This document shows, piece after piece, positions 1-64,000 of a stretch of 64,000 nucleotides of DNA. The notes beneath the pieces were generated by a model. That model worked only from the letters and a program-made list of their open reading frames with translations, ran no database searches and was not told the origin of the DNA. The position numbers were made by a program, and so were the translations under genes. The DNA lies in IMG/VR virus record IMGVR_UViG_3300047548_001122, positions 1 through 64,000 of that record; one strand, written 5' to 3'. Within the stretch, counting starts at the first letter, position 1. Every line of letters begins with the position of its first letter.

Positions 1-22
1 TGAGGCCTGCGGTTGGGTCGGT

Positions 23-241
23 ATGTTACTGATCCACGCTGCGACCCTTCCTACTAGTCTGGGTGTGATTCTGGGATATAGTGATAAACTGCCACCACTG
101 AGCATGGTTCTGATGGTCTGGAGTGGTTTGTTTCTGTTTCTGATACGTGCTCTAGGACGTAACGATAAACTGTATATTATCAGTAACGCTGTTGGTTTCT
201 TCTTCAACAGCATACTGCTTGCTTTGATTGTGATGAAATAA
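23..241 (+). CDS. small membrane protein, possibly 5'-truncated by window edge
   Basis: hydrophobic ORF; stop overlaps next ATG. Confidence 0.6.
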   Translation: MLLIHAATLPTSLGVILGYSDKLPPLSMVLMVWSGLFLFLIRALGRNDKLYIISNAVGFFFNSILLALIVMK

Positions 242-447
242 TGCGAAATTATGGAATGGATAGTGATTACGGTAACCGCGTAATCGATGGCTTAGTGATA
301 GCCGCAAAGGAACTTGGATGGACCTTTGATGAAATATTCGATTACCTGGACGATATCTCTACGGTGAATAGGCTACATTGTGCTCGGTACCATAAAGTGA
401 AGAGCAAGGTTTACAAAGCAGTTTTTGTGGAGGTTGATAATGGCTAA
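241..447 (+). CDS. hypothetical early protein
   Basis: ORF track, coupled to neighbours. Confidence 0.6.
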   Translation: MRNYGMDSDYGNRVIDGLVIAAKELGWTFDEIFDYLDDISTVNRLHCARYHKVKSKVYKAVFVEVDNG

Positions 448-670
448 TCTTGAATGGGAAATGCAGGCGTATGGTGCGCCGAAGGCTGAGATTCTGGATT
501 CTATAACGGATTCTCTGACCTTTGAACTGTCGGGACCTGGTATGGTGGTGGCCAGTTATCTATCGGATGCACAAGAGGTTTTGGAGTACAGTCCGAATAC
601 CGCGAGGCAGTATATCAATATCGCCAAAATGCTGATGATGGAATTTCAACTAGGCTTTACTCCACGATGA
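440..670 (+). CDS. hypothetical early protein
   Basis: GGAGG SD before ATG 440. Confidence 0.65.
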   Translation: MANLEWEMQAYGAPKAEILDSITDSLTFELSGPGMVVASYLSDAQEVLEYSPNTARQYINIAKMLMMEFQLGFTPR

Positions 671-978
671 GAAAAAAACGGAATGACCGAAATTATGTTC
701 TATATTCGATTTACTCTGAGAGCACTGGCGATTCTTATATTGGCCTTACTGTTGCTACCGGCCGTGCTTTTCTACGTTCCGTTAAGGTACGTGTTCAGAA
801 ACATTGGTCTAGAGCTAAACGTGAGTCTAAAGATTGGAAACTCTATAACTTTTTACGTGAGAACGAGCCAGAAGCCCTAGAGTATTGCGTCCTCGAGGTG
901 GTACGTGGTCGAAAGCCAGCCTACCAACGGGAACGAGAACTTATCAAAAAATACACACCCTCCCTCAATACTTTCTAA
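667..978 (+). CDS. GIY-YIG nuclease family protein
   Basis: YVLYSI...YIGLT, conserved Arg, ERELIKKY.PSLN. Confidence 0.75.
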   Translation: MRKKRNDRNYVLYSIYSESTGDSYIGLTVATGRAFLRSVKVRVQKHWSRAKRESKDWKLYNFLRENEPEALEYCVLEVVRGRKPAYQRERELIKKYTPSLNTF

Positions 979-1010
979 TCTGACAACCCCTGGGTTTTGT
1001 TTGCCCAGGG

Positions 1011-1060
1011 GCTTGCCATTCCTGCCAATACCTGTATACTCCATACCGTGATGAGTTGAT
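1011..1060 (+). promoter_or_regulatory. early sigma70-like promoter cassette
   Basis: TTGCCA 1013-18, 16 nt, TATACT 1035-40; preceded by CCCCTGGG/CCCAGGGG hairpin 987-1011. Confidence 0.7.
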
Positions 1061-1325
1061 TCTGAATTGGAGAAAAAAATGTTTGCGATTTTTGTAATTT
1101 TTGCGGTTTTGGTTGTCTGGGGTGTTCTGGCTCACGGTTCTGTTACTACTCTGGGTTGATATCAAAATGGAAACAATCGAAATAATCTTTGTGGTTTTGA
1201 CAATTATCATCGGTCCTTATATTGTCTGGGATGCCATTCAGGATCGAAATAATCTAAAATAATGCTTGACAAAAACCGCGGGTTACCATATAATGGCGGT
1301 GTCGAATTTGAGAGAAAAGTTACCG

Positions 1326-1541
1326 ATGTTTGATTTACAAAAATACAAGTCTCCTCCTTGGGAAACCAGCCTATACAAAGGCATTCCGATTGAGGAAATT
1401 GAAGTGGTGCGAGCCATGATGAAAGCTGAAGGAATCAATTATCGATTCCGTTTCCGTGGTCCGCGACCCTCTAGGTCTTTTCAGAGCTATATTCCTAAGT
1501 CAATGGCCAAAACCTTTGCGGTGTATGCATATGGACGTTAA
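1326..1541 (+). CDS. hypothetical early protein
   Basis: ATG after TTGACA..TATAAT promoter at about 1266-1294. Confidence 0.6.
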   Translation: MFDLQKYKSPPWETSLYKGIPIEEIEVVRAMMKAEGINYRFRFRGPRPSRSFQSYIPKSMAKTFAVYAYGR

Positions 1542-1701
1542 TACTTTTTTAAGAGACCTTGCCGATGAGGCCAGGACCAATCAGGTTGAACTACTCTATG
1601 ACCAGATGATGGAGGACATGTATGGTTCCAATCCATTTTGGGACGGTCCTGGTGATGGGTGGGACTGGAATGATGGTCTAATGTATTGGGAGAGAAAATG
1701 A
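1531..1701 (+). CDS. hypothetical acidic protein
   Basis: ORF overlapping neighbours. Confidence 0.45.
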   Translation: MDVNTFLRDLADEARTNQVELLYDQMMEDMYGSNPFWDGPGDGWDWNDGLMYWERK

Positions 1702-1898
1702 TTAGTGTTAGCGAAAATGTAAGAATCCGACATGAGGGTGACCCCTTTAATGTTGCAAATGATATAATTGTCGAAGTGTTAAGGAATGGAACCTGGGAGT
1801 TTTATGAGGGTTTCAACAGCTTGTCAAATGATTATGCTTTTACAAGTGCTCGAGAATCTGCAATCCGAGCAGAAAAAACGCTTGCCATTCCTGCCTAA
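1698..1898 (+). CDS. hypothetical early protein
   Basis: GGAG SD, ATGA overlap. Confidence 0.6.
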   Translation: MISVSENVRIRHEGDPFNVANDIIVEVLRNGTWEFYEGFNSLSNDYAFTSARESAIRAEKTLAIPA

Positions 1899-1926
1899 AC
1901 CTGTATAATGAGTCCTGTTGAGTGAG
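1880..1926 (+). promoter_or_regulatory. early promoter cassette
   Basis: TTGCCA 1882-87, 16 nt, TATAAT 1904-09, then TGTTGAGTGA. Confidence 0.75.
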
Positions 1927-2152
1927 AGAAAAAGGAAAGATTGTGAAAAAATTAACTCCGACAGCTTTATACAAAATGATAACTTCTGAGGGTACGAGTT
2001 TCCCTGAGATTCGTGATGCTGTCATTGCGACCCACGGAACCCCAAAAAACTGGGTTACTGAAGTCCGCAGCCCTCTGCAAGCTCTGATAAATGCAGGAAA
2101 AATTGTGCGCGGAGATGATGTTACAAAAGAAGTTTATTTCCGAATTGCTTAA
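1922..2152 (+). CDS. hypothetical protein (start uncertain)
   Basis: ORF between two promoter cassettes. Confidence 0.6.
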   Translation: MREKGKIVKKLTPTALYKMITSEGTSFPEIRDAVIATHGTPKNWVTEVRSPLQALINAGKIVRGDDVTKEVYFRIA

Positions 2153-2157
2153 AAAAT

Positions 2158-2205
2158 GCTTGCCTTTTTTACCAAAACCTGTATAATTGGTTTTGTTGAG
2201 TGATT
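2158..2205 (+). promoter_or_regulatory. early promoter cassette
   Basis: GCTTGCC...CCTGTATAAT...TGTTGAGTGA. Confidence 0.7.
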
Positions 2206-2219
2206 GAAAGGAAACGAAA

Positions 2220-2387
2220 ATGGCACCTGTACTGACTGTCCGTGAACTGATTGCAATATTGTCAACCTTTGATGGTGATATGCCTGTGGCGATGGGAATG
2301 AACATGGAATATTATGCGCCCGTTACCGCTGATATGGTTGGACTGTCGGGCAGTGAAGTGGTAATTGACGATTGTTTGGGACTGTGA
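2220..2387 (+). CDS. 55-aa hypothetical protein (MAPVLTVRELIAILS...)
   Basis: hand-translated; AAGGA SD. Confidence 0.6.
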   Translation: MAPVLTVRELIAILSTFDGDMPVAMGMNMEYYAPVTADMVGLSGSEVVIDDCLGL

Positions 2388-2408
2388 ACCCTTTGATTTA
2401 AGGAAAAA

Positions 2409-2723
2409 ATGATGAAAACCAAAACTCAAGTATTGCTGGCTGAAAAGCGCGAAGCCCTGAAAACCTTGCGCTATGAGATTAAGACCCTGGCCGAGAATGT
2501 CAAGGCTGACCGTGAAGCTGCGAAAAAAGCGAAGGTCGAAGCTAAGGCTCTGAAGGCTTTCGAAAAAACTCAAAAAGCGATGGCTCGCGAGATGAAAAAA
2601 GCAGAGCGTATTGCGAAGCTGGAAGCTAAACTTGCTGCGATGAAAGCACCAAAGATCGGTGCCGCGGCTCGCAAGGCTGCTAAAAAACCTGGTCCCGTGA
2701 CCGTGATTCAGATGGCTGCTTAA
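2409..2723 (+). CDS. Lys/Ala-rich basic coiled-coil protein
   Basis: AAGGA SD; composition. Confidence 0.75.
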   Translation: MMKTKTQVLLAEKREALKTLRYEIKTLAENVKADREAAKKAKVEAKALKAFEKTQKAMAREMKKAERIAKLEAKLAAMKAPKIGAAARKAAKKPGPVTVIQMAA

Positions 2724-2736
2724 CCTGGAGAACACC

Positions 2737-3060
2737 ATGAAATTACTGCTGACCACCCAAGTTTACGAGAATTATGCCTGGAATGAAGATGGCACAATTG
2801 GTACCGGTGAACAGGCCTACTGGAAGGCCAAGGGTGGTTCAGAGTACGTGGTAAAAAACTTCAAAGACCACAACCGCGTGACTGAGGTGGTGATGGCTCT
2901 CCGATCCAAGGTGGAGACGGACAATGAATACTTCCGCGAATATCTGATTGACTGGCAGGTGGTACCGAATGATTACCTCACCGAGTTCGAAAAGGATCAG
3001 CTGGCCTATGATGGTAAGATCACCTACCCCGCAACCGAATTAAAGGACGCCTGGTTATGA
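2737..3060 (+). CDS. hypothetical phage protein
   Basis: GGAG SD, 107 aa. Confidence 0.75.
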   Translation: MKLLLTTQVYENYAWNEDGTIGTGEQAYWKAKGGSEYVVKNFKDHNRVTEVVMALRSKVETDNEYFREYLIDWQVVPNDYLTEFEKDQLAYDGKITYPATELKDAWL

Positions 3061-3402
3061 GCAAGATGAAGTACCTACTGATGGACATTCTGGAACAATA
3101 TGGTGATGGCCGCAATATATCGCAAATATCTGATGATACAGGCCTACCCATGGATGTAGTGTTCAATATACTACAGCAGTATGGCGCCATGGTGGATGAT
3201 ACTACTATTGCAACACTACAATAGCTGGAACAAAATCGCTAAAAACGGCAGAGCCAAGGAGTCCTCTTGAAGCAGACTATAGTTCGTATAAGGTTCCTTA
3301 GCCTTCTTATTTTGGATCAATTTTCGAAACCCTCCAGAGAATCGCTGTAAAATTTTTTTCCGGTATCCGGCACTCTCTGGAAGTCGCATATAAAGGTAAA
3401 CT

Positions 3403-3636
3403 ATGAAAACACTGACAATCTTTGATATTTTCCCTGGCATTCAAATTATGGATTCTGAACCCGTTGAGGTACGTAATCCCTTCTCTGGTGAAACCTCTGT
3501 GTTAACCCCTGAGGAGGTCGCTGTGTATGACTATCTGAAGGGTTGTGAGATGATGGGTGATTACACTGGAGTACGTAAGGGGTTAGAGTGGTTCATGGAG
3601 AATAACTCTGAAGCTTACATGACATTACTGGATTAA
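3403..3636 (+). CDS. hypothetical protein
   Basis: AAGGT SD. Confidence 0.65.
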   Translation: MKTLTIFDIFPGIQIMDSEPVEVRNPFSGETSVLTPEEVAVYDYLKGCEMMGDYTGVRKGLEWFMENNSEAYMTLLD

Positions 3637-3638
3637 CA

Positions 3639-3860
3639 ATGCCTATACTCTCTGTACCTATTGAAGAAACCTCTGCCACCGTAGAGGTGGCACCTACTAA
3701 AGGTTCTGACTTCGATAGAATATTTCCCGAAGCCATTATCTTTGGTATTGCGTTGATGGTTGTATATTTCATCATTCGTATGTTTATTGCTTTGTTCCCT
3801 GTAATCTTGGCAGTCGGTGCGATTGGTATTGCAGGGTATTTTGGATTTAAACTACTATGA
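3639..3860 (+). CDS. small membrane protein
   Basis: two hydrophobic segments. Confidence 0.6.
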   Translation: MPILSVPIEETSATVEVAPTKGSDFDRIFPEAIIFGIALMVVYFIIRMFIALFPVILAVGAIGIAGYFGFKLL

Positions 3861-4035
3861 TACCCTTTCTGGTAAGTGTGGTAGTTTTGGTTACCATAAT
3901 TCTTTGTTTGGTGATACTCTGTTTAAGTGGTGAAGAGGAATGAGAAAATATCCGTCATACTGTTGTCAGCACTGTGGTGAACTGATAGGATGGTTAGGAC
4001 GGATCATGCCTTTCCATAAATGTAAGAGGTGAAGA

Positions 4036-4233
4036 ATGAGTAAAGAACAAATGTGGGAAGATTCCAGATTCCAACTCCTTGCTGACCTAGACCGACTATT
4101 CAATAGTAGCAAAGTGTGGGGTGGCATGGAATGGGTCTATCATCCAATCCATCCTGTCAAGTATCGACCCATGGCTGAAAAAGTCCGAGCAGAGTTAGGT
4201 AAACTGTATGAAGAATACGGAGTGAAAGAATGA
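4036..4233 (+). CDS. hypothetical protein
   Basis: GAGGTG SD. Confidence 0.6.
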   Translation: MSKEQMWEDSRFQLLADLDRLFNSSKVWGGMEWVYHPIHPVKYRPMAEKVRAELGKLYEEYGVKE

Positions 4234-4463
4234 ACGAACGAATAATAGAGTTACGGAAGAAAGCCTGGGACTTAGTTCAAACTGACCTTCAAATCAACGA
4301 ACGTGATGAACCTGTGAGTGAACGAGAACAACTTAAAATGGTATTTGATAAATTCGCCGAGTTGATTGTTCGAGAATGTGCTGAGAAAGTTGATTGGATA
4401 CTTGCCGAAGATGGTAAGACACAGGGTGATTTGATTAAAGAACATTTCGGAGTTGAAGAATGA
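4230..4463 (+). CDS. hypothetical phage protein (MNERI...KFAELIVRECA...IKEHFGVEE type)
   Basis: recognisable small phage-protein motif. Confidence 0.7.
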   Translation: MNERIIELRKKAWDLVQTDLQINERDEPVSEREQLKMVFDKFAELIVRECAEKVDWILAEDGKTQGDLIKEHFGVEE

Positions 4464-4678
4464 ATATGTTTGAACGGTGGATGATGAAACGAATCATCCG
4501 TAAAGAAATTGAAGCCTATGCACGAAAGTCTCCTGATGAGAACCCTGGCGAGCGAGTCGTTGAATTATTTCGATTGATTCGCCTACAATGGGAACAAACC
4601 TTCTATGAAGAAAATGCTGCAACCGTTGCATATAACTTAGAGTTTCCCTTTAACTTGGCTATGAGGAGAATTAAATAA
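4460..4678 (+). CDS. hypothetical protein
   Basis: ATGA overlap, GGAG SD. Confidence 0.6.
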   Translation: MNMFERWMMKRIIRKEIEAYARKSPDENPGERVVELFRLIRLQWEQTFYEENAATVAYNLEFPFNLAMRRIK

Positions 4679-4733
4679 TGTTTTGGTTTATGTTAACCTG
4701 TGTAATGATGGTGTGGATTCTAAGGAGTAAAGT

Positions 4734-4922
4734 ATGAAAGATTCTGAAGCGATAATGGTAATCATTTTTGTAGTTGCGGTACTGTTTACATTAGTGTTCG
4801 GTACTCGCCACGCAACCTTTCAAGAATCGATTCAAAATTGTATTCAGGCCAATTCTGATTGGACCGTGGCCACCGCACAAACGTATTGTAACTCTGTAAT
4901 CCGTGAGGGAAAACGTCCTTAA
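4734..4922 (+). CDS. small membrane/secreted protein
   Basis: AAGGAG SD, N-terminal hydrophobic stretch. Confidence 0.6.
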   Translation: MKDSEAIMVIIFVVAVLFTLVFGTRHATFQESIQNCIQANSDWTVATAQTYCNSVIREGKRP

Positions 4923-4975
4923 CCTAAGTAAGGGTATCGGAAACCCAGGAAAGCGCGGAAGCGCGGTTAAGTAAA

Positions 4976-5173
4976 ATGGCGATAGAAAAAATAAAAACAA
5001 TAACCGGACGACACCCTATTAAAAATTACCCATTCTCCAGAGATGGAGTTGCATATCGATGTAACCTCTGTGGCGGTATCTGGTTAAAAGAGAAAGAATC
5101 AAAGAATCACGATTGTAAACCTATAGATGATGAATATGAACCGAAAACGACAAATTCTGGAACACCTGATTAA
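4976..5173 (+). CDS. small putative zinc-binding protein
   Basis: CNLC...HDC. Confidence 0.5.
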   Translation: MAIEKIKTITGRHPIKNYPFSRDGVAYRCNLCGGIWLKEKESKNHDCKPIDDEYEPKTTNSGTPD

Positions 5174-5281
5174 CGACCTCTATGACCAATACTGGGAAAT
5201 GATTGAATTGGCCGTCGAGAGTTCAGACATGCAAGAATCAAAAGATGTGATTGACTACATTAAATCCAAAGTGAGCGAACA

Positions 5282-5674
5282 ATGAAAGTTGTAATCAATA
5301 AATGTTATGGTGGTTTTGGTTTGTCGCATGAAGGTGTGATGCGTTATGCTGAATTGAAAGGTATTACTTTGTATTACGAGAATGATGGTTTTCTTTCATC
5401 ATACTATACCATTCCTGTGGACGAATTTCGTAAACTGGATGAAGAAGCAAAAAAGACGCAAGATTTTTCTAAAATCAATTCGGTTCATTTTTGTTTTTAT
5501 GATATGCCACGTACAGATCCCGACCTAGTAAAAGTTGTGGAAGAATTAGGTGAAAAAGCTAATGGTGAATTCGCGGAACTAAAGGTCGTGGATATTCCTG
5601 ATGGTGTTGAATGGGAAATCAATGATTATGACGGAATAGAATCGGTACACGAAGTTCACCGTAGATGGGGTTAA
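5282..5674 (+). CDS. conserved phage protein (KVVINKCYGGFGLS...YDGIE type)
   Basis: recognisable motifs. Confidence 0.8.
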   Translation: MKVVINKCYGGFGLSHEGVMRYAELKGITLYYENDGFLSSYYTIPVDEFRKLDEEAKKTQDFSKINSVHFCFYDMPRTDPDLVKVVEELGEKANGEFAELKVVDIPDGVEWEINDYDGIESVHEVHRRWG

Positions 5675-5881
5675 CGTGTTCTATATCATTACTTTACTTT
5701 TAGGTTTTGTACCTATCGGCTTAATTTTTATGGGGTATAAAATTGCTGAACTGGTTCTATGATATATTTGATAACATCGAATTGCAAGAAGATATCAAAA
5801 CAAAAAGTGTTATCCCTTCGATAATAGTTATCGGAATTGCAACTATCTTAGAAGTTTCTTTTATTGCAATAATTGTAAAAG

Positions 5882-5955
5882 TGTTGTTTTTTTGATAACA
5901 AAATAACGCTTGCCTTCCTCCGTGGTTCCTGTATAATCGATCCTGTTGAGTTGAT
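5882..5955 (+). promoter_or_regulatory. early promoter cassette with degenerate upstream palindrome
   Basis: TGTTGT-N7-ATAACA, GCTTGCC, CCTGTATAAT, TGTTGAGTTGA. Confidence 0.7.
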
Positions 5956-5966
5956 AAGGACGCATT

Positions 5967-6170
5967 ATGTGGAATCTTGAAGGAATGACAATTACTGGTA
6001 AATACATGGGCGAGTTCCCAGTGGCAGGTGTTGTCGAATTGTCAAGGGTGATGTACGGTGGTGGTATTTCCCATCATGTCAATTTAGAAACACCGATTGT
6101 TGTCTTTGGTGCAACACGGGACCGTATCATTCTGGAACATGCATTTATTGAAACTGTAAAGGATAATTAA
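5967..6170 (+). CDS. hypothetical protein
   Basis: AAGGA SD. Confidence 0.7.
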   Translation: MWNLEGMTITGKYMGEFPVAGVVELSRVMYGGGISHHVNLETPIVVFGATRDRIILEHAFIETVKDN

Positions 6171-6172
6171 TC

Positions 6173-6541
6173 ATGGCTTACATGAATCAAGAAAAGAAAG
6201 CAAAAATCGCTGCTACTCTGAAACCTATTTTGAAAAAATATGGAATTAAGGGTTCGCTCTCCGTTCGTAATCATACGAGCATCGTGCTGACAATTACTTC
6301 TGGCAAGGTGGACTTTTATAAAGATTATGGCGCCGATACAAAATTCGGTATTCAAGTAAACCCATATTGGTATCAGGATCATTTTACGGGTCTATCAAAA
6401 CAGGCTTTGTCTGAAATTATTCCCGCTATGTACTCTGCTGATTATTATGATAATTCGGATGCACAAGTGGATTATTTTGATACTGCTTATTATATTAGTG
6501 TAAATATTGGTAAATGGAATAAACAATATCAGGTTGTTTAA
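6173..6541 (+). CDS. conserved hypothetical phage protein
   Basis: 122-aa ORF, AAGGA SD. Confidence 0.75.
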   Translation: MAYMNQEKKAKIAATLKPILKKYGIKGSLSVRNHTSIVLTITSGKVDFYKDYGADTKFGIQVNPYWYQDHFTGLSKQALSEIIPAMYSADYYDNSDAQVDYFDTAYYISVNIGKWNKQYQVV

Positions 6542-6723
6542 TGAAAACGTTTATTGTACAATATAAATCAGATAAAAATCTGTTTAAAGGTAAGAGAGTA
6601 ATACAAGCTTACGAATTAACAGAAGCACAAAATAAATTTTTAAACTGGCTGAAAACTCAGCCAGTTTATTCCCATATGTGGCAGTTAAATTTTGAACTTG
6701 AAGAAATACAGGAGATAAGATGA
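6541..6723 (+). CDS. hypothetical protein
   Basis: coupled ORF. Confidence 0.55.
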   Translation: MKTFIVQYKSDKNLFKGKRVIQAYELTEAQNKFLNWLKTQPVYSHMWQLNFELEEIQEIR

Positions 6724-6917
6724 ATTTTATGATTATTAATTTTGTTTTGGGTGTAGTGAATATTTTTATTGCTGGTATGAATTGCAGTATGATAATCACC
6801 AGAAAATCTGATGGTATAAAAATTGATTATAAAGATTATCTAGCAACAATTTTGCCTGTTACTATTGGTCTTTATCTTTTGGTCAGTGTTATTGGCCAAG
6901 CATCAACCAATTCTTAA
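6720..6917 (+). CDS. small two-TM protein
   Basis: AGGAG SD, hydrophobic. Confidence 0.6.
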   Translation: MNFMIINFVLGVVNIFIAGMNCSMIITRKSDGIKIDYKDYLATILPVTIGLYLLVSVIGQASTNS

Positions 6918-7101
6918 AAAAATGATTGAGCTGCGATGGCATATAATGTCAAACCCTAATGGCGAATTTCCGGTTCGGATTTTGCAATATCGCCAAGTGA
7001 TTCGTGATGTTGTGACTGGCGAAACATCCTGGACATCATGGACGGATGTTCCTGATTATAAAGAGGATTTCTCATCCTAAATAAAATCGGGAGGAATTTA
7101 T

Positions 7102-7311
7102 ATGAGTGAGTGCGACAAGGAACAGATACATGTAATTAATCGCCATCTATTTTCTATGTTGGGAAAACCTGACCTAGTTTATAAGTGGTGGGAATCACCA
7201 AACAAATATTGGGATGGTGAAACTCCCGCATCAATTTACGAAAATGGTGAAGAAGGTAAACAAGAAGTTTACAATTATGTCATGTTTCATGCATATGCAG
7301 CCGGAGGATAA
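7102..7311 (+). CDS. MbcA/ParS/Xre antitoxin C-terminal (DUF2384)-like solo domain
   Basis: KWWESPNKYWDGETP resembles W..PN....G..P motif; GGAGG SD. Confidence 0.5.
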   Translation: MSECDKEQIHVINRHLFSMLGKPDLVYKWWESPNKYWDGETPASIYENGEEGKQEVYNYVMFHAYAAGG

Positions 7312-7546
7312 TTTGATATCGATTGAAGGACTTACAAAGCGACAACAAAAATTACTTCAAATTATTTGGTCAATTGATAGTAAAGAGCAATTGTTTATGT
7401 GGGTAAGGTCTTTAAAACAAAGTGACCGAGAAATGGTTTCTTCTTTGTTGACTGTAATTAGTTTGGAAATCATGGAAGATTTTATCGATGAAGATTTTAC
7501 TGAAGCAAATGAAGTACTAACAAAGTTTAAATTATCGGAAATTTAA

Positions 7547-7885
7547 ATGGGAATGTTCGATTACATAAGATTTGATGGTCAGGAGTATCAAACCAAAGAT
7601 ACACCTAATCAACTTCTCGATTATTATGAAATAAGAGGCATGTTTTTGTATGAGGAAACGTATGATGCTAAATGGATCGATGAAAAAGATCATCTATTTG
7701 GTGGATACATGGAAAAATACAATGAAAAATGGGAAAAATGTGAAAATTTTACCGGTGAAATTCGATTTTATCGTCATTTAGACAAAGAATATAAAATTTG
7801 GGAAGAATTTTCTGCATATTTCATCAAAGGTGAACTGAAAAAACTTGTAAAATTTGAAGAAAATGAAGTAAGAGTATTTGTTTGA
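7547..7885 (+). CDS. conserved hypothetical phage protein (MGMFDYI...YQTKD)
   Basis: motif. Confidence 0.7.
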   Translation: MGMFDYIRFDGQEYQTKDTPNQLLDYYEIRGMFLYEETYDAKWIDEKDHLFGGYMEKYNEKWEKCENFTGEIRFYRHLDKEYKIWEEFSAYFIKGELKKLVKFEENEVRVFV

Positions 7886-7892
7886 GTGAAAA

Positions 7893-8045
7893 ATGAACAG
7901 GACTGAGCTAAAAATTCGAAATTTTGTCGCAAAAGACTTGCGAACGCCAAAATATTCGCTAAAACGTCAGCGTACAGCGAAGGATTTTGTTCGCTCAGTC
8001 GAAAAAAATCGCGCAAGAAAGGAAATTTTAGAAAAATATGCTTAA
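7893..8045 (+). CDS. 50-aa basic protein, ArfA-like motif
   Basis: hand-translated MNRTELKIRNFVAKDLRTPKYSLKRQRTAKDFVRSVEKNRARKEILEKYA. Confidence 0.55.
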   Translation: MNRTELKIRNFVAKDLRTPKYSLKRQRTAKDFVRSVEKNRARKEILEKYA

Positions 8046-8445
8046 TCGCAATCAAATTCCTAAAGATTACGATGGATTTTACTTTTTGCCGCCCGATAGT
8101 GAAGATGAAGAAGGTTTTATTTTTCATTTTTTTAAATTAAGAGAAGAATTAAGTGATGGTAAGCCTATTGACAACTCAAAAATGGGTGATATGTTTCACG
8201 TTTGTTTTTTTAAACGTGGTGATTCAGGAAAACCTGAATTTGACGATGCTTTTGAGGCAATTTTCATTGATCCCCTCACATATGTTAGTAAAACTTTAAT
8301 GGGTTCGGAAATATACGGATGTTTTTGCCGAAAAACTGATAAATCGGAAGAATGGTTTCAAGATTACCTCACAAGAGTAGTAAAGCCTGTTACAATGTCT
8401 AAAATGATCGATACATTGAAGAGTATCGCCGAATCTAAATCTTAA
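8038..8445 (+). CDS. hypothetical protein
   Basis: 135-aa ORF. Confidence 0.7.
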   Translation: MLNRNQIPKDYDGFYFLPPDSEDEEGFIFHFFKLREELSDGKPIDNSKMGDMFHVCFFKRGDSGKPEFDDAFEAIFIDPLTYVSKTLMGSEIYGCFCRKTDKSEEWFQDYLTRVVKPVTMSKMIDTLKSIAESKS

Positions 8446-8466
8446 TTACCTGCAAAGGATTATATT

Positions 8467-9300
8467 ATGCCGAATTGGTGCAACAATTCTATCACCGTAA
8501 AAGGTGACGTTAAATCAATTGATGAATTTGAAAATTTTCTAAACGAAAAAAATGGTAAAGAATGGTTTGACTTCATTCTGCCTTGTCCTGAAGAATTGAA
8601 AAACGCCGAAGCTTCTTTCCATAAACCATCAAATCAAGAATTGGTCGAAAAATACGGCCATTCTGATTGGTATACATGGTCGTTAGAAAAATGGGGTTGT
8701 AAATGGAATTGTGATGCTCAAGATTGGGATCGAGATGGGGATACGATTACATTTTGGTTCGATTCGCCTTGGGGTCCTCCAATTAGTCTTTACGAAGAAA
8801 TGGAAGAACATGGTTTTAATGTAGAAGCTTACTACCATGAAGAAGGTATGGCTTTTGTAGGAAAATTTACGACAGAAGATGGTGACGATAATTTCGAATA
8901 TTCTGATTTAGAATCGCTTGATGATATTCCAGAAGATATTGTTGAATATTGGGGTCTCCGTGAAATGATCGAAGATCGTATGAGTGAATGGGAATCTGAT
9001 ATGGATTGGGATTCTTCTGACGAACCCGAAGATTTTACTACAGATACCGCAAAAGATTGGATTAAAGGTCTACTGAAAGATGGTGTAGTTGAAGTGACCT
9101 TTACAAAGACTGATGGTACTGAACGAGTGATGAAATGTACTCTTAAAGATGAAGTGATTTCTGAACATTGGATTCCAAAAGAAACAGAATCACAAAGAAA
9201 ATATTCTGAAGATGCTCTACCCGTTTTTGATGTTGAATCTAAAGGTTGGCGCTCATTCCGTTGGGATTCAATTAAAGAAGTAAATTTTAGTTTGGAGTAA
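8467..9300 (+). CDS. DUF1281/YubB-like N-domain fused to WYL_2/SH3-like C-domain
   Basis: MPNWCNN, WGCKWN, FDSPWGPP; C-terminal VTFTKTDGTERVMKCTL, WRSFRWD. Confidence 0.7.
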   Translation: MPNWCNNSITVKGDVKSIDEFENFLNEKNGKEWFDFILPCPEELKNAEASFHKPSNQELVEKYGHSDWYTWSLEKWGCKWNCDAQDWDRDGDTITFWFDSPWGPPISLYEEMEEHGFNVEAYYHEEGMAFVGKFTTEDGDDNFEYSDLESLDDIPEDIVEYWGLREMIEDRMSEWESDMDWDSSDEPEDFTTDTAKDWIKGLLKDGVVEVTFTKTDGTERVMKCTLKDEVISEHWIPKETESQRKYSEDALPVFDVESKGWRSFRWDSIKEVNFSLE

Positions 9301-9306
9301 AATGTG

Positions 9307-9383
9307 GGGCCGGAAGCTTAAGTGGTATAAGCGTCCGACTCATAATCGGGTGACAGTGAGTTCGAATCTCACCCGGCCCACCA
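9307..9383 (+). tRNA. tRNA-CAT (Ile2-like or Met)
   Basis: cloverleaf, loop CT-CAT-AA, CCA. Confidence 0.9.
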
Positions 9384-9417
9384 TTAACAATATGACAACT
9401 AGTTATTGAGGTAATAA

Positions 9418-9470
9418 TGTTGTATTTGCCCAACAAACCGCTTGACAAAAAATATTTTTTACTATATACT
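9418..9470 (+). promoter_or_regulatory. sigma70 promoter with upstream TGTTG-N8-CAACA palindrome
   Basis: TTGACA 9442-47, 17 nt, TATACT 9465-70. Confidence 0.75.
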
Positions 9471-9516
9471 ACACATATATTAAATTTTGCAGTAAAAGAT
9501 TACTAAATAAAGTACT

Positions 9517-9642
9517 ATGATGAAAAACACTTTTAACCCCGCAATATGTTTAGATAAGGAAATGCCATTTACATGGCAGGCCTCAGTACGCTCTATTAAT
9601 ACAAGCGGACTTGGCTACCACGATAAAGGGGTTTTTGTATAG
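9517..9642 (+). CDS. 41-aa putative attenuator leader peptide containing all 20 amino acids
   Basis: MMKNTFNPAICLDKEMPFTWQASVRSINTSGLGYHDKGVFV-TAG; late-promoter-like CTAAATA at 9503-09; no SD. Confidence 0.65.
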   Translation: MMKNTFNPAICLDKEMPFTWQASVRSINTSGLGYHDKGVFV

Positions 9643-9669
9643 ATTATTGATGTAACAAATAAACCATAC

Positions 9670-9709
9670 AAAAACCTCAAGATCGAAAGACTTGAGGTTT
9701 TTTTGTTTT
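9670..9709 (+). terminator. intrinsic terminator competing with an antiterminator
   Basis: AAAAACCTCAAG/CTTGAGGTTTTT stem, GAAA loop, U tract; 9628-40 pairs with 9666-78. Confidence 0.85.
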
Positions 9710-9818
9710 ATACGCTAATCGCAACGAGGGTGATGCCAGCGTACAATAAAATGGCTAAAAGGGCGGCACTGAGGATGAAAATACCGGCGAGAACGGTTTA
9801 GTAAAATTCAGATTATGT

Positions 9819-9892
9819 TGGGGTGTGGTGAAGTGGTATCACAGCGGATTTTGATTCCGTTATTCTAAGTTCGATTCTTAGCACCCCTGCCA
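9819..9892 (+). tRNA. tRNA-Gln(TTG)
   Basis: cloverleaf, CCA. Confidence 0.92.
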
Positions 9893-9974
9893 AATAGAAG
9901 AATACTCTTTGAGGTCTTGGTCGTTACCTGCGTAGCAAAAACGGCGGCAGAGTATTCTTCTATTTGGGTAAAAT

Positions 9975-10048
9975 CTCGGTGTGGTGTAATGGCAGCACAG
10001 CAGTCTCCAAAACTGTTAGTTGCGGTTCGAGTCCGTACACCGAGGCCA
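9975..10048 (+). tRNA. tRNA-Trp(CCA)
   Basis: cloverleaf, CCA. Confidence 0.92.
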
Positions 10049-10153
10049 TGATTATGTTAACCAATAAAAGGAGAATAATCATGGGGCAATGTCAGTTTAT
10101 ATTTTAGTTGTACTGTTTTTGATTTACGTACATAAAAAAATTTAAGGAACTAT

Positions 10154-10396
10154 ATGAAAGACTATACGCCAAAAATTGCAAAAAAAGATTTAGAACATGG
10201 TGCTTATTATAGTGGCAGTTGCCGTAATGCAAACGAAGCACGATGGAATGCGGAGCGTAATGTTTTTGTACATTGGCGTACTAAGTTCAACAATACATTC
10301 TTAGAAGAAATTCGTCATCCAGAAGATGACCAGATGTTTGATGTATTTGTAGTTGAAGAAAAATTGGAAAATCCTACTAAGGAAATTCCCTTTTAA
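10154..10396 (+). CDS. hypothetical phage protein
   Basis: AAGGA SD, 80 aa. Confidence 0.75.
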   Translation: MKDYTPKIAKKDLEHGAYYSGSCRNANEARWNAERNVFVHWRTKFNNTFLEEIRHPEDDQMFDVFVVEEKLENPTKEIPF

Positions 10397-10405
10397 GTAA
10401 TCGAT

Positions 10406-10481
10406 GGTGTCTATAGTGTAGTGGTCTGCATAGGGTGCTGTGAACGCCTTGGTATGAGTTCGATCCTCATTAGACACCCCA
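10406..10481 (+). tRNA. tRNA-His(GTG)
   Basis: G-1, C73, CCA. Confidence 0.92.
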
Positions 10482-10486
10482 ATTTC

Positions 10487-10561
10487 GCAGCGGTAGCTTA
10501 AAGGTTAAAGCGTCCGTCTCTAAAACGGACAATGTGGGTTCGATTCCCACCCGCCGCACCA
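10487..10561 (+). tRNA. amber suppressor tRNA (anticodon CTA)
   Basis: TCCGT-CT-CTA-AA-ACGGA anticodon arm; A3.C70 mismatch; A73; CCA. Confidence 0.85.
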
Positions 10562-10580
10562 TTTTTTATAGGAGAGTAAC

Positions 10581-10616
10581 ATGGAGAAACTTGTTGCATA
10601 GATTCGACCGCCATAA
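10581..10616 (+). promoter_or_regulatory. uORF MEKLVA-TAG-IRPP-TAA
   Basis: AGGAG SD at 10570-74; hand-translated. Confidence 0.55.
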
Positions 10617-10665
10617 ATTTCTGTTAGTCTTTTTTACTTTTTAAATTAACTAACAGGAGAATAAT

Positions 10666-11091
10666 ATGTGCATAGAATTAAAAATCAAATCTAAACATTT
10701 AAGTTTAGAATCGAAAGTAATTCGTTTTGAAGAACGTAAACTTCAAAAGCAAGTTAAGTGGTTGTATGAAAATGATCCTACAAAAGATTCCGATTCTTAT
10801 TCGGTGATGAGTAAGAGTGATTATTGGAAAACAGTTTGGAAATTAGGGTCATTGACTGACCACAGAAAACGTGTTGTTGGTACCGAAAACAGGGCTACAT
10901 TTTTAGCAAGAGCTTATATTGAAGGTGTTCCTTATAATAAAGTTGAATCTAAACGTAAGGATGAAAAACACTATGAGTTCAATTGTAAAGTTCTTCCTAG
11001 AGTGTTAGATATGGTTAGGAAATATCATCCTGTTTATGAAGTAAGAAAAAATATTACACTTGATGTATTGAAAGACTGGTGTAATATGTAA
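10666..11091 (+). CDS. basic conserved hypothetical protein with hairpin-occluded SD
   Basis: 141 aa; AGGAG 10655-59 pairs within 10618-28/10649-59. Confidence 0.8.
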   Translation: MCIELKIKSKHLSLESKVIRFEERKLQKQVKWLYENDPTKDSDSYSVMSKSDYWKTVWKLGSLTDHRKRVVGTENRATFLARAYIEGVPYNKVESKRKDEKHYEFNCKVLPRVLDMVRKYHPVYEVRKNITLDVLKDWCNM

Positions 11092-11182
11092 GTGTCTCAC
11101 CCTTGTATACGGTGTATAATAGGACAAGTTGTATACAGTCTACAGACCCCGACTTCGGATCCTCGGTCGAAAAATGAGGATC

Positions 11183-11274
11183 CATATTGAAATACATTGT
11201 ATTCAGTTCGACTCTGATAGTTTCGTGTATTCCGGATATAACACGGAGCATAGCCAACAGTGTGTTTCAATATG
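11183..11274 (+). ncRNA. stem-enclosed, permuted tRNA-like RNA
   Basis: 18-bp closing stem, T-arm TCAG-TTCGACT-CTGA first, then a hairpin. Confidence 0.5.
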
Positions 11275-11348
11275 CATCGTTAGCTCAGCGGTAGAGCAAT
11301 GCCCTTACAAGGCGGAGGTCCGCGGTTCGAACCCGTGACGATGTACCA
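11274..11348 (+). tRNA. tRNA-Val(TAC)
   Basis: cloverleaf, CCA. Confidence 0.9.
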
Positions 11349-11354
11349 GTTTAA

Positions 11355-11428
11355 CTCGGTATGGTGAAATGGTATCATGCGTGCTTTGGGAGCATGTGGC
11401 GGAAGTTCGATTCTTCCTACCGAGACCA
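11355..11428 (+). tRNA. tRNA-Pro(TGG)
   Basis: cloverleaf, CCA. Confidence 0.92.
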
Positions 11429-11444
11429 ATTAAAGGAGAGTGAT

Positions 11445-11609
11445 ATGTCTAGGACTTTTCGTAAAGAACGTAAGACGACCAAAAAAGTAAGAGATGGTCA
11501 TAGACAATTTGTTTCTGTTAGTTGTGAACACCATGGAGGTTGTCCATGGTGTGAAAGAAATCGTTTGATTAATCAAAAAAAACTTAATCAAACAAAGTTT
11601 TATGAATAA
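11445..11609 (+). CDS. 54-aa basic protein with SCEHHGGCPWC motif
   Basis: AAGGAG SD before ATG 11445. Confidence 0.7.
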   Translation: MSRTFRKERKTTKKVRDGHRQFVSVSCEHHGGCPWCERNRLINQKKLNQTKFYE

Positions 11610-11610
11610 T

Positions 11611-11690
11611 GGGGATAGGGACTGCTTGGGGTGGTCGCCTCACTTGCAATGAGGATATTCAGTTCGGTTCAAATCCGAATATCTCCACCA
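11611..11690 (+). tRNA. tRNA-Ala(TGC)
   Basis: G3.U70, CCA. Confidence 0.9.
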
Positions 11691-11699
11691 TTATACTAT

Positions 11700-11773
11700 G
11701 CTCTCATAGTTAAGTGGTATAACGCATCCTTGGTAAGGATGTATTACAAGTTCGATTCTTGTTGAGAGCACCA
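11700..11773 (+). tRNA. tRNA-Thr(GGT)
   Basis: cloverleaf, CCA. Confidence 0.92.
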
Positions 11774-11774
11774 T

Positions 11775-11850
11775 GCAACTTTAGCTGATGTGGTCATAGC
11801 GGCGGCCTGAAGAGCCGTTGAACCAGGTTCGATTCCTGGAGGTTGCACCA
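11775..11850 (+). tRNA. tRNA-Phe(GAA)
   Basis: cloverleaf, CCA. Confidence 0.92.
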
Positions 11851-11852
11851 TT

Positions 11853-11926
11853 CCTTCCGTAGCTCAAAGGTAGAGCAATCGATTGATAATCGATAGACAG
11901 TGGATCGTTACCATTCGGAAGGACCA
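11853..11926 (+). tRNA. tRNA-Ile(GAT)
   Basis: cloverleaf, variant T-loop ATCGTTA, CCA. Confidence 0.9.
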
Positions 11927-11933
11927 AGTTTTT

Positions 11934-12010
11934 GCCCCGGTGACGGAACTGGTATACGTGTTGGTCTTAGAAGCCAAATTTTAGGAGTTCGACTCTCCTC
12001 TGGGGCACCA
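11934..12010 (+). tRNA. tRNA-Leu(TAG), lacking long variable arm
   Basis: cloverleaf, CCA. Confidence 0.88.
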
Positions 12011-12011
12011 T

Positions 12012-12087
12012 CGGTCTTTAGTAAAATGGATGATTACGGCGGGCTACGGACCCGCAGGTGGGAGTTCGATTCTCTCAGGACCGGCCA
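12012..12087 (+). tRNA. tRNA-Arg(ACG)
   Basis: cloverleaf, CCA. Confidence 0.92.
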
Positions 12088-12184
12088 TATTGAAACACAT
12101 TTTGTATGCTAAACGGCACAGCCGCGGAACTTGAACTCCGTAGATGTGAGGTTCGAGTCCTCACCGAAGTGTGTTTCAATATGG
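12085..12184 (+). ncRNA. stem-enclosed tRNA-like RNA without CCA
   Basis: 20-bp closing stem; D-like arm, 8-nt anticodon-like loop ACTTGAAC, 6-bp T-arm with TTCGAGT. Confidence 0.55.
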
Positions 12185-12272
12185 AAGTGTGGCAGAGCCC
12201 GGTTTAATGCACCTGACTTGAAATCAGACGAACAGAAATGTTCCGTGAGTTCGAATCTCACCGCTTCCGCCA
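12183..12272 (+). tRNA. tRNA-Ser(TGA)
   Basis: long variable arm, CCA. Confidence 0.93.
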
Positions 12273-12461
12273 TATTGTGTTGCAACTAATCTGAGGGAGT
12301 CCACGTTAGCCTCAGTTAAAATGACAAAAATCGGGGCCAATTAAAGGAAATTAAATGTTAATGTTAGTTTTAAAAATATTTTTATATTGGATTGGATTAG
12401 GTATTTTTATTTCGTCATTGATGTTTAGTTGTTTAATGTTTGCAAAAGTTTGTGAAACTAC

Positions 12462-12551
12462 GGTGAATTGGCTGAGTGGCTTAAGGCAGCGGTTTGCTAA
12501 ACCGTCGAAGGTTTAAATCTTCCATTGGTTCGAATCCAATATTCACCGCCA
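12462..12551 (+). tRNA. tRNA-Ser(GCT)
   Basis: long variable arm, CCA. Confidence 0.93.
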
Positions 12552-12567
12552 TAATTTAGGAGTAAAT

Positions 12568-13131
12568 ATGCCAGCAAATTTTTTAGTTAGTGATACACAT
12601 TTCGGGCACGCTGGTGTATGTAAATTCCTGCGTGATGATGGAACAAAACTTAGACCATGGGATAATCCAGATGAGATGGATGAAGAAATGGTTAAGCGTT
12701 GGAATGAAACAGTAAGGCCTAACGATAAAGTTTACCATCTTGGTGATGTTGTGATTAATCGCAAAGCACTTAAAATACTTTCAAGACTGAATGGTGATAA
12801 AGTGCTGATTAAAGGTAATCACGATATCTTTAAACTTGGAGATTATACGGAATATTTTCGTGACATTCGTAGTTATCATGTAATGAATGGAATGATTCTT
12901 AGTCATATTCCTGTACATGAAGAAAGTCTAGCACGATTTGGAACGAATATTCATGGACATCTTCATTACAACAGAGTGAAGAAAGATGGAGTAATTGATC
13001 CGAGGTATTGGTGTGCTTGTGTTGAGCATACTGATTATCGGCCAATTCTTTTTGAAGATGTTATTAAAAGAATTAAGGAACAAGGTGGGACTGTAGGGTT
13101 TAAAAACGGAAACGGTCCCACTGTAGATTAA
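12568..13131 (+). CDS. calcineurin-like metallophosphoesterase
   Basis: DTHFGH, HLGD, GNHD, HGHLH. Confidence 0.9.
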   Translation: MPANFLVSDTHFGHAGVCKFLRDDGTKLRPWDNPDEMDEEMVKRWNETVRPNDKVYHLGDVVINRKALKILSRLNGDKVLIKGNHDIFKLGDYTEYFRDIRSYHVMNGMILSHIPVHEESLARFGTNIHGHLHYNRVKKDGVIDPRYWCACVEHTDYRPILFEDVIKRIKEQGGTVGFKNGNGPTVD

Positions 13132-13132
13132 T

Positions 13133-13210
13133 GGTAAGGTGGCTGAGTGGTCCAAAGCGACAGTCTGCAAAACTGTAAAACCATCGGTTCAAATCCGATC
13201 CTTACCTCCA
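13133..13210 (+). tRNA. tRNA-Cys(GCA)
   Basis: U73, CCA. Confidence 0.92.
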
Positions 13211-13246
13211 TTAACAATTTGACAACAAATGTTATCAGGAAGATAA

Positions 13247-13387
13247 CGTTGTATTTTGGCAACAGTGCTTGACAATTGTACTGGTTCCTGTATAATAGAC
13301 TTTGTTGAGTGATTGATGCAGTACGGAAAGAAACGATGTTGTATAAAAACAACACCGCTTGACAAAACGATTAAGTGGTGTTATAAT
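13247..13387 (+). promoter_or_regulatory. two tandem consensus sigma70 promoters, each with an upstream palindrome
   Basis: TTGACA 13269/TATAAT 13291; TTGACA 13359/TATAAT 13382. Confidence 0.8.
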
Positions 13388-13542
13388 GTTGTTTCAGTAG
13401 TTGAGTTTCTTTAACAAATTGCGAATTAAAACAGGTGTGAGCGACCTGTCTCTGAATAGAGTTTGACAAGGTTTTGGTGTGGCAAAGACTTCGGCACCAT
13501 GTAACAGTCTGTACCTTGTTAGTTCTAAATTTTTAGTTTTAT

Positions 13543-13617
13543 GTTCCGTGGGACGGCTGGTGTGGTCAACTGCCTTTCAAGCAGTGCAGATGGGATCGAA
13601 ACCCATACGGAACTCCA
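13543..13617 (+). tRNA. tRNA-Glu(TTC)
   Basis: variant D arm and T-loop ATCGAAA, CCA. Confidence 0.85.
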
Positions 13618-13719
13618 TATTGAAGTGTATTCTGAAACCTGTAGAGTCGTACAGCGGAATGCATAGTCAGGGTATAAGCTGGTATCTGGGAGATACGACC
13701 TGAGTATACTTCAATATGG
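13615..13719 (+). ncRNA. stem-enclosed structured RNA
   Basis: CCATATTGAAGTGTATTC/GAGTATACTTCAATATGG closing stem. Confidence 0.5.
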
Positions 13720-13897
13720 TGAAGTAACAAGGTTAGGATTTGGTCATAATTGTGGCTGTGCGCTGAAATAACCTATAATGCGAAACCCGAAAGGGTATCC
13801 TTGTGGCAAGCAGAGAGTTGGCGTGGCGACCAATCACCATAATCATTTTTTTTATAAGGAGACCTGTCATGGATAGTGACAAGAGTGATAAGATTAT

Positions 13898-13973
13898 GGG
13901 GCTATAGTCAAACGGTTAAGACAGCGGACTTTTAATCCGTCAGGTCAGGGTTCGAATCCCTGTGGCCCCACCA
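13898..13973 (+). tRNA. tRNA-Lys(TTT)
   Basis: cloverleaf, CCA. Confidence 0.93.
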
Positions 13974-14049
13974 ATCTGAAAGTACACTGTGTGTCAGACT
14001 GCTTCGGCGAATTGATAAACATTAAGTTGAGATAGTGTACTTCCAAATT

Positions 14050-14124
14050 GGTTCCAAAGTGTTCATGGACGCACATATGCCTGTCACGCATAAAGAAGGG
14101 GATCGTTACCCCTTGGAACCGCCA
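14050..14124 (+). tRNA. tRNA-Asp(GTC)
   Basis: variant T-loop ATCGTTA, CCA. Confidence 0.88.
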
Positions 14125-14234
14125 AGATGCACACCTTCGCTTTGAGGTGTGGCAGGATAGCCTCTCCTTCCTAGGATGGATGCTTCTCAGACTGCAACTA
14201 GAGTTCTCGCAAAAGAACATAGCAGAGTTTCAAT

Positions 14235-14313
14235 TCCGCAGAACCCGAGCAAGGTGCATGGGCGTGACTGTTAATCACTGGCTAGTAGAGTTCGATTCTC
14301 TAATGCGGAGCCA
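14235..14313 (+). tRNA. tRNA-Asn(GTT)
   Basis: cloverleaf, CCA. Confidence 0.85.
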
Positions 14314-14316
14314 AAA

Positions 14317-14502
14317 TTCCGGTTACTACTTTCCTGAAAGTAGCGTGTGGCGACGAGAATTGTCCCGGTGGCTATGGCACCGTTAGCGCATACGTAAGCA
14401 GACAACATAGCAACGTGGACACTACGTAGCAAACCGCAATTAGTGTTCGGACAGGGAAACAACTCCAGCTTAGGGGCGACCGTGGAAAGCGTGGCCTAAG
14501 CA
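14317..14502 (+). ncRNA. structured ncRNA, manA-motif-like (copy A)
   Basis: multi-hairpin, GC-rich; 3' domain GGACAG.G.AAC.ACTC.AG shared with copy B. Confidence 0.45.
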
Positions 14503-14505
14503 AAT

Positions 14506-14696
14506 TTAATTGTGTTATTATGGAAAATTCCAGTGATCGCTGGATAGTGCTCCCCAAAATGATTTGATGTCCGGATTATTCAAGTCTATAGGGTGTGACT
14601 GACGAAAAACCTATGACGATAGGAACAATAAGAGCAGTCCTACAAAATGCAAACCCTAGGCGGTGAATCCTAGGTATAACGTGATAACACAATTAA
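14506..14696 (+). ncRNA. stem-enclosed multi-hairpin RNA of unknown family
   Basis: TTAATTGTGTTATT/GATAACACAATTAA closing stem, four internal hairpins. Confidence 0.45.
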
Positions 14697-14703
14697 GTTT
14701 TTT

Positions 14704-14796
14704 GGGTGTCTTGATGCTATGGCGTGTGCATCCCCGGACTGTAAATCCGGTCCCTTGTGGTAAACATTCGCGGTTCGAATCCGTGGACACCCACCA
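14704..14796 (+). tRNA. tRNA-Tyr(GTA), extended D stem
   Basis: CCGGA-CT-GTA-AA-TCCGG, CCA. Confidence 0.87.
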
Positions 14797-14802
14797 AGTT
14801 TT

Positions 14803-14884
14803 GCAGGATAAGGAAAAAGCATATGCCCCTATGGAGCATGTTATACTAGTTGCTATTCAGGTTCGATTCCTGAATCCTGCACCA
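14803..14884 (+). tRNA. tRNA-like gene lacking a D stem, 9-nt anticodon loop
   Basis: perfect acceptor GCAGGAT/ATCCTGC-A-CCA and T arm. Confidence 0.55.
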
Positions 14885-14886
14885 GA

Positions 14887-15123
14887 ATCCTCCTTACCGT
14901 TCAGTGGAGTAACGGCGGTACTTGCAGTCGAAAGTGTGCAAGCGTCATTGTGTTGCGAAAAACACTCGGCAGAACAGAAATCCTAGGATAATGCCGCAGA
15001 GACCCGCTCTAATGGGTGCCTTATGAAAAGACTGTTCCTGTGGTCGGCCGAGCCACAGTGTGAATAATCGGATGGACAGTGTAACTACTCAGTCTAGGGC
15101 TTATGGGAATAAGTAGCTAGACA
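14887..15123 (+). ncRNA. structured ncRNA, manA-motif-like (copy B)
   Basis: shared 3' domain with copy A. Confidence 0.45.
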
Positions 15124-15135
15124 TCACACATAAAC

Positions 15136-15166
15136 GCTTGACAAGAGTTTTTATGTGTGGTATAAT
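15136..15166 (+). promoter_or_regulatory. sigma70 promoter for GOLLD-like RNA
   Basis: TTGACA 15138-43, 17 nt, TGG-TATAAT 15161-66. Confidence 0.8.
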
Positions 15167-15194
15167 AGATGTTTAATTGGGAGTATAGTCTCAT

Positions 15195-16040
15195 TAGAAT
15201 AAGTGGCGTGAGCCACCCAAAGCAGAAGTGTCCTACACACCTGCGCCAGTGATGGTTCATCTATACAAGCCTGCTCACTAGGGCGACCTAGCGATCACTG
15301 ATAAGACCGGTGGTTGTAACAATGAAGCTGGTGTAGTGGAAAGAATTGTATGCTCAAGCGCCGCAAGGTAACGCAAGTATACAGAGAGTAACGGGTGGTG
15401 CTGACCTCACTACAAAACCAATCAGTTAGTTGGTATGAGAAAGGGTAGTGCATTTGTCCAAGGTGTTGCAACCAAGGGCTTATGTGCAGTATTAATGGTT
15501 TATGGAACTGCCGTGAGGCGTTACATGAATCGTGAAATACTACTGAGTAGCCGGCAGGCAAAAGGTACGTGGTGTGTTGTATGATGTGGATTAATAGTTC
15601 ATGTCGCAACAGGAGCAGCACATCATAGTAGGTTCGATATAGCGTAATGGTAACGCGATTGCCTTTAGAGCAATTGACTGTTGGTTCGAGTCCAACTATC
15701 AAATAAAAAAAGCAAAGACTGCTCCGGTTAGTAGTGAAAGGTATCTAATACTTGGCTCGCAAGAGAATCAAGTCTGACGTAGCTCGCAAGGTGAAATCAG
15801 TTTATATCGGAAGATTCGTAAGGTGTTAGCGCACTTGAATGGCTCGCAAGGTCAACGGGTAAGAAGGTGTAGAGTAACTATTAACGACAAGTCTAATGCC
15901 TGACTTTCAAAACGGCGATACTGGTGATAGACGATGATACCGCAAGGGTTGTCGTGGATGTCGTGAGAAGTCTGACCCGCAAGGTCTTATATAATGCACG
16001 AAGTGTCACTATGGAAGGTGTAATCTCAGCCGACCACTTA
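15195..16040 (+). ncRNA. GOLLD-like large ncRNA
   Basis: about 850 nt, non-coding, many GCAA-capped hairpins, E-loop-like AGUA/GAA motifs, embedded tRNA, tRNA-cluster context. Confidence 0.75.
15633..15704 (+). tRNA. tRNA-like element with TTA (ochre) anticodon inside the GOLLD-like RNA
   Basis: ATTGC-CT-TTA-GA-GCAAT; D and T arms intact; C3.A70 mismatch; no CCA. Confidence 0.6.
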
Positions 16041-16164
16041 CTAAAGCACATTATTCTTTCAAGAGGTTCTTAGTCGTACCTGTAGTTTGTTTTAGTGTGC
16101 TTCAGTAATAAAATTCGCGTGTGAGGCGAGAGGAGAGTTCGTACTCTCCTCAAACTTTTTCAAT

Positions 16165-16242
16165 AGCGGGGTAGAGAAGAGGTCGTTTTCGCCGGTCTCA
16201 TAAGCCGGAAATCGTGTGGTTCGAATCCCACCCCCGCTACCA
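16165..16242 (+). tRNA. tRNA-Met(CAT), initiator-like
   Basis: AGCGGGG acceptor, CT-CAT-AA, CCA. Confidence 0.85.
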
Positions 16243-16248
16243 ATATAT

Positions 16249-16323
16249 GGTAGTGTAGCATAACGGTAGTGCGCCACCTTCATACGGTGTTCGGTGTAAG
16301 TTCGATTCTTACCACTACTACCA
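16249..16323 (+). tRNA. tRNA-Met(CAT), elongator-like
   Basis: TT-CAT-AC loop, CCA. Confidence 0.85.
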
Positions 16324-16342
16324 GCATAAGTAGTGTATAATA

Positions 16343-16416
16343 GCCCTTTTAGTTAAATGGTATAACGCTTGACTTGTAATCATGAATTGGTGGTTCGATT
16401 CCATCAAGGGGCACCA
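16343..16416 (+). tRNA. tRNA-Thr(TGT)
   Basis: cloverleaf, CCA. Confidence 0.9.
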
Positions 16417-16432
16417 ATAACAAGGAAGTAAA

Positions 16433-16600
16433 ATGACAGACGGTGGTAAAGGAAGTAAGCCAAGACCATTTTCGGTTACACAAGATAAATTTTCTGATAA
16501 TTGGGATAAAATATTTAAGAATGAATATCAGGATGAATTGAGTACCGAAGATGCTGTGCTAGATGCTTTTGAAGATAAGAAAGAAACAAAGCGGGATTAG
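16433..16600 (+). CDS. 55-aa small phage protein (MTDGGKGSKPRPFSV...NWDKIF)
   Basis: hand-translated, AAGGA SD. Confidence 0.65.
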   Translation: MTDGGKGSKPRPFSVTQDKFSDNWDKIFKNEYQDELSTEDAVLDAFEDKKETKRD

Positions 16601-16664
16601 TTTAATGGTAAAACTACAGATTTCCAATCTGTTGTTATCAGTTCGATTCTGATATCCCGCTCCA
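16591..16664 (+). tRNA. tRNA-Gly(TCC)
   Basis: cloverleaf, CCA. Confidence 0.93.
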
Positions 16665-16670
16665 AAATTT

Positions 16671-16744
16671 GCGGAATTAGTTTAATGGTAGAACGAAACC
16701 TTGCCAAGGTCTAGACACCAGTTCGATTCTGGTATTCCGCTCCA
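16671..16744 (+). tRNA. tRNA-Gly(GCC)
   Basis: cloverleaf, CCA. Confidence 0.92.
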
Positions 16745-16748
16745 AATC

Positions 16749-16823
16749 CTGGCTGTCGTATAACGGATAATACAAGAGACTTCTAATCTTTAAATCGGGG
16801 TTCGATTCCCTGCAGCCGGACCA
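16749..16823 (+). tRNA. tRNA-Arg(TCT)
   Basis: cloverleaf, CCA. Confidence 0.9.
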
Positions 16824-16826
16824 AAT

Positions 16827-16918
16827 GCCCCTGTAGTTTAACGGAAAAACAGCGGATTTATATCCCGTGTGCAACAGATAATTGGCCAATGTGGGTTCGA
16901 CTCCCGCCGGGGGCACCA
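16827..16918 (+). tRNA. tRNA with TAT anticodon (Ile AUA) and long variable region
   Basis: GCGGA-TT-TAT-AT-CCCGT, 22-nt variable region, CCA. Confidence 0.75.
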
Positions 16919-16938
16919 ATAACAATAAGGAGAATGTA

Positions 16939-17409
16939 ATGCGTAAAATCAATATGGATGAAGTTAAAACATTCATTGAATCTCAAAGTCCAGAAACTAA
17001 AATTTATATCGGATGCGACTCCGAACGATTTAAATTGGACGGAGTTTGGTACGCGGATTACATTCTCGCAATCGTAGTGCATATTAATGGAAATAATGGT
17101 TGTAAACTTTTTGGTGAAGTGGTGCGTGAACGAGACTACGACCAAAAGAAAAACAAACCTAGATATCGTTTGATGAATGAAGTTTATAAAGTATCGGAAC
17201 TATATTTGAAACTTGCTGAATGTATTGGTGACCGCCATGTTGAAGTCCATTTGGATATTAATCCTGATGAACATCATGGAAGCAACTGTGTGATGCAAGA
17301 AGCAATTGGATATATTCGTGGTACATGTAACGTAATTCCTTTAATTAAACCTAATGCATTTGCAGCATCTTATGCAGCAGATAGATTTAAAGGATTGCGA
17401 GTAGCTTGA
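16939..17409 (+). CDS. RNase H-like YkuK/DUF458 family protein
   Basis: IYIGCDS, RLMNEV, VHLDIN, KPNAFAASYAAD; AAGGAG SD. Confidence 0.8.
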   Translation: MRKINMDEVKTFIESQSPETKIYIGCDSERFKLDGVWYADYILAIVVHINGNNGCKLFGEVVRERDYDQKKNKPRYRLMNEVYKVSELYLKLAECIGDRHVEVHLDINPDEHHGSNCVMQEAIGYIRGTCNVIPLIKPNAFAASYAADRFKGLRVA

Positions 17410-17413
17410 ATTT

Positions 17414-17454
17414 TATAAATAGACACTCCAGATAATCTTTCAGGAGTGTCTATG
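17414..17454 (+). promoter_or_regulatory. T4 late promoter plus SD-sequestering hairpin
   Basis: TATAAATA 17414-21; ATAGACACTCC/GGAGTGTCTAT. Confidence 0.8.
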
Positions 17455-17904
17455 AAAAAGATAAGTGCAACGGATCAAGAAATAATTGAAGTATCCAATA
17501 CTTCACAATCAGCATCACAAGCAGCACAAATTTTAGGTATTCAATATGGTACATATCGAGTTCATGCTTTACGATTGGGAGTATTTAAACCCAACCAGCG
17601 TGGATTAGGTAGACCAAAACCTAAAAAAGAAGGTAACGGAAAAATTTCACTGAAGGATATCTTTGAAGGAAAACATCCATCATATCAATCTAATAAATTG
17701 AGAAAAAGATTGTTCAGTGAAGGTTATAAAGAGAAAAGGTGTGAGATATGTGGAGTAACTGAATGGAACGGGAAAGAATTATCGTTTCAGCTTGAACATA
17801 TCGACGGAAACTGTTATAATCATACTTTCGATAACTTAATGATTATTTGTCCGAACTGTCATTCACAGACGGACACATATTGTGGTAGAAATAAAACGAA
17901 ATAA
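17452..17904 (+). CDS. free-standing HNH homing endonuclease
   Basis: CEICG, LEHIDGN...N...NL..ICPNCHSQT. Confidence 0.9.
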   Translation: MKKISATDQEIIEVSNTSQSASQAAQILGIQYGTYRVHALRLGVFKPNQRGLGRPKPKKEGNGKISLKDIFEGKHPSYQSNKLRKRLFSEGYKEKRCEICGVTEWNGKELSFQLEHIDGNCYNHTFDNLMIICPNCHSQTDTYCGRNKTK

Positions 17905-17905
17905 T

Positions 17906-18202
17906 GCCTCGATGGTGAAATAGGTAGACACAAGGGACTTGAGATTAAAATTTGAGTGCCCTATTGGAAACGATAGGAGTAGAACCCGTCAAATTCGGTG
18001 AAAGCTTTAAAATGCTAATACCGAGCGAAGCTTAGATAGAAATATCTTTGAACGTGTAGAGACTAGACGGCGGGCATCTAAAGTGAAAGCTATGATGAAG
18101 GTATAGTCCAGACCACAAACAGGAGACTGGTAGTGAAAACTATAGTGGTAAGAAAATCCCTCGCCGCAAGGCGTGCCGGTTCGATTCCGGCTCGAGGTAC
18201 CA
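17906..18202 (+). tRNA. tRNA-Leu(TAA), exons 17906-17940 and 18153-18202
   Basis: joined exons give AGGGA-CT-TAA-AA-TCCCT, long variable arm, CCA. Confidence 0.92.
17941..18152 (+). mobile_element. group I intron (212 nt, no ORF) in the tRNA-Leu anticodon
   Basis: U.G at 5' splice site (ACTT/GAGT), AAATTCGGTGAA, GTAGAGACTA and AAGGTATAGTCC core, terminal G. Confidence 0.9.
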
Positions 18203-18203
18203 A

Positions 18204-18269
18204 ATATTATTTGTCTATTGTTGTGATAGAAAAATATCATTAGACTTTTGTGACTAATTAGTATAAACT
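18204..18269 (+). promoter_or_regulatory. OxyR-like site abutting the ahpC promoter
   Basis: ATAT-N7-CTAT-N7-ATAG-N7-TCAT then TAGACT-17-TAAACT. Confidence 0.55.
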
Positions 18270-18319
18270 ATGACTAAGTATTAGAAATAGTACTTAGTCT
18301 TTTTTTTTGGAGAAAATAA

Positions 18320-18910
18320 ATGAAAACAGTAGGCGATAAACTCGAACCATTTGTAGTAACAGGCATTAATCCTGGAAGTGACAAATTTTTTGATATTACA
18401 GAAAAATCTTTTGATGGTAAATGGAAAGTAATTGTTTACTATCCAAAAGATTTCACATTCGTATGTCCAACAGAAATTGTTGCATATGATAAATTGTTCC
18501 AAGATTTTGCAGACCGTGATGCAGTTCTTCTTACCGGTTCAACCGATAACGAATTTTGCAAACTTGCATGGCAAAATGCACATGAAGATTTGAAGAAAAT
18601 CAAACACATTCAGTTTGCTGACACTATTCGTCAAGGTTATCAAACTGGCGATACGCCATCAACACTTGGTGGAGAAAGTAACTATCGTTGGAATGAAGGT
18701 TTGATTAATCAATTAGGAGTTTTTTATGAACCAGCGGGGGCTGCTCTTCGTGCTACTTTTATTGTTGACCCTGATAACGTTATTCAACACGTTACGGTTA
18801 ACAACCTCAATGTAGGTCGTTCGCCAGAAGAAACTCTGCGTGTATTGGATGCTTTGCAAACAGGAGAATTGTGTGCATGTAACCGTACAGTTGGTGGAGA
18901 AACACTATAA
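18320..18910 (+). CDS. ahpC: peroxiredoxin AhpC
   Basis: YPKDFTFVCPTE, RATFIVDP, GELC. Confidence 0.95.
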   Translation: MKTVGDKLEPFVVTGINPGSDKFFDITEKSFDGKWKVIVYYPKDFTFVCPTEIVAYDKLFQDFADRDAVLLTGSTDNEFCKLAWQNAHEDLKKIKHIQFADTIRQGYQTGDTPSTLGGESNYRWNEGLINQLGVFYEPAGAALRATFIVDPDNVIQHVTVNNLNVGRSPEETLRVLDALQTGELCACNRTVGGETL

Positions 18911-18981
18911 TGAATTACAGAGAACGATTTGAATATTTGAAAAACAACCATTGTCCTTCATGCAAAGGAGGTGTAAAATGA
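18910..18981 (+). CDS. 23-aa CxxC micro-peptide
   Basis: MNYRERFEYLKNNHCPSCKGGVK; TAATG and ATGA overlaps. Confidence 0.45.
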   Translation: MNYRERFEYLKNNHCPSCKGGVK

Positions 18982-19487
18982 GTTGGGTTGAACAATTAAA
19001 AGAAAGTCTACCAGACTATGCTAAAGATACAAAACTTAATCTTGATGCAGTAATCAATCGTTCATCATTACCAGTTGAAGAAGCAAATGCTTTAGCTTTA
19101 GCTGCAGCATTTGCAACAAGTAATGTGAAACTTTGGACATACATTTCTTCTTTCGTGGAAGAAACTGAAAAAAATGCTGCTCTGTCAGCGGCGACAATTA
19201 TGGCTCAAAACAACGTTTGGTACCCCTACGTTGAAATGGCTGAAGATGCAAATCTTACAGGGTTGCCAGCTCAGTTACGTATGAATGTCATCAGTAGTCA
19301 TGGGGGCACTACCAAAGCCAAATTTGAGGCATATAGTCTTGCAGCTTCAATTGTTGGAAAATGTCATTTTTGCGTAAAAGCGCATTATGAGACTTTGAAG
19401 AAAGAGGGTTATACCGTAGAACAACTCCGAGACATCGGAAGAATCGCAGCTGTTATAACCAGTCTATCAAAAGTCTTGGTTGGTTGA
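18978..19487 (+). CDS. ahpD: alkylhydroperoxidase AhpD
   Basis: LPDYAKDTKLNL, MAQNNVWY, CHFCVKAH; AGGAGG SD. Confidence 0.93.
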   Translation: MSWVEQLKESLPDYAKDTKLNLDAVINRSSLPVEEANALALAAAFATSNVKLWTYISSFVEETEKNAALSAATIMAQNNVWYPYVEMAEDANLTGLPAQLRMNVISSHGGTTKAKFEAYSLAASIVGKCHFCVKAHYETLKKEGYTVEQLRDIGRIAAVITSLSKVLVG

Positions 19488-19489
19488 TA

Positions 19490-19518
19490 AAAGGGAACTT
19501 TGGTTCCCTTTTTTTTTC
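19490..19518 (+). terminator. intrinsic terminator
   Basis: AAAGGGAAC/GTTCCCTTT plus U run. Confidence 0.85.
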
Positions 19519-19660
19519 GCCTGCGGCTTAGATTGCCTAAATACTTACTTGATCTAAATCAATTTTTTATGTATTTCGTAAAAAATCTATAACCACATTA
19601 AATTGTGCTGTTCATCAAAAAAGTGCTTTTCGTCATTTGTTTTAAGGGGAAAACACTATC

Positions 19661-19876
19661 ATGTCCGACGATTCGGAAGATATAAAATCTAAATTAGAGA
19701 AGTTTAAACCAAAAAAGAAAAAAATAACAGTACCAACAGAATTTTTAGATAATGCAAAAAGTTATGATGACAAGTTAATTGTCGTGAAAATGTTTGCGGA
19801 GAAGAATAAACAAAATACTGTAAAACTGTTTAAAAACATGTTGAAAGATTCAATAGAGAAAAAGAAAAAAGTTTAA
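19661..19876 (+). CDS. hypothetical Lys-rich protein
   Basis: ORF track. Confidence 0.6.
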   Translation: MSDDSEDIKSKLEKFKPKKKKITVPTEFLDNAKSYDDKLIVVKMFAEKNKQNTVKLFKNMLKDSIEKKKKV

Positions 19877-19879
19877 AAA

Positions 19880-20653
19880 ATGGATCCATTAACACTATTT
19901 GCTTTAGCTAATGGTGCGGTTCAAGCAGTAAAAAAAGGTTGTGAATTATATAAAGAAATAGCATCAGCAGCAGGTGATGTTAAAGGTATTTTAAATGATC
20001 TTGATGAGCAGTTTCATTCGAAATTTAAAGATCGTTCCCCAACGGTTGCTGAAAAAAATCAATTTATACAAGAAAAAAACCGTATAATTGAATTAAGTAA
20101 ACAACAACCAAATGATATTTACACAACCATAGGTGAAGAGCTTGGAGTATATTTTGAAAATTTTGCCAAATGTCAAGCTATTTTTGAAGAAGAAGAAAAA
20201 CACGCACTTGAGGTTTACACTGGAGAAACCAGTTTAGGTAAAAGAGCCTTACAAAGAGTATTGATGCAAAGCAGATTAGTTGCTATGCAGGCCGAGTTGC
20301 GTGAATTGATGGTATATAATTGTCCTCCAGAATTAGGTGATCTCTATACTAGAGTTGAAAATATGATGGAGAGAATGAAAAAAGAACAATCATATGCTTG
20401 GGCTAAAAAAAGAGAATCGGACAAAATTGCCGAACAAAAAAGAATACGTAGATTAAATCGCATTAAATCTAAAATTTGGAAATACGCTTTAATTATTATT
20501 ACCGGACTTTACCTAATATGGTTAATTTGGGCAATAGTTCAAATTAGAATAGAAAACAATCCAGAATTAGGCCGTTGTTTAATACCGAAAGGAACATGGC
20601 CTTATCAACATTACAACAATTTAAAATGGATAAATTGTGAAATACTTCAATAG
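19880..20653 (+). CDS. coiled-coil protein with C-terminal TM helix
   Basis: 257 aa. Confidence 0.75.
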   Translation: MDPLTLFALANGAVQAVKKGCELYKEIASAAGDVKGILNDLDEQFHSKFKDRSPTVAEKNQFIQEKNRIIELSKQQPNDIYTTIGEELGVYFENFAKCQAIFEEEEKHALEVYTGETSLGKRALQRVLMQSRLVAMQAELRELMVYNCPPELGDLYTRVENMMERMKKEQSYAWAKKRESDKIAEQKRIRRLNRIKSKIWKYALIIITGLYLIWLIWAIVQIRIENNPELGRCLIPKGTWPYQHYNNLKWINCEILQ

Positions 20654-20765
20654 GCAAATGTTGTAACAACACAACAGTTAAAATTACCTGCTTGACTTTC
20701 ATCTAAGAGTTCTATATAATAGTGTAGGTGTAAAAATTTATTAGGCAATATTTGAGGATTAAAAA

Positions 20766-21845
20766 ATGGGAAGAATTCTTGACGCTAATCAGGCTTTTGC
20801 TGGAAGTGAACCTAAATTTTCCACGGAACTAACACAATTGGACTTAATGAAGTCTTTGTCTTGGTATGCACAAAACAAAGATACCAAAGACGCCTACAAG
20901 TACGCTTCCGATTATTTCAAGAAAAAATATAAATTAAAAGTTGATGATGTAGTTAAAGAAAAATCTCCAACGTTTGGTTATATTTGTAGAATTTTGAGTA
21001 ATGGTGGAGAACTGTCTACTAAAGATAGAGTTTGGTTTGAAAAAGAAGTTGAAGATGTTAAAAAATCTCTATCGAACAAAAAAGTAGTTGTAGATGCTCC
21101 TGTTATAACAAACGTTATAAACATTCAAGATAGAATTAAAGAAAAATCAAAAGAATGTATTGGTGAACTAGAAGGTCAAATTGATGAATTGATTGAATCT
21201 AATTTTTCCGCCAATGTTTCTCCTTATTCTATTATGTACACGATGGAAATAAAAGGAGTTCACACTAAACATATTTCTGAATGGTTTAAAGAAAAGAGAG
21301 TACACTACGATTCTGTAATGACTTCGAAAGATGATGATATAAAAGAATCATATTCAAACTTCAAAAAAACAGAATTGAAAAAGTTGGTCGCATTTTGTGA
21401 CCAAGTTATTTTGGATTGTTCTAGAGTTACTGGTGAAGCTTTGAAAACTAGAAAACCTAGGAAGAGAAAAGTTAAAACTGCCGATCAACTTACGGCAAAG
21501 GCAAAATATTGTAAAGAATTTAAAGAATTAAACTTGACATCCATTGATATTAAGAGTATAATAGGTGTTATGCAACTTTGGGTATACAATACCAAGAATC
21601 GTAAACTTGGTGTTTATTCTGCTATTGATGCTTCTGGACTAAGTATTAAGGGAAGTAGTATAATTAATTTTAGTTCGGATAAATCGACACAGAAAACGTT
21701 ACGTAAACCTGATGTTACACTGCCTGAAATATTAAAAGGCGGTAAAGTTTATTTGAGAAACGCTCTTGATGGCATTAAAGCTGTTGCAAGTCCCTTGAGT
21801 GGACGATTGAATGAAGAAATTATTTTACTTAGGGTAACAAAATGA
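20766..21845 (+). CDS. conserved T4-like phage hypothetical protein
   Basis: 359 aa; own promoter TTGACT 20692..TATAAT 20715. Confidence 0.8.
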   Translation: MGRILDANQAFAGSEPKFSTELTQLDLMKSLSWYAQNKDTKDAYKYASDYFKKKYKLKVDDVVKEKSPTFGYICRILSNGGELSTKDRVWFEKEVEDVKKSLSNKKVVVDAPVITNVINIQDRIKEKSKECIGELEGQIDELIESNFSANVSPYSIMYTMEIKGVHTKHISEWFKEKRVHYDSVMTSKDDDIKESYSNFKKTELKKLVAFCDQVILDCSRVTGEALKTRKPRKRKVKTADQLTAKAKYCKEFKELNLTSIDIKSIIGVMQLWVYNTKNRKLGVYSAIDASGLSIKGSSIINFSSDKSTQKTLRKPDVTLPEILKGGKVYLRNALDGIKAVASPLSGRLNEEIILLRVTK

Positions 21846-22681
21846 AAATCGCAGTATGTAGTGACCTACACCTAGAGTTTGGTGACCTAGAACTTCACAA
21901 TGAAGAAAATGCGGATGTGTTGATTCTCGGTGGAGATATTTTTATTGCAGATGAAATGCAAGGATTTAGTGCAGATGATTCTGGTAATATCATCACTAAA
22001 GAATTCTCATTATTGGCAAGAGCTGAACGATACAATAATTTTATTGTTCGATGCTGTGAAAGATTTAAGCATGTAATCATGATTATGGGTAATCACGAAC
22101 ACTATCATGGAGACTTTGCAAAAAGTGCGAAAATAATTCGTGGCACTTTTGGTGATTTACACAATTTCCATTTCTTAGACAAAGAATGGCGCATCATCAA
22201 CGGTATTCTGTTTTTCGGTGGAACCTTGTGGACTAATATGAACAATGAAGATAGAACGACGATTCACAATATGCACCATTATATGAATGATTATCGTCAG
22301 ATCAAAAATAGTTTGGTTGGAGAAGGATGTCGTTTTCATCCACAAGATTCTATTAAAGACCACTATGAGTTTAAACAAGAATTGGACAATGTTTTAGAAA
22401 AACATCCTAATATGCCGGTTGTGGTTGTTGGACATCACGCACCAAGTAAAGTTAGTACTCATCCTAGATATAAAGATGAAACTATTATGAATGGCGCATA
22501 TAGTACTAATTTGGATGATTTTATTTTAGATCGTAGGCAAATTAAATTGTGGACTCACGGCCACACGCACGAAGAATTTGATTATATGATTGGTACTACC
22601 CGCATCGTTTGTAATCCTAGAGGTTATGATGGTTATGAAGATAGAGCAGAGAACTTTAAATTAAAGTATGTGGAGATTTGA
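21842..22681 (+). CDS. metallophosphoesterase
   Basis: SDLHLEF, GD, GNHEHY, HHAP, HGHTH, NPRGY. Confidence 0.9.
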   Translation: MKIAVCSDLHLEFGDLELHNEENADVLILGGDIFIADEMQGFSADDSGNIITKEFSLLARAERYNNFIVRCCERFKHVIMIMGNHEHYHGDFAKSAKIIRGTFGDLHNFHFLDKEWRIINGILFFGGTLWTNMNNEDRTTIHNMHHYMNDYRQIKNSLVGEGCRFHPQDSIKDHYEFKQELDNVLEKHPNMPVVVVGHHAPSKVSTHPRYKDETIMNGAYSTNLDDFILDRRQIKLWTHGHTHEEFDYMIGTTRIVCNPRGYDGYEDRAENFKLKYVEI

Positions 22682-22713
22682 ACTAAATACTTCATAAACT
22701 TATTGAAAATAAA

Positions 22714-23562
22714 ATGATTATATTTGATTACAACCAGGTGGCCATTTCGTCATTGATGGAACAAATTGGATCTTCTAAAAAACCCGTTGAGGAAGATTTG
22801 GTACGTCATATGATATTGAATGTGATTCGAACCTACGTCAAGAAATTTAAAGAAAAATACGGACCAGAAGTTATCATTGCATGTGATAATAAAAACTATT
22901 GGCGCCGAGAAATATTTCCCGAATACAAAGCTTCCAGAAAGAAAACAAGAGATGCTTCTGGTCATGATTGGACTTCAATCTTTGAAGTTTTGGGAAAAAT
23001 AAAACAGGAACTTAAAGATCATTCGCCTTATAAAGTTATTGATGTTGATACTTGTGAGGCGGATGATATCATTGCAGTTTTGACGATGAAACATAGTTCC
23101 ACCCAAAATGTTATGATCTTATCTTCAGATAAGGACTTTTCACAACTACAGAAATATCCTAATGTTGAACAATATTCTCCAATATTGAAAAAACATATCA
23201 AAGAACATTTTCCTTCCGTACAACTAAAACAATTAATTATTCGTGGTGATAAAGGTGATGGCATTCCCAATATCTTATCGAAAGATGATGTGTTTGTTAC
23301 TGGTGGTCGACAGAAACCAATTACTGAAGCTAAAATAATTAATTGGTTGAATCAAGAACCAAAAGATTTTTGTAATGAAGAAATGCTTCGTAATTATAGT
23401 AGAAATGAGATGCTTATTGACTTGTCAAAGATACCAGAAAATTTAATCAATCAAATTTTGGAAAAATACGACACTGTTAAAGGTAAGTCTAAGAACGAAT
23501 TCATGAATTACATGATTAAAAATAAACTCAAGAATTTACTTGAAGTGATAGACGAATTTTAA
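22714..23562 (+). CDS. rnh: T4 RNase H (5'-3' exonuclease)
   Basis: YWRR..FPEYKA.R, EADDII, SSDKDF, GDKGDGIPNI. Confidence 0.93.
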   Translation: MIIFDYNQVAISSLMEQIGSSKKPVEEDLVRHMILNVIRTYVKKFKEKYGPEVIIACDNKNYWRREIFPEYKASRKKTRDASGHDWTSIFEVLGKIKQELKDHSPYKVIDVDTCEADDIIAVLTMKHSSTQNVMILSSDKDFSQLQKYPNVEQYSPILKKHIKEHFPSVQLKQLIIRGDKGDGIPNILSKDDVFVTGGRQKPITEAKIINWLNQEPKDFCNEEMLRNYSRNEMLIDLSKIPENLINQILEKYDTVKGKSKNEFMNYMIKNKLKNLLEVIDEF

Positions 23563-23573
23563 AGGATAAAAAA

Positions 23574-23999
23574 ATGTATTTGTATTCTGAAATTATGGAG
23601 ATGTTTGAGAAAGCTCCAACAAAAAAAGAAAAAATTGAAGTTTTAAAGAGATTTGAACATCCAAACTTCAAAGAGTTTTTTAATTATGCTTTTAATCCAG
23701 ATATTCAATTCGATGTTGAAATTCCTGATTATAAGTCGTCGGTTGAACCGGCAGGATTAAACACAGCATACTTGGATGCAGAATTGGGTAGAACTTATAG
23801 GTTTATTGTAGGCCATCCAAAAAGAGCTAATGGACTTAAACCTAAAAAACAAACTGAACTACTTTTGATTCTTTTGGAAACTCTCCATAAAGATGAAGCT
23901 GATTTATATGTAAGAATGCTCAGAAAAGATTTGAAGGTGAAATTTCTTACCAAAAAATTTATCAAAGAAGTTTATCCTGATTTGCCATTTGAGGCTTAA
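23574..23999 (+). CDS. conserved T4-like hypothetical protein
   Basis: LLETLHKDEA motif, follows rnh. Confidence 0.75.
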   Translation: MYLYSEIMEMFEKAPTKKEKIEVLKRFEHPNFKEFFNYAFNPDIQFDVEIPDYKSSVEPAGLNTAYLDAELGRTYRFIVGHPKRANGLKPKKQTELLLILLETLHKDEADLYVRMLRKDLKVKFLTKKFIKEVYPDLPFEA

Positions 24000-24818
24000 A
24001 TGAAATATGTAATTGTATCTGGCGGTTTTGATCCAATTCATTCTGGTCATATTGAGTTATTGAAAAAGGCATCTTCGCTTGGAGATAAGTTAATTGTTGG
24101 TGTCAACAGTGATGCTTGGTTGTCTAGAAAAAAAGGCAAACCTTTTATGCCGTTTAATGAAAGAAAGAAAGTATTAGAATCTATAAAATGGGTAGATGAA
24201 GTTTGGGAGTTTGATGACTCCGATAATTCTGCTTGCAAATTACTTGAGAGTGTTATAGAATACACTTTACGTCATTCAAACATTTTTGACCCACCTGAAA
24301 TTATATTTGCTAATGGTGGTGATAGAACTGAAAAAAATATACCAGAAATGAAAGTAAATGGAGTTGAATTTGTTTTTGGTATAGGTGGCGATGATAAGAA
24401 AAATTCAAGTTCTTGGTTATTGGAAGAATGGAAATGTCCAAAAACCGAAAGACCTTGGGGTTACTATCGTGTGCTGCATGAAAATGGTAAAGAAGTTAAA
24501 GTAAAAGAGTTGACGGTAGAACCCGGTCAATCTTTGAGTATGCAAAAGCATGAATTGAGATCCGAACACTGGTTCATTGTTGAAGGTGATGCTGAAGTTT
24601 ATACGATAAACAAAAAATCAGACCAAGAACTGGTTGGAATATTTCATAAACATCAGTCGTTACATATTAAAAAATCTGAGTGGCATCAATTATGCAACCC
24701 AGGAAATACACCTTTAAAAATGGTTGAAATACAATATGGTGAAAAATGTGAAGAAGAAGATATTGAAAGGACTAAAATAAATGAAAGTAGCAGTAGTTAC
24801 ACCAACGATAGGATCTGA
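24000..24818 (+). CDS. cytidylyltransferase-like domain fused to mannose-6-P-isomerase-type cupin
   Basis: GGFDPIHSGH, ANGGDR; RPWGYY, SMQKH..RSEHW, EIQYG. Confidence 0.88.
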   Translation: MKYVIVSGGFDPIHSGHIELLKKASSLGDKLIVGVNSDAWLSRKKGKPFMPFNERKKVLESIKWVDEVWEFDDSDNSACKLLESVIEYTLRHSNIFDPPEIIFANGGDRTEKNIPEMKVNGVEFVFGIGGDDKKNSSSWLLEEWKCPKTERPWGYYRVLHENGKEVKVKELTVEPGQSLSMQKHELRSEHWFIVEGDAEVYTINKKSDQELVGIFHKHQSLHIKKSEWHQLCNPGNTPLKMVEIQYGEKCEEEDIERTKINESSSSYTNDRI

Positions 24819-25530
24819 AACTCTTTCTCGGTGCATTGAATCCGTCGATTCACAGACGCATCAGGATTTAGTTCATTATCTTTTTCTTGATGGTAGAGAA
24901 CATGAAAGTAAAATTTGGCATCAACTTGAAGGCGCATCAAAGATTAAAACGATCCGTCTTGAAGAAAATGTGGGTAAAGATTGGTACGGTCATCGTGTAT
25001 ATGCTGCATGTAGTTTTCTTGTCAATGCTGATGTTATATGTTACCTCGATGAAGATAATTGGATCGAACCTAATCATGTTGAGAAACTCGTTCAGGTACT
25101 TAATGAAGGGTATGACTGGGCTTATTCGTTAAGGAAAATCTATGATAAAGAAGGTAACTACCTTTGTGAAGATAATTGCGAATCGCTTGGAAAATGGCCT
25201 GTATATTTTAATGATGAAACATTTCATATTGATACCTCATCTTTTGCTGTTAGGCGTGATGTTGCTACTGCTATAGGACACGCATGGTATGGACAATGGG
25301 GTGCAGACCGACAATTTTTTTCATACTTAAAAAAAGTTTTCCCTCGTTTTAATTGTTCTAATGAATATTCGTTATGTTATAGATTGGATGGAAATCCAAA
25401 TTCTGTTACAAATGAGTTTTTTGAAAAAGGCAACAAAGTTACAGAAGAGAAATATGGCAAGGACTATCCTTGGTTGAAGAGAGAAAAAATATTACATGAA
25501 ATTGGACCAGGCATTAAAATCGTTGCGTGA
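24781..25530 (+). CDS. family 2 glycosyltransferase
   Basis: VVTPTIG, YLDEDN. Confidence 0.85.
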   Translation: MKVAVVTPTIGSETLSRCIESVDSQTHQDLVHYLFLDGREHESKIWHQLEGASKIKTIRLEENVGKDWYGHRVYAACSFLVNADVICYLDEDNWIEPNHVEKLVQVLNEGYDWAYSLRKIYDKEGNYLCEDNCESLGKWPVYFNDETFHIDTSSFAVRRDVATAIGHAWYGQWGADRQFFSYLKKVFPRFNCSNEYSLCYRLDGNPNSVTNEFFEKGNKVTEEKYGKDYPWLKREKILHEIGPGIKIVA

Positions 25531-26497
25531 TAAGGTGTTGAAAAGAAAGAAAAGAGCCTTGGTTACTGGAGGTTCTGGTTACCTTGGCTCTCATGTTTGT
25601 AAACTTCTAAAGAAACAAGGTTGGAGAGTTCACGTACTCGATATTAGGAAACCAGAACACAATTATTATGATTTCTTGCATATACAAGATATATGCGATT
25701 TTGATGAATTAAAAAGAATATTTTGGTTATACCCAGATTTTGATGTTGTATTTCATTTTGCTGGTAAAATAGAAGTGGGGGAATCTACACGAAAACCCAC
25801 TCACTATTTTAGAACAAACGTTGCTGGTACTTGTCTTTTGTTGTATATGATGAACCTGACTTCATGTAAGAATATCATATATTCATCTACGGCTGGACTT
25901 TACAAAACAAGTAATGAACAGTTAAAAGAGACTGATGAATTAAATCCCGATAATAATCCTTACGCTGGTAGTAAGTATGCTTCGGAAATAGCCATTCGTC
26001 AATCTGGATTGAACTATATTATTTTCCGTTACTTTAATTTGGCGGGAGCTGACGAAGAAGGTGACATAGGTGAAAATCATGACCCAGAAACTCATCTGAT
26101 TCCTAGAATTCTCCAAAATCTAAATAATGTTGAAATATATGGAAATGATTATGATACTAAAGATGGAACGTGTGTTCGTGATTACGTACATGTTTCCGAT
26201 GTAGCAGAAATACACTTAACTGCTGCAAACCACCTGATAGAGGAAAAAGAATCTTATATAATGAATCTAGGAACAGGAGTAGGTTATTCTGTTTCTGAGA
26301 TTATTGATACCGTAGAAAAAATTACGAATGAAAAAGTTACTAGAAAAAATCTTACTCGCCGATTGGGCGACCCACCAAAATTAATTTCAAATATCGAATT
26401 ATCTAAAAGAGTATTTGGATTTACACCTAAACACGATTTAACCTCCATAATAAAAACTGCATATAATTGGGAAAAAAATGGCCGCAAAACACCTTGA
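25496..26497 (+). CDS. galE: UDP-glucose 4-epimerase (start uncertain)
   Basis: TGGSGYLG, YAGSK, RYFNLAGA, PETHLIP, DGTCVRDYVHV. Confidence 0.92.
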   Translation: MKLDQALKSLRDKVLKRKKRALVTGGSGYLGSHVCKLLKKQGWRVHVLDIRKPEHNYYDFLHIQDICDFDELKRIFWLYPDFDVVFHFAGKIEVGESTRKPTHYFRTNVAGTCLLLYMMNLTSCKNIIYSSTAGLYKTSNEQLKETDELNPDNNPYAGSKYASEIAIRQSGLNYIIFRYFNLAGADEEGDIGENHDPETHLIPRILQNLNNVEIYGNDYDTKDGTCVRDYVHVSDVAEIHLTAANHLIEEKESYIMNLGTGVGYSVSEIIDTVEKITNEKVTRKNLTRRLGDPPKLISNIELSKRVFGFTPKHDLTSIIKTAYNWEKNGRKTP

Positions 26498-27047
26498 GAA
26501 TTTTCCACTACCGTATGATGATGAAATCTCCATACACCTTTTAAGAAATCATGTTCATTTCTTAAATGGAGATATCGATGAGAATAATACACTAGATGCA
26601 ATCAGATGGATCACTTATGAAAATCTTCTTCCTGGAGATTATGATTTGATAATGTACATAAATTCCGACGGTGGTAGTCTTGTTGATGCTTTTGCTTTGA
26701 TTGATATCATGCAAAAGTCTGAAAAACCAATAACGACAATAGGAATAGGTTCAGTTTGTTCGGCCGCTTTTTTAATATTCGCTGCAGGAACAAAAGGACA
26801 AAGATTGATATCCAAAACAGCTAGTATTATGAGTCATCAGTTTTCAGATGGTTATGTGGGAAAATACCATGATATCAAGGCATTAACCAAAGAAAATGAT
26901 TTGATGAATCTTAGGATGACAAATTTGTTGAAAGAATGTACAGGCCTAGATGGTCGGACAGTAAAGTCTAAATTTTTGCCGGCAACAGATTCTTGGTTTA
27001 CGGCAGAAGAAATTATTGATTTAGGTGTAGCAGATAAAATCTTTTAA
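26478..27047 (+). CDS. clpP: ClpP protease subunit
   Basis: YINSDGG, CSAA (Ser), MSHQ (His), DSWF (Asp). Confidence 0.88.
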   Translation: MAAKHLENFPLPYDDEISIHLLRNHVHFLNGDIDENNTLDAIRWITYENLLPGDYDLIMYINSDGGSLVDAFALIDIMQKSEKPITTIGIGSVCSAAFLIFAAGTKGQRLISKTASIMSHQFSDGYVGKYHDIKALTKENDLMNLRMTNLLKECTGLDGRTVKSKFLPATDSWFTAEEIIDLGVADKIF

Positions 27048-27065
27048 AGGGAGGAAAAATCTAAA

Positions 27066-27218
27066 ATGATTCACGGTGGTCAAAAATTTCAAAAAACAGA
27101 AAAAACAAAATTTAAGAGAACTCGTTCCGAAGAAGAAGTGAAACTTCAGAAAAAGAGGCATCATGATAAATCATTTTATCGTTTAGTGAAACAGGAGAAA
27201 GAAGATTATGTCGTATAG
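27066..27218 (+). CDS. 50-aa basic protein
   Basis: hand-translated MIHGGQKFQKTEK...; GGAGG upstream. Confidence 0.55.
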   Translation: MIHGGQKFQKTEKTKFKRTRSEEEVKLQKKRHHDKSFYRLVKQEKEDYVV

Positions 27219-27375
27219 AACATTATTACAGAGTCAGATAAAGGAATTGGAAGAGAAAATTGCTAAATTTGAGGGAGATAAATCCATTTTAATGGATCAA
27301 CTTCAAATGTTACGCAAAAATGAATTTGAAGAGGAAATGAGAGAAGAATCTGGTCAGCAGTTATTAAAAGGTTAA
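27208..27375 (+). CDS. 55-aa coiled-coil protein
   Basis: hand-translated MSYRTLLQSQIKELEEK...QQLLKG. Confidence 0.6.
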   Translation: MSYRTLLQSQIKELEEKIAKFEGDKSILMDQLQMLRKNEFEEEMREESGQQLLKG

Positions 27376-27432
27376 TATTAATAAAATAACAACGGGCTTG
27401 CCAAAATGCCGAATTTATGACATAATTCGGAC

Positions 27433-27849
27433 ATGTTTAAAATTCTACAAGAAACTACAGATTGGTCCGATTGCGATTATCAAGTTTGTAACCATACATA
27501 TTTGATAAGTCCGAAAGGAAAAGTTATCGCTTATGCAACTGAGCATACGGGCGATGTTATCAAATTGAAAAATGGTTGGAATTTTGATAAACGTTATCGA
27601 AAGTTTATCGAAGTTGTCAATCCTGCACTATCCGCACTAATACCAAAAGATTATCAAAAAGAAAAGTTGCAAAAACCGCAACTTGTCAAATCGTCAAATA
27701 TACGTAATTTCAAAGTGTTATCGAAAGGTAAACATTATTACGTTTCTTATAACATTTCAGGAAATTTCTATAATTGCAACTGTACGGGGTTCGGGTACCG
27801 TAGAACTTGTTCACATGTTAAGGCTGTTGCAGAAAAACAACAGGCTTGA
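27433..27849 (+). CDS. SWIM zinc-finger protein
   Basis: CNCTGFGYRRTCSHV. Confidence 0.8.
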   Translation: MFKILQETTDWSDCDYQVCNHTYLISPKGKVIAYATEHTGDVIKLKNGWNFDKRYRKFIEVVNPALSALIPKDYQKEKLQKPQLVKSSNIRNFKVLSKGKHYYVSYNISGNFYNCNCTGFGYRRTCSHVKAVAEKQQA

Positions 27850-27890
27850 CAATTCTGCCTAAACCTGTATAATATCCTTTGTTGAGTGAT
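27825..27890 (+). promoter_or_regulatory. early promoter cassette with palindrome
   Basis: TGTTGC-N6-ACAACA, TTGACA 27846, TATAAT 27868, TGTTGAGTGA. Confidence 0.8.
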
Positions 27891-27906
27891 TATTAAGGAA
27901 ATTGAA

Positions 27907-28206
27907 ATGTCTAAGCTTACTGAATACAGTCTCGAAATTTACAAATCCGACAAGCGTATCAAAAAAGATGAGCGCTACGGTAAAAATAAAGTAGGTCTCC
28001 GTTTTATAGAAGTCCTAGATTTTGCACCGGTTACAAAAGACTATATTAACGCTCTTGCTGAAGATAAGCGTAATGAAGGTTTTGTTGTTGAAATTTTTGA
28101 AACTTTTGTTACCCGTAAAAATCTGATTGGTGGCAAAGAATTTCAAGAGCGTTACGATACGCCTTATTATTGCAGTCCTTCTTCCGAATCTTATTGGAGT
28201 ATGTAA
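27907..28206 (+). CDS. hypothetical protein (ends TPYYCSPSSESYWSM)
   Basis: AAGGA SD. Confidence 0.75.
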   Translation: MSKLTEYSLEIYKSDKRIKKDERYGKNKVGLRFIEVLDFAPVTKDYINALAEDKRNEGFVVEIFETFVTRKNLIGGKEFQERYDTPYYCSPSSESYWSM

Positions 28207-28397
28207 TGGATAAAATTAATTCGTTTATAGTTGTTTCTGTATCGGATAATTTATCTAAAATGTCGTCTGCCGAATTGAAAATGGTAGCTGAACTTTTGGT
28301 CGATTCTAAAAACGCTTCTCGTCTATGTGATTATTTGGACTTTTATATTCAGGATAAAATGCTTTCCGAAATTGAGGTTCAGGATCCAGTTTACTAA
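28206..28397 (+). CDS. hypothetical protein
   Basis: TAATG coupling. Confidence 0.55.
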   Translation: MDKINSFIVVSVSDNLSKMSSAELKMVAELLVDSKNASRLCDYLDFYIQDKMLSEIEVQDPVY

Positions 28398-28750
28398 TGA
28401 TAATCTACACCTATCAAAAATCCAAGAAAAAAAAGAAGCTCACGGTTAAACAGCGCGAGCTCGAAGATTCTTGGAATAAAATAGTTAATAAACATGCAAA
28501 ACCAGTAGTTGTCAAAAAGAAAATTACTAAACCGACAACTATTGCAAAACTTGTAATACCTGAGGGACGTAATCCTTACGACCTTCCGTCCGTTGATACT
28601 GGAGGCGGTCTGACGAACTGGAATCGCAAGGACAAGGTGACCACGTACACCGGTACAGCCATGAAAGGGATTGGCACCCTCCACAAGTCCAACGCGGTTC
28701 CGGTGTTCACGGACGAAGAGGCCAAAGACCAAGCAAACATGCGAAGATGA
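28397..28750 (+). CDS. conserved T4-like hypothetical protein (GIGTLHKSNAVPVF)
   Basis: motif. Confidence 0.75.
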   Translation: MIIYTYQKSKKKKKLTVKQRELEDSWNKIVNKHAKPVVVKKKITKPTTIAKLVIPEGRNPYDLPSVDTGGGLTNWNRKDKVTTYTGTAMKGIGTLHKSNAVPVFTDEEAKDQANMRR

Positions 28751-28790
28751 TAACATTTTCAAAATTGCAACAAATTGTCAAAAAAGAAAC

Positions 28791-28856
28791 TGTTGTATTT
28801 TCACAACATGGTTGCCATTCCTGCCGGTTCGTGTATAATAGGTTCTGTTGAGTGAT
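28791..28856 (+). promoter_or_regulatory. early promoter cassette with palindrome
   Basis: TGTTGT-N6-ACAACA, TTGCCA 28812, TATAAT, TGTTGAGTGA. Confidence 0.8.
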
Positions 28857-28873
28857 TGATTGAGATACAAATT

Positions 28874-29623
28874 ATGAAACTACTTTCTACTGGCAATCCC
28901 AAAGTATTAAAAGGAATGAAACAAGGTTATAATACCTATATTCTTCATTTGGCACCTGCAAATGTTAGCGGTTATGAAACTTGCCCGAAGCGTACTGCTG
29001 GTTGCACCGCTGCTTGCCTTAACACCGCTGGTCGCGGCGGCATGTTTAAAAAAGGCGAATCTACTAACGTAATTCAAGAAGCTCGTAAACGTAAAACCCG
29101 ATTCTTTTTCGAAGAGCGTGCCGGCTTTATGGAGTGGCTTGTAAAAGATATCGAATTGGCGATTAAACAATCAATTAAGAAAAATCTAATTCCTGTTTTC
29201 CGTTTGAACGGTACTTCTGACCTTGCGTGGGAAAAATATGAGGTTGTTCGAAACGGTAAATTGTATCGAAATATTTTCAGTGCTTTTCCTGAAGTCCAAT
29301 TTTATGATTATACCAAGATTCTTGGTCGTAAAATTCAAAATATTGAAAATTATCATTTGACGTTTTCTGCTGCTGATGGTAATGATGCTGATGTAAGAAA
29401 AGCAATTGAACAAGGTTATAATGTTGCAACGGTGTTTGGTTTGAAAAAAACTGAACCGATGCCTAATGAATATATGGGTTTGCCAGTATTCAACGGTGAT
29501 GAATCTGATTTGCGATTCCTTGATCCTGAAGGTGTTGTGGTTGGCTTGTATGCAAAAGGTAAAGCCAAAAAAGACACTTCTGGTTTTGTGAAATATCCTA
29601 CTATTTTGATGAAAGCTGCTTAA
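28874..29623 (+). CDS. GP88-family protein
   Basis: CP....GC...CL, RLNGTSD, QFYDYTK, DLRFLD. Confidence 0.75.
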   Translation: MKLLSTGNPKVLKGMKQGYNTYILHLAPANVSGYETCPKRTAGCTAACLNTAGRGGMFKKGESTNVIQEARKRKTRFFFEERAGFMEWLVKDIELAIKQSIKKNLIPVFRLNGTSDLAWEKYEVVRNGKLYRNIFSAFPEVQFYDYTKILGRKIQNIENYHLTFSAADGNDADVRKAIEQGYNVATVFGLKKTEPMPNEYMGLPVFNGDESDLRFLDPEGVVVGLYAKGKAKKDTSGFVKYPTILMKAA

Positions 29624-29624
29624 T

Positions 29625-29849
29625 ATGAGTATCGTTCAAAAAATTCAAAATGAAATTATGATCGCTGAACTTTCGTTTAGTGAAATTGCAGAAAAGTTTA
29701 ATGTACCTTACGCTGATGTAAACTTGATTGCTGAAGAAATGATGGAACAAGATTCTTATAATGATTCCATGGACGGTGATTTTGATTCGGCCATGGCTTC
29801 TGCTGGGTATGGTACCGATGAGGATTATGGTTATTATGGAGATGAATAA
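29625..29849 (+). CDS. acidic hypothetical protein
   Basis: SMDGDFDSAMASAGYGTDEDYG. Confidence 0.7.
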   Translation: MSIVQKIQNEIMIAELSFSEIAEKFNVPYADVNLIAEEMMEQDSYNDSMDGDFDSAMASAGYGTDEDYGYYGDE

Positions 29850-29850
29850 T

Positions 29851-30087
29851 ATGCTTAACGAATGGCAAAAAATTAAAGAAACTTTCGATGTTCGGCATGG
29901 CGGACCGTTTGATCGTGGATCGGCCGATAGTTATTATAATCGTCCTCGAAACCCGCATTATTTCAAAGAAGGTACTCGGACATCCGAAGAGGTGAAGTTA
30001 GATCAAATGAGTTTTGATGAAATTTTCGCTTATAATGCAGGATATGATTACAATGAAAAGTATGGTGATAAGAAAGATTGGGGTTAA
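29851..30087 (+). CDS. hypothetical protein (RHGGPFDRGSADSYY)
   Basis: GGAG SD. Confidence 0.7.
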   Translation: MLNEWQKIKETFDVRHGGPFDRGSADSYYNRPRNPHYFKEGTRTSEEVKLDQMSFDEIFAYNAGYDYNEKYGDKKDWG

Positions 30088-30088
30088 T

Positions 30089-30253
30089 ATGGATAATTTT
30101 CTAATTTCGGTTGAGTATGAACCTGTATCAGAATCATACATGGCTTGTTATTCTAACGGTGCCAACATTCTTCTGGGTGCCAACACCTATCATGATGCGG
30201 TGCTCGAAGCTGATATGCTTGATGTTGAAAATTATGAAAGGGGATATAACTAA
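30089..30253 (+). CDS. hypothetical protein
   Basis: ORF filling operon gap. Confidence 0.55.
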   Translation: MDNFLISVEYEPVSESYMACYSNGANILLGANTYHDAVLEADMLDVENYERGYN

Positions 30254-30651
30254 TGGGTACTCGTTCACTTACATACGTTTACGATGGCGCCGAACCTGTT
30301 GTTTGCATGTATCGCCAATTTGATGGTTATCCCTCTGGACACGGTTCTGAACTGGCAGAATTTCTTTTTGACGGAAAACTGGTGAATGGTATTCCTTTTG
30401 GGTCGAAAGAAAAACTGTTTAATGGTATGGGTTGTTTGGCTGCACAAATGGTCGCAAAATTCAAACAAGAAGTCGGTGGATTTTATCTACTACCCACAAG
30501 AAAAGATCACGATTCATGGCAAGATTATGAATATCATGTATTTGAAGATAAAGTGATTGTTTATTCTGGTCGCGGTAAAGAAAACAATATAATTTTTAAT
30601 GGACCTTGGGCAGACTTTGCCGAATTCTGTTCCGAGGATTATGTTTCTTAA
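30253..30651 (+). CDS. conserved phage hypothetical protein (MGTRS...DGYP.GHG)
   Basis: motif. Confidence 0.8.
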   Translation: MGTRSLTYVYDGAEPVVCMYRQFDGYPSGHGSELAEFLFDGKLVNGIPFGSKEKLFNGMGCLAAQMVAKFKQEVGGFYLLPTRKDHDSWQDYEYHVFEDKVIVYSGRGKENNIIFNGPWADFAEFCSEDYVS

Positions 30652-30737
30652 TCGGCAAATAACCGTACCACGCTTGCCAAACATCGTAAAGTGTGGTATA
30701 CTATAGTCTCATTAAATGAAATAGGAGTAATTATATT

Positions 30738-31268
30738 ATGGCAAAAACTAAAACTACCAAAGCAGTTAAACTCAAACCTTTCGAGAAACTGCTGACCATT
30801 ATGGTCTCTGGCAATCCTGTTACAGTTGAAGAAATCGATGCTACACTAGGCAAAGAAATTCATATGTATCGCCTTTCTACCTATATTTGGCATATCAAAA
30901 CTTTCGCTAACGGTACTGTGAAAGCCATCAAAGATGGTCGTAAAGTGACTGCTTATCAAATCATCAATCCTAGCGAAGTGAAAAAATATATGAAGTCTGC
31001 TGGTGTACTTGATGCAAACTTTGTTCCCGGTCAAGCCAAGAAAGTAGTTCGTGGTGGTGTCAGTTCTACAACCACTAAGACTGTTGTTGCTAAGGCAAAA
31101 ACTGTAGCAAAAACTAAAACAAAAACCGTTACAAAACTTAAAGATTTGAACTCTACACCAGTTCAAAAACAAGTTGATGTTCCTGTTGTTGAAGAAATTA
31201 TGAGTGATGGTTTCGATCCTGAAGTGAACGATATCGTCAACGAAATTCGTGCAACAATTAACGACTAA
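30738..31268 (+). CDS. putative DNA-binding protein (HTH-like N-terminus, K/T-rich linker)
   Basis: AGGAG SD, own promoter at about 30674-30702. Confidence 0.7.
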   Translation: MAKTKTTKAVKLKPFEKLLTIMVSGNPVTVEEIDATLGKEIHMYRLSTYIWHIKTFANGTVKAIKDGRKVTAYQIINPSEVKKYMKSAGVLDANFVPGQAKKVVRGGVSSTTTKTVVAKAKTVAKTKTKTVTKLKDLNSTPVQKQVDVPVVEEIMSDGFDPEVNDIVNEIRATIND

Positions 31269-31339
31269 TCAAAAATGGGGGAGTGGCGACTTGCTTCGCC
31301 TATTCTTAAACAACAGCAGACTATCGGGAGATACTCATC

Positions 31340-32083
31340 GTGCCCCTACCTTTTCTTAAAAAAAGTATATTTTTGTTGATGTTGTATTCACCATTTTGTT
31401 TGGCGAATTACGTTAATGGATATGGTGAATTTTATTATGGTCCAGACACGGCTGATAATACGGCTTGTGAATATGCTTTTGACCGTGCAAAACAAAACGC
31501 TATACAAAACCATCTAGGTATAGAGATAGAATCATATACGCTTGAAAATTGCAGAACCGAGAATGATTGCGCTATCAATGTTGATACGTACATACAAATG
31601 TTCGGTAAAGTGAAACAAGTAGTGAAAAAAGATGTAAGGACTCAAGAAGAGTATGGAAGAAAAGTTTGCATCGCTGATATCACTGCTGTTGTTGAAAGAA
31701 TAGAGAATAAAACATCATTTTCAGTAAATGGTAAAACAAAGTATATTGAAAATGAAGAAATACAATTTTCATTTATTTCAAACACGATAGGTTTTGTTTC
31801 TGTATATAATTTTTATGATAATAAGTATATAAAAATATACGAAACTCAAATCAACAAACCAAATGATGAAATCGCAATTAAAAAACCGAAAGAAAGAATA
31901 TTCGCTTCTCTTCCTAAAAATCAATATCAATCAAATGAACTTCTAGTTTTCGTCTTTTCTAAAGAAAAACCTTTAAATAAAAAAACATATAGTGCGTTTG
32001 AATTTGCAAATATTTTGGCATCATTAGATTCGAATGTCAAAAGAACAATTTTTAGATTTATAACTATAGGTAAGAAACTGTGA
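31340..32083 (+). CDS. exported hypothetical protein (start uncertain)
   Basis: signal-like N-terminus. Confidence 0.65.
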   Translation: MPLPFLKKSIFLLMLYSPFCLANYVNGYGEFYYGPDTADNTACEYAFDRAKQNAIQNHLGIEIESYTLENCRTENDCAINVDTYIQMFGKVKQVVKKDVRTQEEYGRKVCIADITAVVERIENKTSFSVNGKTKYIENEEIQFSFISNTIGFVSVYNFYDNKYIKIYETQINKPNDEIAIKKPKERIFASLPKNQYQSNELLVFVFSKEKPLNKKTYSAFEFANILASLDSNVKRTIFRFITIGKKL

Positions 32084-32197
32084 AAATCTTGACTTTGTTT
32101 TTGTTTTGTGTTATGATCTTTCAAGGTTGCACAGCAATTGTTAAAGGTATCTCTTACATGGAAAGTATTTGTGAATCTTGTGATGCGAGAAAATAAA

Positions 32198-32785
32198 ATG
32201 AAAAAGTTAATTATTATACCTGCCATTGTTATGATGACAGCATGTAGTTCTACCAAATATCCAACAGGTACAGAATACAAAGCTCCTGAGTTTGGTGGCG
32301 GCAATCAACAATCTGAAGTGAAATATCCTGATTGGTATACAGAAAAACCTGATAAAGAAGATACTGCTCTGTATGCAGTAGCATCAGAATATTCTGGCAA
32401 TTTTCAGTTTGCTATTGATAAATCTATGCTCTCGGCTAAACGTGAACTAGCGTCACAGTTTTCGTCACATGTTGATGCTCTATTCAAAGATTATTTGACT
32501 GAAATTGGCGATGCTGACTCTTCTACTGTACAAGAGATTAATCGTACAACAAAAATGGTTGTTTCGAAAGTGAATCTAATTGGTGTACAGAGAACTAATT
32601 TCAAAGTGGTCCATGAGAAAGATGGTTATCGAGCTTTCGTAAAACTTAAATATAATGCCGATCAATCAAACAAACTTCTTGTGAGTGAGATTAAAAAGAA
32701 TCGTAAACTTGCAGCAAAGATGGAATCTTCCAGAGCATTTAAAGAATTGGAAGATACAATCGAAAAGATGGAAAATAAACCATGA
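32198..32785 (+). CDS. lipoprotein (LPP20-like)
   Basis: MKKLIIIPAIVMMTA-C lipobox, PDWY. Confidence 0.75.
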   Translation: MKKLIIIPAIVMMTACSSTKYPTGTEYKAPEFGGGNQQSEVKYPDWYTEKPDKEDTALYAVASEYSGNFQFAIDKSMLSAKRELASQFSSHVDALFKDYLTEIGDADSSTVQEINRTTKMVVSKVNLIGVQRTNFKVVHEKDGYRAFVKLKYNADQSNKLLVSEIKKNRKLAAKMESSRAFKELEDTIEKMENKP

Positions 32786-32960
32786 AGATATTTGATTATC
32801 TAAAACATAGTTCTATTACTGTTACCTTTATAATGAATCCTTTCCATTGGTATTTTGTTCCAACAGCATTTAAAACAGAAGATGTTTGGTCTGGCAATAG
32901 TTTTAACTTTAGATTTATCTTTCTTGCACTTTGTTTATCTATTGATGATGGGAGTTGGTA

Positions 32961-33209
32961 ATGACACAATTTGATTTGGAACAAGCTATCATGCGTCTTT
33001 GGGGTACGGACGAAGATATTCAAATGATCTATGAAAATGTAATGGAAAAAAATCCATCACAAGATGTACTTGCAAATGCTCTGTTGGGATTAAAAGTACT
33101 TACTCAAATGCGCGGCGAAAAGTGTTTTGAACTTTTTGAAACGTTTATCCGCGAATACTATGAACTGAAAAAACAAAATGAATATCTTTTATCTCAGCAA
33201 AAATCCTAA
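32961..33209 (+). CDS. hypothetical protein
   Basis: GGAG SD. Confidence 0.65.
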   Translation: MTQFDLEQAIMRLWGTDEDIQMIYENVMEKNPSQDVLANALLGLKVLTQMRGEKCFELFETFIREYYELKKQNEYLLSQQKS

Positions 33210-33738
33210 AGAGTGTGCAGAAATGCACCTCGATAAACATGTAGTGAAAATGATTATCGAGTATGCACAATTAATGTCAACTGCTCATCGATTGTTGGAT
33301 GGTCAAGAATATTTTGATCTTACTTCAAATGGTCGTAAGATTAAACGGTGGCGAGTGAATGATGATCGTGAAGGTCAATTGATGAAAGCTTCACACATCA
33401 ATCACCCTTCTGCCATTTGGACTCGAGCCTCAGATTTAAATTATATTTGGCTCTATAATATGTGGTGTCATCTTTTGGATGAGTACACCTATCGTTATGG
33501 TAAAATACATGCTTGTGCTAGATTAAAAGAAACTTTAAAATCTTTGCCAAAAAATATTTCCATTGGATATTTTACTGAACCTACGCCTGCGATGCCAGAC
33601 GAATGTAAGATTGCCGGTGATTCATTGTCCTCATATCATAAATATTACTTAGAAAAGAAAAATCATTTTGCTAAATGGACTAAGAGACAGCCTCCCATTT
33701 GGTATATCGACGCGATTGATAATAATGCCCACGTATAG
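33178..33738 (+). CDS. pyrimidine-dimer glycosylase/endonuclease V-like protein
   Basis: MNIFYL, DKHVVKMIIEYAQLMSTAH, HINHPSAIW. Confidence 0.8.
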   Translation: MNIFYLSKNPKECAEMHLDKHVVKMIIEYAQLMSTAHRLLDGQEYFDLTSNGRKIKRWRVNDDREGQLMKASHINHPSAIWTRASDLNYIWLYNMWCHLLDEYTYRYGKIHACARLKETLKSLPKNISIGYFTEPTPAMPDECKIAGDSLSSYHKYYLEKKNHFAKWTKRQPPIWYIDAIDNNAHV

Positions 33739-34027
33739 ATTTTTAAACACCGAAACCGGTGAAGAGTTTGATGATTTTCTAAGTATATCATCTAAAGAGG
33801 AACTTCTCAAAAAGAATCCTCACATTCAACAAGTATTAACCACCTTTGGTATTTCCAGTATGGTAGGTGATATTCATTCTAAAACTGATAATACTTGGAA
33901 AGAAGTGTTATCGAAAGTTGCTGAAGCCCATCCCAATAGTAAAGTTGGCCAACAACACGGAAGAAAATCAATTAAACAAGTTAAAACGGATCAAATTGTA
34001 CAAAAGTGGAAGAATAGAATAACTTAA
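33725..34027 (+). CDS. conserved T4-like hypothetical protein (MPTYRF)
   Basis: motif and synteny. Confidence 0.7.
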   Translation: MPTYRFLNTETGEEFDDFLSISSKEELLKKNPHIQQVLTTFGISSMVGDIHSKTDNTWKEVLSKVAEAHPNSKVGQQHGRKSIKQVKTDQIVQKWKNRIT

Positions 34028-34028
34028 T

Positions 34029-34748
34029 ATGGTATTTAATCATGTAAAACTTAGTGAATTGGAGTATCAATTAGAATCGGTCACAACCGAAACCGGTAGA
34101 GTATATAAAACTCCAGAAGGAAATTTGTATCCCTCCATCACTACCGTTTTATCTTTTTCTTCAGACAAATCATTTCTCGAACAATGGAGAAAACGTATAG
34201 GTGAAGCTGAAGCAAATAGAATAACGAAAAAGTCATCTGACCGTGGAACTAAGTTACATGATGTTTGTGAGAAATATCTTCTAAACGAACTTAATGATTT
34301 TAAGATTCGTATGATGATGCCTGATATAAAGGACTTCTTCTTACAGTTAAAACCATTTATCGATAAACATGTTGGAGATGTTTATGGATTGGAATTACCA
34401 CTTTACAGTGATTCATTAAAACTGGCTGGTAGAACGGACTGTATCGCCGAGTGGGACGGTGAGTTATCGGTAATTGATTATAAAAACTCAATAAAAGAAA
34501 AGAACGAAGAATGGATTACAGGTTATTTCCTACAGTGTTCGGCATATGCCGTCATGTTTGAAGAAAGAACTGGTAGAGAAATTAAAAAAATTGTGGTGGC
34601 AATAGCAAATGAAGAAGGTAAACCTCAGATTTTTATCAAACAAAAAGATAAATATCTAGAAGAACTCCAATCTTATATCGAAAGGTTCTGGAAAAATGAA
34701 GAAAATTCTAACGCTATTGCTGTTATTGCCGGTAATAGCCTTTTGTAA
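34029..34748 (+). CDS. PD-(D/E)XK (Cas4-like) exonuclease
   Basis: YPSITTVL, RGTKLH, AGRTD, IDYK, Q..AY. Confidence 0.88.
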   Translation: MVFNHVKLSELEYQLESVTTETGRVYKTPEGNLYPSITTVLSFSSDKSFLEQWRKRIGEAEANRITKKSSDRGTKLHDVCEKYLLNELNDFKIRMMMPDIKDFFLQLKPFIDKHVGDVYGLELPLYSDSLKLAGRTDCIAEWDGELSVIDYKNSIKEKNEEWITGYFLQCSAYAVMFEERTGREIKKIVVAIANEEGKPQIFIKQKDKYLEELQSYIERFWKNEENSNAIAVIAGNSLL

Positions 34749-35040
34749 TGAATCGGAAGTAGATCCTGACCAAGCAGTATATAAAGATACAAGAATAGTA
34801 TGTACTAACGGTTCTTCTCTATTTGAAGCACTAAAGAAATATGGAGAAATTCCAATGCTCTCCTTGACTTCATTTAGAACATTAGCAAACGATCAAAAAA
34901 CAACTGCATCACAACTTGATTCCAGATTATTTGCAAATCCTTCTACGGGAACTTGGACGTTGGTGGAAAGACATGAAGGTGATTTATATTGTGTCATTGG
35001 AATAGGCGAACAATTGAAACCTATTCAAAGGACTAAGTAA
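34696..35040 (+). CDS. exported hypothetical protein
   Basis: signal peptide. Confidence 0.65.
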   Translation: MKKILTLLLLLPVIAFCNESEVDPDQAVYKDTRIVCTNGSSLFEALKKYGEIPMLSLTSFRTLANDQKTTASQLDSRLFANPSTGTWTLVERHEGDLYCVIGIGEQLKPIQRTK

Positions 35041-35044
35041 AAAT

Positions 35045-35212
35045 ATGTTTTACGCTCTTTTCGTAACATTTGTTTTGAACGGTAATCCTCCTGTAGAACA
35101 GAGATGGAAAGCATATGAAACGTTTGATGAATGTTGGGAAGCAGCTACAATAATAGTAAGAGGTAGAGATAATTTTACCGCAAGGTGTGTTTTAGTTGAA
35201 AGTAAAGAATAG
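35045..35212 (+). CDS. 55-aa hypothetical protein
   Basis: hand-translated MFYALFVTFVLNG...ARCVLVESKE. Confidence 0.55.
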   Translation: MFYALFVTFVLNGNPPVEQRWKAYETFDECWEAATIIVRGRDNFTARCVLVESKE

Positions 35213-35540
35213 AATTGTTGTAATCCCTTCAAAGTGAAGGCATTCTGGACGTGGGTTCGACTCCCACCATCTCCACCAAAAGCGCAGATAGACGCTATGT
35301 TGGCTTCAGATCGCAACTAGCGAACATACGCGAGACAGGTTCCCACTACGAACTTCTGTGCTTTTGATGGGGATGACCTGGTTTCGACAGGGTGAGATAA
35401 TGGAGAAGGCAACACGGTAGGCGATGACCGTAAATCAAGCAAAAATAGTAACTGCAAACGATGAAAGTTACGCTCTAGCAGCTTAAGCTCTAGATGAGGT
35501 TTCGCAAGGTGTGCCTTATAATCAAAACACCTTGCACCAA
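35213..35540 (+). ncRNA. ssrA: circularly permuted two-piece tmRNA; tag ANDESYALAA (35454-35486)
   Basis: T arm and CATCTCC-A-CCA (ends 35278) precede GGGGATG..GGTTTCGAC (starts 35369); G3.U70. Confidence 0.93.
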
Positions 35541-35640
35541 ATCACTTAGAGTAGATTAATGATTTTCTCTACTTGACTTTTGATTACATTATGATATATA
35601 ATTTCACATGGCTATTGGCCATGACAACTAGGAGAAAACT

Positions 35641-35715
35641 ATGAATTGGACTACACCTTCAGCACAAGATATGCGTTTCGGTTTCGAAATCACGATGTAT
35701 ATCGCAAATCGTTAA
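35641..35715 (+). CDS. pqqA: PQQ precursor peptide PqqA
   Basis: MNWTTPSAQDMRFGFEITMYIANR (E-x3-Y); AGGAG SD; TTGACT 35573..TATAAT 35597. Confidence 0.93.
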   Translation: MNWTTPSAQDMRFGFEITMYIANR

Positions 35716-35844
35716 TTGAAATAGTGGGTTTGGTGGCATCACCCGGATTTTTCCGAAAAACCACCAACCGTAACATAAAAAACACTAAATACAATACTGG
35801 CATCACACACACTCGCCAGTAAACACACAACACAGGAGTAACAC

Positions 35845-36117
35845 ATGAGTAATCTTACCCCGTTCGAGATTCGTCTTGAACTTCTAAAAATGGCGAAAGA
35901 ACTTTTGATGGAAGAATATTATTCCAACAAAGATCGCCTAACAAATGAATGGCAAGTAAAGGTAGAGTCCGCTAAACTAAACGGACAAGTTATACCTGAA
36001 CATCCAGCCTTTCCAACATATCCCTCAGAAAATGATATCATCGTCAAAGCACAGTCTTTGAACGGATTCGTTTCTAACATCACAGCAGAAAAGACACCAA
36101 GCAAAAAGTCTGCCTGA
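35845..36117 (+). CDS. conserved phage protein (TPFEIRLELLKMAK)
   Basis: AGGAG SD, late-promoter-like CTAAATA upstream. Confidence 0.8.
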   Translation: MSNLTPFEIRLELLKMAKELLMEEYYSNKDRLTNEWQVKVESAKLNGQVIPEHPAFPTYPSENDIIVKAQSLNGFVSNITAEKTPSKKSA

Positions 36118-36163
36118 CGGGACCAGATGTGCTTCGGCACATCTCTAACTTATAGGAGAAAAT

Positions 36164-36724
36164 ATGCGTTTTTTAATTTTATTAACTAGTTTTATATTTG
36201 CTTTATTTTTATATACATTTGCGGCAGCATTTTCAAGTGTAGAAATACCAACGAAATTAAATGTTAAACTTACTGATTTAAGTAAAACAGCTAGACAAGA
36301 AGTAGAATGTTTGGCGCAAAACATTTATTTTGAATCAGCACAAGAACCTGTCGAAGGACAAATTGCTGTTGCATTTGTCACCTTGAATCGTATGAAAAGT
36401 GGACAATTTCCCAACACATATTGCGATGTTGTAAAACAAAAGACATACAATGATAGGTATGTTGTTTGCCAATTTTCTTGGTATTGTGAAGATAGGCCAT
36501 TGGCGATCTTGAGAGGTAATGGCTTGACAACTAAGAACAATATGTTGTATAATAACATTGTTGATTTATCTTTGAACTTTTATTTAAATAATAATAGTAT
36601 GAAAGATCCAACTAAAGGTGCTTTATTTTACCATGCCGATTATGTTTCACCTGGCTGGCCAAATATGAGAAGAACAGCTTACATTGGTAGACACATTTTT
36701 TACAACAAAGTTAGACATGTTTAA
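36164..36724 (+). CDS. cell wall hydrolase, SleB/Hydrolase_2
   Basis: CLAQNIYFES, GQIAVA.VTLNR, CQFSWYC, GALFYHA, IGRHIFY. Confidence 0.9.
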   Translation: MRFLILLTSFIFALFLYTFAAAFSSVEIPTKLNVKLTDLSKTARQEVECLAQNIYFESAQEPVEGQIAVAFVTLNRMKSGQFPNTYCDVVKQKTYNDRYVVCQFSWYCEDRPLAILRGNGLTTKNNMLYNNIVDLSLNFYLNNNSMKDPTKGALFYHADYVSPGWPNMRRTAYIGRHIFYNKVRHV

Positions 36725-36741
36725 AATTGAAAGGAAAATGA

Positions 36742-36999
36742 ATGGATAAGGAAACAATCTTGACCAACAATAACACTAGAAGTTATGCTATTATTTTTTC
36801 AGTGACACTTATTGTTCTTGGAGCTATTTCTGCACTTTGCATTTATGGTTTGAATGAAAGACGATTGATGGCAGCAAATATTGAAAATGCTATTAGTAAA
36901 GGTATTGACCCACTTTCGGTTCGATGTTCTTATGCTCGTGGTGATGACATTATTTGTGTAACTCATGCAGCAGCAGGTACTAGACTAACCGGCCGATAA
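36742..36999 (+). CDS. small membrane protein
   Basis: TM helix. Confidence 0.7.
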   Translation: MDKETILTNNNTRSYAIIFSVTLIVLGAISALCIYGLNERRLMAANIENAISKGIDPLSVRCSYARGDDIICVTHAAAGTRLTGR

Positions 37000-37013
37000 T
37001 TAGGAGATATATT

Positions 37014-37286
37014 ATGGCAGTACAACAATTAGCAGTAAATGTTTTGTCAAACCCGAAAGATAGAGAGACTTTTCTTGGAGCTCTAAAAGAATGTTCGGAT
37101 TCAATGACAAGAATGGAAGCAGAAAAAGATTTCATTCGTGAGGTAATTTCAAACACATCAAAAAATTTGCAGTTACCTAAAAAACTTGTATCAAAAATGG
37201 TTAAAGTTTATCATAAACAAAATTATGATGAAGAAGTCGCTACGCATGAACAATTTGAAACTCTTTATGAAACGGTCGTAAAATGA
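37014..37286 (+). CDS. dsbA: T4 DsbA-like dsDNA-binding protein
   Basis: KMVKVYHKQNYDEE...FETLYE; upstream of gp33. Confidence 0.7.
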   Translation: MAVQQLAVNVLSNPKDRETFLGALKECSDSMTRMEAEKDFIREVISNTSKNLQLPKKLVSKMVKVYHKQNYDEEVATHEQFETLYETVVK

Positions 37287-37660
37287 AATATACATTTACA
37301 TGTGAAGATATTGGTACTGAATGGAAAAATACTGTCGAGTTTCAAGCAATTCAAGTCGATGATATCATGCAAAACTTTAAGTATTTTTTGAAGGGATGTA
37401 GTTTCGATTCGGATTTAGTAGAATCTAGATTTATGGATGAAGATGATATGGATAACATTGAGTTGAAATTACAAGAATTTCTTCCTGAAGAAAAAAGTAA
37501 ATCGGATGCAGTTATGAAGTTCACTGTCGATTCTTTATCGTCGTGGCCTAAAAACTTTTCGGTTAAATCAGCTGATGAATGTCCAAGATGTAAACTTCCT
37601 ATTAGTGTGATGTATCGCCACGGATGCCCAGACCCTCTGTGCAAACACAATGCCAACTAA
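37283..37660 (+). CDS. hypothetical protein with C-terminal Cys cluster
   Basis: ORF track. Confidence 0.65.
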   Translation: MKYTFTCEDIGTEWKNTVEFQAIQVDDIMQNFKYFLKGCSFDSDLVESRFMDEDDMDNIELKLQEFLPEEKSKSDAVMKFTVDSLSSWPKNFSVKSADECPRCKLPISVMYRHGCPDPLCKHNAN

Positions 37661-37874
37661 AGACGAAATGATGAAGTTTGCTAAATCCATAGAATCTATG
37701 GTTGCAAACACAGATTATAATTATATTGAAGCTATTGTTGAACATTGTAAACAAACTGGTTTAGAAATAGAAGTCGCTGCTTCTCTTATCAATCAGAATT
37801 TAAAAGCGAAGATTGAAAATGAAGCGATGAACAACAATTTACTCAAAGTGAAAACCAATCAACTACCTATATGA
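37650..37874 (+). CDS. gp33: late transcription coactivator gp33
   Basis: YIEAIVEHC...LI..NLKAKIENEA; synteny. Confidence 0.85.
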   Translation: MPTKDEMMKFAKSIESMVANTDYNYIEAIVEHCKQTGLEIEVAASLINQNLKAKIENEAMNNNLLKVKTNQLPI

Positions 37875-38470
37875 TTACTGGCTATGAGGCTTTTGGAATA
37901 TATAATGCACTCAAACTACATTTTACACAAGATTCGTATGATTACTTCAAGTACAATGGTAAAACGAATATTAGTTTGAGTTCATTTGAAAATCGTAAAG
38001 ATAAATGGCATTTCACAAAGCTTTCTAAGAAGTTTAATGATAAGGAAGAGTTAATTTTTTTCATCGTATCCAATCTTTTACAGAATGATAAATTTTGGAT
38101 AGGAGATTTATTGACCGAGGATTCTGATGTTAGATATTTAAGTAGAAAAAAAGTTTTACAGTCATTATCTTACTTTTTCGAAAATGACTGTAAAAAACTT
38201 TTTGATGGTGTTACAAACCCAAATGAATTGATTTTAGTAACTGGTGGAGATCATCCTAAATTACTGAAGTCTTTTATGAGAAAAGAAATTGAAATAGAAA
38301 CCTTGTGTTTGTTGGATTCTATTTTGAATTTCGTTCCTATGTGGAAACAAAAAATAAAAGACGATATAGTATGGCCAAATCATAGGTTAAAAATCGTGAA
38401 GTATAGAGATTTTTTACCAAAAGACAAGACCAAATTTAAAGTAATTTTAAGGAAGATCATAAATGCATAG
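37871..38470 (+). CDS. gp59: helicase loader gp59
   Basis: ALKLHFT..SYDYFKYNGK, RKDK. Confidence 0.9.
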   Translation: MITGYEAFGIYNALKLHFTQDSYDYFKYNGKTNISLSSFENRKDKWHFTKLSKKFNDKEELIFFIVSNLLQNDKFWIGDLLTEDSDVRYLSRKKVLQSLSYFFENDCKKLFDGVTNPNELILVTGGDHPKLLKSFMRKEIEIETLCLLDSILNFVPMWKQKIKDDIVWPNHRLKIVKYRDFLPKDKTKFKVILRKIINA

Positions 38471-39359
38471 ACTAATTCCACTAATAATTTTATTCTTTTG
38501 TTTTTCAGCACAAGCTAAACATAAAAAACACGGACCAGTTGATCCTCGTGAACCAGCTATTATACATTATGACGTTACAGAAGATAGAGTTCTTTACAAT
38601 AAAAACATAAACCAGACCAGGCAAATTGCTAGTGTTACAAAATTGATGACTGCTATGGTCGCTTTAGATTATAGCACAAATATGAAAAAGGAACTGAACT
38701 TAGTAGGAAAAGTCAGTTCTAGTTTGCCTCGTAAATCGTATAAGAGAGGTGAATTATTTGAAGCTATGTTGATTCGTAGTGATAATGCTGCAGCAGAAAC
38801 TTTGGCTAGTGATTATCCTGGAGGTAGAAAAGTTTTTATAGAAGAGATGAATAAGAAAGCTCAATCTCTGGGTATGAATAATACAGTTTTTCAAGACCCT
38901 ACTGGATTAAGTAATCATAACACCTCTACCGCGTCTGAAGTTGTGAATATGGTTATGGCAGCAAGTGATTATCCTTTGATACTGAATACCAGTACTAAGA
39001 AACAAACTTATATTGAAACAAAATATAAGAAAAAAGTTAGAACGATCATGCTGAGAAACACAAATCGGGCTATACTCTTTGAATTTGATAATGTAATTGT
39101 AAGTAAAACCGGATATACAACACCGGCAGGATTTTGTGTTGCGATTATGGTAGAACAAAAGAAAAAGAAGGTAGTTCAACAGGAAACTTACGGAATTATG
39201 GAATACTTTGTAGGTAAACCTGGACCTAAAGATCAAATTGTGGTAAATAAGCATGTTATTGTGATTTTGGGAGCCAAAAACCCTAAAGAAAGAGTTGACA
39301 CCGTGAAAGAAATAATGTATAATAATGTTATGGATCAAGATTTGGAAGAAGTAAAATGA
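38463..39359 (+). CDS. peptidase S11 (PBP7/PbpG-like D-Ala-D-Ala endo/carboxypeptidase)
   Basis: signal peptide, SVTK, SDN, KTG. Confidence 0.88.
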   Translation: MHRLIPLIILFFCFSAQAKHKKHGPVDPREPAIIHYDVTEDRVLYNKNINQTRQIASVTKLMTAMVALDYSTNMKKELNLVGKVSSSLPRKSYKRGELFEAMLIRSDNAAAETLASDYPGGRKVFIEEMNKKAQSLGMNNTVFQDPTGLSNHNTSTASEVVNMVMAASDYPLILNTSTKKQTYIETKYKKKVRTIMLRNTNRAILFEFDNVIVSKTGYTTPAGFCVAIMVEQKKKKVVQQETYGIMEYFVGKPGPKDQIVVNKHVIVILGAKNPKERVDTVKEIMYNNVMDQDLEEVK

Positions 39360-39577
39360 ATAAGAATGATTTTGTGAATATTATGGAAAAGATTAAAAAC
39401 CTTCAGGAATATGAAGTAGAATATATTTTACCTGAAGATTTTGATTTTTATGGTGTAGTTCCTTTTGATATGAAAATATCTTCCGGTATCGCATACGTTA
39501 GATTGGTTGCACCTTCTTTAGAAGAAGCAGTAAATCGTGTTGAACGTTATTTTATGGGTGGGATGAATTATGAATAA
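39356..39577 (+). CDS. hypothetical protein
   Basis: coupled ORF. Confidence 0.65.
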   Translation: MNKNDFVNIMEKIKNLQEYEVEYILPEDFDFYGVVPFDMKISSGIAYVRLVAPSLEEAVNRVERYFMGGMNYE

Positions 39578-39779
39578 TATTACTATTACAGATAGAGATG
39601 ATTGGAAACTAAAAGTTTCTATAAATCCTTGTGATAAACCAGAAGATTGTTTTCATATATGTTTTTCTGGAGAACAGTATAATAAAGAAGGTGAGATGAC
39701 TGAAAAATCATCCTATGATTTCTTTTTAAACGAAACAGAGTTGGTATCATTAAGTAATTTCCTACTTAAAAGAAGTTAA
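39570..39779 (+). CDS. hypothetical protein
   Basis: coupled ORF. Confidence 0.6.
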   Translation: MNNITITDRDDWKLKVSINPCDKPEDCFHICFSGEQYNKEGEMTEKSSYDFFLNETELVSLSNFLLKRS

Positions 39780-39780
39780 T

Positions 39781-40275
39781 ATGATTAAAAAAATATATTT
39801 GGATATGGATGGTGTTTTGTGTGATTTTGAAAAAAGGTATTTTGACCTTTTTGATGAGACACCAGGTGAAACCAGGGACAAGAAAAATTTTAATCCTAAC
39901 TGGAAGGCCTTTGTTAAGGGTGAAAATTTTGCCAGTTTAGATTGGTATCCTGGTGGAAAAGAATTATTGGAGTTTATAAAAACTTACCCAGTGGAAGTTG
40001 AAATACTTTCTTCTTCAGGTGGAGAAAAGTTTCATGGCGAAGTTAATGTACAAAAAATTAACTGGTTAAGAAAACATGGTATTCGATACAAAGCAAATAT
40101 TGTTCCTGGTCGTAAACACAAGAAAGAATATGCTCAGCCTGATACTATTCTGATTGATGACACTGAAGATAATATACATGATTTTAATGCAGCTGGTGGC
40201 CACGGTATACTTCACAAAGATGTGGGTAAAACTAAGGCACAATTGAAAAAATTGCTTGCAAAGAATACTAAATAA
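39781..40275 (+). CDS. HAD-family 5'(3')-deoxyribonucleotidase
   Basis: YLDMDGVLCDF, ILIDD..N..F..AGG. Confidence 0.85.
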   Translation: MIKKIYLDMDGVLCDFEKRYFDLFDETPGETRDKKNFNPNWKAFVKGENFASLDWYPGGKELLEFIKTYPVEVEILSSSGGEKFHGEVNVQKINWLRKHGIRYKANIVPGRKHKKEYAQPDTILIDDTEDNIHDFNAAGGHGILHKDVGKTKAQLKKLLAKNTK

Positions 40276-40349
40276 ATGATATACTATGATTTATGTGGAT
40301 AACCCGTTTTATACACCGTTAATACTACGTTTATACGAAAGGAAGTACT

Positions 40350-41240
40350 ATGTCTAGTTTTGCAAACCTCAAACGCAATCGCAGTTCTTTGGAAAAACTA
40401 ACCAAAGCTCTCGAATCAAATACTCAATCAACCGAATCAAACTCAAAAGACGATAATCGATTCTGGCAACCATCTGTTGATAAAGCAGGTAATGGTATGG
40501 CAGTTATTCGTTTTCTTCCAGCACCAGCTGTTGATGGTGATGAAGGACTACCTTGGGTTCGAATCTTTCACCACGGTTTTCAGGGACCAGGCGGTTGGTT
40601 GATCGATAACTGTTTAACTACAGTAAATGAAAAGTGTCCTGTATGTGAACACAATTCAACACTATGGAATTCTGGTGTAGAAGCTAATAAAGATATCGCA
40701 CGTAAACAAAAGCGTAAACTATCTTATATCGCAAACATTTATGTTGTTTCCGATCCTAGCAATCCAGAAAATGAAGGTAAAATCAAACTATTCAAGTTTG
40801 GTAAAAAGATTTTTGACAAGATTACAGAAGCAATGAATCCAGAATTTGCTGATGAAACTCCTGTAAATCCTTTTGACCTTTGGGAAGGCGCTAACTTCAA
40901 ATTGAAGATGCGTAATGTGGAAGGTTATCGTAATTATGATAAATCAGAATTTGCTGATAAGTCGGCACTTCTTGATGGTGATGATGAAAAACTTGAAGAA
41001 CTTTGGAAGAGCGAATTCTCACTCAAAGAATTTACTGAGAAGAAGCACTTCAAGGCTTATGACCAACTCAAAGCTCGTCTTGATAAAGCTCTAGGTTTTG
41101 AGTCTATTGCTCCAAAAACTAAAGCTGAAGATTTCGTTGCGAAAACTTCTCCTGACTTAGAAGAAGCATCATCATTTAATACTTCTGGTATTGATGATGA
41201 CGATTTGGATTATTTCAAATCACTTGCTGAACAAGAGTAA
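40350..41240 (+). CDS. gp32: ssDNA-binding protein gp32
   Basis: AVIRFLPA, HGFQGPGGW, C..T....CPVC, acidic tail. Confidence 0.96.
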   Translation: MSSFANLKRNRSSLEKLTKALESNTQSTESNSKDDNRFWQPSVDKAGNGMAVIRFLPAPAVDGDEGLPWVRIFHHGFQGPGGWLIDNCLTTVNEKCPVCEHNSTLWNSGVEANKDIARKQKRKLSYIANIYVVSDPSNPENEGKIKLFKFGKKIFDKITEAMNPEFADETPVNPFDLWEGANFKLKMRNVEGYRNYDKSEFADKSALLDGDDEKLEELWKSEFSLKEFTEKKHFKAYDQLKARLDKALGFESIAPKTKAEDFVAKTSPDLEEASSFNTSGIDDDDLDYFKSLAEQE

Positions 41241-41242
41241 AA

Positions 41243-41268
41243 GAAAACCCACCGAAAGGTGGGTTTTC
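41243..41268. terminator. bidirectional terminator
   Basis: GAAAACCCACC-GAAA-GGTGGGTTTTC between convergent genes. Confidence 0.85.
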
Positions 41269-43046
41269 TATATTAATTTTTGAGCTAAAATTGGTAAATA
41301 ATCGTTTTGAGTAGTATCATCACTTAATGCAATATTATTGTTTTCAAAGGTGGTATTGTTGACTATGACGACAGATGATGAATCTAATATACTATCAGTC
41401 ATTACATCAAATGAACTCATTTCTATTCTTTCTCCAGAATCTGGTGACATTATATTTTTAAACAAAGAAGAAACTTTGTCTGGCTTCTTTTCCGCTTCTC
41501 TTAAATTTAAAGGCTCATTTCCAAACTTTGACCTTCTACTTTGTAGATAAGAAGTTCCTGATTGTTTCAACCAGTCATTATTTGCCAAATATATTTTTTG
41601 CATTTTTTCATTACCAGGAAACAGTATTTCAACCATAGATCGATTTGCTGTTCCTTCTCGCTCAGCCTGCAATACCTTAGGTACATTGTGAGCTCCTATA
41701 CCCCAAGCCATTCCTAAATTTGCTGGAGTAACAGGAATTTTATTTTTCTCAAAATATGCAACATTTCCCTTCATTAATTCTACTGATAATATGTCTTGAG
41801 TTTTTTCATTAAAAAGGGTATTCATAGATAAACCGGTTCCCGCCAATATGCCAGGCGCGTAACCTTTTTCTCCTTTTTTGGGACCACCAGTCAGTTCTGT
41901 TCCAAATAATGTAGATGGCATAAATTGAAGGGCTCCAACAGCGGCTTGTCCTGGACTAATTTTATCTCTCGCTAACTGAAATTTAAGAACTTCCTCTAAT
42001 GTAAATTCTGTTAATTTTTTTCTTTTTCCTAAAAATTGTTCTGAGTATTCTTCAGCTGTTTGTTGTTGTTTAAAATTTGGATTAAGTTTCTTCTCTTTAG
42101 TTATAGGATCTGTTATGAATTTTTTATAAGTAAATTCTCTTCTGCCTGTTTTTTTATCTACAGTACTTTCTCCAAATGCAATATCATAATTTTTTGCAGA
42201 TTCGGATGCTTTAATCTTATCAAATACCTCTTTTAAACTAAAATAACCAGCAGGAATTTCAACGTTTGGCTGTATTACTTCAGCAGCATTTGCTGATGGT
42301 ATAAGATTAGTTACACCTTCTGTTATATTTTTTCCTATATCTTCTACGTTTAAATTTTTAGCTTTTAACATTAGAGAATCTATTAGTTCATTAATAGAAA
42401 CTGTTAAATTATTAGTAAAATCATCAAAAGATTTTTTTAAATCTATATTTTTGACTTTATCGATTGCAGTGGAAATTCCTTTAAATGCAAGAAACAATAA
42501 TCCACCAGCACCAAATACCAATAACATAGTACTTAAAGAACTACTAGATTTATCACTCTCTATCTTCGTGGGTTTTTTTGACTGTTCTCTTAATTTAGAT
42601 AATTGGGATTCATATTGTTGTTCTCTTCTAGCTGCAGCTTTAAAATACATGTCAGCTTTTGTTGCTGCATCCATTTTTTCCAATTTCAATAGTTTTACTA
42701 CATTTTGTCTAATTACATTAAAATCTCTATGAATTGATGGAAGAACAGATAAATTTTTTGTAGTGAGTGTAGTATTGTATTGTATTTGCTCGAATAGTGG
42801 TTTAACGTCAGAAACATCCATTGAAGAATCTTCAATGGATTTTCCAGTGGTTCTAGATGTTCCAGAAGTTTTTGCTTTGAATGGTTTTAAACCAGGAAAA
42901 AGAGATGCTAATAAACCTTTCTGATTTATAATTTGTCTAGGATCAAACTTTTCTTTTAATCTCTCTTTAATGCCGCCAGCTAAAGATCCGGTGACACTAC
43001 CACCTTGACTTCTTCTGTGAGCAACTATATCGGATAATCTTGACAT
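41268..43046 (-). CDS. tail/baseplate-hub-associated protein with lysozyme-like domain
   Basis: IKASES..NY, AVGALQFMPSTL; N-terminus paralogous to next gene. Confidence 0.65.
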   Translation of the reverse strand: MSRLSDIVAHRRSQGGSVTGSLAGGIKERLKEKFDPRQIINQKGLLASLFPGLKPFKAKTSGTSRTTGKSIEDSSMDVSDVKPLFEQIQYNTTLTTKNLSVLPSIHRDFNVIRQNVVKLLKLEKMDAATKADMYFKAAARREQQYESQLSKLREQSKKPTKIESDKSSSSLSTMLLVFGAGGLLFLAFKGISTAIDKVKNIDLKKSFDDFTNNLTVSINELIDSLMLKAKNLNVEDIGKNITEGVTNLIPSANAAEVIQPNVEIPAGYFSLKEVFDKIKASESAKNYDIAFGESTVDKKTGRREFTYKKFITDPITKEKKLNPNFKQQQTAEEYSEQFLGKRKKLTEFTLEEVLKFQLARDKISPGQAAVGALQFMPSTLFGTELTGGPKKGEKGYAPGILAGTGLSMNTLFNEKTQDILSVELMKGNVAYFEKNKIPVTPANLGMAWGIGAHNVPKVLQAEREGTANRSMVEILFPGNEKMQKIYLANNDWLKQSGTSYLQSRRSKFGNEPLNLREAEKKPDKVSSLFKNIMSPDSGERIEMSSFDVMTDSILDSSSVVIVNNTTFENNNIALSDDTTQNDYLPILAQKLI

Positions 43047-44962
43047 TATTTTACATTCTTATACCATGGAGTTACTAAAAGTTCATCATAATAATCGGAA
43101 ATAAAATTTTCATTCCATACAGAAGCCGGTTTTGGAGAAAAAGGTGGTTGACCTTTTTTTTGTTGAGAATTGTTTATTATAACAACTGGTTCTGAAACTT
43201 CACTCGTTATACCTTTATTTTGTTGAGTCATTTCAAGTATTTTTTCACTAAAACTTTTTCTAGCAGCGTTTGCTGATTCTGTAATTACGTTTTTAAATTC
43301 TGTACCTTTTTCGGTTACAAAATTTAATGCGTTTCCTGCAACAGTTTTTCCTTGATTTTCTAAAGCATCAACTTCTTTTTGAACCGCTTCTTCTATACCT
43401 GTTGCTTTCCAAATTTTATTGGAGATTCCTGCCAATACGTTAGGATCATACTGTCGTAATTTTGCCCTCTCAATTTGATTTTTTAAAGTTTCATAGTATT
43501 GAGGTGCTAAAGTATCTTTCGCTATTTTATCAACATCATTCAACATACTATCTTGCAATTCCATTAGTCTTGATGAATAATTGCTTAATTCTTCACTTCT
43601 TCTCTTCTCAGCTTCTGGACCAACTGCAGCAGTGTGTTTCTTTAATTTTAGATATTTTTCAAGCAATTCTAAATATTGTTCTCTTTTGTCTCCCCAAGAA
43701 GTAGCTTGTTCTTTTGTCATATACAATAGTTGGGGGTCTTTTATTCCAGGAATTGCTACTTCGTATGGATATGGTGCCATCACACTTTTTCTCTTTTGAT
43801 TTCCTTCAATATTGTATATTTCAGATAAAGTTTTTTTATTTAAAAATTTAGCTGCTAAATTATCTGGTCGATCCATACTTTCGTACATTTTGCCAGTTTT
43901 TCCCCTTTGTATTAAAGGTTTTTCTGGAGTACCTCCGCCTCTTCTGTCGCTTGTTGGAAAAACAGTGTTTGATTCATCTTTTAGTTTATTTAAAAAATTG
44001 AAATTTTCTAGAGGATCTTCATTAGAATAAAATTCATCTATTATTTTTGCTCCTAATGCAGCAGCGATTACAGGAAGAGCATAAGGAAGTATTCCCATTG
44101 CTAACCTTGTCAAACCTAAACGTGAAAATAACCAACCTATTATGCTAGTTCCCAATGAAGTTAAAATTCTAAAACCTAATCCGGCACCTTTAAAAAACTC
44201 TAATATTTTTTTTCCAAAAAACACTTCAAGAGCTAATCCAAGTCCTGTTTTTAAAAATCCAGCAAGTCCTAAAATAGTGTCCATTAAAAAACCAACTGCA
44301 CTCGATATAACATTAATTAGAAGTTCACCTAATAATTGAAATGTTCCGATAATTGCTTTTCCTAATGTTACTATGGAATTTATTATTAATTTAATTCCTT
44401 TTACAATAGAGGATAAGATAGTTCCTAAAAGTCCTTTTTTATCATCTTTTTCACCATCTTTAAGATTACTTAATTCTCGACTTTTGTTTCTTTCCTTTTT
44501 CAATTCTCTTTCGTATTTGTCCTCTCGATCTTTTGCTTTCACAAAATACATATCGGCTTTAGTTCTTGCATCACCACCTTTCATTTTAACCAATTTTACC
44601 ATATTCTGACGTATTACATTTACATCTCTGTGTAGAGCGGGTAAAACCATGGTATTTTTTGCAGTTACTTTCGTATTAAAAGAAATGGTTTCTAATATAG
44701 GTTTAATTTCATCAAAAGATGTTCTCTGTAGCGAAGAACTTGACAATTCTTTTGCGGAAGTTTTAGCTTGATATGCTTTTAATCCTGGAAATAAAGCAGC
44801 CAATAAACCCCTTTGATTTACAAGTTGTCTAGGATCAAATTTTTCCTTTAATCTTTCTTTAATGCCACCAGCTAAAGATCCGGTGACACTTCCACCTTGA
44901 CTTCTTTTGTAGGCTATGATTTCAGACAATCTGTTTGAAGTAGGTTTATTTTTAGTTGCCAT
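43046..44962 (-). CDS. tape-measure-like (gp29-position) protein
   Basis: helical, Gly/hydrophobic central region, directly after gp26/gp51. Confidence 0.55.
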   Translation of the reverse strand: MATKNKPTSNRLSEIIAYKRSQGGSVTGSLAGGIKERLKEKFDPRQLVNQRGLLAALFPGLKAYQAKTSAKELSSSSLQRTSFDEIKPILETISFNTKVTAKNTMVLPALHRDVNVIRQNMVKLVKMKGGDARTKADMYFVKAKDREDKYERELKKERNKSRELSNLKDGEKDDKKGLLGTILSSIVKGIKLIINSIVTLGKAIIGTFQLLGELLINVISSAVGFLMDTILGLAGFLKTGLGLALEVFFGKKILEFFKGAGLGFRILTSLGTSIIGWLFSRLGLTRLAMGILPYALPVIAAALGAKIIDEFYSNEDPLENFNFLNKLKDESNTVFPTSDRRGGGTPEKPLIQRGKTGKMYESMDRPDNLAAKFLNKKTLSEIYNIEGNQKRKSVMAPYPYEVAIPGIKDPQLLYMTKEQATSWGDKREQYLELLEKYLKLKKHTAAVGPEAEKRRSEELSNYSSRLMELQDSMLNDVDKIAKDTLAPQYYETLKNQIERAKLRQYDPNVLAGISNKIWKATGIEEAVQKEVDALENQGKTVAGNALNFVTEKGTEFKNVITESANAARKSFSEKILEMTQQNKGITSEVSEPVVIINNSQQKKGQPPFSPKPASVWNENFISDYYDELLVTPWYKNVK

Positions 44963-44965
44963 CTT

Positions 44966-45103
44966 TTATCTCTTTTGTTTTTGTGCTGCTTTTAATCTTT
45001 CTGCTTCTTCTTCTAGATACCTCATTAACATATTCACATAGATATCTTTTTCCCACGGAATCAAATTTTCCAATTCAGTTAAACTGTATTTGTGATGTTG
45101 CAT
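44966..45103 (-). CDS. gp51: gp51-like baseplate hub assembly protein (frame open further upstream)
   Basis: hand-translated (HDNLQNHYHTNFAL)MQHHKYSLTELENLIPWEKDIYV. Confidence 0.8.
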   Translation of the reverse strand: MQHHKYSLTELENLIPWEKDIYVNMLMRYLEEEAERLKAAQKQKR

Positions 45104-45153
45104 TAGAGCAAAATTGGTATGATAATGATTCTGTAGGTTATCATGGCCAAAAA

Positions 45154-45882
45154 TTATCCGAAAAAACTTTGGAGTCCTTCCAACTCAATACTTTCATGAT
45201 ACCCACACTTATTACAATTGAAGTCCATTTGTTTTTTTAACTTCGGCATAGTATCAAAAAAGTCTTTAATTTTTTCTAAATCTTTTGATTGTAATGAATC
45301 TAAAAATTCTGTTAATTCTTCTTTTGTTGAATCTTTTGCATAATAAATGTTGTCTTTGTCGTAGATGTAATCGATGCAACTAATAATTAATTCTAAAACA
45401 ACATTGAAGTCATCGACATCACCTGTTTCTTTAATTAAACCCATTTTAGGATATTTCATAACAATACCTAAATTTTCACTCAATTCTATTTTATTTGAAT
45501 GTGATGGACCACTTTTGGGTTCTATCTCTAGAACATTCACTTCTATTTCTACAGAACTATTACATTTTTTAGGTTCTTCTTCTGTACCAACCTCATTGTT
45601 GCATCTGTATTTTAATTTGACTATTTCACCGATTGATCTTGCTCTCAAATTTAAAAATAGATATTCGATGTCAAAAGTTGGTAAATCTTTTATTTCAACA
45701 TCACTTATAACGCAATTGTTTAATACTTGAATAATTGTATCGACAGAATATTTTACATCATCCGATTCATATGCCATTAAAAATAACTTCTCTTCTTTTA
45801 CAGTAAAAGGTCTGAACTTTATCGCTTCTCCTGTTGAGTTTAATTTAATTTCATATACGGGAACATCAATTTTAGGTAACAT
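45154..45882 (-). CDS. gp26: baseplate hub subunit gp26
   Basis: LPKI..P.YE, FRPFTVKEEK, FDIEYLFLNLRARSIGE, LEGLQSFF. Confidence 0.9.
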   Translation of the reverse strand: MLPKIDVPVYEIKLNSTGEAIKFRPFTVKEEKLFLMAYESDDVKYSVDTIIQVLNNCVISDVEIKDLPTFDIEYLFLNLRARSIGEIVKLKYRCNNEVGTEEEPKKCNSSVEIEVNVLEIEPKSGPSHSNKIELSENLGIVMKYPKMGLIKETGDVDDFNVVLELIISCIDYIYDKDNIYYAKDSTKEELTEFLDSLQSKDLEKIKDFFDTMPKLKKQMDFNCNKCGYHESIELEGLQSFFG

Positions 45883-45893
45883 AGTATCTCCAT

Positions 45894-46658
45894 TTAAAAT
45901 CTAAAGAAATTTTCAAATAATTTTGTGCTTTTTGCCCCAAAGTAGGACGCTGCTGCTTCTCCAAGGTCTGTATATCCCTCATAGATAGGTTCATATTTTT
46001 GGTATGCGAATTGAACAGTTAATCTATGATAACCATCATCACCCCAAGCCAAAGGCATAGCAGCAACACCTATTGGAAATGCATCTATTAATTTTACTGC
46101 ATAGACTTGTTTAATAAAATCGTCATACTGAAGAATTTGGATATCTGTCATATAACGAGTTTCTTCATCATGCGAAAATCTTAAATTATTTGTAATCGGA
46201 TTCATAATTGAACTAATCCAAGAATCAAATAATTTTCTTTCATAAAAATCATTAGTGCATATAAATCCTAAGTTTATATCATTATATTGTTTTTGATATG
46301 GAACCTTAAATGAAGGTCCATAAATTTTTACATCCGCTGTTTGTAAAGTTTTACCTGGTAGTTCGGCAGTTTCACACTGTAACGACAAATATCTTGTTAT
46401 ATTAGGATTCGAACCTCTTTTTGTATCACCAGATGGCCAAGATTTTCCTGTTCTTTCATAAGTTGTCGCCCGACTGACCCAATCGGTAACATCGGTGACT
46501 AATGTGTTTGGTAAGTTTAGTAATTGTTCCAATACGTTACTGTCGATGTTGCCGTCAATATACCTTGGAATAGGAAGAATCATTTTAAATCTGTTTGGTC
46601 TAGCCAAATCACCTTTAGATTTTATATGCGAAAGAAATAAAGTTGGTGTAAAAGACAT
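45894..46658 (-). CDS. gp19/gp54-like tail tube or tube-initiator protein
   Basis: LARPNRF, CETAELPG, LIDAFP, LTVQFAY. Confidence 0.75.
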   Translation of the reverse strand: MSFTPTLFLSHIKSKGDLARPNRFKMILPIPRYIDGNIDSNVLEQLLNLPNTLVTDVTDWVSRATTYERTGKSWPSGDTKRGSNPNITRYLSLQCETAELPGKTLQTADVKIYGPSFKVPYQKQYNDINLGFICTNDFYERKLFDSWISSIMNPITNNLRFSHDEETRYMTDIQILQYDDFIKQVYAVKLIDAFPIGVAAMPLAWGDDGYHRLTVQFAYQKYEPIYEGYTDLGEAAASYFGAKSTKLFENFFRF

Positions 46659-47248
46659 TAAAATAATTCCTTTGAATCCTGAAATACTTGTGATTTTGAA
46701 ATAGGTTTTTTTTCTGAAGCAAAACTTTCTACTGGTAACAAAGCAGCAATATCCCATTCATCCGCACCAATTTCCAAAAATCTGGATTGTATTTGAGTAA
46801 ATAGATACCTTTTTATGCAGGCATTTTGTTCGAAAATTTTAGATGCAGATTTTAGTGTTTGATAGGACAATCTAAGTTTCGTGGTGGCGTCGAACTTGTC
46901 GTTCGTTGCATATGAACTTAGTTTATCCAGTAATATTAATCTTTGTTTTGGATGAATATAGTGAATATTCAATCCTAAAAATCCGTCTGAATAAGGTTCT
47001 ATTGGTAAGACTAAAGGGAAAGTATCATAATACTTCATTTTATCTTTAGTCTTTGGATCATAAACGAAAAAGTAAAGTTTACCAACAATACTTCTTTCAC
47101 GAAGTCTTGCCAAGTCATTCATCAAACTTGCTTTAGTTGGTTTTAAATTTGAAATTTTCGTGCGTAACCATTCCCTAGATTCTCTGGATCTAGAGTTGAA
47201 ACCTTCTTTTTGAAGTGATGCTTGAATACGGTCGATTAGATATGCCAT
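46658..47248 (-). CDS. gp2: DNA end protector gp2
   Basis: YDPKTK...YYDTFPLV, GFLGLN.HY, IKRYL. Confidence 0.9.
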   Translation of the reverse strand: MAYLIDRIQASLQKEGFNSRSRESREWLRTKISNLKPTKASLMNDLARLRERSIVGKLYFFVYDPKTKDKMKYYDTFPLVLPIEPYSDGFLGLNIHYIHPKQRLILLDKLSSYATNDKFDATTKLRLSYQTLKSASKIFEQNACIKRYLFTQIQSRFLEIGADEWDIAALLPVESFASEKKPISKSQVFQDSKELF

Positions 47249-47255
47249 CGACTAT

Positions 47256-47690
47256 TTATACTAGACCTAAATCTCTTTCTGTGAGTATCTTAAACTGCCA
47301 ACCTCTTTCCTTACAGAATATGTCAGCAGCTTTCCATTTTTCTTGGTTTATAGCATACGTCATAGATTCTTGTAAAAATCTTTTCGTTTTTCTTTTCTGT
47401 ACGGGTCTTTTAGTTTGGGCTTCAGGTTTCACTTCTAAAATATGAGTCATTACCGACCCGTCTTTTTTTTGAGTTTTTACTATGAAATCGGGAAAATAAC
47501 GATGCATTTTATTGTCTATTGGACTTCTGTATGGAATAAACAATTCTTCAGATGCCCACCAAACTACTCCTGGATTTTCATCCAAGTACTTCATAACTCT
47601 CAATTCCCAAGAGGAACGAAAGATTATGTTGGTAGGATCACCCTTATATTTTGAGGGATTGAGTGGAGTAAACTTTCCTGTATATGGCAT
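47256..47690 (-). CDS. gp4: head completion nuclease gp4
   Basis: KYKGDP..I.FRSSWE, WASEE, HRYFPDF, EVKP. Confidence 0.93.
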   Translation of the reverse strand: MPYTGKFTPLNPSKYKGDPTNIIFRSSWELRVMKYLDENPGVVWWASEELFIPYRSPIDNKMHRYFPDFIVKTQKKDGSVMTHILEVKPEAQTKRPVQKRKTKRFLQESMTYAINQEKWKAADIFCKERGWQFKILTERDLGLV

Positions 47691-47719
47691 AAATATTATA
47701 TATTCAACAAAGGAAAGAT

Positions 47720-48994
47720 ATGCCTTTTTTCAGTTTAACCGACATAAAAATAAAAGACCCCACGAACACTGCTACGCAAGGTTCTCTTTTACCTAGTCCT
47801 TACGAAAGTAACGTCCTTCGATATCCACTCGATATTGGATCTTTAGATAAAGGACATTATATGGTAATACATGTCAATCAACAAGTAAAAACGCAATTCA
47901 CAGGTGAAAAGGTGGAAGGTGATCTTCCTACCATTATAGAAAATCAAAACAGATACGGAACCGGTCAAGCAGTCAATACTTTGGGACCAGATACTTCTAA
48001 ACTTATAAATGATGTATCTAATTCAGAAACATTTAATAGTTTTGTTAATGCTTCTTCCGAAATGTGGAATAAAGTGAATTCTTTTGGTATTGATTCAGAA
48101 ATTTTTCGAGATATATCTGAAGCGGCCGGTTCAACAAAAGATTATGTAAAACCTGCTGTCGATGGAGTTAAAGAATTTCTTAACGATTCTGCAAAGTTAT
48201 TTGCAGAAGGAAAAGGTTTACGAACTATTGAAAGAACTACCGATACTATAGCTCTCTATATGCCAGACACTTTAAACTTTACTCACAATCAAAATTACTC
48301 TTCTATGGAGTTAGGTGGTGGCTTAGCACTTCTTGGTGCTGCAGCTTCTGGTTATAGTTATTTGAGTGGAATGACCGATAAAAACCAAATTAAAAATCAA
48401 CTTTTAAAAAATTTAAGTCCTTTTATAGCTTCTAGAGGTTTAGATACTATACTTGGATCAAACGCAGGTAGAGCTGTTTTTGCTGCTAGTACTGGTACTG
48501 TAATCAACCCGCAATTAGAGTTGATTTATACATCACCTTCTTTTAGAGAATTTAGATTCGACTTTATGTTATATCCTAGAAGCTCTAAAGAAGCTAAAGA
48601 AGTATATAAAATTCTTCATAGATTGAAGTTTCATCAAGCTCCAGAAATTTTACAAGAAGGTTCTGCTGGAGGATTAGGTGCTTTCTTTTTAGTTCCCCCT
48701 TCAGAGTTTGATATTAAGTTTTATTATAATGGAAGAATAAATCCAAATATTCCACCAATTTCAACTTGCATTTTAACTTCTATAGACACAGATTACGCAC
48801 CAAATGGATGGTCCGCATATGAAGTTCCTAAAGATAATGGACAACCAATGATGGGAAGTACAGGTATGCCGGTTGGTATCAAATTATCTTTAGTTTTCCA
48901 AGAAACAGAATTGATAACAAAAAACAATTTCAAATCACAAGGACCCTTAGACGTTGACAATTTTGATCGTGTAAGAGCTTGGACGGTGGGTTAA
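47720..48994 (+). CDS. gp48: baseplate tail-tube cap gp48
   Basis: LRYPLD, IALYMP, NPQLE..Y..P.FREFRFDF..PRS..EA. Confidence 0.85.
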   Translation: MPFFSLTDIKIKDPTNTATQGSLLPSPYESNVLRYPLDIGSLDKGHYMVIHVNQQVKTQFTGEKVEGDLPTIIENQNRYGTGQAVNTLGPDTSKLINDVSNSETFNSFVNASSEMWNKVNSFGIDSEIFRDISEAAGSTKDYVKPAVDGVKEFLNDSAKLFAEGKGLRTIERTTDTIALYMPDTLNFTHNQNYSSMELGGGLALLGAAASGYSYLSGMTDKNQIKNQLLKNLSPFIASRGLDTILGSNAGRAVFAASTGTVINPQLELIYTSPSFREFRFDFMLYPRSSKEAKEVYKILHRLKFHQAPEILQEGSAGGLGAFFLVPPSEFDIKFYYNGRINPNIPPISTCILTSIDTDYAPNGWSAYEVPKDNGQPMMGSTGMPVGIKLSLVFQETELITKNNFKSQGPLDVDNFDRVRAWTVG

Positions 48995-48998
48995 AAAA

Positions 48999-49652
48999 AT
49001 GGCAAAATATTTCAATTACTTTCCAACAACTCCTTATTTTACTGATAATGACCAAACTTCGATTGATGTTGTTACAAATTTGACTTTTAAATTTAAGTTT
49101 AATGAAACATTCAAAGAGAATTCGGTTGTTTATTATGACTATATTGTTCCTGAAGGTGAAACTCCAGAAATATTAGCTTCAAAGGTTTATAATTCTTCAG
49201 AAAGACACTGGATAATTTTGATGGTTAATAATATAATAAATCCATTAAATGATTGGCCAATGAACGGTTATGCTCTGAACAAATATATTAATTTAAAATA
49301 TTCTACTAGTGAGTATGCTGACACAGCAAACACTTCAAACACAGGTATTCAATGGGCAGAATCCAACGTTAAAGAATATTTTGTAAAGGAAAAGAAAACT
49401 ATATTGGTCACGGGAAAAAGTGAAGAAAAAACAATTTTTATTACCCAACAAGACTATGCGAATACTTCACCAATAACTTCGAATAATTATACTTTAGGTG
49501 ACAACACTCAAATAGAAATAACAACTACTAGAGGAACAAAAACATATTATGATTATGAAATTGAAAATAATGAAAGTAAAAGAAAAATTAAACTATTAAA
49601 ACAAGAATTTGTACCTTTTGTTGAAAAAGAATTTAGAAAATTGACCAAATAA
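48999..49652 (+). CDS. gp53: baseplate wedge gp53
   Basis: YFNYFP, GETPE.LA.KVY, HWIILMVN, NESKRKIKLLK. Confidence 0.9.
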   Translation: MAKYFNYFPTTPYFTDNDQTSIDVVTNLTFKFKFNETFKENSVVYYDYIVPEGETPEILASKVYNSSERHWIILMVNNIINPLNDWPMNGYALNKYINLKYSTSEYADTANTSNTGIQWAESNVKEYFVKEKKTILVTGKSEEKTIFITQQDYANTSPITSNNYTLGDNTQIEITTTRGTKTYYDYEIENNESKRKIKLLKQEFVPFVEKEFRKLTK

Positions 49653-49653
49653 T

Positions 49654-51012
49654 ATGGATATAGATTATTTTAAGTCTACTGGTTTTAGAATAAAAGAATT
49701 AAAAATCAGCACAAAAGACGGAACAAAATTAGACATAACACAACTATATGAAGAATTGAATATATTCGATTCTATTTTTCAACCTTGCCTATCTGGTAAT
49801 ATTCTAATCAGAGATTCTAATGGTTTAATACATAATTTACTTTTGGATGGTAATGAGTTTTTACTAATAAACATTGGTAAAAGTGATGATGATGATTTTA
49901 GTATAAAAAAATTTTTTAGAATTTATAAAATAACTGATAGACAAAATGTTAATTATAACTCTGAAACTTATATATTACATTTTGTTTCTGAAGAATATGT
50001 TGTTTCAACTTTAACTAAAATTACTCAAACATATTCTGGAAAAACTATTTCTGAAATTGCTAAACAGATAATGGTTGATTATCTAAAAGTTCCAAAAGAC
50101 AAAATGAAATATACTAATATTGATAGTTCTTTAGGAATAAAATCTCCAGATTTTGCAACATGGGTACCTATAGACGCATTAACGTATTTGGCTAAAAATG
50201 CTATTGACGAAAGAGGTGTACCCGGATTTTTATTTTTTGAAAATTTTTTTGGATATAATTTTTCTAGTCTTGGAAATTTACTATCAAAAAAATCTGTTTT
50301 TAATTTAAACTTTAATCCTAAGAATTTAAATTCATCAACCGAAAGTTCTGATTTTTTAGGTGTTAGACATTTTGAAGTTTTACAACAATTTGACACTTTA
50401 AAAAATATTAAAGGTGGTGTTTATGGGGGAAAATATAAAGGATTTAATCCACATACAAATCAGTATATGGAATTTTTATTTAAATATGATGCTATAGGAC
50501 ACCCTAAAAGTCCAGAAAATAGTGCTCCTTCTGTAGGTAATATAAAAACTAATGAAGGTTCTACATTAGAATCCCATTTTGATGCTTCTATACAACACGG
50601 TTTAACATATCTATTGGCCGATAAAAATGAAACTATAGCAGCAAATGATCGTGATGCTGCACAAGAAAGAATGGATTACGAAAATGTTATTTTTCAAAGA
50701 AAAGCCATTTTTTCAATGTTGCTTTCACAAAGAGTTAAAGTTGTTGTGCCTGGGAACTTTTTAATTACTTCTGGAAATAATGTTTTTCTTCATGTTCCTA
50801 AATTTTCTGCTGGGAAAATTCCTGGCGAAGATCCTTGGGATAGAACGTTATATGGAAGTTATATAATTATTGCTTCTCGACACATAATAAAACCAAATGG
50901 AATTTATGAAACTATTTTTGAAGCTTGTACGAATAGTTCGAATAGGAGTGATGACAACTTGATGTATAGTAGAGCTGATTATTTTAAAGAGGATTATAAT
51001 GCTATCAGTTAA
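49654..51012 (+). CDS. baseplate hub protein (gp27-like position)
   Basis: between gp53 and gp5; FLFFEN..GYNF. Confidence 0.65.
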   Translation: MDIDYFKSTGFRIKELKISTKDGTKLDITQLYEELNIFDSIFQPCLSGNILIRDSNGLIHNLLLDGNEFLLINIGKSDDDDFSIKKFFRIYKITDRQNVNYNSETYILHFVSEEYVVSTLTKITQTYSGKTISEIAKQIMVDYLKVPKDKMKYTNIDSSLGIKSPDFATWVPIDALTYLAKNAIDERGVPGFLFFENFFGYNFSSLGNLLSKKSVFNLNFNPKNLNSSTESSDFLGVRHFEVLQQFDTLKNIKGGVYGGKYKGFNPHTNQYMEFLFKYDAIGHPKSPENSAPSVGNIKTNEGSTLESHFDASIQHGLTYLLADKNETIAANDRDAAQERMDYENVIFQRKAIFSMLLSQRVKVVVPGNFLITSGNNVFLHVPKFSAGKIPGEDPWDRTLYGSYIIIASRHIIKPNGIYETIFEACTNSSNRSDDNLMYSRADYFKEDYNAIS

Positions 51013-52798
51013 AGAGTACAAAGGTGTAGTTGTAGACAATGTGGATCCAGATGGAAAAAGTAGACTAAAAGTTTTTCTACTTGGATGGCACGATTTTACA
51101 GGAATGAAAACTAAAGTCAAAGATTTAAAATGGGTATTCTGTAAATCTTCATCAACAAACATTAGTAACATACCAAAAGTTGGACAAATAGTGGATGTAA
51201 CATATAATGGTGATTTTGATCCATTGAGTCAAGGATATTGGACTCCAAGTTCGCATTATACGAAGAATGATTCCGCTTTAAAATCTATTTTACCATTTCT
51301 CGTTTATGACACCGAATCGAAACAATTTGTAACCAATTTTAATGAGGGATATGATAACACTAAAGAATTGGAAGAATTGAATTCCAAAAAAAGTGAGTAC
51401 GAATCTCAATTAGAGGAATTAAAAAATCAATTAACTTCAATAAACGATGAAGCTCAAAATGTTAATGATCCAATTACAATAGAAGCTTCAAAAAGCGAAT
51501 TAGATCGATTGAAGCTAGAACTAAAACGAAAAGAAGTAGTAGAAGAGCAAACAATACTTAGATATGAAAGTTCATTAGTTAGTGGAAATCGTGCAGCAGC
51601 AGTTCTTTGGAACTCTGAAAATGCCAAAACAACTCCATATGGAAAAATACCTTCTGGAGAAGATCAGGTTTTTGCAACTTTAGAAGAATATCAAAATTTT
51701 TATAATGCCGATGATCAATCTAGATATGATGCAGAACTTGAAGATGTACGTAATCAAATAGGACAAATTATACAGCAATCTGCTGCATTAACGCAAGAAA
51801 TAAGAAACAATTCAACAAAGTCTATAAACTTAAATGATGCAAGCAAAAATATACAGTCAGAAATAGAAACATTAAGCCTTCAGATAGAAGATGTAAATTC
51901 TAAAATCAAAAACTTAGAAAGTTCAGCTCCAAGTGGTGATGCAGCAAGTAAAGCAAATGTTAAAGTTGAAGAAGTCAGTAATCAACAAAATATAGAAACG
52001 GAATATGATGAAAAAACAGGAATTTTATACGGTAATATAGACGGAAAAAGATTAGTTATAGGTAATTGGACAGGACTTAATTTTTATACTCCTGGTTTTT
52101 TTGGCCAAACTGGAGTACCAATTTATCAACGAATGTCGAGCATTTTAACAGACAACATTCCTATAACAGAAAAATCTTATTTAACTCCTGTTGATGAGTT
52201 TGCAAAGGAAAGAGGAGATACTACGGTAAATCATCCATCTAAAAATCCTGTTATAAAAAAAGCTGATAATGATAAAACATGGAATTGCGACATATCTTAT
52301 GAAACTAGATTGAAGATATTAACTAAACGCAAAGATTTAATGAGTGCATTACAATGGGTAAGAGATAAAATTTCAGCTTTACTTACAGATGCATCGGGCT
52401 CATCTACCGGTCGATGGATAAAAGCAACAGCTACTCTTTTAACTAATATTTTAAAAGGTATTCAAAAATTTTTAAAATTTATTAATGATGTTGTATTGGA
52501 AATTATTAGTATAACTGCACAGATAAGACAATTAATAACTTGGATTTTGTCTTTACCTGCTAGAATTTTGGCTTTGTTACAAGATTGTATAACTCACTTT
52601 TTTAATAGTGTCTCATCTGCATTTTCTGAATCTTTAGGATCAACAGGACTTGATGGAGAAAAAATTGCTTTTTCGGAAGTTACAGAATTAGTGGGTCAAG
52701 CTCAGAGTACTTTTAATACAGCACTAGAAACAGTTGAGTTAACTAAAATAGCTTACATAGAAATTAAAACGGTTGAAGCTACATTTGAAAAGGTATAA
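50999..52798 (+). CDS. gp5-like N-terminal OB domain plus long coiled coil
   Basis: GVVVDNVDPDGKSRLKV...GWH, IPKVGQIV. Confidence 0.6.
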   Translation: MLSVKEYKGVVVDNVDPDGKSRLKVFLLGWHDFTGMKTKVKDLKWVFCKSSSTNISNIPKVGQIVDVTYNGDFDPLSQGYWTPSSHYTKNDSALKSILPFLVYDTESKQFVTNFNEGYDNTKELEELNSKKSEYESQLEELKNQLTSINDEAQNVNDPITIEASKSELDRLKLELKRKEVVEEQTILRYESSLVSGNRAAAVLWNSENAKTTPYGKIPSGEDQVFATLEEYQNFYNADDQSRYDAELEDVRNQIGQIIQQSAALTQEIRNNSTKSINLNDASKNIQSEIETLSLQIEDVNSKIKNLESSAPSGDAASKANVKVEEVSNQQNIETEYDEKTGILYGNIDGKRLVIGNWTGLNFYTPGFFGQTGVPIYQRMSSILTDNIPITEKSYLTPVDEFAKERGDTTVNHPSKNPVIKKADNDKTWNCDISYETRLKILTKRKDLMSALQWVRDKISALLTDASGSSTGRWIKATATLLTNILKGIQKFLKFINDVVLEIISITAQIRQLITWILSLPARILALLQDCITHFFNSVSSAFSESLGSTGLDGEKIAFSEVTELVGQAQSTFNTALETVELTKIAYIEIKTVEATFEKV

Positions 52799-52800
52799 TA

Positions 52801-53607
52801 ATGGCAGATACGGAAGTTAGTAAACCACAAGGTGATAGTACTTGGTATGAACCGGATTCAGAATCAGCAAATTCAGCATATCCACATACTCACGGATTTT
52901 ATTCTAATTCAGGACATTTTGCTGAATTCGATGATACGCCAGGATCCGAAAGAATAAGATTACAACATCGTATAGGAAATTATACTGAAATACAATCTGA
53001 TGGTACAGAGATTCATAAAATAGTTGGTGATAATTATGAAATTACAGTAAAAAATAATCACGTTTATATTGAAGGGTATTGTAGTGTCGTAATAAAGGGA
53101 GATTCAAAACTAAGCGTTGAAGGTAACGTATATCAAAATATTCAAGGTAATGTATATCAAAATATTGAAGGTGAGATGGACGCAGTTGTTAGTGGAGAAG
53201 TTAACATATCATCCGAATCTGATGTTAATATAACTGCTGGTGGATTAAGTGGACAAATTTATCTTAATGCGCCATTAGGAGTGTATATAGATAGTGATGT
53301 AACAATAAAAGGTTCTCTTTCTACGACTGGTTATATAGCTTGTTCTGAAGATATTGTCGCATCTAAAAAAGTTTTTGGTGCTTTAGGATTAGTAACCCCC
53401 GTGGGGGTTTTAGTTGGATTACCAGACTCAGCTGTTATTCCTTCGGGAATTACTTCTGCCTTTCAAATCAGTTCTTTAGTGTCGGTAACCGCTCCAATTT
53501 TAAATGATGTTTATGGACCAATAGCTATGTTTAGAACAAAATATACGTTTCACTCTCATCCAGCGTACAGTGGACCAACAGGAATACCTTTCACAGGAGC
53601 TTTATAA
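52801..53607 (+). CDS. gp5: gp5 C-terminal beta-helix spike protein
   Basis: YPH....SGH..EFDDTPG.ERI...H..G, VEGN repeats, C-terminal HSH. Confidence 0.85.
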   Translation: MADTEVSKPQGDSTWYEPDSESANSAYPHTHGFYSNSGHFAEFDDTPGSERIRLQHRIGNYTEIQSDGTEIHKIVGDNYEITVKNNHVYIEGYCSVVIKGDSKLSVEGNVYQNIQGNVYQNIEGEMDAVVSGEVNISSESDVNITAGGLSGQIYLNAPLGVYIDSDVTIKGSLSTTGYIACSEDIVASKKVFGALGLVTPVGVLVGLPDSAVIPSGITSAFQISSLVSVTAPILNDVYGPIAMFRTKYTFHSHPAYSGPTGIPFTGAL

Positions 53608-54416
53608 TGGCAAACGTTTTAGATAGACTTACTTCAACTTTTGATTCGTCCAAATTCGGAAATGATATTAATTTAAGTGAAAAAGCACAACAATTTTTGA
53701 ATACCAACCCAATAAAAGTTTCTGCTTGGGCAGCAAACGATTTATCAAATGGTGCAGTAACAAGATCGGATTATTTTCAAAATCCTATGTCATCAATTAT
53801 TACGTCAATATCATCAAATGTGAATTCTATTATCGCATTATGTACGAATGATCCGGCAAATAATTATCCTTCTGCTACGGCATCAGTAAAAAATTTGGCT
53901 AATTCTTCAAATAATCTAATAAATCAATTAAATTTATTTTTAGGACATACAGATAGAATTTCGGGAGTTTCCGAACCAATAGTTGATATCGCAACAAACA
54001 CTTTAAAACCAGATTATCAGTCTTGTATAGGTGTTGGTGGAATGTTACTGACATTGACAGCTACAACTGACAATGTTAGAACTGCTGAACCTATTTTAAA
54101 TTTTTTCACTAGTCTGTATATAGAAGATGAATTGACTGCGAACAATTGGAGTATAGGAAATTCAAAAGTTTCATTACAAACTATACCTTCCGCATTGACA
54201 TCTTCTGAGGTAAATGCAATGAATGTAATAATAAACACGGCAAATACTTTAATATATCAAAGAAGAACAGAGGATGAGAACTATTTTTACGGTTCACAAC
54301 AAATATTGGATGATTTTCAGTTATTAAATTCATTGGAAAACTCTGGTAGTACAGAGAGGAACCTAATTAACAGTAAAATTGGAACCACAAAACTCAAAAC
54401 CTCTGTAGGTAGTTGA
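53607..54416 (+). CDS. hypothetical virion protein
   Basis: 269 aa in baseplate operon. Confidence 0.65.
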   Translation: MANVLDRLTSTFDSSKFGNDINLSEKAQQFLNTNPIKVSAWAANDLSNGAVTRSDYFQNPMSSIITSISSNVNSIIALCTNDPANNYPSATASVKNLANSSNNLINQLNLFLGHTDRISGVSEPIVDIATNTLKPDYQSCIGVGGMLLTLTATTDNVRTAEPILNFFTSLYIEDELTANNWSIGNSKVSLQTIPSALTSSEVNAMNVIINTANTLIYQRRTEDENYFYGSQQILDDFQLLNSLENSGSTERNLINSKIGTTKLKTSVGS

Positions 54417-54427
54417 ATAAATAAAGA

Positions 54428-54832
54428 ATGGCAAACATTACTACGAATGTCGCAAGAACGTATAAGGACTTAGACCTCCTTTTTAATGTTCATCCGATAA
54501 AAAAAGACATCAATAAACACACTGCCGAAATGGCGGTGATTAATTCTATTAAAAATCTGGTTCTCACAAATCATTATGAAAGACCGTTTCAACCAGAACT
54601 TGGATGTAACGTTTCTAAACTTTTATTTGAGAATTTAGATTTTGTTACTGCAGCTTCTCTGGAAAGAGAAATACAACAAACTATTAATAATTTTGAACCT
54701 AGAGCCTCAGTATATAGAGTAAAAGCTATTCCAGACTATGATAATAATGGATTTACCGTTGATATGGAATTTTTAATTAGAAATAGAACAGAGCCCGTAA
54801 CAATAACATTTTTTCTAGATCGAGTAAGATAA
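54428..54832 (+). CDS. gp25: baseplate wedge gp25
   Basis: YKDLDL, SIKNLVLT..ERPFQP, NFEPR. Confidence 0.93.
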   Translation: MANITTNVARTYKDLDLLFNVHPIKKDINKHTAEMAVINSIKNLVLTNHYERPFQPELGCNVSKLLFENLDFVTAASLEREIQQTINNFEPRASVYRVKAIPDYDNNGFTVDMEFLIRNRTEPVTITFFLDRVR

Positions 54833-56908
54833 ATGACAGATCGTTTAAGAGTAACCGAACTTGATTTTGATACTATAAAATCAAATTTAAAAACATTTTT
54901 AAAAAGTCAGAATGAATTTTCAGATTATGATTTTGATGGTTCTGGTTTAAGTGTTCTTTTAGATATATTAGCTTATAATACACACTATAATGCCTACTAT
55001 CTAAACATGATTGCAAATGAATCTTTTTTAGATACTGCATTATTAAGAAATTCGGTTGTTTCACATGCTAAAAAATTTGGTTATGTTCCAAGGTCATCAA
55101 CAGCGGCAAGAGCTACAGTTAATTTTACAATCAACACTTTAGATTCAACTCCCGGCACTTTGACTTTACCTAAGGGATATAAATTTTTAACTAGTTTATT
55201 GGATGACAGACTCTATACTTTTGTCACACTAGAAGATACTACGGTTTCTAAGTCAGGAACAAATTTTGTTTTTTCAAATTTAAAAATATATGAAGGTTCT
55301 TTAAACAGATATTCGTTCAATCATTCCGAATCGTCAAATCCAAAACAAATATTTTCTATACCAGAAACAAACATTGACACCTCAACATTAAAAGTTACTG
55401 TACAACAATCAAGTTCAAATACCGATACTGTTGTTTATAATTTAGCTAGTGATGTAATTAATCTTACTGCAAATTCTAATGTTTATTTCTTACAGGAAGG
55501 AGTAAATAACCAATATGAAATTTATTTCGGTGATAATGTTATTGGTAAAAAACTTCCTGATGGTGGTGTAGTAAGTGTTAGTTATCTCTCAACAAGTGGA
55601 TCAGTAGCCAATAAAGCTAATAATTTTACTGCCACAGGATCAATTTTATCATATACGAATTTTACCGTATCTTCTGTTGCAGCTGCCGCTGGTGGGTCTG
55701 AAAGAGAAACGGTAGATCAAATTAAGTTTGCGGCACCTTTACAGTTTACTTCACAGAATAGAGCAGTAACGAAAAACGATTACGTTAAGATAATACAACA
55801 AAGATATCCACAGTTTGATGCGGTAAACGTATGGGGTGGTGAAGAAAATATTCCTCCAGTTTATGGTAAAGTTTTTATTTCTGCAAAACCAAAATTAGGA
55901 TTTGAAGTTTCCGATACCGAAAAAGATTATTTTATTAATGAAATAGTTAAACCTGTGAGTGTATTAACTGTTACGCCTGAATTTGTAGATGTTGATTATA
56001 ACTTTATTAAATTAATTTCTACTGTCTATTATGATCCAACAAAAACAGATTTGAATACTTCTACTTTACAGTCTAAAGTAACTAGTTCTATAAATTCTTT
56101 TGCAAATCAAAATTTAAATAAATTTAATTCTTTGTTTAGTTCATCAAAGTTGAGAACAAATATTGATAATAGTGATACTTCAATAACTTCAAATGAATTA
56201 GAAATATTTTTATCCAAAAGATTTAGACCCACTTTAAATCAAACAAATACATATACTTTAGATTTTGGTATGGAATTATCTAGAGGAACAACTTTAGATA
56301 ACTTTTATTCTTCACCAAATTTTACAATTTTGGATGAAAATTTAGTTCAGAGAACTTGTTTCTTAGAAGAAGTTCCATCTTCATTTACTGGCGTAGAAAC
56401 AATAACCGTAATAACACCAGGATCAGGATACACATCAACACCAACTATTGAAATTGTTGGTGATGGTCGAGGTGCTAAAGCTTCAGCTATTATCGTTAAC
56501 GGTAAATTAAACTCTGTTGTGGTTACAAATCCTGGAGTAGGATACACCACTGCAACCATAAGAATAATTGGTGGTGGAGGAACAGGAGCAACAGCTGATT
56601 CAGTTTTGGAAAATAGATTCGGTAAAATAAGAATAGCTTATTTTAAACCAGATGAAGTTACAAGTAGAAGTACAAAAGTCATTTTGAATTCTGAAAAAAA
56701 TGAAGGGTTTACAGGAACTATTGATTACGTTTTAGGTAAAGTTACAATTAACGATTTTGCTCCCCTATCGATTGACAATGATTTTGGAGAACTGAGTATT
56801 AATGTTAGACCAAAATCAACCGTATTACAGTCTATAAAAAATAAAATGTTAGCTTTTGACAGTGCTGATCCAACAAGTGTTGTCGTACAATTGAAAGCTG
56901 TAAAGTAA
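54833..56908 (+). CDS. gp6: baseplate wedge gp6
   Basis: ELDFD.IK, DYDFDGSGL, LAYNTHY, QNRAVT..DY, WGGEE. Confidence 0.95.
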   Translation: MTDRLRVTELDFDTIKSNLKTFLKSQNEFSDYDFDGSGLSVLLDILAYNTHYNAYYLNMIANESFLDTALLRNSVVSHAKKFGYVPRSSTAARATVNFTINTLDSTPGTLTLPKGYKFLTSLLDDRLYTFVTLEDTTVSKSGTNFVFSNLKIYEGSLNRYSFNHSESSNPKQIFSIPETNIDTSTLKVTVQQSSSNTDTVVYNLASDVINLTANSNVYFLQEGVNNQYEIYFGDNVIGKKLPDGGVVSVSYLSTSGSVANKANNFTATGSILSYTNFTVSSVAAAAGGSERETVDQIKFAAPLQFTSQNRAVTKNDYVKIIQQRYPQFDAVNVWGGEENIPPVYGKVFISAKPKLGFEVSDTEKDYFINEIVKPVSVLTVTPEFVDVDYNFIKLISTVYYDPTKTDLNTSTLQSKVTSSINSFANQNLNKFNSLFSSSKLRTNIDNSDTSITSNELEIFLSKRFRPTLNQTNTYTLDFGMELSRGTTLDNFYSSPNFTILDENLVQRTCFLEEVPSSFTGVETITVITPGSGYTSTPTIEIVGDGRGAKASAIIVNGKLNSVVVTNPGVGYTTATIRIIGGGGTGATADSVLENRFGKIRIAYFKPDEVTSRSTKVILNSEKNEGFTGTIDYVLGKVTINDFAPLSIDNDFGELSINVRPKSTVLQSIKNKMLAFDSADPTSVVVQLKAVK

Positions 56909-56909
56909 A

Positions 56910-59702
56910 ATGTCACAATTAGTCACTTCTAGTTTAGTATCGAGCCAACTTCCCGATTTTGTTAGATCGGATAATCCTAAATTCGTACTATTTTTGGAAA
57001 AATATTACGAGTGGTTGGAAAAAAGTAATAATGTAATTTTTGAAACGAATACTTTATACGACTCTAAAGATTTAGATATTGCTGATGAATACTATTTAAA
57101 TGAGATAGTAAAGGAAATATTACCTTATTTTCCAAAAGAAATTCTTTTAGACAAATCAAAATTTATAAAACAAGTAGGAGAGTTTTATAGAAGCAAAGGC
57201 ACTCCTGAATCTCTAAAATTCCTTTTTAGAATATTATATAATGAAGAAATCGAAGTTTATTTTCCCAAAGAACAGGTACTAAAACTATCGGACGGAAAAT
57301 GGGTTCTTCCTTTATCTTTGAGAGTTGAAACAGGTGATAATAATATTTTTGATATTGAACGTTGCAAAATAACAGGTACGTCATCAAAATCAACAGCTAT
57401 TGTTGAGAAGGTTATAAAATCTGTTGATAGACAATTAGGTATTCAATATATTGAACTGTATATTTCAAATATCGAAAAATTATTTACCACTGGTGAAAAC
57501 GTAACAACAACAATAGTTAGAACTGATGGTACTGAAGATTTTGTTACTGCAAAATTAATTGGATCACTTTCTGAAATTAAAATTGATCCTAGAAATAGAG
57601 GATTATTTTATAATGGTTACGACCCTGAACTAAATTATGATGGCGATCCAGTTACAATTGTTGGAGGATTAAATCCTACATCAAATAATCCTATTGGTGC
57701 TATAGCAACAGTAGGTAATGTTTTAAAAGGTTCGGTAGATGATGTTTTAATTACTAATGGAGGTTTTGGATTTAGAAGTCCTATTCTATATCAGAATTCT
57801 TCAATATTAGATTTTAATGGTGGGTTTAAGGATGTTCTTTTGGGTGCTGAAGCAAAAGCTCAAATACTTTTATTAAATGAAAAAGTATATAGAACTGTGA
57901 ATGTTAGTAATATAACCATAGAAAGTTTTTATGGTTCAAATATTAATGCTATTGATAATTTAGCAAATACAAAAACCATTAATGAATTAACCACGAAACA
58001 AACATTAAATGTTTTTCCAATTTCTTATGTTACAGTAGAATCTTCTGGTGGTGGGTATAAAACAAAACCAGATTTAAATTTTTATAGTTTGTATATGGAA
58101 GAACTTGAAGATACGTTGGTTATATCTTCAGCTACAGCCGTTAAAGACACAAATGTACTATTAGATGAATCTCAAGATTTAACACTCTCTTTTGAACCAG
58201 GTGAATCCGTTAGATTATTTTTAAAGAACAGATATGAAGAAGTAAAGATTGTAGCTAATGTTTCATCTAATACAATAACTTTTTTTGATAATTTTGAAAA
58301 TAATATTGACAATCTTTCTGTTTATAAATTGAACAGAAGAAAATTGACTGAAGTTGGTTCACTGGGCAGAATAGAAATCATAAATGGTGGTAATGGATAT
58401 AATGTTGGTGATTCATTAGTTTTCAGTAGTAATGGAAGAGGATATGGAGCAAATGCTAACGTAACTTCCGTACATGCAGGAAATAATGGAATTAAAACTG
58501 TAGAATTTTATGAAACAACCGATTATATAAGAGGTGGTGAAGGATACACAAGAGCAGATTTACCAACAGTAACAGTCACATCTTCTGGTGGTTCTAACGC
58601 TGTTCTTAAAGTCACCGAAATTTTAGGAGACGGGGTATCAACTGATATTTCTACAACTAGAATTGGTGCCATTTCCACAATTAGAGTAGTAAGTTATGGT
58701 TATGATTACATTGCATCTCCTATAGTCTCGTTAAGAAATGCTGATATATTATTGAGTAACGTTACTGAAGGTGAGATTTATGTAGCCAATAGTAAAGTTT
58801 ACCAAGGAGATACTAATGCAACTTCCTCATGGTCGGCTTACGTTGACAAATATTTTACCGCTAATAACTTCCTACGTGTTTATGACTATAAAGGAACTTT
58901 TGATAACGATTTACCAGTAAAATCCGATGATGATGTGACAACAGGAAATGTTATCTCTTACTCTGCTTATGGTGACGGTAAAGCTAAAGCAACAGCTACT
59001 TTTGAAAACGGATTGATTCGTTATCCTGGAATTTATTTGAATACTGATGGACAACCAAGTTCAGATCAAAAACTTCAAGACGATAAAAAGTACCATAACT
59101 ATTCATATGTTATTAATACAACAAACGAAAATTATAAGTTCAAGAAAACTTTACAAGAAGTTTTACACCCTATAGGCATGAAGTCGTTTGCAACCAGAAT
59201 TGATACTAATCCTAAACAAGCTTCAACTAAGAATTTGAGTATTATATATTTGACTCAAGATATACATTCGAATACGTTTAATATATCGAATTCTACAAAC
59301 AATATGATTTCCACATCATTGACACCCAATGTACAATCGGAAATTATTGTTGGTGATATTATCATATTGAAGAATTTGGAAAAACAGTTAGTTGGAACAG
59401 CAAACATAGTTTCCAGTTCTAATGTGATTACAGGTAACGGCACCAACTTTATAAATGATATTGTTGATGGCCAGACGATCTACCTATCATCTGGCAATAC
59501 AATAGTAGTGAAAACTGTGGTTAATGCAAATACAATTTTTGCAGAGTCTAGCTTAAATATCACCTCAAATGATTTATTGATTAATGTGTCTTTCGATGAG
59601 ACTAGAGAAGTAACATTTGTAAATTCTAACACCGTTCTTGTAGATACTAACTTTACTGCCACAAACAATTTCGTTTCAGTAATCGTACAAAAAGTGAGAT
59701 AA
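56910..59702 (+). CDS. baseplate wedge initiator, gp7-like
   Basis: SQLPDFV, FYRSKGT..S..FLFRILY, LQD..Y..YSY, LHP.GM. Confidence 0.75.
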   Translation: MSQLVTSSLVSSQLPDFVRSDNPKFVLFLEKYYEWLEKSNNVIFETNTLYDSKDLDIADEYYLNEIVKEILPYFPKEILLDKSKFIKQVGEFYRSKGTPESLKFLFRILYNEEIEVYFPKEQVLKLSDGKWVLPLSLRVETGDNNIFDIERCKITGTSSKSTAIVEKVIKSVDRQLGIQYIELYISNIEKLFTTGENVTTTIVRTDGTEDFVTAKLIGSLSEIKIDPRNRGLFYNGYDPELNYDGDPVTIVGGLNPTSNNPIGAIATVGNVLKGSVDDVLITNGGFGFRSPILYQNSSILDFNGGFKDVLLGAEAKAQILLLNEKVYRTVNVSNITIESFYGSNINAIDNLANTKTINELTTKQTLNVFPISYVTVESSGGGYKTKPDLNFYSLYMEELEDTLVISSATAVKDTNVLLDESQDLTLSFEPGESVRLFLKNRYEEVKIVANVSSNTITFFDNFENNIDNLSVYKLNRRKLTEVGSLGRIEIINGGNGYNVGDSLVFSSNGRGYGANANVTSVHAGNNGIKTVEFYETTDYIRGGEGYTRADLPTVTVTSSGGSNAVLKVTEILGDGVSTDISTTRIGAISTIRVVSYGYDYIASPIVSLRNADILLSNVTEGEIYVANSKVYQGDTNATSSWSAYVDKYFTANNFLRVYDYKGTFDNDLPVKSDDDVTTGNVISYSAYGDGKAKATATFENGLIRYPGIYLNTDGQPSSDQKLQDDKKYHNYSYVINTTNENYKFKKTLQEVLHPIGMKSFATRIDTNPKQASTKNLSIIYLTQDIHSNTFNISNSTNNMISTSLTPNVQSEIIVGDIIILKNLEKQLVGTANIVSSSNVITGNGTNFINDIVDGQTIYLSSGNTIVVKTVVNANTIFAESSLNITSNDLLINVSFDETREVTFVNSNTVLVDTNFTATNNFVSVIVQKVR

Positions 59703-59710
59703 ATAAGTCC

Positions 59711-61048
59711 ATGTCCTCAATTATAACAAACAATTTTTCTACTTTAATTGCACAACAGTTCATCAATATATTGGATGTTGGTGCAAATTCTTACCTTCCT
59801 TTATCAAGAAGGTCATATGTTTTTGCAACTTTAGGAAAACAGACGGTTTGGAATGAAAACGATACTGCTCCTACTCCAGGTCAATCAACTAGAGACTTGA
59901 TTGATTTTAGTGATAGGGCAATTGTTGCAAAAAGAATTGATTTGGATAGTGTTTCATTTGTTGTTCCCAGATACAATTGGACCTCTGGAGTAACATATTC
60001 TAGATACGGTTGTACAATTTGCCCAATAGGAACACCATTCTACGTTTTGAATTCTAAAGGTCAAGTTTTTAAGTGTTTAGATAATAATGGAAATTCTGCA
60101 TCCACCGATGAACCTGAATTATTTTTATCTGCAACATCCTTAGAAGAGCCATATTTTTTAACCTCCGATGGTTATAAGTGGAAATATTTGTACACTTTAA
60201 GTTCAAATCAGAAACAAAAATTTTTAAACGAAGAATGGATGCCAGTAACATTCAATCGATTCGTTAAAGCTGCCGCCATTAATAGAAGTATTGATATTGT
60301 TAGACTGACAAATTCTGGAAATAATTATGTTGATGGTCCAAATCAAAACATCATAACAATCGAAGGTGATGGAAGAAATGCGGTATTGAAAGCAAACGTA
60401 GTTGGTGGACAAGTAATTGATATTGTTGTACAGAGTAGAGGACAAGATTATACGAAAGCAAACCTTTCTTTTACTGATATTGCCGGTGGCGTTGGAACTG
60501 GAGCTTCAGCTGTTGTTACATTATCGCCACAAAACGGTCACGGATATGACCCAGTAGAGGAATTATATGCTAATACTGTTATGTTTAATGTTGATTTTGA
60601 AGGCAGTGTTGGTGGTTTATTTCCGGCAGAAAACGAATTTAGAGAAGTTACTTTACTTTACAATCCTTATGTTCGAGGAACAGAAACTTTAGCTTCAAGT
60701 ACATTTTATGAGATGTATAGCGAAATTCTAGTTTCACCTGGTGTTGGAGATTATAATAATGATGAAGTTATTATACAGGGAGAAGATTTAGAAACTGCAA
60801 CATTTAGTGCTGAAGTAATTGCTTTCGATGAAGGAACAAACGTAATTTATGTTAATAATTTAAGAGGAACATTTTCACCAAACTCTCCAATTAAAGGATT
60901 AACAAGTGGAGCGATAAGAATTGGTATTAATTCGAATCCACCACCATTGCAGTTATATTCGGGAAAAGTTTTATTTGTTTCCGATAAAGTACCAGTTACT
61001 AGAGATCCAGACCAAACAGATAGAATAAGATTTATTTTAAGTTTCTAA
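59711..61048 (+). CDS. gp8: baseplate wedge gp8
   Basis: PRYNW.SG, VFKCLDN, DGYKWKYLY, GHGYDP..EL. Confidence 0.88.
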   Translation: MSSIITNNFSTLIAQQFINILDVGANSYLPLSRRSYVFATLGKQTVWNENDTAPTPGQSTRDLIDFSDRAIVAKRIDLDSVSFVVPRYNWTSGVTYSRYGCTICPIGTPFYVLNSKGQVFKCLDNNGNSASTDEPELFLSATSLEEPYFLTSDGYKWKYLYTLSSNQKQKFLNEEWMPVTFNRFVKAAAINRSIDIVRLTNSGNNYVDGPNQNIITIEGDGRNAVLKANVVGGQVIDIVVQSRGQDYTKANLSFTDIAGGVGTGASAVVTLSPQNGHGYDPVEELYANTVMFNVDFEGSVGGLFPAENEFREVTLLYNPYVRGTETLASSTFYEMYSEILVSPGVGDYNNDEVIIQGEDLETATFSAEVIAFDEGTNVIYVNNLRGTFSPNSPIKGLTSGAIRIGINSNPPPLQLYSGKVLFVSDKVPVTRDPDQTDRIRFILSF

Positions 61049-61059
61049 AAGAGGAATAA

Positions 61060-64000
61060 ATGACTAAGCTTTTTAATTACGATCCATATTTTGACGATTT
61101 TGATGAAGATAAAAATTTCATGCGAGTTCTTTTTAGACCTGGTTATTCACTTCAGGCTAGAGAGTTAACTCAACTGCAAACTATTTTATCCAATCAAATA
61201 GAAAAGTTTGGCAACCATATTTTTAAAAATGGAAGTCCTATAACTGGTGGAAAAGTATCTTTAGATGATAGAGCTTATTATTTAATTTTAAAATCACAAT
61301 ATTCTGGACAAGATATAGTTTTAGAAGATTTTTTAGGTAAAACAATTGTTTCTTATAATTCAACAAAAATAATTAGAGCTAAAGTTATTGCAATTGATAA
61401 TTCAACAGCTTTTCCAATTTTGATTGTAAAATATTTAAGTGGAGATTTTTTTACTGAGGGTGATGAATTAAAAATATACGGACAAAATATTTTTGCCGAA
61501 CTTGCAGACACGGATGCTACAGGTCGTTCTTATGTTGCCAGTATACAGGATGGTATTTACTATTTTAAAGGTCAATTTGTTAAAATTTCTCCTCAGTTTT
61601 TAGTTTTAGAAATTTTTTATAGATTAGGGTTGAATTCTACAACTATCAATAAACAACCTTCATATAGAATAGGTATTGAATTTGAAGAATTGGTTATTGA
61701 TGAAATCGATGATGTCAGTCTTTTAGATCCTGCTCAAGGTTCATTTAACTATCAAGCTCCTGGTGCTACAAGATATAAAATTAATACTACTTTAAGTAAA
61801 AGAACACTTGATTCTGTTGACGAATCTTCTTTCTTTGAAGTATTAAGAATTGTTGAAGGTGTAAAAACAAAAGAAATAGATTATCCTATTTACAGTGAAA
61901 TTGAAAAAACTTTAGCTAGAAGAACTTTTGAAGAATCTGGAAACTACACAGTCGATCCTTTTGTAATCTCACTTGAAGAAGATTATGTGGATACTTCAAA
62001 CAGCAATTATGTTGATCCTGATTATTTCACTGCGGTTTTAGATCCAGGTAAAGCATATGTTGGTGGTTATGAGGTTCAAACTATTGCTCCAACAAAATTG
62101 CAGGTTGCTAGAGGAAGAACAACAGCAAATGTTAATGACTATGATTTACCTACGAATTATTCAAGTTATTTTTATGCGGCAAATGTACATGGTTCATTAA
62201 CAATTTCCGACTTTGATTTGTTTGATATTCATTGTGCCAATCATTCAAGTGTAAGTCTCGCTTCAACAACAGAATATAATTCATCTAAAATAGGCACACT
62301 TCGTGCTCACATGATGAAATATGACACATCAACAGCTTCCGATAACGGCACCACACATAAGTTTACGATAAACGTTTTTGATGTAAATGCTTCATCTATT
62401 ACAGGTTCATTAGCATCTTCCGGTTCGAATACTAGGTATGTTGTTTTACCTTCTTCATTTGCTCAACTTCCATCAGACAGTTATGCTGGTATGTTCTTTA
62501 GTATAAAGGATGGTGCCGGCGCTAGTTTGGCTCCAATCAGAATTGAAGGTTCGGACGGTTCAGCAAAAGCAATATGGTTATCTTCTGCTTTACCATTTAC
62601 ACCAGCTTCAAATACATTTTCAATCGATTCAGACTTTAAAACTTCAGAATCAATTGTATTAAAAGATGGAACAGCAAAAGTTTTTGCGGCAGATATTGAT
62701 TCCGAATCTAAAGATAACGATGGTTTTTCTTTCATAACAGAACCAAATAGACAAGGTTTAATTTTTGATGTTCCCTATGAAGCAATAAAAGCAAATACAA
62801 TTACTAATTTTGATTTCTTTGCTAGAAAAGTTTATTCAAACAAAGTTTCTAACGCCGGCGGTGTAATCACTCTGGCTACATCTGGTACAGACACTTTTGC
62901 TTTTGCTGGAACTCCAGGAACTTTATCTGATAATGTTATTTTAAATAATATTATCTGTTTCATTCGTTACGATTCGGCGTCAAATGGTACTTCTGGAATT
63001 ACACCAAATACTGTTTGTAGTTTAGCTAATAATTTATTTACTGTAACTGCTATTAACGATTCCACACTTGAAATAGATTTTAATACTGCCGGTGTTCGTG
63101 CTGACTTTATTGTTACAACTAAAGTTAATAATGCCGAAGATGGAACAAATGGTGCGATACGTGTAAAAACAATGTATCCACTATCGAACACTAAACACGA
63201 AGCCGTTGCATATACTGTTGATACTACAACAGGATTAACTTTAGCAAACACTGGAACAGTTACTCCAATTTCCGGTGGTTATGTTTTCCCAGATTTGGGT
63301 GTAACGTATTTTGATAATGAAGCGTTGACTGATGAAGGAACCGTAAGAAAATTAAAAACACCTGGCGTTCCTGTGAGTTTGCAAGTTCCTGATGTTTATG
63401 AAATTGTAAAAATCATTGATTCTAGAACTACCACAGGTAATATCACAACAGCTATGCTAACTGACCCAGCATACGATGTTACAAATAGATACGAATTTGA
63501 TAATGGTCAAAGAAAAACACATTACGATCATGCCACAATTAAACTAAAAAGAGGTTTTAGTTCACCTGTCGGTGGATCAATTTATGTAATGTACAATTAT
63601 ATGAGGCACAGTCAAGCACCATCGCCACAAAATATAGGATTGTTTACGGTTGATTCTTACCTTGGTGGTGGATCGAACATTACATATGATACCATTTCTA
63701 AATTTTTAGATAGAGATAAAGGAAAGTTTTTATCAGGTAGATCATCATTCGACTTTAGACCAACTAGAGAAATCGCAGGAGATTCCATTTCAGGAGCAGT
63801 TTGTCCTGATCCTGATTTTACTGCCGAACTTTCTTTCCAGAATTTCTTAGGAAGAGTAGATAAAATTGTTATTAAACCTTCTAAAGAAATCGTAGTAATT
63901 TCTGGCGAGTCTGCTGTTAAACCTTTACCTCCGCCAAATGACATTAACGACATGTTAATTTACACGTTGTATATTCCACCTTATACAGAAAGTGTAAAAG
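61060..64000 (+). CDS. VrlC-like/DUF4815 virion structural protein, runs off the window
   Basis: MTKLFNYDPYFDDFDEDKNFMRVLFRPGYSLQARELTQLQ, APGA.RYKI, LARRTFEESGNY. Confidence 0.85.
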   Translation, partial: MTKLFNYDPYFDDFDEDKNFMRVLFRPGYSLQARELTQLQTILSNQIEKFGNHIFKNGSPITGGKVSLDDRAYYLILKSQYSGQDIVLEDFLGKTIVSYNSTKIIRAKVIAIDNSTAFPILIVKYLSGDFFTEGDELKIYGQNIFAELADTDATGRSYVASIQDGIYYFKGQFVKISPQFLVLEIFYRLGLNSTTINKQPSYRIGIEFEELVIDEIDDVSLLDPAQGSFNYQAPGATRYKINTTLSKRTLDSVDESSFFEVLRIVEGVKTKEIDYPIYSEIEKTLARRTFEESGNYTVDPFVISLEEDYVDTSNSNYVDPDYFTAVLDPGKAYVGGYEVQTIAPTKLQVARGRTTANVNDYDLPTNYSSYFYAANVHGSLTISDFDLFDIHCANHSSVSLASTTEYNSSKIGTLRAHMMKYDTSTASDNGTTHKFTINVFDVNASSITGSLASSGSNTRYVVLPSSFAQLPSDSYAGMFFSIKDGAGASLAPIRIEGSDGSAKAIWLSSALPFTPASNTFSIDSDFKTSESIVLKDGTAKVFAADIDSESKDNDGFSFITEPNRQGLIFDVPYEAIKANTITNFDFFARKVYSNKVSNAGGVITLATSGTDTFAFAGTPGTLSDNVILNNIICFIRYDSASNGTSGITPNTVCSLANNLFTVTAINDSTLEIDFNTAGVRADFIVTTKVNNAEDGTNGAIRVKTMYPLSNTKHEAVAYTVDTTTGLTLANTGTVTPISGGYVFPDLGVTYFDNEALTDEGTVRKLKTPGVPVSLQVPDVYEIVKIIDSRTTTGNITTAMLTDPAYDVTNRYEFDNGQRKTHYDHATIKLKRGFSSPVGGSIYVMYNYMRHSQAPSPQNIGLFTVDSYLGGGSNITYDTISKFLDRDKGKFLSGRSSFDFRPTREIAGDSISGAVCPDPDFTAELSFQNFLGRVDKIVIKPSKEIVVISGESAVKPLPPPNDINDMLIYTLYIPPYTESVK

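Follow-up and report, generated by a model that had tools for sequence, protein, structure and literature searches.

A putative attenuator with a leader ORF for all 20 amino acids ahead of phage tRNA genes

We have found a short ORF in front of the tRNA genes of a phage which encodes all 20 amino acids in 41 codons and ends inside an RNA switch. We have also found 50 distinct versions of this element in uncultured phage contigs: 45 of them encode all 20 amino acids in 31-47 codons. On the basis of sequence comparison alone, it is most likely a ribosome-mediated transcription attenuator, which reads general aminoacyl-tRNA supply and turns up transcription of the tRNA genes when the supply of almost any amino acid falters. 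No prior description of such an element was found.

The element and its parts

The window analysed is a stretch of 64,000 nt (positions 1 to 64,000 of IMG/VR record IMGVR_UViG_3300047548_001122). Its features are collected in Table 1. The leader ORF uses 32 distinct codons, as described in the initial annotation, and it is the only one of 43 ATG-ORFs of 38-44 aa in the window with all 20 amino acid types. Taken alone it is a roughly 0.5% event; its relatives make it far stronger. The two strands of the antiterminator form 13 pairs with one G.U. Their duplex energy is -16.8 kcal/mol, against -7.4 for shuffled downstream sequence, and the helix is found in the minimum-energy fold of the transcript cut before the 3' arm of the terminator. 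A simple terminator scan missed the terminator only because its loop is 9 nt long. There is no Shine-Dalgarno sequence upstream of the ORF.

Two points of the initial annotation had to be corrected. It gave the downstream tRNA genes as covering all 20 amino acids; ARAGORN finds 27 tRNA genes downstream, which cover 19 amino acids plus two suppressor-type anticodons (CTA, TTA). No tRNA-Asn was found. It also did not mention the near-consensus sigma-70 promoter, which matches 11 of 12 consensus positions.

Table 1 Features of the element and of the tRNA array in the window
Position	Strand	Feature
9307-9383		tRNA-Met, upstream of the element
9442-9470	+	Sigma-70-type promoter (TTGACA, 17-nt spacer, TATACT), 46 nt upstream of the ATG; preceded by a short inverted repeat, TGTTG 9418-9422 / CAACA 9431-9435
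9503-9509	+	CTAAATA motif 7 nt upstream of the ATG; possible T4-type late promoter that would give a leaderless transcript
9517-9642	+	Leader ORF, ATG to TAG, 41 codons plus stop
9628-9640	+	Region 2, GGGGTTTTTGTAT: 5' strand of the antiterminator; last four codons and first base of the stop codon
9666-9678	+	Region 3, ATACAAAAACCTC: pairs either with region 2 (antiterminator) or with region 4 (terminator)
9670-9704	+	Intrinsic terminator: A-tract 9670-9674; 7-bp G+C-rich stem CCTCAAG 9675-9681 / CTTGAGG 9691-9697; loop containing GAAA; T7 9698-9704
9705-9818	+	Conserved spacer before tRNA-Gln, with a covarying hairpin (ACCG 9783-9786 / CGGT 9794-9797)
9819-13210	+	First 15 tRNA genes (Gln to Cys) plus small ORFs; no consensus promoter separates them from the attenuator
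13211-16918	+	Rest of the tRNA array; further strong promoters at 13269, 13359 and 15138

A family of leaders ahead of tRNA arrays

The 50 distinct leaders were recovered by three independent routes: the peptide itself, a DNA pattern in the ORF body and a DNA pattern made only of regions 2 and 3. Both patterns fix some residues, so divergent members without the property could have been missed. Hits of the first pattern in G+C-rich bacterial contigs were inspected and discarded as chance matches. In 58 of 58 copies with enough sequence a same-strand tRNA starts within 400 nt of the leader stop, and in 56 of 58 it is tRNA-Gln(UUG). Arrays reach 27 tRNAs. The ORF is intact in all 50 versions and its length differences are in whole codons.

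Five leaders lack one or more amino acids: three have 19 types, one has 18 and one has 13. The exact probability of complete coverage by chance, with M, G, V and C granted for free, is 4e-4 at 31 aa and 1.5e-2 at 43 aa; even with uniform composition it is 1.5e-3 to 5.7e-2. Other short ORFs in the same loci reach all 20 in 3 of 355 cases, and sliding windows of real proteins in at most 0.06% of cases at 39-43 aa. In a genealogy-aware simulation, with 257 changes and site-specific rates and residue pools, all 34 tips kept 20 types in 0 of 4000 runs; the mean was 7.9 tips. Individual residues move while the set stays complete. Cys is at position 11 in the leader of the window, at 8 and 11 in L003 and at 8 only in L059 (relatives are designated here by L numbers). 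His, Tyr, Glu, Asp and Pro also sit at different places in different clades. The initial annotation noted that the codons sample different isoacceptor boxes. Leaders cover 85-96% of the anticodons of the array, always at least the mean of synonymous resampling, but no single case is clearly significant (P from 0.04 to 0.56).

One relative is of particular interest. The L100/L020 phage has only seven tRNAs (Thr, Pro, Glu, Leu, Arg, Met and Cys) and a leader of 25 codons. In this leader 16 of 20 core codons encode those seven amino acids, against 31% expected (P=8e-6), and 12 of 20 are cognate to those anticodons, against 20.5% expected (P=1.3e-4). Relatives with 4-tRNA arrays (L022, L026) have no leader.

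The pattern of selection indicates that the peptide sequence matters little, while the nucleotides and the composition matter. The leader has a pN/pS of about 0.7 (range 0.27-1.38), against 0.16-0.44 for the flanking gene. Variable columns by codon position 1/2/3 are 7/14/11, whereas an ordinary protein-coding gene should vary most at the third position. Synonymous sites are about six times more conserved than in the flanking gene (0.06 against 0.39, L001 versus L006). This conservation and an invariant GGCC/GGCU helix inside the ORF point to additional functions at the RNA level, which the attenuator model proposed here does not explain.

Promoter and start signals

A consensus promoter with a 17-nt spacer is present in 43 of 48 family elements; both hexamers are invariant in 11 close variants of the window element. 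In 31 of 48 elements, found in sister clades, the -10 hexamer ends 6, 7 or 9 nt before the ATG, which implies a leaderless mRNA. Three elements have 31-34-nt leaders with purine-rich Shine-Dalgarno sequences, one of them with a GTG start. In the clade of the window the start signal would rest on the possible T4-late-like motif or on SD-independent initiation. Relatives carry TATAAATA (L003) or CATAAATA (L059) at the same position, the position of this motif is conserved in three variants, and the phage has T4-like baseplate genes. However the motif is not enriched in the window: there are 8 copies on the + strand against about 13 expected.

The RNA switch

Region 2, together with the next 10 nt, is invariant in 11 close variants. 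Across the family the helix 2:3 is paired in 84.8% of cells, against 27-57% when the partner is slid by 1-3 columns. Five pairs changed on both sides, for example GC in 17 sequences and UA in 9 at columns 187/234; in the second clade column 234 pairs with region 2 but not with region 4. The covariation score is 0.181, against 0.101 for shuffles (0 of 500 reach it). The mean duplex energy is -16.2 kcal/mol, against -8.1 for shuffles, and all 52 elements reach P<=0.05. The helix is present in the minimum-energy fold of the transcript cut before region 4 in 19 of 19 representatives; in five of them it persists in the full-length fold. The terminator is paired in 91% of cells, with four pairs changed on both sides across the family and two compensatory pairs among close variants.

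We also looked for a region 1 which could pair with region 2. An AACCCC:GGGGTT pairing is found in the minimum-energy fold of the window element, and similar (H/N/R)-K-P codon pairings appear in some clades. Family-wide, however, the best 1:2 duplex averages -10.7 kcal/mol, against -10.0 for shuffles, and only 6% of elements reach P<=0.05. The AACCCC of the window (9535-9540) is not distinguishable from chance, and we rejected region 1 as a general feature.

Proposed mechanism

We propose, with fair confidence, the following mechanism, in which translation of the ORF, the activity of the terminator and the response to stalling are inferred. A strong promoter starts a short transcript whose first feature is the leader ORF. 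With no ribosome on region 2, helix 2:3 forms as soon as region 3 is transcribed; region 3 is also the 5' flank and lower stem of the terminator, which cannot fold, and RNA polymerase reads on into tRNA-Gln and the following tRNA genes. If a ribosome translates the whole ORF quickly and sits on region 2 or the stop codon, region 3 is free to pair with region 4 and transcription stops. A shortage of almost any charged tRNA would slow the ribosome upstream of region 2 and raise transcription of the tRNA genes, while an ample supply would shut it down: a demand-controlled feedback on the tRNA supply. No region 1 is needed.

This agrees with the initial annotation, which proposed that the leader senses the loss of almost any tRNA: every part of that model which sequence comparison can test held up in sequences it had not seen. 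Its link to anticodon-nuclease defence is speculation. Its caveat that Tyr and His codons lie near the antiterminator is right and wider than stated. A ribosome stalled within about 4 codons of region 2 would cover it; Val lies only there in 33 of 49 leaders, and His only there in the clade of the window. At most 18-19 amino acids can be sensed, and part of the complete set comes free from region 2, which reads Gly-Val-x-Val. The first 15 tRNA genes are the stretch most plausibly controlled by the leader; for the rest of the array, control is at most partial. Only 3 of 48 elements (L114, L115, L120) have a strong promoter between the terminator and the first tRNA.

A broader reading is somewhat more likely than not: phage tRNA arrays may be expressed on demand, with a leaderless mini-ORF as a single test of the whole aminoacyl-tRNA pool. 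The arrays would switch on whenever any pool drops, whether from phage codon demand, decay of host tRNAs after host shut-off, starvation or tRNA-cleaving defence systems, and the codon content of the sensor would co-evolve with the set of tRNAs it controls. Almost nothing is known about the regulation of phage tRNA arrays, and when phages use their tRNA genes is an open question. The element is about 190 nt long and self-contained, and it could become a compact reporter of aminoacyl-tRNA supply.

Comparison with known systems

The leader-peptide attenuators of amino acid biosynthesis operons (trp, his, leu, thr, ilvGMEDA and pheA of enterobacteria) also have a short leader ORF, an intrinsic terminator before the regulated genes and a mutually exclusive antiterminator, one strand of which is covered by a ribosome at the end of the ORF. 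Stalling at hungry codons gives read-through, and the leader codons match what the downstream genes supply. However those leaders use runs of one to three amino acids. In the leader of the window there are no runs and each amino acid occurs one to three times; complete coverage, or in L100 the enrichment for seven amino acids, takes their place. In the absence of region 1, lack of translation should give read-through rather than super-attenuation. Most members are leaderless rather than SD-led, and the regulated genes are phage tRNAs. Classical attenuation, known for 50 years as a one-amino-acid device, would gain a general translation-capacity sensor, on by default.

T-box riboswitches address the same question, whether charged tRNA is sufficient, by choosing between a terminator and an antiterminator. 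A T-box binds one specific uncharged tRNA directly and needs no translation; no T-box or specifier-loop structure was found here. In a scan of positions 9000-17500 with the Rfam models no hit overlapped 9440-9820 on the + strand; the only overlap is a weak minus-strand SurA match below threshold (17.3 bits, gathering score 100).

Attenuators of antibiotic-resistance genes, such as Bacillus bmrCD/bmrB and vmlR, appear to respond to slowed ribosomes in general through a similar short ORF, but to ribosome-targeting drugs, and apparently no requirement for a complete amino acid set has been described for them. In the pyrBI attenuator of E. coli, with a leader of about 44 codons, the closely following ribosome probably prevents termination, the signal being UTP-dependent polymerase pausing; here the ribosome is predicted to promote termination. 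The tRNA clusters of T4-like and T5-like phages, including the T4 stable RNAs C and D, appear likewise to be arrays interspersed with small ORFs and other stable RNAs, but we found no leader-peptide control described for them. Among GenBank phages, searches with the element and with 25 kb around it gave only tRNA matches, and tblastn with a family peptide gave only noise. KVP40-like Vibrio phages share only tRNA-Gln with this family and have no such element next to it. No cultured phage was found to carry the family.

Alternative explanations

The best of the alternatives, although unlikely, is a translated attenuator whose signal is overall translation activity (ribosome availability, initiation capacity or host shut-off) or which acts as a timer of infection, the full codon set being only an average sample of translation. 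The architecture would be identical: with no region 1, any failure to load or move a ribosome gives read-through. Leaderless starts depend on 70S availability, as is established, and isoacceptor-level matching is weak. On the other hand, a general speed sensor needs only length or a few slow codons, yet coverage is kept complete even at 31-32 codons, and the leader of the 7-tRNA phage is enriched in exactly its seven amino acids.

It is still less likely that the ORF is a stand-alone gene for a small protein, for example an early host-takeover or anti-defence peptide, with the amino acid set and the pairing as side effects. The unit has its own promoter and terminator, JGI gene callers predict it as a hypothetical protein in public metagenomes, a core such as C-S-M-L...W-Q-A-D-Y-R...G-F-I-G is fairly conserved within the second clade, and three elements are followed by a separate promoter for the tRNAs. 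However the pN/pS values are against it, peptide identity between clades is only about 30% and only four columns are invariant. A protein fold gives no reason to keep all 20 residue types while moving them about, nor does it explain the covarying helix 2:3, the invariant nucleotides past the stop codon or the matched composition in the 7-tRNA phage.

A non-coding RNA, either a stable small RNA like those in the T4 tRNA region or the structured 5' leader of the tRNA precursor, would fit the conserved synonymous sites, the conserved hairpins inside the ORF, the fold of 9478-9710 (more stable than shuffles, z = -2.7), the missing Shine-Dalgarno sequence of the ORF in the window and the presence of a GOLLD RNA in the region and of a tmRNA elsewhere in the window, but it is very unlikely, since the ORF stays intact despite 257 or more changes, an ATG sits exactly at the predicted transcription start in 31 elements and behind a Shine-Dalgarno sequence in three, the stop codon keeps its place at region 2, amino acid coverage has no meaning for an untranslated RNA and no Rfam family matches the element.

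The spacer before tRNA-Gln is also conserved: 75% of its columns are invariant and two pairs of its hairpin changed on both sides. No strong promoter lies in it in the window, and it may be a pre-tRNA 5' leader.

Organization of the leader region

We will start with the sequence itself, which is as the initial annotation described it: a short ORF with all 20 amino acids, whose end can pair with a sequence that overlaps a strong intrinsic terminator. The features are collected in the table below. Two points differ from that description. It had not mentioned the near-consensus sigma-70 promoter which precedes the ORF, and it had assigned to the downstream array tRNA genes for all 20 amino acids. 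The array covers 19 amino acids and also holds two suppressor-type tRNAs, while one tRNA-Met lies upstream of the element. No tRNA-Asn was found in the window, whereas L003 has one in the corresponding region (related loci are designated here by an L number). A tRNA-like sequence with a good acceptor stem, T-arm and CCA end but an aberrant middle is present in the array; it scores 23.5 bits against the Rfam tRNA model, below threshold, and it is not called by ARAGORN.

The contig belongs to an uncultured T4-like myovirus of 214 kb, with 35% G+C and baseplate genes of the gp6/gp7/gp8 types. It has no close relative among GenBank phages.

Position of the features found in the window
Feature	Position	Strand	Description
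Promoter cassette	9418-9470		Short inverted repeat (GTTGT...ACAAC) directly upstream of a (C)GCTTGACA -35 box
Sigma-70 promoter	9442-9470		TTGACA-17-TATACT
Leader ORF	9517-9642		ATG...TAG; 41 codons, 32 different codons
Hairpin around the Trp codon	9563-9578		TGCCAT...ATGGCA
Helix inside the ORF	about 9579-9582 / 9610-9613		GGCC...GGCU; encloses a second stem
Region 2	9628-9640		GGGGTTTTTGTAT; last 13 nt of the ORF
Region 3	9666-9678		ATACAAAAACCTC; complementary to region 2 with one G.U pair
Terminator, A-tract	9670-9674
Terminator, stem	9675-9681 / 9691-9697		GAAA-containing loop
Terminator, T7	9698-9704
Spacer between terminator and tRNA-Gln	9705-9818	+	114 nt
tRNA array	9819-16918		27 tRNA genes
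First block of the array	9819-13210		15 tRNAs
Inverted repeat between tRNA-Gln and tRNA-Trp	9891-9908 / 9949-9966	+	18 bp, perfect; CAAATAGAAGAATACTCT ... AGAGTATTCTTCTATTTG
Mini-ORF just after tRNA-Trp	10068-10107	+	MGQCQFIF*; strong Shine-Dalgarno sequence AAGGAG at 10068-10073
80-aa ORF	10154-10396
tRNA, anticodon CTA	10487-10561	+	Amber-suppressor type; labelled 'Pyl' by ARAGORN
Promoter cassette	13245-13296		As in 9418-9470
Promoter cassette	13335-13387		As in 9418-9470
Further promoters	13269, 13359, 15138
tRNA-like sequence	14803-14881	+
Promoter before the GOLLD RNA	15138-15166
GOLLD RNA	15569-16032	+	Rfam RF02032; 205.7 bits, E=1.6e-57
tRNA embedded in the GOLLD RNA	15632-15705		Anticodon TTA; ochre-suppressor type
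Terminator after the GOLLD RNA	16130-16151
tmRNA	35186-35577	+	Tag peptide ANDESYALAA

Taken alone, a 41-codon ORF with all 20 amino acids is only moderately unusual. With the protein composition of the phage itself the chance is about 0.5%, in sliding windows of its real proteins it is 0.02%, and among other short ORFs in the fetched loci it is 3 of 355. One such ORF in 64 kb could be luck. The test that matters is whether relatives keep the property.

Related elements in other phages

Homologues were found by three independent routes. A peptide search returned three variants of 41 aa from public metagenomes, each predicted as a gene by the source. Relatives of the flanking 277-aa gene led to more distant phages with the same layout. 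Finally, two DNA patterns were scanned through the viral and metagenome collections: one was taken from the ORF body, the other consisted only of regions 2 and 3, so that it put no constraint on the rest of the ORF. After removal of chance matches in unrelated G+C-rich contigs, 50 distinct leader peptides remained. Both patterns fix a few residues, so this census is not unbiased.

In every copy with at least 250 nt of downstream sequence (58 of 58), a tRNA gene on the same strand starts within 400 nt of the stop codon of the leader. In 56 of 58 it is tRNA-Gln(UUG). The arrays reach 27 tRNAs. No cultured phage carries the element. A peculiarity of one relative, L002, is that its homologue of the flanking gene (6001-6886) appears to be frameshifted: the ORF ends at 6636, while similarity continues to 6886. 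This phage has no tRNA array after it.

Amino acid coverage of the leaders

Most leaders contain all 20 amino acids in a very short length, as it is shown in the following table. The shortest complete leaders are those of L113, with 31 aa, and of L098 and L087, with 32 aa.

Number of amino acid types in the 50 distinct leaders
Amino acid types	Leaders	Length
20	45	31-47 codons
19	3	31-34 codons
18	1	28 codons
13	1	25 codons

In order to estimate the chance probability we granted for free Met, which is the start, and Gly, Val and Cys, which region 2 tends to encode. The exact probability of the rest is then 4e-4 at 31 aa and 1.5e-2 at 43 aa. Even with the most favourable (uniform) composition it is 1.5e-3 to 5.7e-2. 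The lineages are very different: peptide identity between the window's clade and the others is about 30%, and only four alignment columns are invariant. Individual residues move from one place to another. Cys is at position 11 in the window, at 8 and 11 in L003, and at 8 only in L059, another related locus. His is near the C-terminus in the window's clade and near the N-terminus elsewhere. Tyr, Glu, Asp and Pro also change place.

We also simulated the evolution of 34 peptides along their minimum spanning genealogy (257 changes), using the observed site-specific rates and drawing new residues only from those seen in the same column. All tips kept 20 types in 0 of 4000 runs; on average 7.9 of 34 did. 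Shared ancestry therefore does not explain the pattern, and we consider it practically certain that complete amino acid coverage is under selection.

Coverage at the level of isoacceptors is high (85-96% of anticodons), but it is not significantly above synonymous resampling.

Reading frame and start signals

The reading frame appears to matter. The ORF is never interrupted, its length varies in whole codons and its stop stays at or just after region 2. Among 48 distinct elements, 43 have a consensus sigma-70 promoter with a 17-nt spacer. In 31 of the 48 the -10 hexamer ends 6, 7 or 9 nt before the ATG, so that the transcript should begin at or within about 3 nt of the start codon, as a leaderless mRNA. 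Three members have instead 31-34-nt leaders with purine-rich Shine-Dalgarno sequences. One of these uses a GTG start, and only from that start does the ORF hold all 20 amino acids.

In the window's clade the start signal is uncertain. The promoter is 46 nt upstream of the ATG. An NTAAATA motif (CTAAATA, TATAAATA or CATAAATA) sits 7-8 nt before the ATG. This is the place where a T4-type late promoter would give a leaderless RNA, as the initial annotation suggested; such a promoter is possible.

Selection on the peptide sequence is weak. Among 11 close variants the variable columns fall 7/14/11 on codon positions 1/2/3. The pN/pS ratio is 0.27-1.38 (median about 0.7), against 0.16-0.44 for the flanking gene. 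Synonymous sites are much more conserved than in that gene (0.06 against 0.39 for the comparison of the related loci L001 and L006). The constraints therefore act on nucleotides and composition, not on a protein fold. The low synonymous divergence, the invariant GGCC/GGCU helix (columns 124-127 / 161-164 of alignment A5) and the neighbouring hairpins inside the ORF are not explained by the mechanism proposed below; they suggest further RNA functions, such as a polymerase pause site. This helix shows no covariation because its bases never vary, partly because our search pattern required them.

The alternative RNA helices

The two helices in which region 3 can take part, either with region 2 (antiterminator) or with region 4 (terminator), were compared on an alignment of 34 distinct elements.

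Pairing and covariation of the two helices in 34 distinct elements
Measure	Helix 2:3 (antiterminator)	Helix 3:4 (terminator)
Cells forming a standard pair	84.8%	91%
Same, partner slid by 1-3 columns	27-57%	17-74%
Pairs changed on both sides	5	4
Covariation score (shuffled mean)	0.181 (0.101; 0 of 500 shuffles reach it)	0.212 (0.106; 0 of 500 shuffles reach it)

The base at alignment column 234 pairs with region 2 (T-A in the window's clade, G-C in the others), but in the second clade it does not pair with region 4. So helix 2:3 is selected in its own right and is not an echo of the terminator. There are also examples specific to some clades: GGGTTTTTGAA / TTCAAAAACCC in L041, a T-to-C change in region 2 matched by a G in region 3 in L058, and GGGG / CCCC in the L034 group.

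The 2:3 duplex averages -16.2 kcal/mol, against -8.1 for shuffled downstream sequence, and all 52 elements reach P<=0.05. In 19 of 19 representatives the transcript cut before region 4 has helix 2:3 in its minimum-energy structure, and in five of them it persists even in the full-length fold. On the other hand, a region 1 complementary to region 2 is not supported: the best 1:2 duplex averages -10.7 against -10.0 kcal/mol, and only 6% of the elements are significant. The device has three regions, and without a ribosome on region 2 the default is read-through.

Proposed mechanism

We propose that RNA polymerase starts at the promoter and a ribosome loads on the 5' AUG. If all codons are read promptly, the ribosome reaches region 2 and the stop codon before region 4 is made, and it keeps region 2 single-stranded inside the ribosome. 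Region 3 then pairs with region 4 and transcription ends at the T-tract. If any charged tRNA is scarce, the ribosome waits upstream, helix 2:3 forms and the polymerase reads into the tRNA genes. The parts, their conservation, their covariation and their position are apparent in the sequences, whereas the coupling and its outcome are inferred from the established behaviour of trp/his-type attenuators. The interpretation given in the initial annotation is supported by comparison with sequences on which it was not based, and this attenuator model is probably correct, although it rests on sequence evidence without experiments. A link to anti-phage tRNA nucleases, also proposed there, is speculation.

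The geometry limits what can be sensed. A ribosome stalled within about four codons of region 2 would itself cover region 2. If only the codons upstream of that limit are counted, the leaders hold 18-20 types: Val is missing in 33 of 49, and His is missing in the window's clade. Part of the complete set is therefore supplied for free by region 2, read as Gly-Val-x-Val, and those amino acids should not be sensed.

Only 3 of 48 elements have a strong promoter between the terminator and the first tRNA, so that in most phages read-through is the obvious route to the first block of tRNAs. In the window the promoters that follow this block serve the rest of the array, including the GOLLD RNA.

A leader matched to a small tRNA array

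The relative L100/L020 has only seven tRNA genes in the about 14 kb of downstream sequence available: Thr-UGU, Pro-UGG, Glu-UUC, Leu-UAA, Arg-UCU, Met and Cys. Its leader has 25 codons and 13 residue types, and all seven amino acids are present. Of its 20 core codons, 16 encode those seven, against 31% expected from the genes of that phage (P=8e-6), and 12 are cognate to those very anticodons, against 20.5% expected (P=1.3e-4). This is one case, noticed after the fact, but it is what a sensor matched to its own array predicts. It argues for feedback on the supplied tRNAs rather than a mere measure of translation speed. Relatives with four-tRNA arrays directly after the flanking genes have no leader.

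Comparison with known systems

In this model the element works like a leader-peptide attenuator. It has a short ORF, a terminator and an exclusive antiterminator within reach of the ribosome, which are three defining features of that family. It differs by the absence of a run of regulatory codons, by the lack of support for a region 1, and by the nature of the regulated genes, which are not biosynthetic. No Rfam leader or T-box model matches it. In the literature searched, which is incomplete, we found no description of a leader peptide or attenuator ahead of phage tRNA genes, nor of a leader ORF selected to contain all amino acids; this is only absence of evidence. Attenuation by a leader peptide is well known, but its combination with a complete set of amino acids and a tRNA array appears to be new.

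Other features of the tRNA region

The spacer between the terminator and tRNA-Gln is as conserved as the leader ORF. It has a hairpin with two compensatory pairs (ACCG/CGGT becoming GCTG/CAGC). In most clades other than that of the window a conserved motif, (G)TTCTTTAAAAATTTG, lies just upstream of tRNA-Gln (L023, L024, L018, L034, L041, L087, L116 and L117). It is not a convincing promoter, but it may be a processing or pause signal. The inverted repeat which fills the spacer between tRNA-Gln and tRNA-Trp is largely conserved in L003 and may be a processing site. The mini-ORF which precedes the 80-aa ORF is also conserved in L003, as MGQCQF*.

The promoter cassette is repeated in the window. 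The string TAACAAT(A/T)TGACAAC follows both tRNA-Met (9384) and tRNA-Cys (13211). The same cassette follows the terminator of the leader in L114, L115 and L120, and it may be an operator for a regulator.

The GOLLD RNA appears to be its own promoter-to-terminator unit inside the tRNA array. The phage also encodes a tmRNA: with the near-complete tRNA set and the proposed leader sensor, it carries several translation-maintenance RNAs.

Follow-up and report, generated by a model that had tools for sequence, protein, structure and literature searches.

A conserved amber-gated leader in phage genomes: a probable translational switch operated by an adjacent suppressor tRNA

Organization of the locus

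The window analysed here, namely the whole stretch of 64,000 nucleotides that was studied, comprises positions 1 to 64,000 of the IMG/VR virus record IMGVR_UViG_3300047548_001122. Within it, a suppressor-type tRNA is followed on the same strand by a short leader ORF with an in-frame TAG (the gate), a hairpin that includes the Shine-Dalgarno (SD) sequence of the next gene, and that gene itself (Table 1). The first-pass annotation of the region had described the tRNA, both SD sequences, the upstream ORF, an 11-bp helix and the gene, and this anatomy held, with all coordinates being confirmed to the base.

Table 1. Features of the tRNA, leader and downstream gene, in window coordinates
Feature	Position	Strand	Remarks
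Sigma-70-like promoter	9442..9470	+	TTGACA-17-TATACT (11/12); precedes this block of the tRNA array
Suppressor-type tRNA	10487..10561	+	Anticodon CUA, reads UAG; ARAGORN; Rfam tRNA 69.5 bits
Leader SD	10570..10574	+	AGGAG, 6 nt before the leader ATG
Pre-gate leader ORF	10581..10598	+	MEKLVA (ATG at 10581, then GAG AAA CTT GTT GCA)
Gating amber codon	10599..10601	+	TAG, with A at +4
Post-gate leader	10602..10616	+	ATT CGA CCG CCA (10602-10613) and TAA (10614-10616), i.e. I-R-P-P-stop; proposed termination-stall site
Hairpin 5' arm (anti-SD arm)	10618..10628	+	TTTCTGTTAGT; begins 1 nt past the leader stop
Hairpin loop	10629..10648	+	A/U-rich, 20 nt
Hairpin 3' arm	10649..10659	+	ACTAACAGGAG; includes the gene SD AGGAG (10655-10659), 6 nt ahead of the ATG at 10666
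Regulated gene	10666..11091	+	141-aa basic all-helical protein, pI 9.5

The tRNA has an encoded CCA end and a canonical 7-nt anticodon loop, CUCUAAA. Its ARAGORN label, "tRNA-Pyl", reflects the anticodon alone, and the general Rfam tRNA model fits it well. Its amino-acid identity could not be resolved, as its nearest neighbours among 739 other phage tRNAs are scattered over Leu, Met, Thr, Arg, Trp and other identities. Among the CUA tRNAs of related loci the acceptor stems are highly diverse, which argues against a single dedicated synthetase. A second suppressor-type tRNA of the window, tRNA-UUA, lies at 15632-15705. The promoter listed in Table 1 might drive a transcript that spans tRNA-CUA, leader and gene; the stretch from it to 10666 contains neither a stronger promoter-like site nor a plus-strand terminator-like site, and co-transcription remains an inference.

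Of the 11 pairs between the two arms of the hairpin, 9 are Watson-Crick and 2 are G-U. The RNAfold structure contains 10 of them (-10.6 kcal/mol, z = -2.7); 5 of 200 shuffled sequences fold as well, and the stability is only moderate. Likewise, the window contains one match to the gated leader motif against 0.28 expected per shuffled window (SD not required), and on its own the motif is only mildly unusual. It gains significance because it is kept across homologous loci, in 119 of 121 distinct leaders.

Conservation of the leader and its match to the suppressor tRNA

The comparison drew on 173 homologous loci, whose proteins are 40-95% identical to that of the window and which yielded 121 distinct upstream regions. 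The first-pass annotation had proposed that a stop-x-PP-stop upstream ORF and an anti-SD helix should be conserved ahead of homologues of the gene, and this prediction was borne out: the 119 conserved leaders share an SD and start codon, an in-frame stop, a Pro-Pro pair and an SD-pairing hairpin, with an SD ahead of the leader start in nearly all of them. The design is retained despite encoding 83 distinct leader peptides. The pre-gate segment varies in both sequence and length, mostly between 0 and 10 codons and much longer in a few relatives, with the gate directly following the start codon in 18 leaders, while the distance from gate to Pro-Pro is 2-7 codons, or about 80 codons in seven leaders. 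As for the departures, one family member (L080) is without any leader, and another (L115) has lost the Pro-Pro, its leader still ending inside the SD. Across 851 kb of related loci, with both strands searched, the combination of SD, TAG gate and PP-stop occurs 140 times at the leader position and nowhere else. An exact-pattern search of 2.9 million viral contigs gave 40 matches, of which 17 are true leaders, all of them upstream of this gene family. A DNA search with a 1.2-kb query against 50,697 phage records gave no match, and the module was found in two cultured phages, Synechococcus phage BUCT-ZZ01 (host S. elongatus PCC 7942) and DSS3_MAL1.

The identity of the gate is strongly constrained. 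The first in-frame stop upstream of the Pro-Pro is TAG in 117 of the 119 leaders, TGA in two and TAA in none, against 52 TAG, 85 TGA and 101 TAA in the two other frames, which served as the control (binomial P ~1e-74, ignoring relatedness). Both TGA-gated leaders (the L028 group and L124) come from loci where the suppressor tRNA has the anticodon UCA and no CUA tRNA is present. Judged by nearest-neighbour identities, these two are not each other's closest relatives, being 55% identical mutually and 65-66% identical to TAG-type neighbours. Another locus (L088) carries both suppressor tRNAs, and its gate matches the adjacent CUA tRNA. The base following the gate (+4) is A in 88 leaders, G in 23, C in 8 and T in none, i.e. 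a purine in 111 of 119; in E. coli, context effects are such that a purine, and not T, at this position favours suppression over termination. Upstream sequence of 1 kb or more was available for 135 loci. In 120 of these a same-strand suppressor tRNA lies upstream, five further ones have a CUA-containing tRNA with an odd anticodon loop, and in the remaining 10 a suppressor tRNA is lacking within 3 kb. Between the tRNA end and the ATG of the gene, the median spacing is 120 nt.

The Pro-Pro end is conserved at the level of codons (CCN CCN in 119 of 121 leaders), with all four bases occurring at the third position of both. A stop directly follows in 103 of the 119, and the preceding residue is R, K or H in 78. 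The other 16 run on past the Pro-Pro, with internal SRGPP, SRDPP or SRSPP motifs, or GPP without an Arg. Those ending in PP-stop also include SRDPP, SRGPP, SREPP and IRSPP versions, most others having R, K or H followed by P-P-stop. The free third positions of the Pro codons, the placement of start, gate, Pro-Pro and stop in one frame, and the stop after the Pro-Pro in 103 leaders lead us to read the post-gate part as translated. RGPP, RAPP, RDPP and RSPP are published arrest motifs that are not relieved by EF-P (PMC12992588; see also PMC10951233 and PMC7897499). The published RAPP-type arrest has an R-x-P-P geometry with Pro-tRNA, rather than a stop codon, in the A site; the core of the window leader, I-R-P-P-stop, is R-P-P rather than R-x-P-P. 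A stall at this site on an 11-residue nascent chain is accordingly proposed only by analogy, there being no arrest data.

In the hairpin, complementarity is conserved rather than sequence. The GGA core of the SD is paired in the minimum-energy fold of all 119 leaders, while 69 different 9-mers flank the SD, the arms differing in sequence with pairing maintained. We compared native arm pairs with arms exchanged among leaders and with shuffled arms: the energies were -13.3, -7.2 and -5.6 kcal/mol, respectively, and the native partner ranked in the top 10% for 102 of the 119 leaders. RNAalifold on MAFFT alignments of 112 and 21 leaders produced no usable single consensus helix, because the register of the helix shifts between subfamilies; the case for covariation therefore rests on the arm-swap energies and not on column counts. 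The position of the arm is similarly restricted. In 116 of 119 leaders the 5' arm starts within -5 to +6 nt of where the second Pro codon ends, its first base lying at -1 to +10 with respect to the Pro codon in the P site, whereas for a ribosome with the gate in the A site it is never closer than +17. This spacing agrees with ribosome footprints, the hairpin falling inside the footprint at the Pro-Pro and outside it at the gate. The support is from structure and geometry only, and dependence on a stall is inferred.

The phages concerned do not appear to be recoded. In the window, the long genes, including the structural genes, are intact under the standard code, and TAG ends 8 of the 97 ORFs, one of them a 592-aa gene. 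TAG terminates about 8% of ORFs both here and in the complete genome of BUCT-ZZ01, which is 93% coding in the standard code and shows no excess of TAG-gated or TAG-interrupted ORFs over TAA and TGA controls. ORF coverage of the window is 0.74 in the standard code, 0.82 with TAG as sense and 0.83 with TGA as sense. The use of the standard code by both the window and BUCT-ZZ01 implies that the gating codon does not reflect ordinary recoding. No other convincing amber-gated gene was found in the window, no pattern of backup stops was seen after TAG-terminated genes, and in the related loci the only other amber-gated candidates are an ORF of ~83 aa, two in-frame fusions and one BUCT-ZZ01 ORF.

The proposed switch and its rivals

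We consider it likely that this element is a translational ON-switch gated by the suppressor tRNA, reporting whether that tRNA works; the mechanism is inferred from sequence alone, without expression, toeprint or readthrough data. In this view, tRNA-CUA, the leader and the 141-aa gene would probably share one transcript. In the free mRNA, the hairpin at 10618-10659 would keep the gene SD paired and the gene untranslated; the pairing is shown and conserved, while the block to initiation is inferred. Ribosomes initiating at 10581 would meet the UAG at codon 7. If RF1 wins, termination would take place with the UAG in the A site and the ribosome front (about +16, counting from the first base of the P site) near 10611, which is short of the hairpin, and the gene would remain off. 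If charged tRNA-CUA decodes the UAG, I-R-P-P would be added and the UAA met with peptidyl-Pro-Pro in the P site. Termination there may be slow; slow termination after a C-terminal Pro-Pro, and RxPP-type arrest despite EF-P, are established for other peptides only. A ribosome parked at the Pro-Pro would hold the bases from 10618 to about 10622-10627 in its mRNA channel, and since these are exactly the ones pairing with AGGAG, the SD would be freed and a second ribosome could start at 10666. Some relatives without a stop-linked stall would use an internal RGPP, RDPP or RSPP arrest motif instead, and in others the leader ORF passes through the hairpin to end in or near the SD, or forms an in-frame fusion with the gene. 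The first-pass claim that the gene is on only when the UAG is read through thus has comparative support, further backed by the gate-anticodon match (TAG with CUA, TGA with UCA) and by the footprint spacing, though as a mechanism it remains an inference.

Several rival explanations merit consideration. The TAG might be an ordinary sense codon, as in code-15-type recoding, within a plain Pro-Pro arrest leader that senses, for instance, EF-P or prolyl-tRNA. The phage does encode CUA and UUA tRNAs, and recoded phages with suppressor tRNAs are known from the literature. This explanation is nonetheless very unlikely given the intact long genes of the window with 8 of 97 ORFs ending in TAG, and the standard-code BUCT-ZZ01 genome without excess TAG-interrupted ORFs. 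Moreover, an incidental sense codon would not be expected to recur in 117 of 119 leaders, 2-7 codons before the Pro-Pro, or to become TGA exactly where the tRNA is UCA. Closer to our own reading is the possibility that what the switch chiefly senses is the activity of a release factor (RF1, or RF2 where the gate is TGA), with the tRNA as a constant competitor and the gene coming on when infection impairs termination. Readthrough depends on the ratio of tRNA to release factor, such that the same anatomy could answer to either, and RF1 alone recognises UAG and RF2 alone UGA, whereas UAA, recognised by both, is never the gate. Against this, the gate is bound to the tRNA by close physical linkage and by the agreement of codon with anticodon, and these phages are not known to make a factor acting on RF1. 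We regard this version as much the less probable one, but it is a variant of the tRNA-gated switch and not its opposite, and the two cannot be separated by sequence alone.

Two other rivals concern the part of the leader beyond the gate. It could be argued that only the ORF up to the TAG is translated, with CCNCC being an RNA element that mimics the 16S anti-SD and the Pro-Pro-stop a by-product. CCUCC is indeed complementary to GGAGG, and 51 of the 119 leaders have an arm whose start precedes the end of the Pro-Pro by up to 5 nt, which places Pro codons within the 5' arm. However, the helix does not include these codons in the window or in many relatives, any of A, T, G and C can stand in the middle of CCNCC in the manner of a codon third position, and CCACC or CCGCC would pair poorly with GGAG. 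The Pro-Pro is also in frame with the gate and directly followed by a stop in 103 of 119, and the TGA-UCA match and the +4 purine are left unexplained, so that we find very little to recommend this view. Ordinary translational coupling, in which any ribosome passing the gate opens the hairpin and the Pro-Pro adds little, without true arrest, finds some support: 16 of 119 ORFs continue past the Pro-Pro, some of them crossing the hairpin before stopping within or next to the SD, L058 and L061 form in-frame fusions with the gene, and L115 still ends inside the SD without a Pro-Pro. Yet 119 of the 121 leaders retain the Pro-Pro, in 103 of these the ribosome meets a stop immediately beyond it, about 50 nt before the gene ATG, where fast termination would open the hairpin only briefly, and leaders that continue past it carry the known strong arrest motifs RGPP, RDPP and RSPP; coupling without arrest thus seems improbable. 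A chance mini-ORF beside a chance hairpin in a tRNA spacer would be compatible with the 0.28 motifs expected in a single window and a hairpin z of only -2.7, but is all but excluded by conservation in 119 of 121 leaders, the co-varying arms and the absence of the motif outside the leader position.

The regulated family and comparison with known systems

The 141-aa protein belongs to a phage-only family with the N-terminus M[SC]IELKIKSKHL and the motif ENRATFLARAY. There are 546 close homologues, the best being 95% identical, and the family comprises 2362 clusters at 50% identity (E <= 1e-3); a profile of the family, built from A2, gives the window ORF 200 bits. In a profile search of 1.84 billion proteins, the best 150 matches listed are all short (97-184 aa), and neither this search nor the ESM Atlas yielded anything informative on function. 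The AF2 model (pLDDT 92) shows three long helices. No family match was obtained in Pfam, PHROGs (with the single protein and with 23 members), NCBIfam or a PDB sequence profile search. Foldseek recovered only generic helical bundles from the PDB (best E = 0.5), amounting to no fold match, and uncharacterised relatives from BFVD. T4 Cef is known as a "modifier of suppressor tRNAs"; an identity of the 141-aa protein with it was considered and set aside, since no PHROG family matched and hence, as far as the PHROG comparison goes, there is no detectable homology.

No direct evidence favours the first-pass suggestion of a role in termination or ribosome rescue: the searches against Pfam, PHROGs, NCBIfam, the PDB and known folds were all without a match, and the protein does not resemble release factors. 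A part for it in the suppression or termination programme itself can be offered only as a low-confidence guess. Alternatively, the tRNA and amber gate may form a plain feed-forward AND gate that delays the gene and limits its leaky expression. A bolder and doubtful reading treats tRNA, leader and gene as a natural "orthogonal" switch and the helical protein as a new translation factor devoted to stop-codon decoding. Under it, the protein might antagonise RF1 or handle ribosomes that have passed read-through stops. As its synthesis would need readthrough, a feedback loop could flip the infected cell into a suppressing state or hold it there, and the main conserved client codon of the tRNA would be the gate codon of its own sensor.

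The tRNA-gated switch shares its layout with SecM-secA, MifM-yidC2 and the ApdA/ApdP systems (RAPP/RGPP peptides), in that a co-directional upstream ORF lies close to the gene, with an SD-hiding hairpin placed where a stalled ribosome would open it. Its C-terminal motif, which would sit at the peptidyl-transferase centre, resembles the R/x-P-P type by sequence alone; some of the relatives carry exactly RGPP, RDPP or RSPP. Unlike in these systems, the leader has only 7-16 codons (in the window 11 residues, 6 of them pre-gate, too few to accommodate a targeting signal), without a signal peptide or membrane segment. It is not a monitoring substrate released by pulling force through Sec/YidC activity, and the regulated protein, in place of the localisation machinery encoded in the SecM-type systems, has no Sec/YidC match. 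The proposed input is readthrough of a stop codon, with the stall falling mostly at termination (PP-stop) rather than at Pro-Pro bond formation. As in trp/his/phe attenuation and erm/cat translational attenuation, the fate of a ribosome at codons of a short leader would set the mRNA fold and downstream expression, and the leader would in effect measure the supply of one charged tRNA. In contrast to both types, the test codon is a stop read by a phage suppressor tRNA, failure would lead to termination and not to stalling, and a single SD-masking hairpin takes the place of terminator and antiterminator folds, with no drug involved. Autoregulation of prfB (RF2) similarly uses an early in-frame stop as the sensor of a contest between release factor and alternative decoding. 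Here, though, suppression by a tRNA would replace the +1 frameshift that an internal SD stimulates in prfB, the stop sits outside the regulated gene, in a leader closing with a TAA 4 codons on in the same frame, and the regulated protein is not release-factor-like.

Parallels also exist among engineered circuits, namely the insertion of a TAG into the tna leader (Liu et al. 2011, as described in PMC6412442) and a feed-forward "leak dampener" using a suppressor tRNA (PMC7969014). As in both, downstream expression would need translation beyond a UAG, with the co-produced suppressor tRNA forming an AND gate; unlike them, the present element is natural and widespread in T4-like phages, and would act through an SD hairpin and translation initiation rather than Rho-dependent termination. 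Stop-codon-recoded phages with TAG or TGA reassigned (crAss-like, Lak and others), whose suppressor tRNAs have been proposed to time late or lytic genes, likewise employ a phage suppressor tRNA to control which proteins are made, but here there is no genome-wide recoding and the conserved client codons are local, being confined to the leader, plus a single adjacent small ORF in some phages. No natural precedent for a suppression-gated leader was encountered in the literature searched in full text, subscription-only papers not being covered. The switch probably represents an arrest-peptide and SD-unmasking leader design with a new, inferred input in the form of stop-codon suppression.

If this is correct, it would be the first natural regulatory leader with nonsense suppression as its input, the same logic having been built independently by synthetic biologists. 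It also bears on the old puzzle of why phages without recoding carry suppressor tRNAs, for which genome notes often report no target genes: the answer offered here is that such a tRNA is paired with a built-in, conserved client, a leader stop matching its anticodon. Arrest motifs of the PP and RxPP types would extend to very short phage leaders of 7-16 codons, and a very large phage protein family (the 2362 clusters noted above) would be flagged as tied to stop-codon decoding. The switch can be tested in two cultured systems, BUCT-ZZ01 on S. elongatus PCC 7942 and DSS3_MAL1.

Composition and conservation of the tRNA-leader module

The window belongs to the 214-kb viral contig IMGVR_UViG_3300047548_001122, has a G+C content of 35%, includes T4-like baseplate genes, and carries 28 tRNA genes in an array and one tmRNA. 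The first-pass annotation had recognized in it a tRNA with the anticodon CUA, a Shine-Dalgarno sequence (SD), a short ORF interrupted by an in-frame TAG, and an 11-bp stem burying the SD of a 141-aa basic protein gene, and all these elements held at the coordinates it gave (see table). We term the short ORF the leader, its early in-frame stop codon the gate, and the 141-aa ORF the regulated gene. RNAfold recovers 10 of the 11 stem pairs (-10.6 kcal/mol, z = -2.7), and the encoded protein has a pI of 9.5. Considered alone, the mini-ORF and hairpin of the window are only mildly improbable.

Features of the window (contig positions) and of compared loci (L-numbers)
Feature	Location	Strand	Details
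ORF	8467-9300		DUF1281_C (Api92-like ferredoxin-like) and WYL_2 Sm-like domains; just upstream of tRNA array
Sigma-70-like promoter	9442-9470	+	11/12 consensus; inside tRNA array
80-aa ORF	10154-10396		Flanked by tRNA-Trp and tRNA-His of the tRNA array; matches phrog_18490 (E = 7.6e-29), whose function is unknown
tRNA, anticodon CUA	10487-10561		ARAGORN; Rfam 69.5 bits
Leader SD	10570-10574		AGGAG
Leader	10581-10616		ATG GAG AAA CTT GTT GCA TAG ATT CGA CCG CCA TAA
11-pair stem	10618-10628 with 10649-10659		9 Watson-Crick and 2 G-U pairs
SD of regulated ORF	10655-10659		AGGAG, within 3' arm of stem
Regulated ORF	10666-11091
Perfect sigma-70 consensus promoters (three)	13269-13296, 13359-13387, 15138-15166	+	12/12; inside tRNA array
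GOLLD RNA	15569-16032		Rfam RF02032, 205.7 bits, full length
UUA tRNA	15632-15705		Enclosed by GOLLD
Group I intron	17931-18133		Rfam RF00028, 65.7 bits
tmRNA	35176-35577		Permuted (two-piece) type; tag peptide ANDESYALAA; 25 kb from module
TGA-gated leader	L028 and copies		ATG TTG TGA GTA TAC GCG CCA CCT TAA
TGA-gated leader	L124		ATG TGA GTA TGT AAG CCA CCT TAG
tRNAs with CTA in anticodon region	L037:2742-2817, L043:2022-2097, L066:336-412, L157, L164, L166		Loops not 7 nt; ARAGORN anticodon calls 'ct' or 'ccta'
~83-aa ORF leaders	L035:2695-2949, L053:2677-2940, L121, L126, L132, L149, L158		..CKEVVFHFNKKHLED..STKG.IKVK.C..; TAG at codon 3-6
Degenerate leader	L115:952-1079		ATG TAG ATT AGA ACA CGC GAC TCT CCT AAC...; Pro-Pro-stop lost
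BUCT-ZZ01 module	L172		tRNA-CUA, MGGDAS-TAG-INLKPP-TAA, hairpin, gene
BUCT-ZZ01 second gated ORF	L172:2895-3230 (record 117437-117772)	-	SD, ATG GGA AGC GAT GGT TCA TAG, then 104 open codons
BUCT-ZZ01 tmRNA	L172:3388-3806
DSS3_MAL1 module			tRNA-CUA, MKS-TAG-IRPPP-TGA, hairpin TCTCCTTGAT/ATCAAGGAGA, gene

Metagenomes contain 546 close homologues of the regulated protein, and a profile search recovered 2362 clusters (50% identity), of which the 150 top-listed are all short (97-184 aa). The family is essentially phage-specific, since a search of 185,579 bacterial and archaeal genomes gave a single match, on a 156-kb MAG contig. For comparison, 171 homologue-encoding loci from viral, metagenome and genome collections, together with two cultured phages, yielded 121 distinct upstream regions. 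A CCN CCN codon pair (Pro-Pro) lies 40-95 nt before the ATG of the gene in 119 of these. Gates were identified by walking upstream in the Pro-Pro frame to the first stop, with the other two frames as control: this stop is TAG in 117 leaders, TGA in two and TAA in none, as against 101 TAA, 85 TGA and 52 TAG in the control walk. The gate lies 2-7 codons upstream of Pro-Pro in 112 leaders, and in nearly all an SD and a start codon are present upstream of it, mostly by 0-10 codons; the pre-gate part is much longer in a few (up to 70 codons), and the gate directly follows the start codon in 18. A stop codon immediately follows Pro-Pro in 103/119. The leader peptides are of 83 distinct kinds. In 851 kb of related loci, both strands included, all 140 occurrences of the full motif with SD are at the leader position. 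When 2.9 million viral contigs were scanned for the exact pattern, 40 matches were returned, of which all 17 with a proper leader precede a family gene, the other 23 being unrelated chance matches. The comparative check proposed in advance, namely that a stop-x-PP-stop uORF and an anti-SD helix should recur upstream of homologues, was run and held in 119 of the 121 regions. The whole module is also present in two cultured phages, the Synechococcus phage BUCT-ZZ01 and DSS3_MAL1, which renders the proposed switch testable.

Correspondence between gate codon and suppressor tRNA

Among the 135 loci with at least 1 kb of upstream sequence, 120 have a suppressor tRNA upstream on the same strand, with a median of 120 nt from the tRNA end to the ATG of the gene, and the CUA-containing tRNA of five further loci has an anomalous anticodon loop. 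The odd-loop tRNA genes listed in the table occupy the usual position of the CUA suppressor, upstream of TAG-gated leaders.

In both TGA-gated cases the suppressor tRNA of the locus has the anticodon UCA, and a CUA tRNA is lacking. The proteins of these two loci are 55% identical to each other and each 65-66% identical to TAG-type neighbours, which points to two separate joint switches of codon and anticodon. At L088, a locus with both suppressor tRNAs, the gate agrees with the adjacent CUA tRNA. This codon-anticodon match is the strongest single argument for inferring that the neighbouring tRNA decodes the leader. The gate is followed by A in 88 leaders, by G in 23, by C in 8 and never by T (n = 119); the known context rules favouring suppression in E. 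coli fit this distribution.

A different explanation, that TAG is generally recoded, is contradicted by the window and by the one complete phage genome read. The standard code leaves the genes of the window intact, ORF coverage rises no further with TAG read as sense than with TGA read as sense, and TAG terminates 8 of 97 window ORFs, including a 592-aa gene. Likewise, under the standard code 93% of the complete 156-kb genome of BUCT-ZZ01 is coding, with TAG as the stop of 20/239 ORFs. No further convincing amber-gated ORFs were found in the window, and across the BUCT-ZZ01 genome TAG-gated ORFs are not in excess over TAA and TGA controls, there being exactly one leader-like motif, beside the tRNA-CUA. 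Given the absence of recoding and the presence of gated ORFs beside the module, the conserved clients of the tRNA therefore appear to be local.

The second amber-gated ORF of BUCT-ZZ01 directly follows the family gene, and its start (MGSDGS-TAG-IN) is akin to that of the leader (MGGDAS-TAG-IN); the GenBank annotation starts at an internal GTG and so covers only the final 57 codons, and Pfam gave no match. In seven leaders a conserved ~83-aa ORF, without convincing Pfam or PHROG match, replaces the short peptide, retaining the Pro-Pro-stop end just before the SD hairpin. The UUA tRNA within the GOLLD RNA of the window would act on UAA, making it an ochre suppressor; neither the window nor the related loci yielded a TAA-gated leader.

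The Pro-Pro element, the SD hairpin and the inferred mechanism

All four third-position bases are used at both Pro codons (first: CCA 71, CCT 29, CCG 14, CCC 5; second: CCT 42, CCC 31, CCA 29, CCG 17), and the start, the gate, Pro-Pro and the stop are all in the same frame, from which we infer that the post-gate segment is read as codons. Pro-Pro is immediately preceded by R, K or H in 78/119. Termination is reportedly slowed by C-terminal prolines (Hayes, Bose and Sauer 2002). In 16 leaders the ORF runs past Pro-Pro and contains SRGPP, SRDPP, SRSPP or GPP; RGPP, RAPP, RDPP and RSPP are ribosome-arrest motifs that are not relieved by EF-P and are avoided in bacterial proteomes (PMC12992588; PMC10951233, PMC7897499).

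When the stretch running from Pro-Pro to the ATG is folded, the SD core is paired in the minimum-energy structure of 119/119 leaders. The arm sequences vary widely (e.g. TTCTCTTTG/CAAGGAGAA, CCTTGATTA/TAATCAAGG, CCCTAAATTG/CAATTTAGG), with 69 different 9-mers adjoining the SD. No column-based consensus helix was obtained, the helix register shifting between subfamilies, and arms were therefore swapped between leaders instead of counting pairs. Native arms pair at -13.3 ± 2.4 kcal/mol, swapped arms at -7.2 ± 2.8 and shuffled arms at -5.6 ± 2.0, and the native partner is within the best 10% in 102/119.

Relative to the end of the second Pro codon, the 5' arm starts between -5 and +6 nt in 116/119 leaders, which corresponds to -1 to +10 when numbering begins (+1) with the Pro codon in the P site. 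The ribosomal mRNA channel reaches roughly +11 to +16, and the arm start is thus inferred to fall inside the reach of a ribosome at Pro-Pro in these 116 leaders. The gate-to-arm distance is always at least 10 nt, mostly 13-22 nt, so that a ribosome whose A site holds the gate has the arm no nearer than +17. In the window, termination at the UAG would leave the leading edge of the ribosome at ~10611, and a ribosome held at Pro-Pro-UAA would cover 10618 to ~10622-10627, namely the partners of AGGAG.

The sequence directly shows which parts are present, how conserved and how spaced they are, and that codon and anticodon match; the steps that follow are inferred. The module would be co-transcribed from the sigma-70-like promoter, and the sigma-70 consensus promoters suggest that host RNA polymerase transcribes the array strongly and early. 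The hairpin would mask the SD of the regulated gene and stay closed upon termination at UAG. Suppression would let the ribosome advance to Pro-Pro-stop, where slow termination would keep the anti-SD arm within the ribosome, leaving the SD free. The stall step has variants: in some leaders an internal RxPP arrest motif takes the place of the termination stall, in others (L025, L115) the ORF extends across the hairpin and ends within or next to the SD, and in L058 and L061 it is fused in frame with the gene. What stays constant is thus the gate, with the stall as its usual amplifier. On sequence evidence alone, we regard a readthrough-gated switch as the likely identity of the element, and hold the stall step with rather less confidence. 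The degenerate leader of L115 differs in sequence from that of L152 (IRTRSPP-stop) and is shifted in frame, its ORF running to a TAA inside the SD (TAAGGAG); with Pro-Pro-stop lost, gating there would be by translational coupling, not stalling.

Relation to known systems and the regulated protein

The output side of the switch resembles SecM, MifM and ApdA-type arrest leaders, but it lacks their monitoring substrate; the input side resembles classical attenuation, in which one charged tRNA is measured at a test codon. It shares with prfB an early in-frame stop as sensor but not the frameshift, and, unlike in recoded phages, recoding is not genome-wide. The switch thus fails the defining tests of each of these families. 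Engineered circuits of the same logic exist (PMC6412442; PMC7969014), and no natural precedent was found in the open-access full-text literature searched, within which the input, namely stop-codon readthrough by a suppressor tRNA, has no prior description in nature.

Sequence and fold searches with the regulated protein matched nothing informative; its AlphaFold model, of high confidence (pLDDT 92), predicts three long helices. Invariant family residues include K8, K10, H11, K25, H66, R67, R76 and R82, and one may speculate that these would suit nucleic-acid binding. A phage tmRNA lies less than 3 kb from the module in seven metagenomic loci (L029-L031, L109, L114, L133, L151) and in BUCT-ZZ01. 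The conjecture of the first-pass annotation that the protein acts in termination or ribosome rescue stays a conjecture, this proximity being suggestive of such a link, but not evidence. Alternatively, by analogy with PMC7969014, the switch might serve feed-forward timing or leak control, which would need no termination or rescue function.

Elsewhere in the window, the group I intron lies between an ORF without Pfam match (17446-17904) and an AhpC/TSA peroxiredoxin ORF (18320-18910).

What the first reader, a model, noticed from the sequence alone, without database searches (positions are those of the whole stretch)
44966..45180. Probable -1 frameshift fusing gp26 to gp51, like tail-chaperone G/GT
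Seen (minus strand): gp26 ends AGT TTT TTC GGA TAA, containing slippery T-TTT-TTC (45166-45160). The -1 frame reads FFRIIFGHDNLQNHYHTNFALMQHHKYSLTELENLIPWEK..., so gp51-like sequence extends upstream of its first ATG, which has no clear SD. The next gene is tape-measure-like. Established: many long-tailed phages make two tail chaperones by a -1 shift just before the tape measure gene (lambda G/GT). Inference: the same device operates in this T4-like lineage, where the two are normally annotated as separate genes.
Basis: partly seen in the sequence, partly recalled or inferred. Interest (0 to 1): 0.65.

Follow-up and report, generated by a model that had tools for sequence, protein, structure and literature searches.

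The report
Frameshift joins T4-like gp26 and gp51
In this freshwater T4-like phage and many of its relatives, the small "gp51" reading frame is very probably made as a tail added to gp26 by a programmed -1 ribosomal slip, the same device that makes the lambda G/GT tail chaperones, while T4 itself carries the fused form as a separate gene.

Summary
On the minus strand a gp26-family gene (45882..45154, 242 aa) ends AGT TTT TTC GGA TAA. The in-phase heptamer T_TTT_TTC lies at 45166..45160. The -1 frame is open from 45184 to 44966 and matches the gp51 family from the slip site onward, 21 codons before its first ATG.

I read this as a programmed -1 frameshift that gives a 305-aa gp26-gp51 fusion beside the 242-aa gp26.
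- All 85 related loci with the T-run heptamer (out of 89 complete related loci; 56 clusters at 80% identity) keep T_TTT_TTY in phase, and 83 have exactly one codon before the stop.
- The base before the run is always T, although the amino acid varies.
- The extension aligns without gaps from the slip site.
- Its pre-ATG part has dN/dS 0.27 in the -1 frame only.
- T4-type gp51 is a natural single-ORF version: a gp26-like domain (PF12322) plus this extension.
- T4-type genes lack the slippery codons.
- The complete 214-kb genome holds one copy of each domain.
- The N-terminal domain of gp26 has the fold of the HK97 tail assembly chaperone.

No protein or RNA data exist. I found no description of this frameshift in the open literature that I could search. 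It is a new member of a known kind.

The parts
45154..45882 (-). gp26-family gene, zero-frame product of 242 aa. It plays the 'G' role. It has an N-terminal tail-assembly-chaperone-like domain (about residues 1-90) and a C-terminal CxxC region.
   Evidence: PF12322 at E 1.2e-63 and phrog_150 at E 2.2e-69. AF2 model with pLDDT 89.9. Fold matches to 3fgx, 3klu and 2ob9.
45175..45181 (-). SD-like GGAAGGA, 8 nt upstream of the heptamer. It is a candidate stimulator of the dnaX type.
   Evidence: An SD-like tetramer starts 11-15 nt upstream of the heptamer in 85 of 85 loci. The Glu codon there is GAG in 54 of 75 loci, against 25% GAG elsewhere in the same genes. The function is inferred.
45160..45166 (-). 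Slippery heptamer T_TTT_TTC, in phase with gp26. This is the proposed site of the -1 slip of two tRNA-Phe.
   Evidence: Among the 85 heptamer-bearing loci (89 complete related loci surveyed), 80 have T_TTT_TTC, 4 have T_TTT_TTT and 1 has T_TTT_TTG. The preceding codon is always NNT.
45154..45156 (-). Zero-frame stop TAA, one sense codon after the heptamer.
   Evidence: This spacing is kept in 83 of 85 loci.
44966..45160 (-). -1 frame extension: 64 codons plus the stop, starting with re-reading of C45160. This is the gp51-like 'T' part. The fusion product is 241 + 64 = 305 aa.
   Evidence: phrog_634 at E 4.6e-28. Gap-free alignment of 77 extensions. dN/dS 0.27 in this frame for residues 5-21. 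Aligns to T4-type gp51 residues 200-246.
43046..44962 (-). 638-aa gene that starts 3 nt after the extension's stop. It is the probable tape measure protein.
   Evidence: Position and size match the 605-656-aa genes in the same place in five related phages, one of them annotated as tape measure. It has a long hydrophobic, Gly-rich segment. The Atlas gave a lead to PF25671 T4_Tape_measure at 0.87. No HMM or BLAST support was found.
41268..43046 (-). 592-aa gene whose first ~158 residues are 60% identical to the start of the 638-aa protein.
   Evidence: weak phrog_4067 transglycosylase match.
45894..46757 (-). Tail-tube-like gene directly upstream (a baseplate tube initiator, gp54-like, in related records).
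   Evidence: phrog_45 at E 6.7e-39 and PF23849. The same gene order is seen.

Best explanation
One gene gives two proteins.

Most ribosomes read gp26 to its stop and make a 242-aa protein. A fraction, with tRNA-Phe on UUU in the P site and on UUC in the A site, slip back one base on U_UUU_UUC. They continue in the -1 frame for 64 more codons and make a 305-aa gp26-gp51 fusion. The slip is probably helped by an SD-like GGAAGGA 8 nt upstream. The zero-frame stop one codon downstream may also help.

Both proteins share an N-terminal domain with the fold of a phage tail assembly chaperone. By analogy with lambda gpG/gpGT, and from T4 genetics (gp26 and gp51 are non-virion hub assembly chaperones), the two proteins would act on the tape-measure protein encoded next. 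The extension would link that complex to tube or hub proteins.

In T4-type phages the recoding is replaced by two paralogous genes: 26 (short) and 51 (with the extension in frame).

Shown here: the sequence anatomy, its conservation, coding constraint in the -1 frame, homology to T4 gp51, the fold, and the single copy in the genome.

Inferred: that the slip occurs and how often, the role of the SD-like element, and the binding partners.
For: 1. Anatomy and family matches.

2. Survey of 89 complete related loci:
- 85 of them carry the in-phase T_TTT_TTY heptamer; they comprise the window, 77 IMG/VR contigs and 7 isolate phages (cyanophages, pelagiphage Mosig, a KVP40-like vibriophage, an Aeromonas 65-like phage, a rhizobiophage), and form 56 clusters at 80% and 12 at 50% protein identity;
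- the 4 without it are the T4-type phage FL12 and 3 Ackermannviridae phages;
- 83 of 85 have one codon before the stop;
- a further rhizobiophage has T_TTT_TTA.

3. Selection at the nucleotide level. The preceding codon is always NNT (AGT, TCT, GCT, GAT, AAT or GGT, coding five amino acids), against a 65% background. The pair TTT TTC is used in 80 of 85 loci here, but in 4 of 86 other Phe-Phe pairs.

4. The extension aligns without a single gap from the slip site through the conserved domain in 77 sequences.

5. 19 of 85 loci, including the window and its nearest relatives, have no ATG, GTG or TTG before the conserved N-F motif. No early ATG anywhere has an SD-like motif.

6. dN/dS of extension residues 5-21 is 0.27 in the -1 frame and 0.9-1.9 in the other frames.

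7. T4-type gp51 is PF12322 over residues 1-201 (E 1.4e-54) plus a C-terminus that aligns to the extension. Conceptual frameshift products align collinearly and gap-free across the junction with six T4-type gp51 proteins.

8. Where no shift is needed the codons are not slippery: T4-type gp26 has GAR TTC TTT, and the gp51 junction reads GTG TTT AAG.

9. The complete 214-kb genome has one PF12322 copy and one phrog_634 copy.

10. Fold. VIA gives Z 7.7, 7.5 and 7.4 to 3fgx, 3klu and 2ob9 (the HK97 tail assembly chaperone), with the next unrelated hit at 4.6. Foldseek on the domain alone puts the same entries on top at probability 0.96-0.97.

11. A T4 review lists gp26 and gp51 as hub assembly chaperones (PMC3004832). 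One GenBank record names gp26 and gp51 'tape measure protein assembly chaperone'.

12. No indel at the T run in independent contigs.
Against: - No protein, ribosome-profiling or RNA evidence exists. No RNA run holds this phage.
- No conserved RNA structure lies downstream of the heptamer, so any stimulator other than the SD-like element is unknown.
- 53 of 85 loci, mostly cyanophage-like, have an ATG at extension residue 4-8, so in those lineages a separate small protein could also be made.
- Ackermannviridae keep the homologous -1 ORF without a canonical heptamer, often with a TAATG overlap start. This shows the extension can apparently work, or be made, otherwise.
- The fold scores are moderate: Foldseek E about 0.04, and Z 7-8 is within the range the tool warns about.
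- The tape-measure identity of the next gene is not shown by homology.
- The complex prediction gave no answer.
Confidence: 0.85

Rival explanations
1. There are two independent genes. The small ORF is translated on its own, from the ATG at 45103, from a near-cognate codon next to the stop (the TAATT context), or by termination-reinitiation. The T run is conserved only because Phe-Phe is conserved.
For: GenBank records annotate the two as separate genes. 53 of 85 loci have an early ATG. Ackermannviridae have a TAATG overlap and no heptamer. The usual overlap starts also give a -1 phase.
Against: - In the window clade no ATG, GTG or TTG precedes the conserved motif, and the near-cognate ATT is not conserved (AGT in several relatives).
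- The region before the first ATG is under purifying selection in the -1 frame.
- The alignment is gap-free from the slip site.
- The NNT TTT TTC codon choice is not explained by protein conservation.
- T4 gp51 shows the extension fused to a gp26-like domain.
- No early ATG has an SD-like motif.
Confidence: 0.08
2. The same fusion is made, but by RNA polymerase stuttering on the T6 run (one extra U in part of the transcripts) and not by ribosome slippage.
For: A homopolymer run is present and invariant. Four loci have T7. No RNA data are available to exclude this.
Against: - Six bases is short for polymerase slippage. From my own knowledge, the known bacterial cases use runs of about nine.
- Selection keeps the last base C in 80 of 85 loci. 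That caps the run at six, whereas TTT is the commoner Phe codon (74%) and would lengthen it.
- The run is always in the X_XXY_YYZ phase.
- An SD-like element sits at dnaX-like spacing.
Confidence: 0.05
3. It is an artefact or a decaying gene: a homopolymer sequencing error, or a recent frameshift mutation splitting a once continuous gp51-like gene.
For: Homopolymer runs are error-prone. T4 gp51 is continuous.
Against: The same arrangement is found in 85 independently assembled loci and isolate genomes from many studies. There is no indel in independent contigs. Both frames are under constraint.
Confidence: 0.01

Closest known systems
Lambda gpG/gpGT, and the conserved tail-assembly-chaperone frameshift of long-tailed phages (Xu, Hendrix and Duda 2004; cited from my own knowledge and from the reference list seen)
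   Same: - Two overlapping frames just upstream of the tape-measure-sized gene.
- A -1 slip at an X_XXY_YYZ heptamer close to the end of the first frame.
- A short and a C-terminally extended protein that share the chaperone domain.
- Neither protein is expected in the virion.
- The chaperone fold (2ob9-like) is found in the N-terminal domain.
   Different: - gp26 is about twice the size of gpG and carries extra domains, including a CxxC region.
- The heptamer is T_TTT_TTC, not G_GGA_AAG.
- It sits in a T4-type baseplate/hub cluster.
- There is no sequence similarity to known chaperones.
- Binding partners are untested.
T4 gp26 and gp51 (hub assembly chaperones, Pfam PF12322)
   Same: Homologous. 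gp26 here and both T4 proteins match PF12322. The extension is homologous to the last ~50 residues of T4 gp51. The short and long forms correspond to gp26 and gp51.
   Different: T4 has two separate, divergently transcribed paralogous genes and no recoding. Here one gene and a frameshift supply both forms, and the genome has a single copy.
E. coli dnaX tau/gamma -1 frameshift (from my own knowledge)
   Same: A heptamer of identical-base triplets, an SD-like element about 10 nt upstream, and a zero-frame or shifted-frame stop close by.
   Different: dnaX also uses a strong downstream hairpin, and none is conserved here. In dnaX the shifted product is the shorter one.
P2 gpE/gpE+E' (the myovirus version of the same device; from my own knowledge)
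   Same: A contractile-tail phage that makes two chaperone forms by a -1 shift upstream of its tape measure gene.
   Different: No detectable sequence relationship. P2-type baseplate context.

Membership tests
Frameshifted tail assembly chaperone pair (lambda G/GT type) | A second ORF in the -1 frame overlaps the end of the first and lacks a start of its own. | tested here: met
   The -1 frame is open from 45184. The first ATG is at 45103, 21 codons into the conserved domain, with no SD.
Frameshifted tail assembly chaperone pair (lambda G/GT type) | An in-phase X_XXY_YYZ slippery heptamer near the 3' end of the first ORF, conserved in relatives. | tested here: met
   T_TTT_TTC at 45166-45160. 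Kept in all 85 heptamer-bearing loci out of 89 complete related loci (absent only from the T4-type and Ackermannviridae loci), with nucleotide-level selection.
Frameshifted tail assembly chaperone pair (lambda G/GT type) | Located immediately upstream of the tape measure gene. | tested here: inconclusive
   The next gene (638 aa) fits by position, size and hydrophobic Gly-rich segment, and by the annotation of a positional counterpart. There is no HMM or BLAST match. The Atlas gave a lead only.
Frameshifted tail assembly chaperone pair (lambda G/GT type) | Tail assembly chaperone fold. | tested here: met
   Residues 1-90: Z 7.7, 7.5 and 7.4 to 3fgx, 3klu and 2ob9, which cover 83-85 residues of chains 96-119 long. 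Foldseek probability 0.96-0.97 and TM about 0.5. The scores are moderate. Two aligners agree. There is no sequence-level match.
Frameshifted tail assembly chaperone pair (lambda G/GT type) | Both products are made at a set ratio and are required for tail assembly. | not testable with these tools
   No RNA or protein data. This needs proteomics, reporters and genetics.
Frameshifted tail assembly chaperone pair (lambda G/GT type) | The chaperone binds the tape measure protein, and the extension binds tube protein. | tested here: inconclusive
   Complex prediction of gp26 with the 638-aa protein gave no answer. The extension was not tested.
T4 gp26/gp51 family (PF12322 T4_baseplate) | Profile match above the curated cut-off. 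| tested here: met
   215.2 bits against a cut-off of 24.5, covering residues 8-241.
T4 gp26/gp51 family (PF12322 T4_baseplate) | gp51-type C-terminal domain. | tested here: met
   Present, but only in the -1 frame: phrog_634 at E 4.6e-28. It aligns to T4-type gp51 residues 200-246.
T4 gp26/gp51 family (PF12322 T4_baseplate) | T4 arrangement: two separate paralogous genes, 26 and 51. | tested here: not met
   One PF12322 match and one phrog_634 match in the complete genome.
dnaX-type -1 frameshift signal | Upstream SD-like stimulator at about 10 nt. | tested here: met
   GGAAGGA lies 8 nt upstream. An SD-like motif is present in 85 of 85 loci, with GAG enriched to 72% against 25%. Function was not tested.
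dnaX-type -1 frameshift signal | Downstream stimulatory hairpin or pseudoknot. | tested here: not met
   Fold z-scores of -0.9 to -1.0. RNAalifold predicts no pair in 30 sequences.

The most novel reading that the evidence does not exclude
The frameshifted gp26-gp51 gene is the ancestral state of the whole T4-like assemblage. It is seen in Kyanoviridae, pelagiphages, rhizobiophages, and KVP40-like and Aeromonas 65-like Straboviridae.

On this reading, T4's classic genes 26 and 51 arose when the recoded gene was duplicated and one copy fixed the fusion in frame. T4 would then be no exception to the near-universal G/GT rule of long-tailed phages, and the long-unexplained 'catalytic' gp51 would be its GT. 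The 64-residue extension would be the functional equivalent of the lambda T domain.
Probability: 0.55. Interest if true: 0.7.

Novelty: new member of a known kind. Interest (0 to 1): 0.62.

Why it matters
- It places the T4-like phages inside the conserved tail-chaperone frameshift rule. As far as I know, they were treated as lacking it.
- It gives T4 gp26 and gp51 a concrete reading: the short and long forms of one tail or tape-measure chaperone.
- It explains why the 'gp51' of cyanophages, pelagiphages and vibriophages is a 45-70-residue fragment that often has no start codon or is left unannotated.
- It would correct the annotation of this gene pair in hundreds of marine and freshwater phage genomes. 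Of the 10 records I looked at for this, 9 annotate the two as separate genes or leave the small ORF unannotated, and none joins them.
- T4, with two hard-wired genes, and its relatives, with one recoded gene, form a natural pair for asking why a fixed ratio of short to long chaperone is made by recoding.

Tried and rejected
- **Downstream RNA stimulator.** Single-sequence folds were not better than shuffles, and RNAalifold on 30 sequences predicted no pairs. A short palindrome (GTCCATATGGAC) about 10 nt downstream in some cyanophage-like loci was seen in the alignment but is not general.
- **Sequence-level link of gp26 to solved chaperones.** None was found, with the single sequence or with a profile.
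- **Whole-model Foldseek.** It gave nothing clear. The match appeared only with the exhaustive aligner and with the isolated domain.
- **Tape-measure identity of the 638-aa protein.** Pfam, PHROGs, PDB and tblastn against phages all gave nothing. The Atlas gave only a sub-threshold lead.
- **Complex prediction of gp26 with the 638-aa protein.** No answer. This is not evidence either way.
- **RNA evidence.** No RNA run holds this phage. The DNA contigs only confirm the sequence.
- **Rooting the gp26/gp51 duplication.** The tree gives three well-supported groups but is unrooted, so the direction of change rests on taxon distribution.
- **Literature.** Ten full-text searches found no description of a gp26-gp51 frameshift. 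The 2016 T4 baseplate paper and the 2004 frameshift paper are not held, so a prior mention there cannot be excluded.
- **Folding the fusion.** The fusion was built only inside scripts, for alignment.

Full report
**What is in the window**

On the minus strand the genes run: gp4-like head completion (47690..47256), gp2-like DNA end protector (47248..46658), a tail-tube-like gene (46757..45894), a gp26-family gene (45882..45154, 242 aa), a short -1 ORF, a 638-aa gene (44962..43046) and a 592-aa gene (43046..41268). On the other strand, from 47720 on, lies a T4-type baseplate cluster (gp48, gp53, gp5-like, gp25, gp6, gp7 and gp8 homologues). The window is part of a 214,237-bp virus record with direct terminal repeats, rated complete. 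It has 35% G+C and comes from a freshwater metagenome.

- gp26 ends AGT TTT TTC GGA TAA.
- T_TTT_TTC occupies 45166-45160, in the X_XXY_YYZ phase.
- The -1 frame is closed by TGA at 45187-45185 and then open to 44966.
- The upstream ORF matches PF12322 T4_baseplate (215 bits) and phrog_150.
- The -1 ORF matches phrog_634, 'baseplate hub assembly catalyst', at E 4.6e-28. The match starts at its residue 7, which is the slip site.
- The first start codon of any common kind in that frame is the ATG at 45103. It is residue 22 counted from the first Phe and has no SD-like motif.

**Comparative survey**

I fetched 80 IMG/VR loci with a gp26 relative (38-83% identity) and 11 isolate-phage loci.

- Of the 89 complete loci, 85 have T_TTT_TTY in phase: 80 with TTC, 4 with TTT and 1 with TTG. 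A further rhizobiophage has T_TTT_TTA. The four complete loci without it are the T4-type phage FL12 and three Ackermannviridae phages, treated separately below.
- In 83 of the 85 there is exactly one sense codon between the heptamer and the stop.
- The codon before the run is AGT, TCT, GCT, GAT, AAT or GGT. That is five different amino acids, always ending in T. In the rest of the same genes such codons end in T 65% of the time.
- Elsewhere in these genes Phe is TTT 74% of the time, and Phe-Phe is written TTT TTC in only 4 of 86 cases. At this site it is written so in 80 of 85 cases.
- The 85 loci fall into 56 clusters at 80% protein identity and 12 at 50%, so this is not one inherited accident.
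- The lineages include Kyanoviridae cyanophages, pelagiphage Mosig, a KVP40-like vibriophage, an Aeromonas 65-like phage and two rhizobiophages.

**The extension is coding from the slip site**

- 77 complete extensions align without a single gap from the two Phe through the conserved domain (H at position 8, L at 11, Y at 14, N-F at 18-19, then the QHHKYSLTE...PWER core).
- 19 of 85 loci, the window and its nearest relatives among them, have no ATG, GTG or TTG before the N-F motif.
- 53 of 85 loci (mostly cyanophage-like) have an ATG at residue 4-8, but none has an SD-like motif.
- For extension residues 5-21, which lie beyond the gp26 stop and before any start codon, dN/dS is 0.27 in the -1 frame. 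It is 0.9 and 1.9 in the other two frames for the 18 start-less loci, and the picture is the same for all loci.

**T4 supplies a natural control**

- In a T4-type phage, genes 26 and 51 are divergently transcribed.
- The 249-aa gp51 matches PF12322 over residues 1-201 (E 1.4e-54).
- Its residues 200-246 align to the window's extension.
- Conceptual frameshift products from 12 loci, built in a script, align collinearly and gap-free across the junction with six T4-type gp51 proteins...S-F-F-R-I... against ...D-V-F-K-L-L....
- T4 gp51 is therefore the fusion written as one ORF, and T4 gp26 is the short form.
- In ten T4-type loci the slippery codons are absent. gp26 has GAR TTC TTT or no Phe pair, and the gp51 junction is GTG TTT AAG or similar.
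- The window's genome has only one PF12322 copy and one phrog_634 copy. The long form can therefore come only from this locus.

**Function**

An AF2 model of gp26 (pLDDT 89.9) was aligned to 48,161 PDB representatives. The top three matches all cover residues 1-90:
- 3fgx, Z 7.7;
- 3klu, Z 7.5;
- 2ob9, Z 7.4, titled 'bacteriophage HK97 tail assembly chaperone'.

The next unrelated entry scores 4.6. A model of the domain alone (pLDDT 91.5) gave the same entries as the top Foldseek hits, with probability 0.96-0.97, TM about 0.5 and E about 0.04. These scores are moderate, but two methods agree and the matched chains are covered almost fully. A T4 review lists gp26 and gp51 as hub assembly chaperones absent from the virion (PMC3004832). 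One GenBank record calls gp26, gp51 and gp28 'tape measure protein assembly chaperone'.

The gene after the extension is tape-measure-like by position, by length (605-656 aa in five relatives, one of them annotated as tape measure) and by a long hydrophobic Gly-rich stretch. No homology search confirmed it.

**Mechanism**

- A -1 tandem slip of tRNA-Phe on U_UUU_UUC fits the phase.
- An SD-like motif lies 8-10 nt upstream in all 85 loci. It is GGAAGGA in the window and GAGGGN in most others. The Glu codon there is GAG in 72% of loci, against 25% elsewhere. This recalls dnaX.
- No downstream structure is conserved.
- Polymerase stuttering is less likely. The run is only six bases, and selection keeps C as the seventh base although TTT is the commoner Phe codon.
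- Sequencing error is excluded by the survey and by independent contigs without indels.

**Limits**

- There are no RNA or protein data.
- The complex prediction gave no answer.
- Ackermannviridae keep the homologous -1 ORF with only a T_TTY tetramer, and with a TAATG start or ATT in its place. The extension may be made differently there.
- The tree of the gp26 domain separates T4-type gp26, T4-type gp51 and the frameshift-type genes with good support but is unrooted. That the frameshift is ancestral is inferred from its wider distribution.

**Prior knowledge**

The chaperone role of gp26 and gp51 is known or proposed. Ten full-text searches found no description of a frameshift joining them, and of the 10 GenBank records I looked at for this, 9 annotate the pair as separate genes or leave the small ORF unannotated, and none joins them. 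Two key subscription papers could not be read.

**Verdict**

This is a real, strongly conserved recoding signal and a new member of the known tail-chaperone frameshift class. Confidence that the fusion is made is 0.85. Interest is 0.62.

Noticed in passing
window 44474-44935 (-) and 42573-43043 (-): The 638-aa tape-measure-like protein (residues 10-163) and the following 592-aa protein (residues 2-158) share a 60%-identical N-terminal domain, while the rest is unrelated. The read-laying tool reported the same repeat as a 'goes back' joint. It may be a common docking module for the chaperones or the hub.
   Followed up: partly
L005, L009, L010, L092-L111 (Ackermannviridae): The gp26 homologue is followed by a homologous -1 ORF, but there is no X_XXY_YYZ heptamer, only a conserved T_TTY at the aligned Phe. 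The small ORF begins with a TAATG overlap in several genera. In Kuttervirus that codon is ATT (TAATT) and no ATG precedes the conserved part. Whether this is reinitiation, an AUU start or a weak tetranucleotide shift is open.
   Followed up: partly
L003:2192-2941 (-), L115-L125: T4-type gp51 is a full PF12322 domain plus the ~50-residue extension, so it is a paralogue of gp26. The 'gp51' label on the 45-70-aa ORFs of cyanophages, pelagiphages and vibriophages covers only that tail.
   Followed up: yes
L007:3705-3869; S-CAM8 rows: Several GenBank records leave the -1 ORF unannotated (Aeromonas phage Aswh_1; Synechococcus phage S-CAM8 shows 'none' under the match). Others start it at an internal ATG that cuts off the conserved N-terminal part (S-RIM8 at locus position 3234).
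   Followed up: partly
window 46658-46757 (-): The 287-aa tail-tube-like ORF, as listed, overlaps the end of the gp2-like gene by 100 nt. Its family match starts at residue 34, so the real start is probably a downstream ATG.
   Followed up: no
L048, L057, L059, L071, about 10 nt after the heptamer: A subgroup of cyanophage-like loci has a short palindrome (GTCCATATGGAC or GATCCATATGGATC) at the distance where a stimulatory hairpin would sit. It is not general and is weak (alignment).
   Followed up: no
window 47256-47690 (-): The gp4-like head completion protein matches the TnsA-like endonuclease N-terminal domain (PF08722, E 7.9e-24).
   Followed up: no
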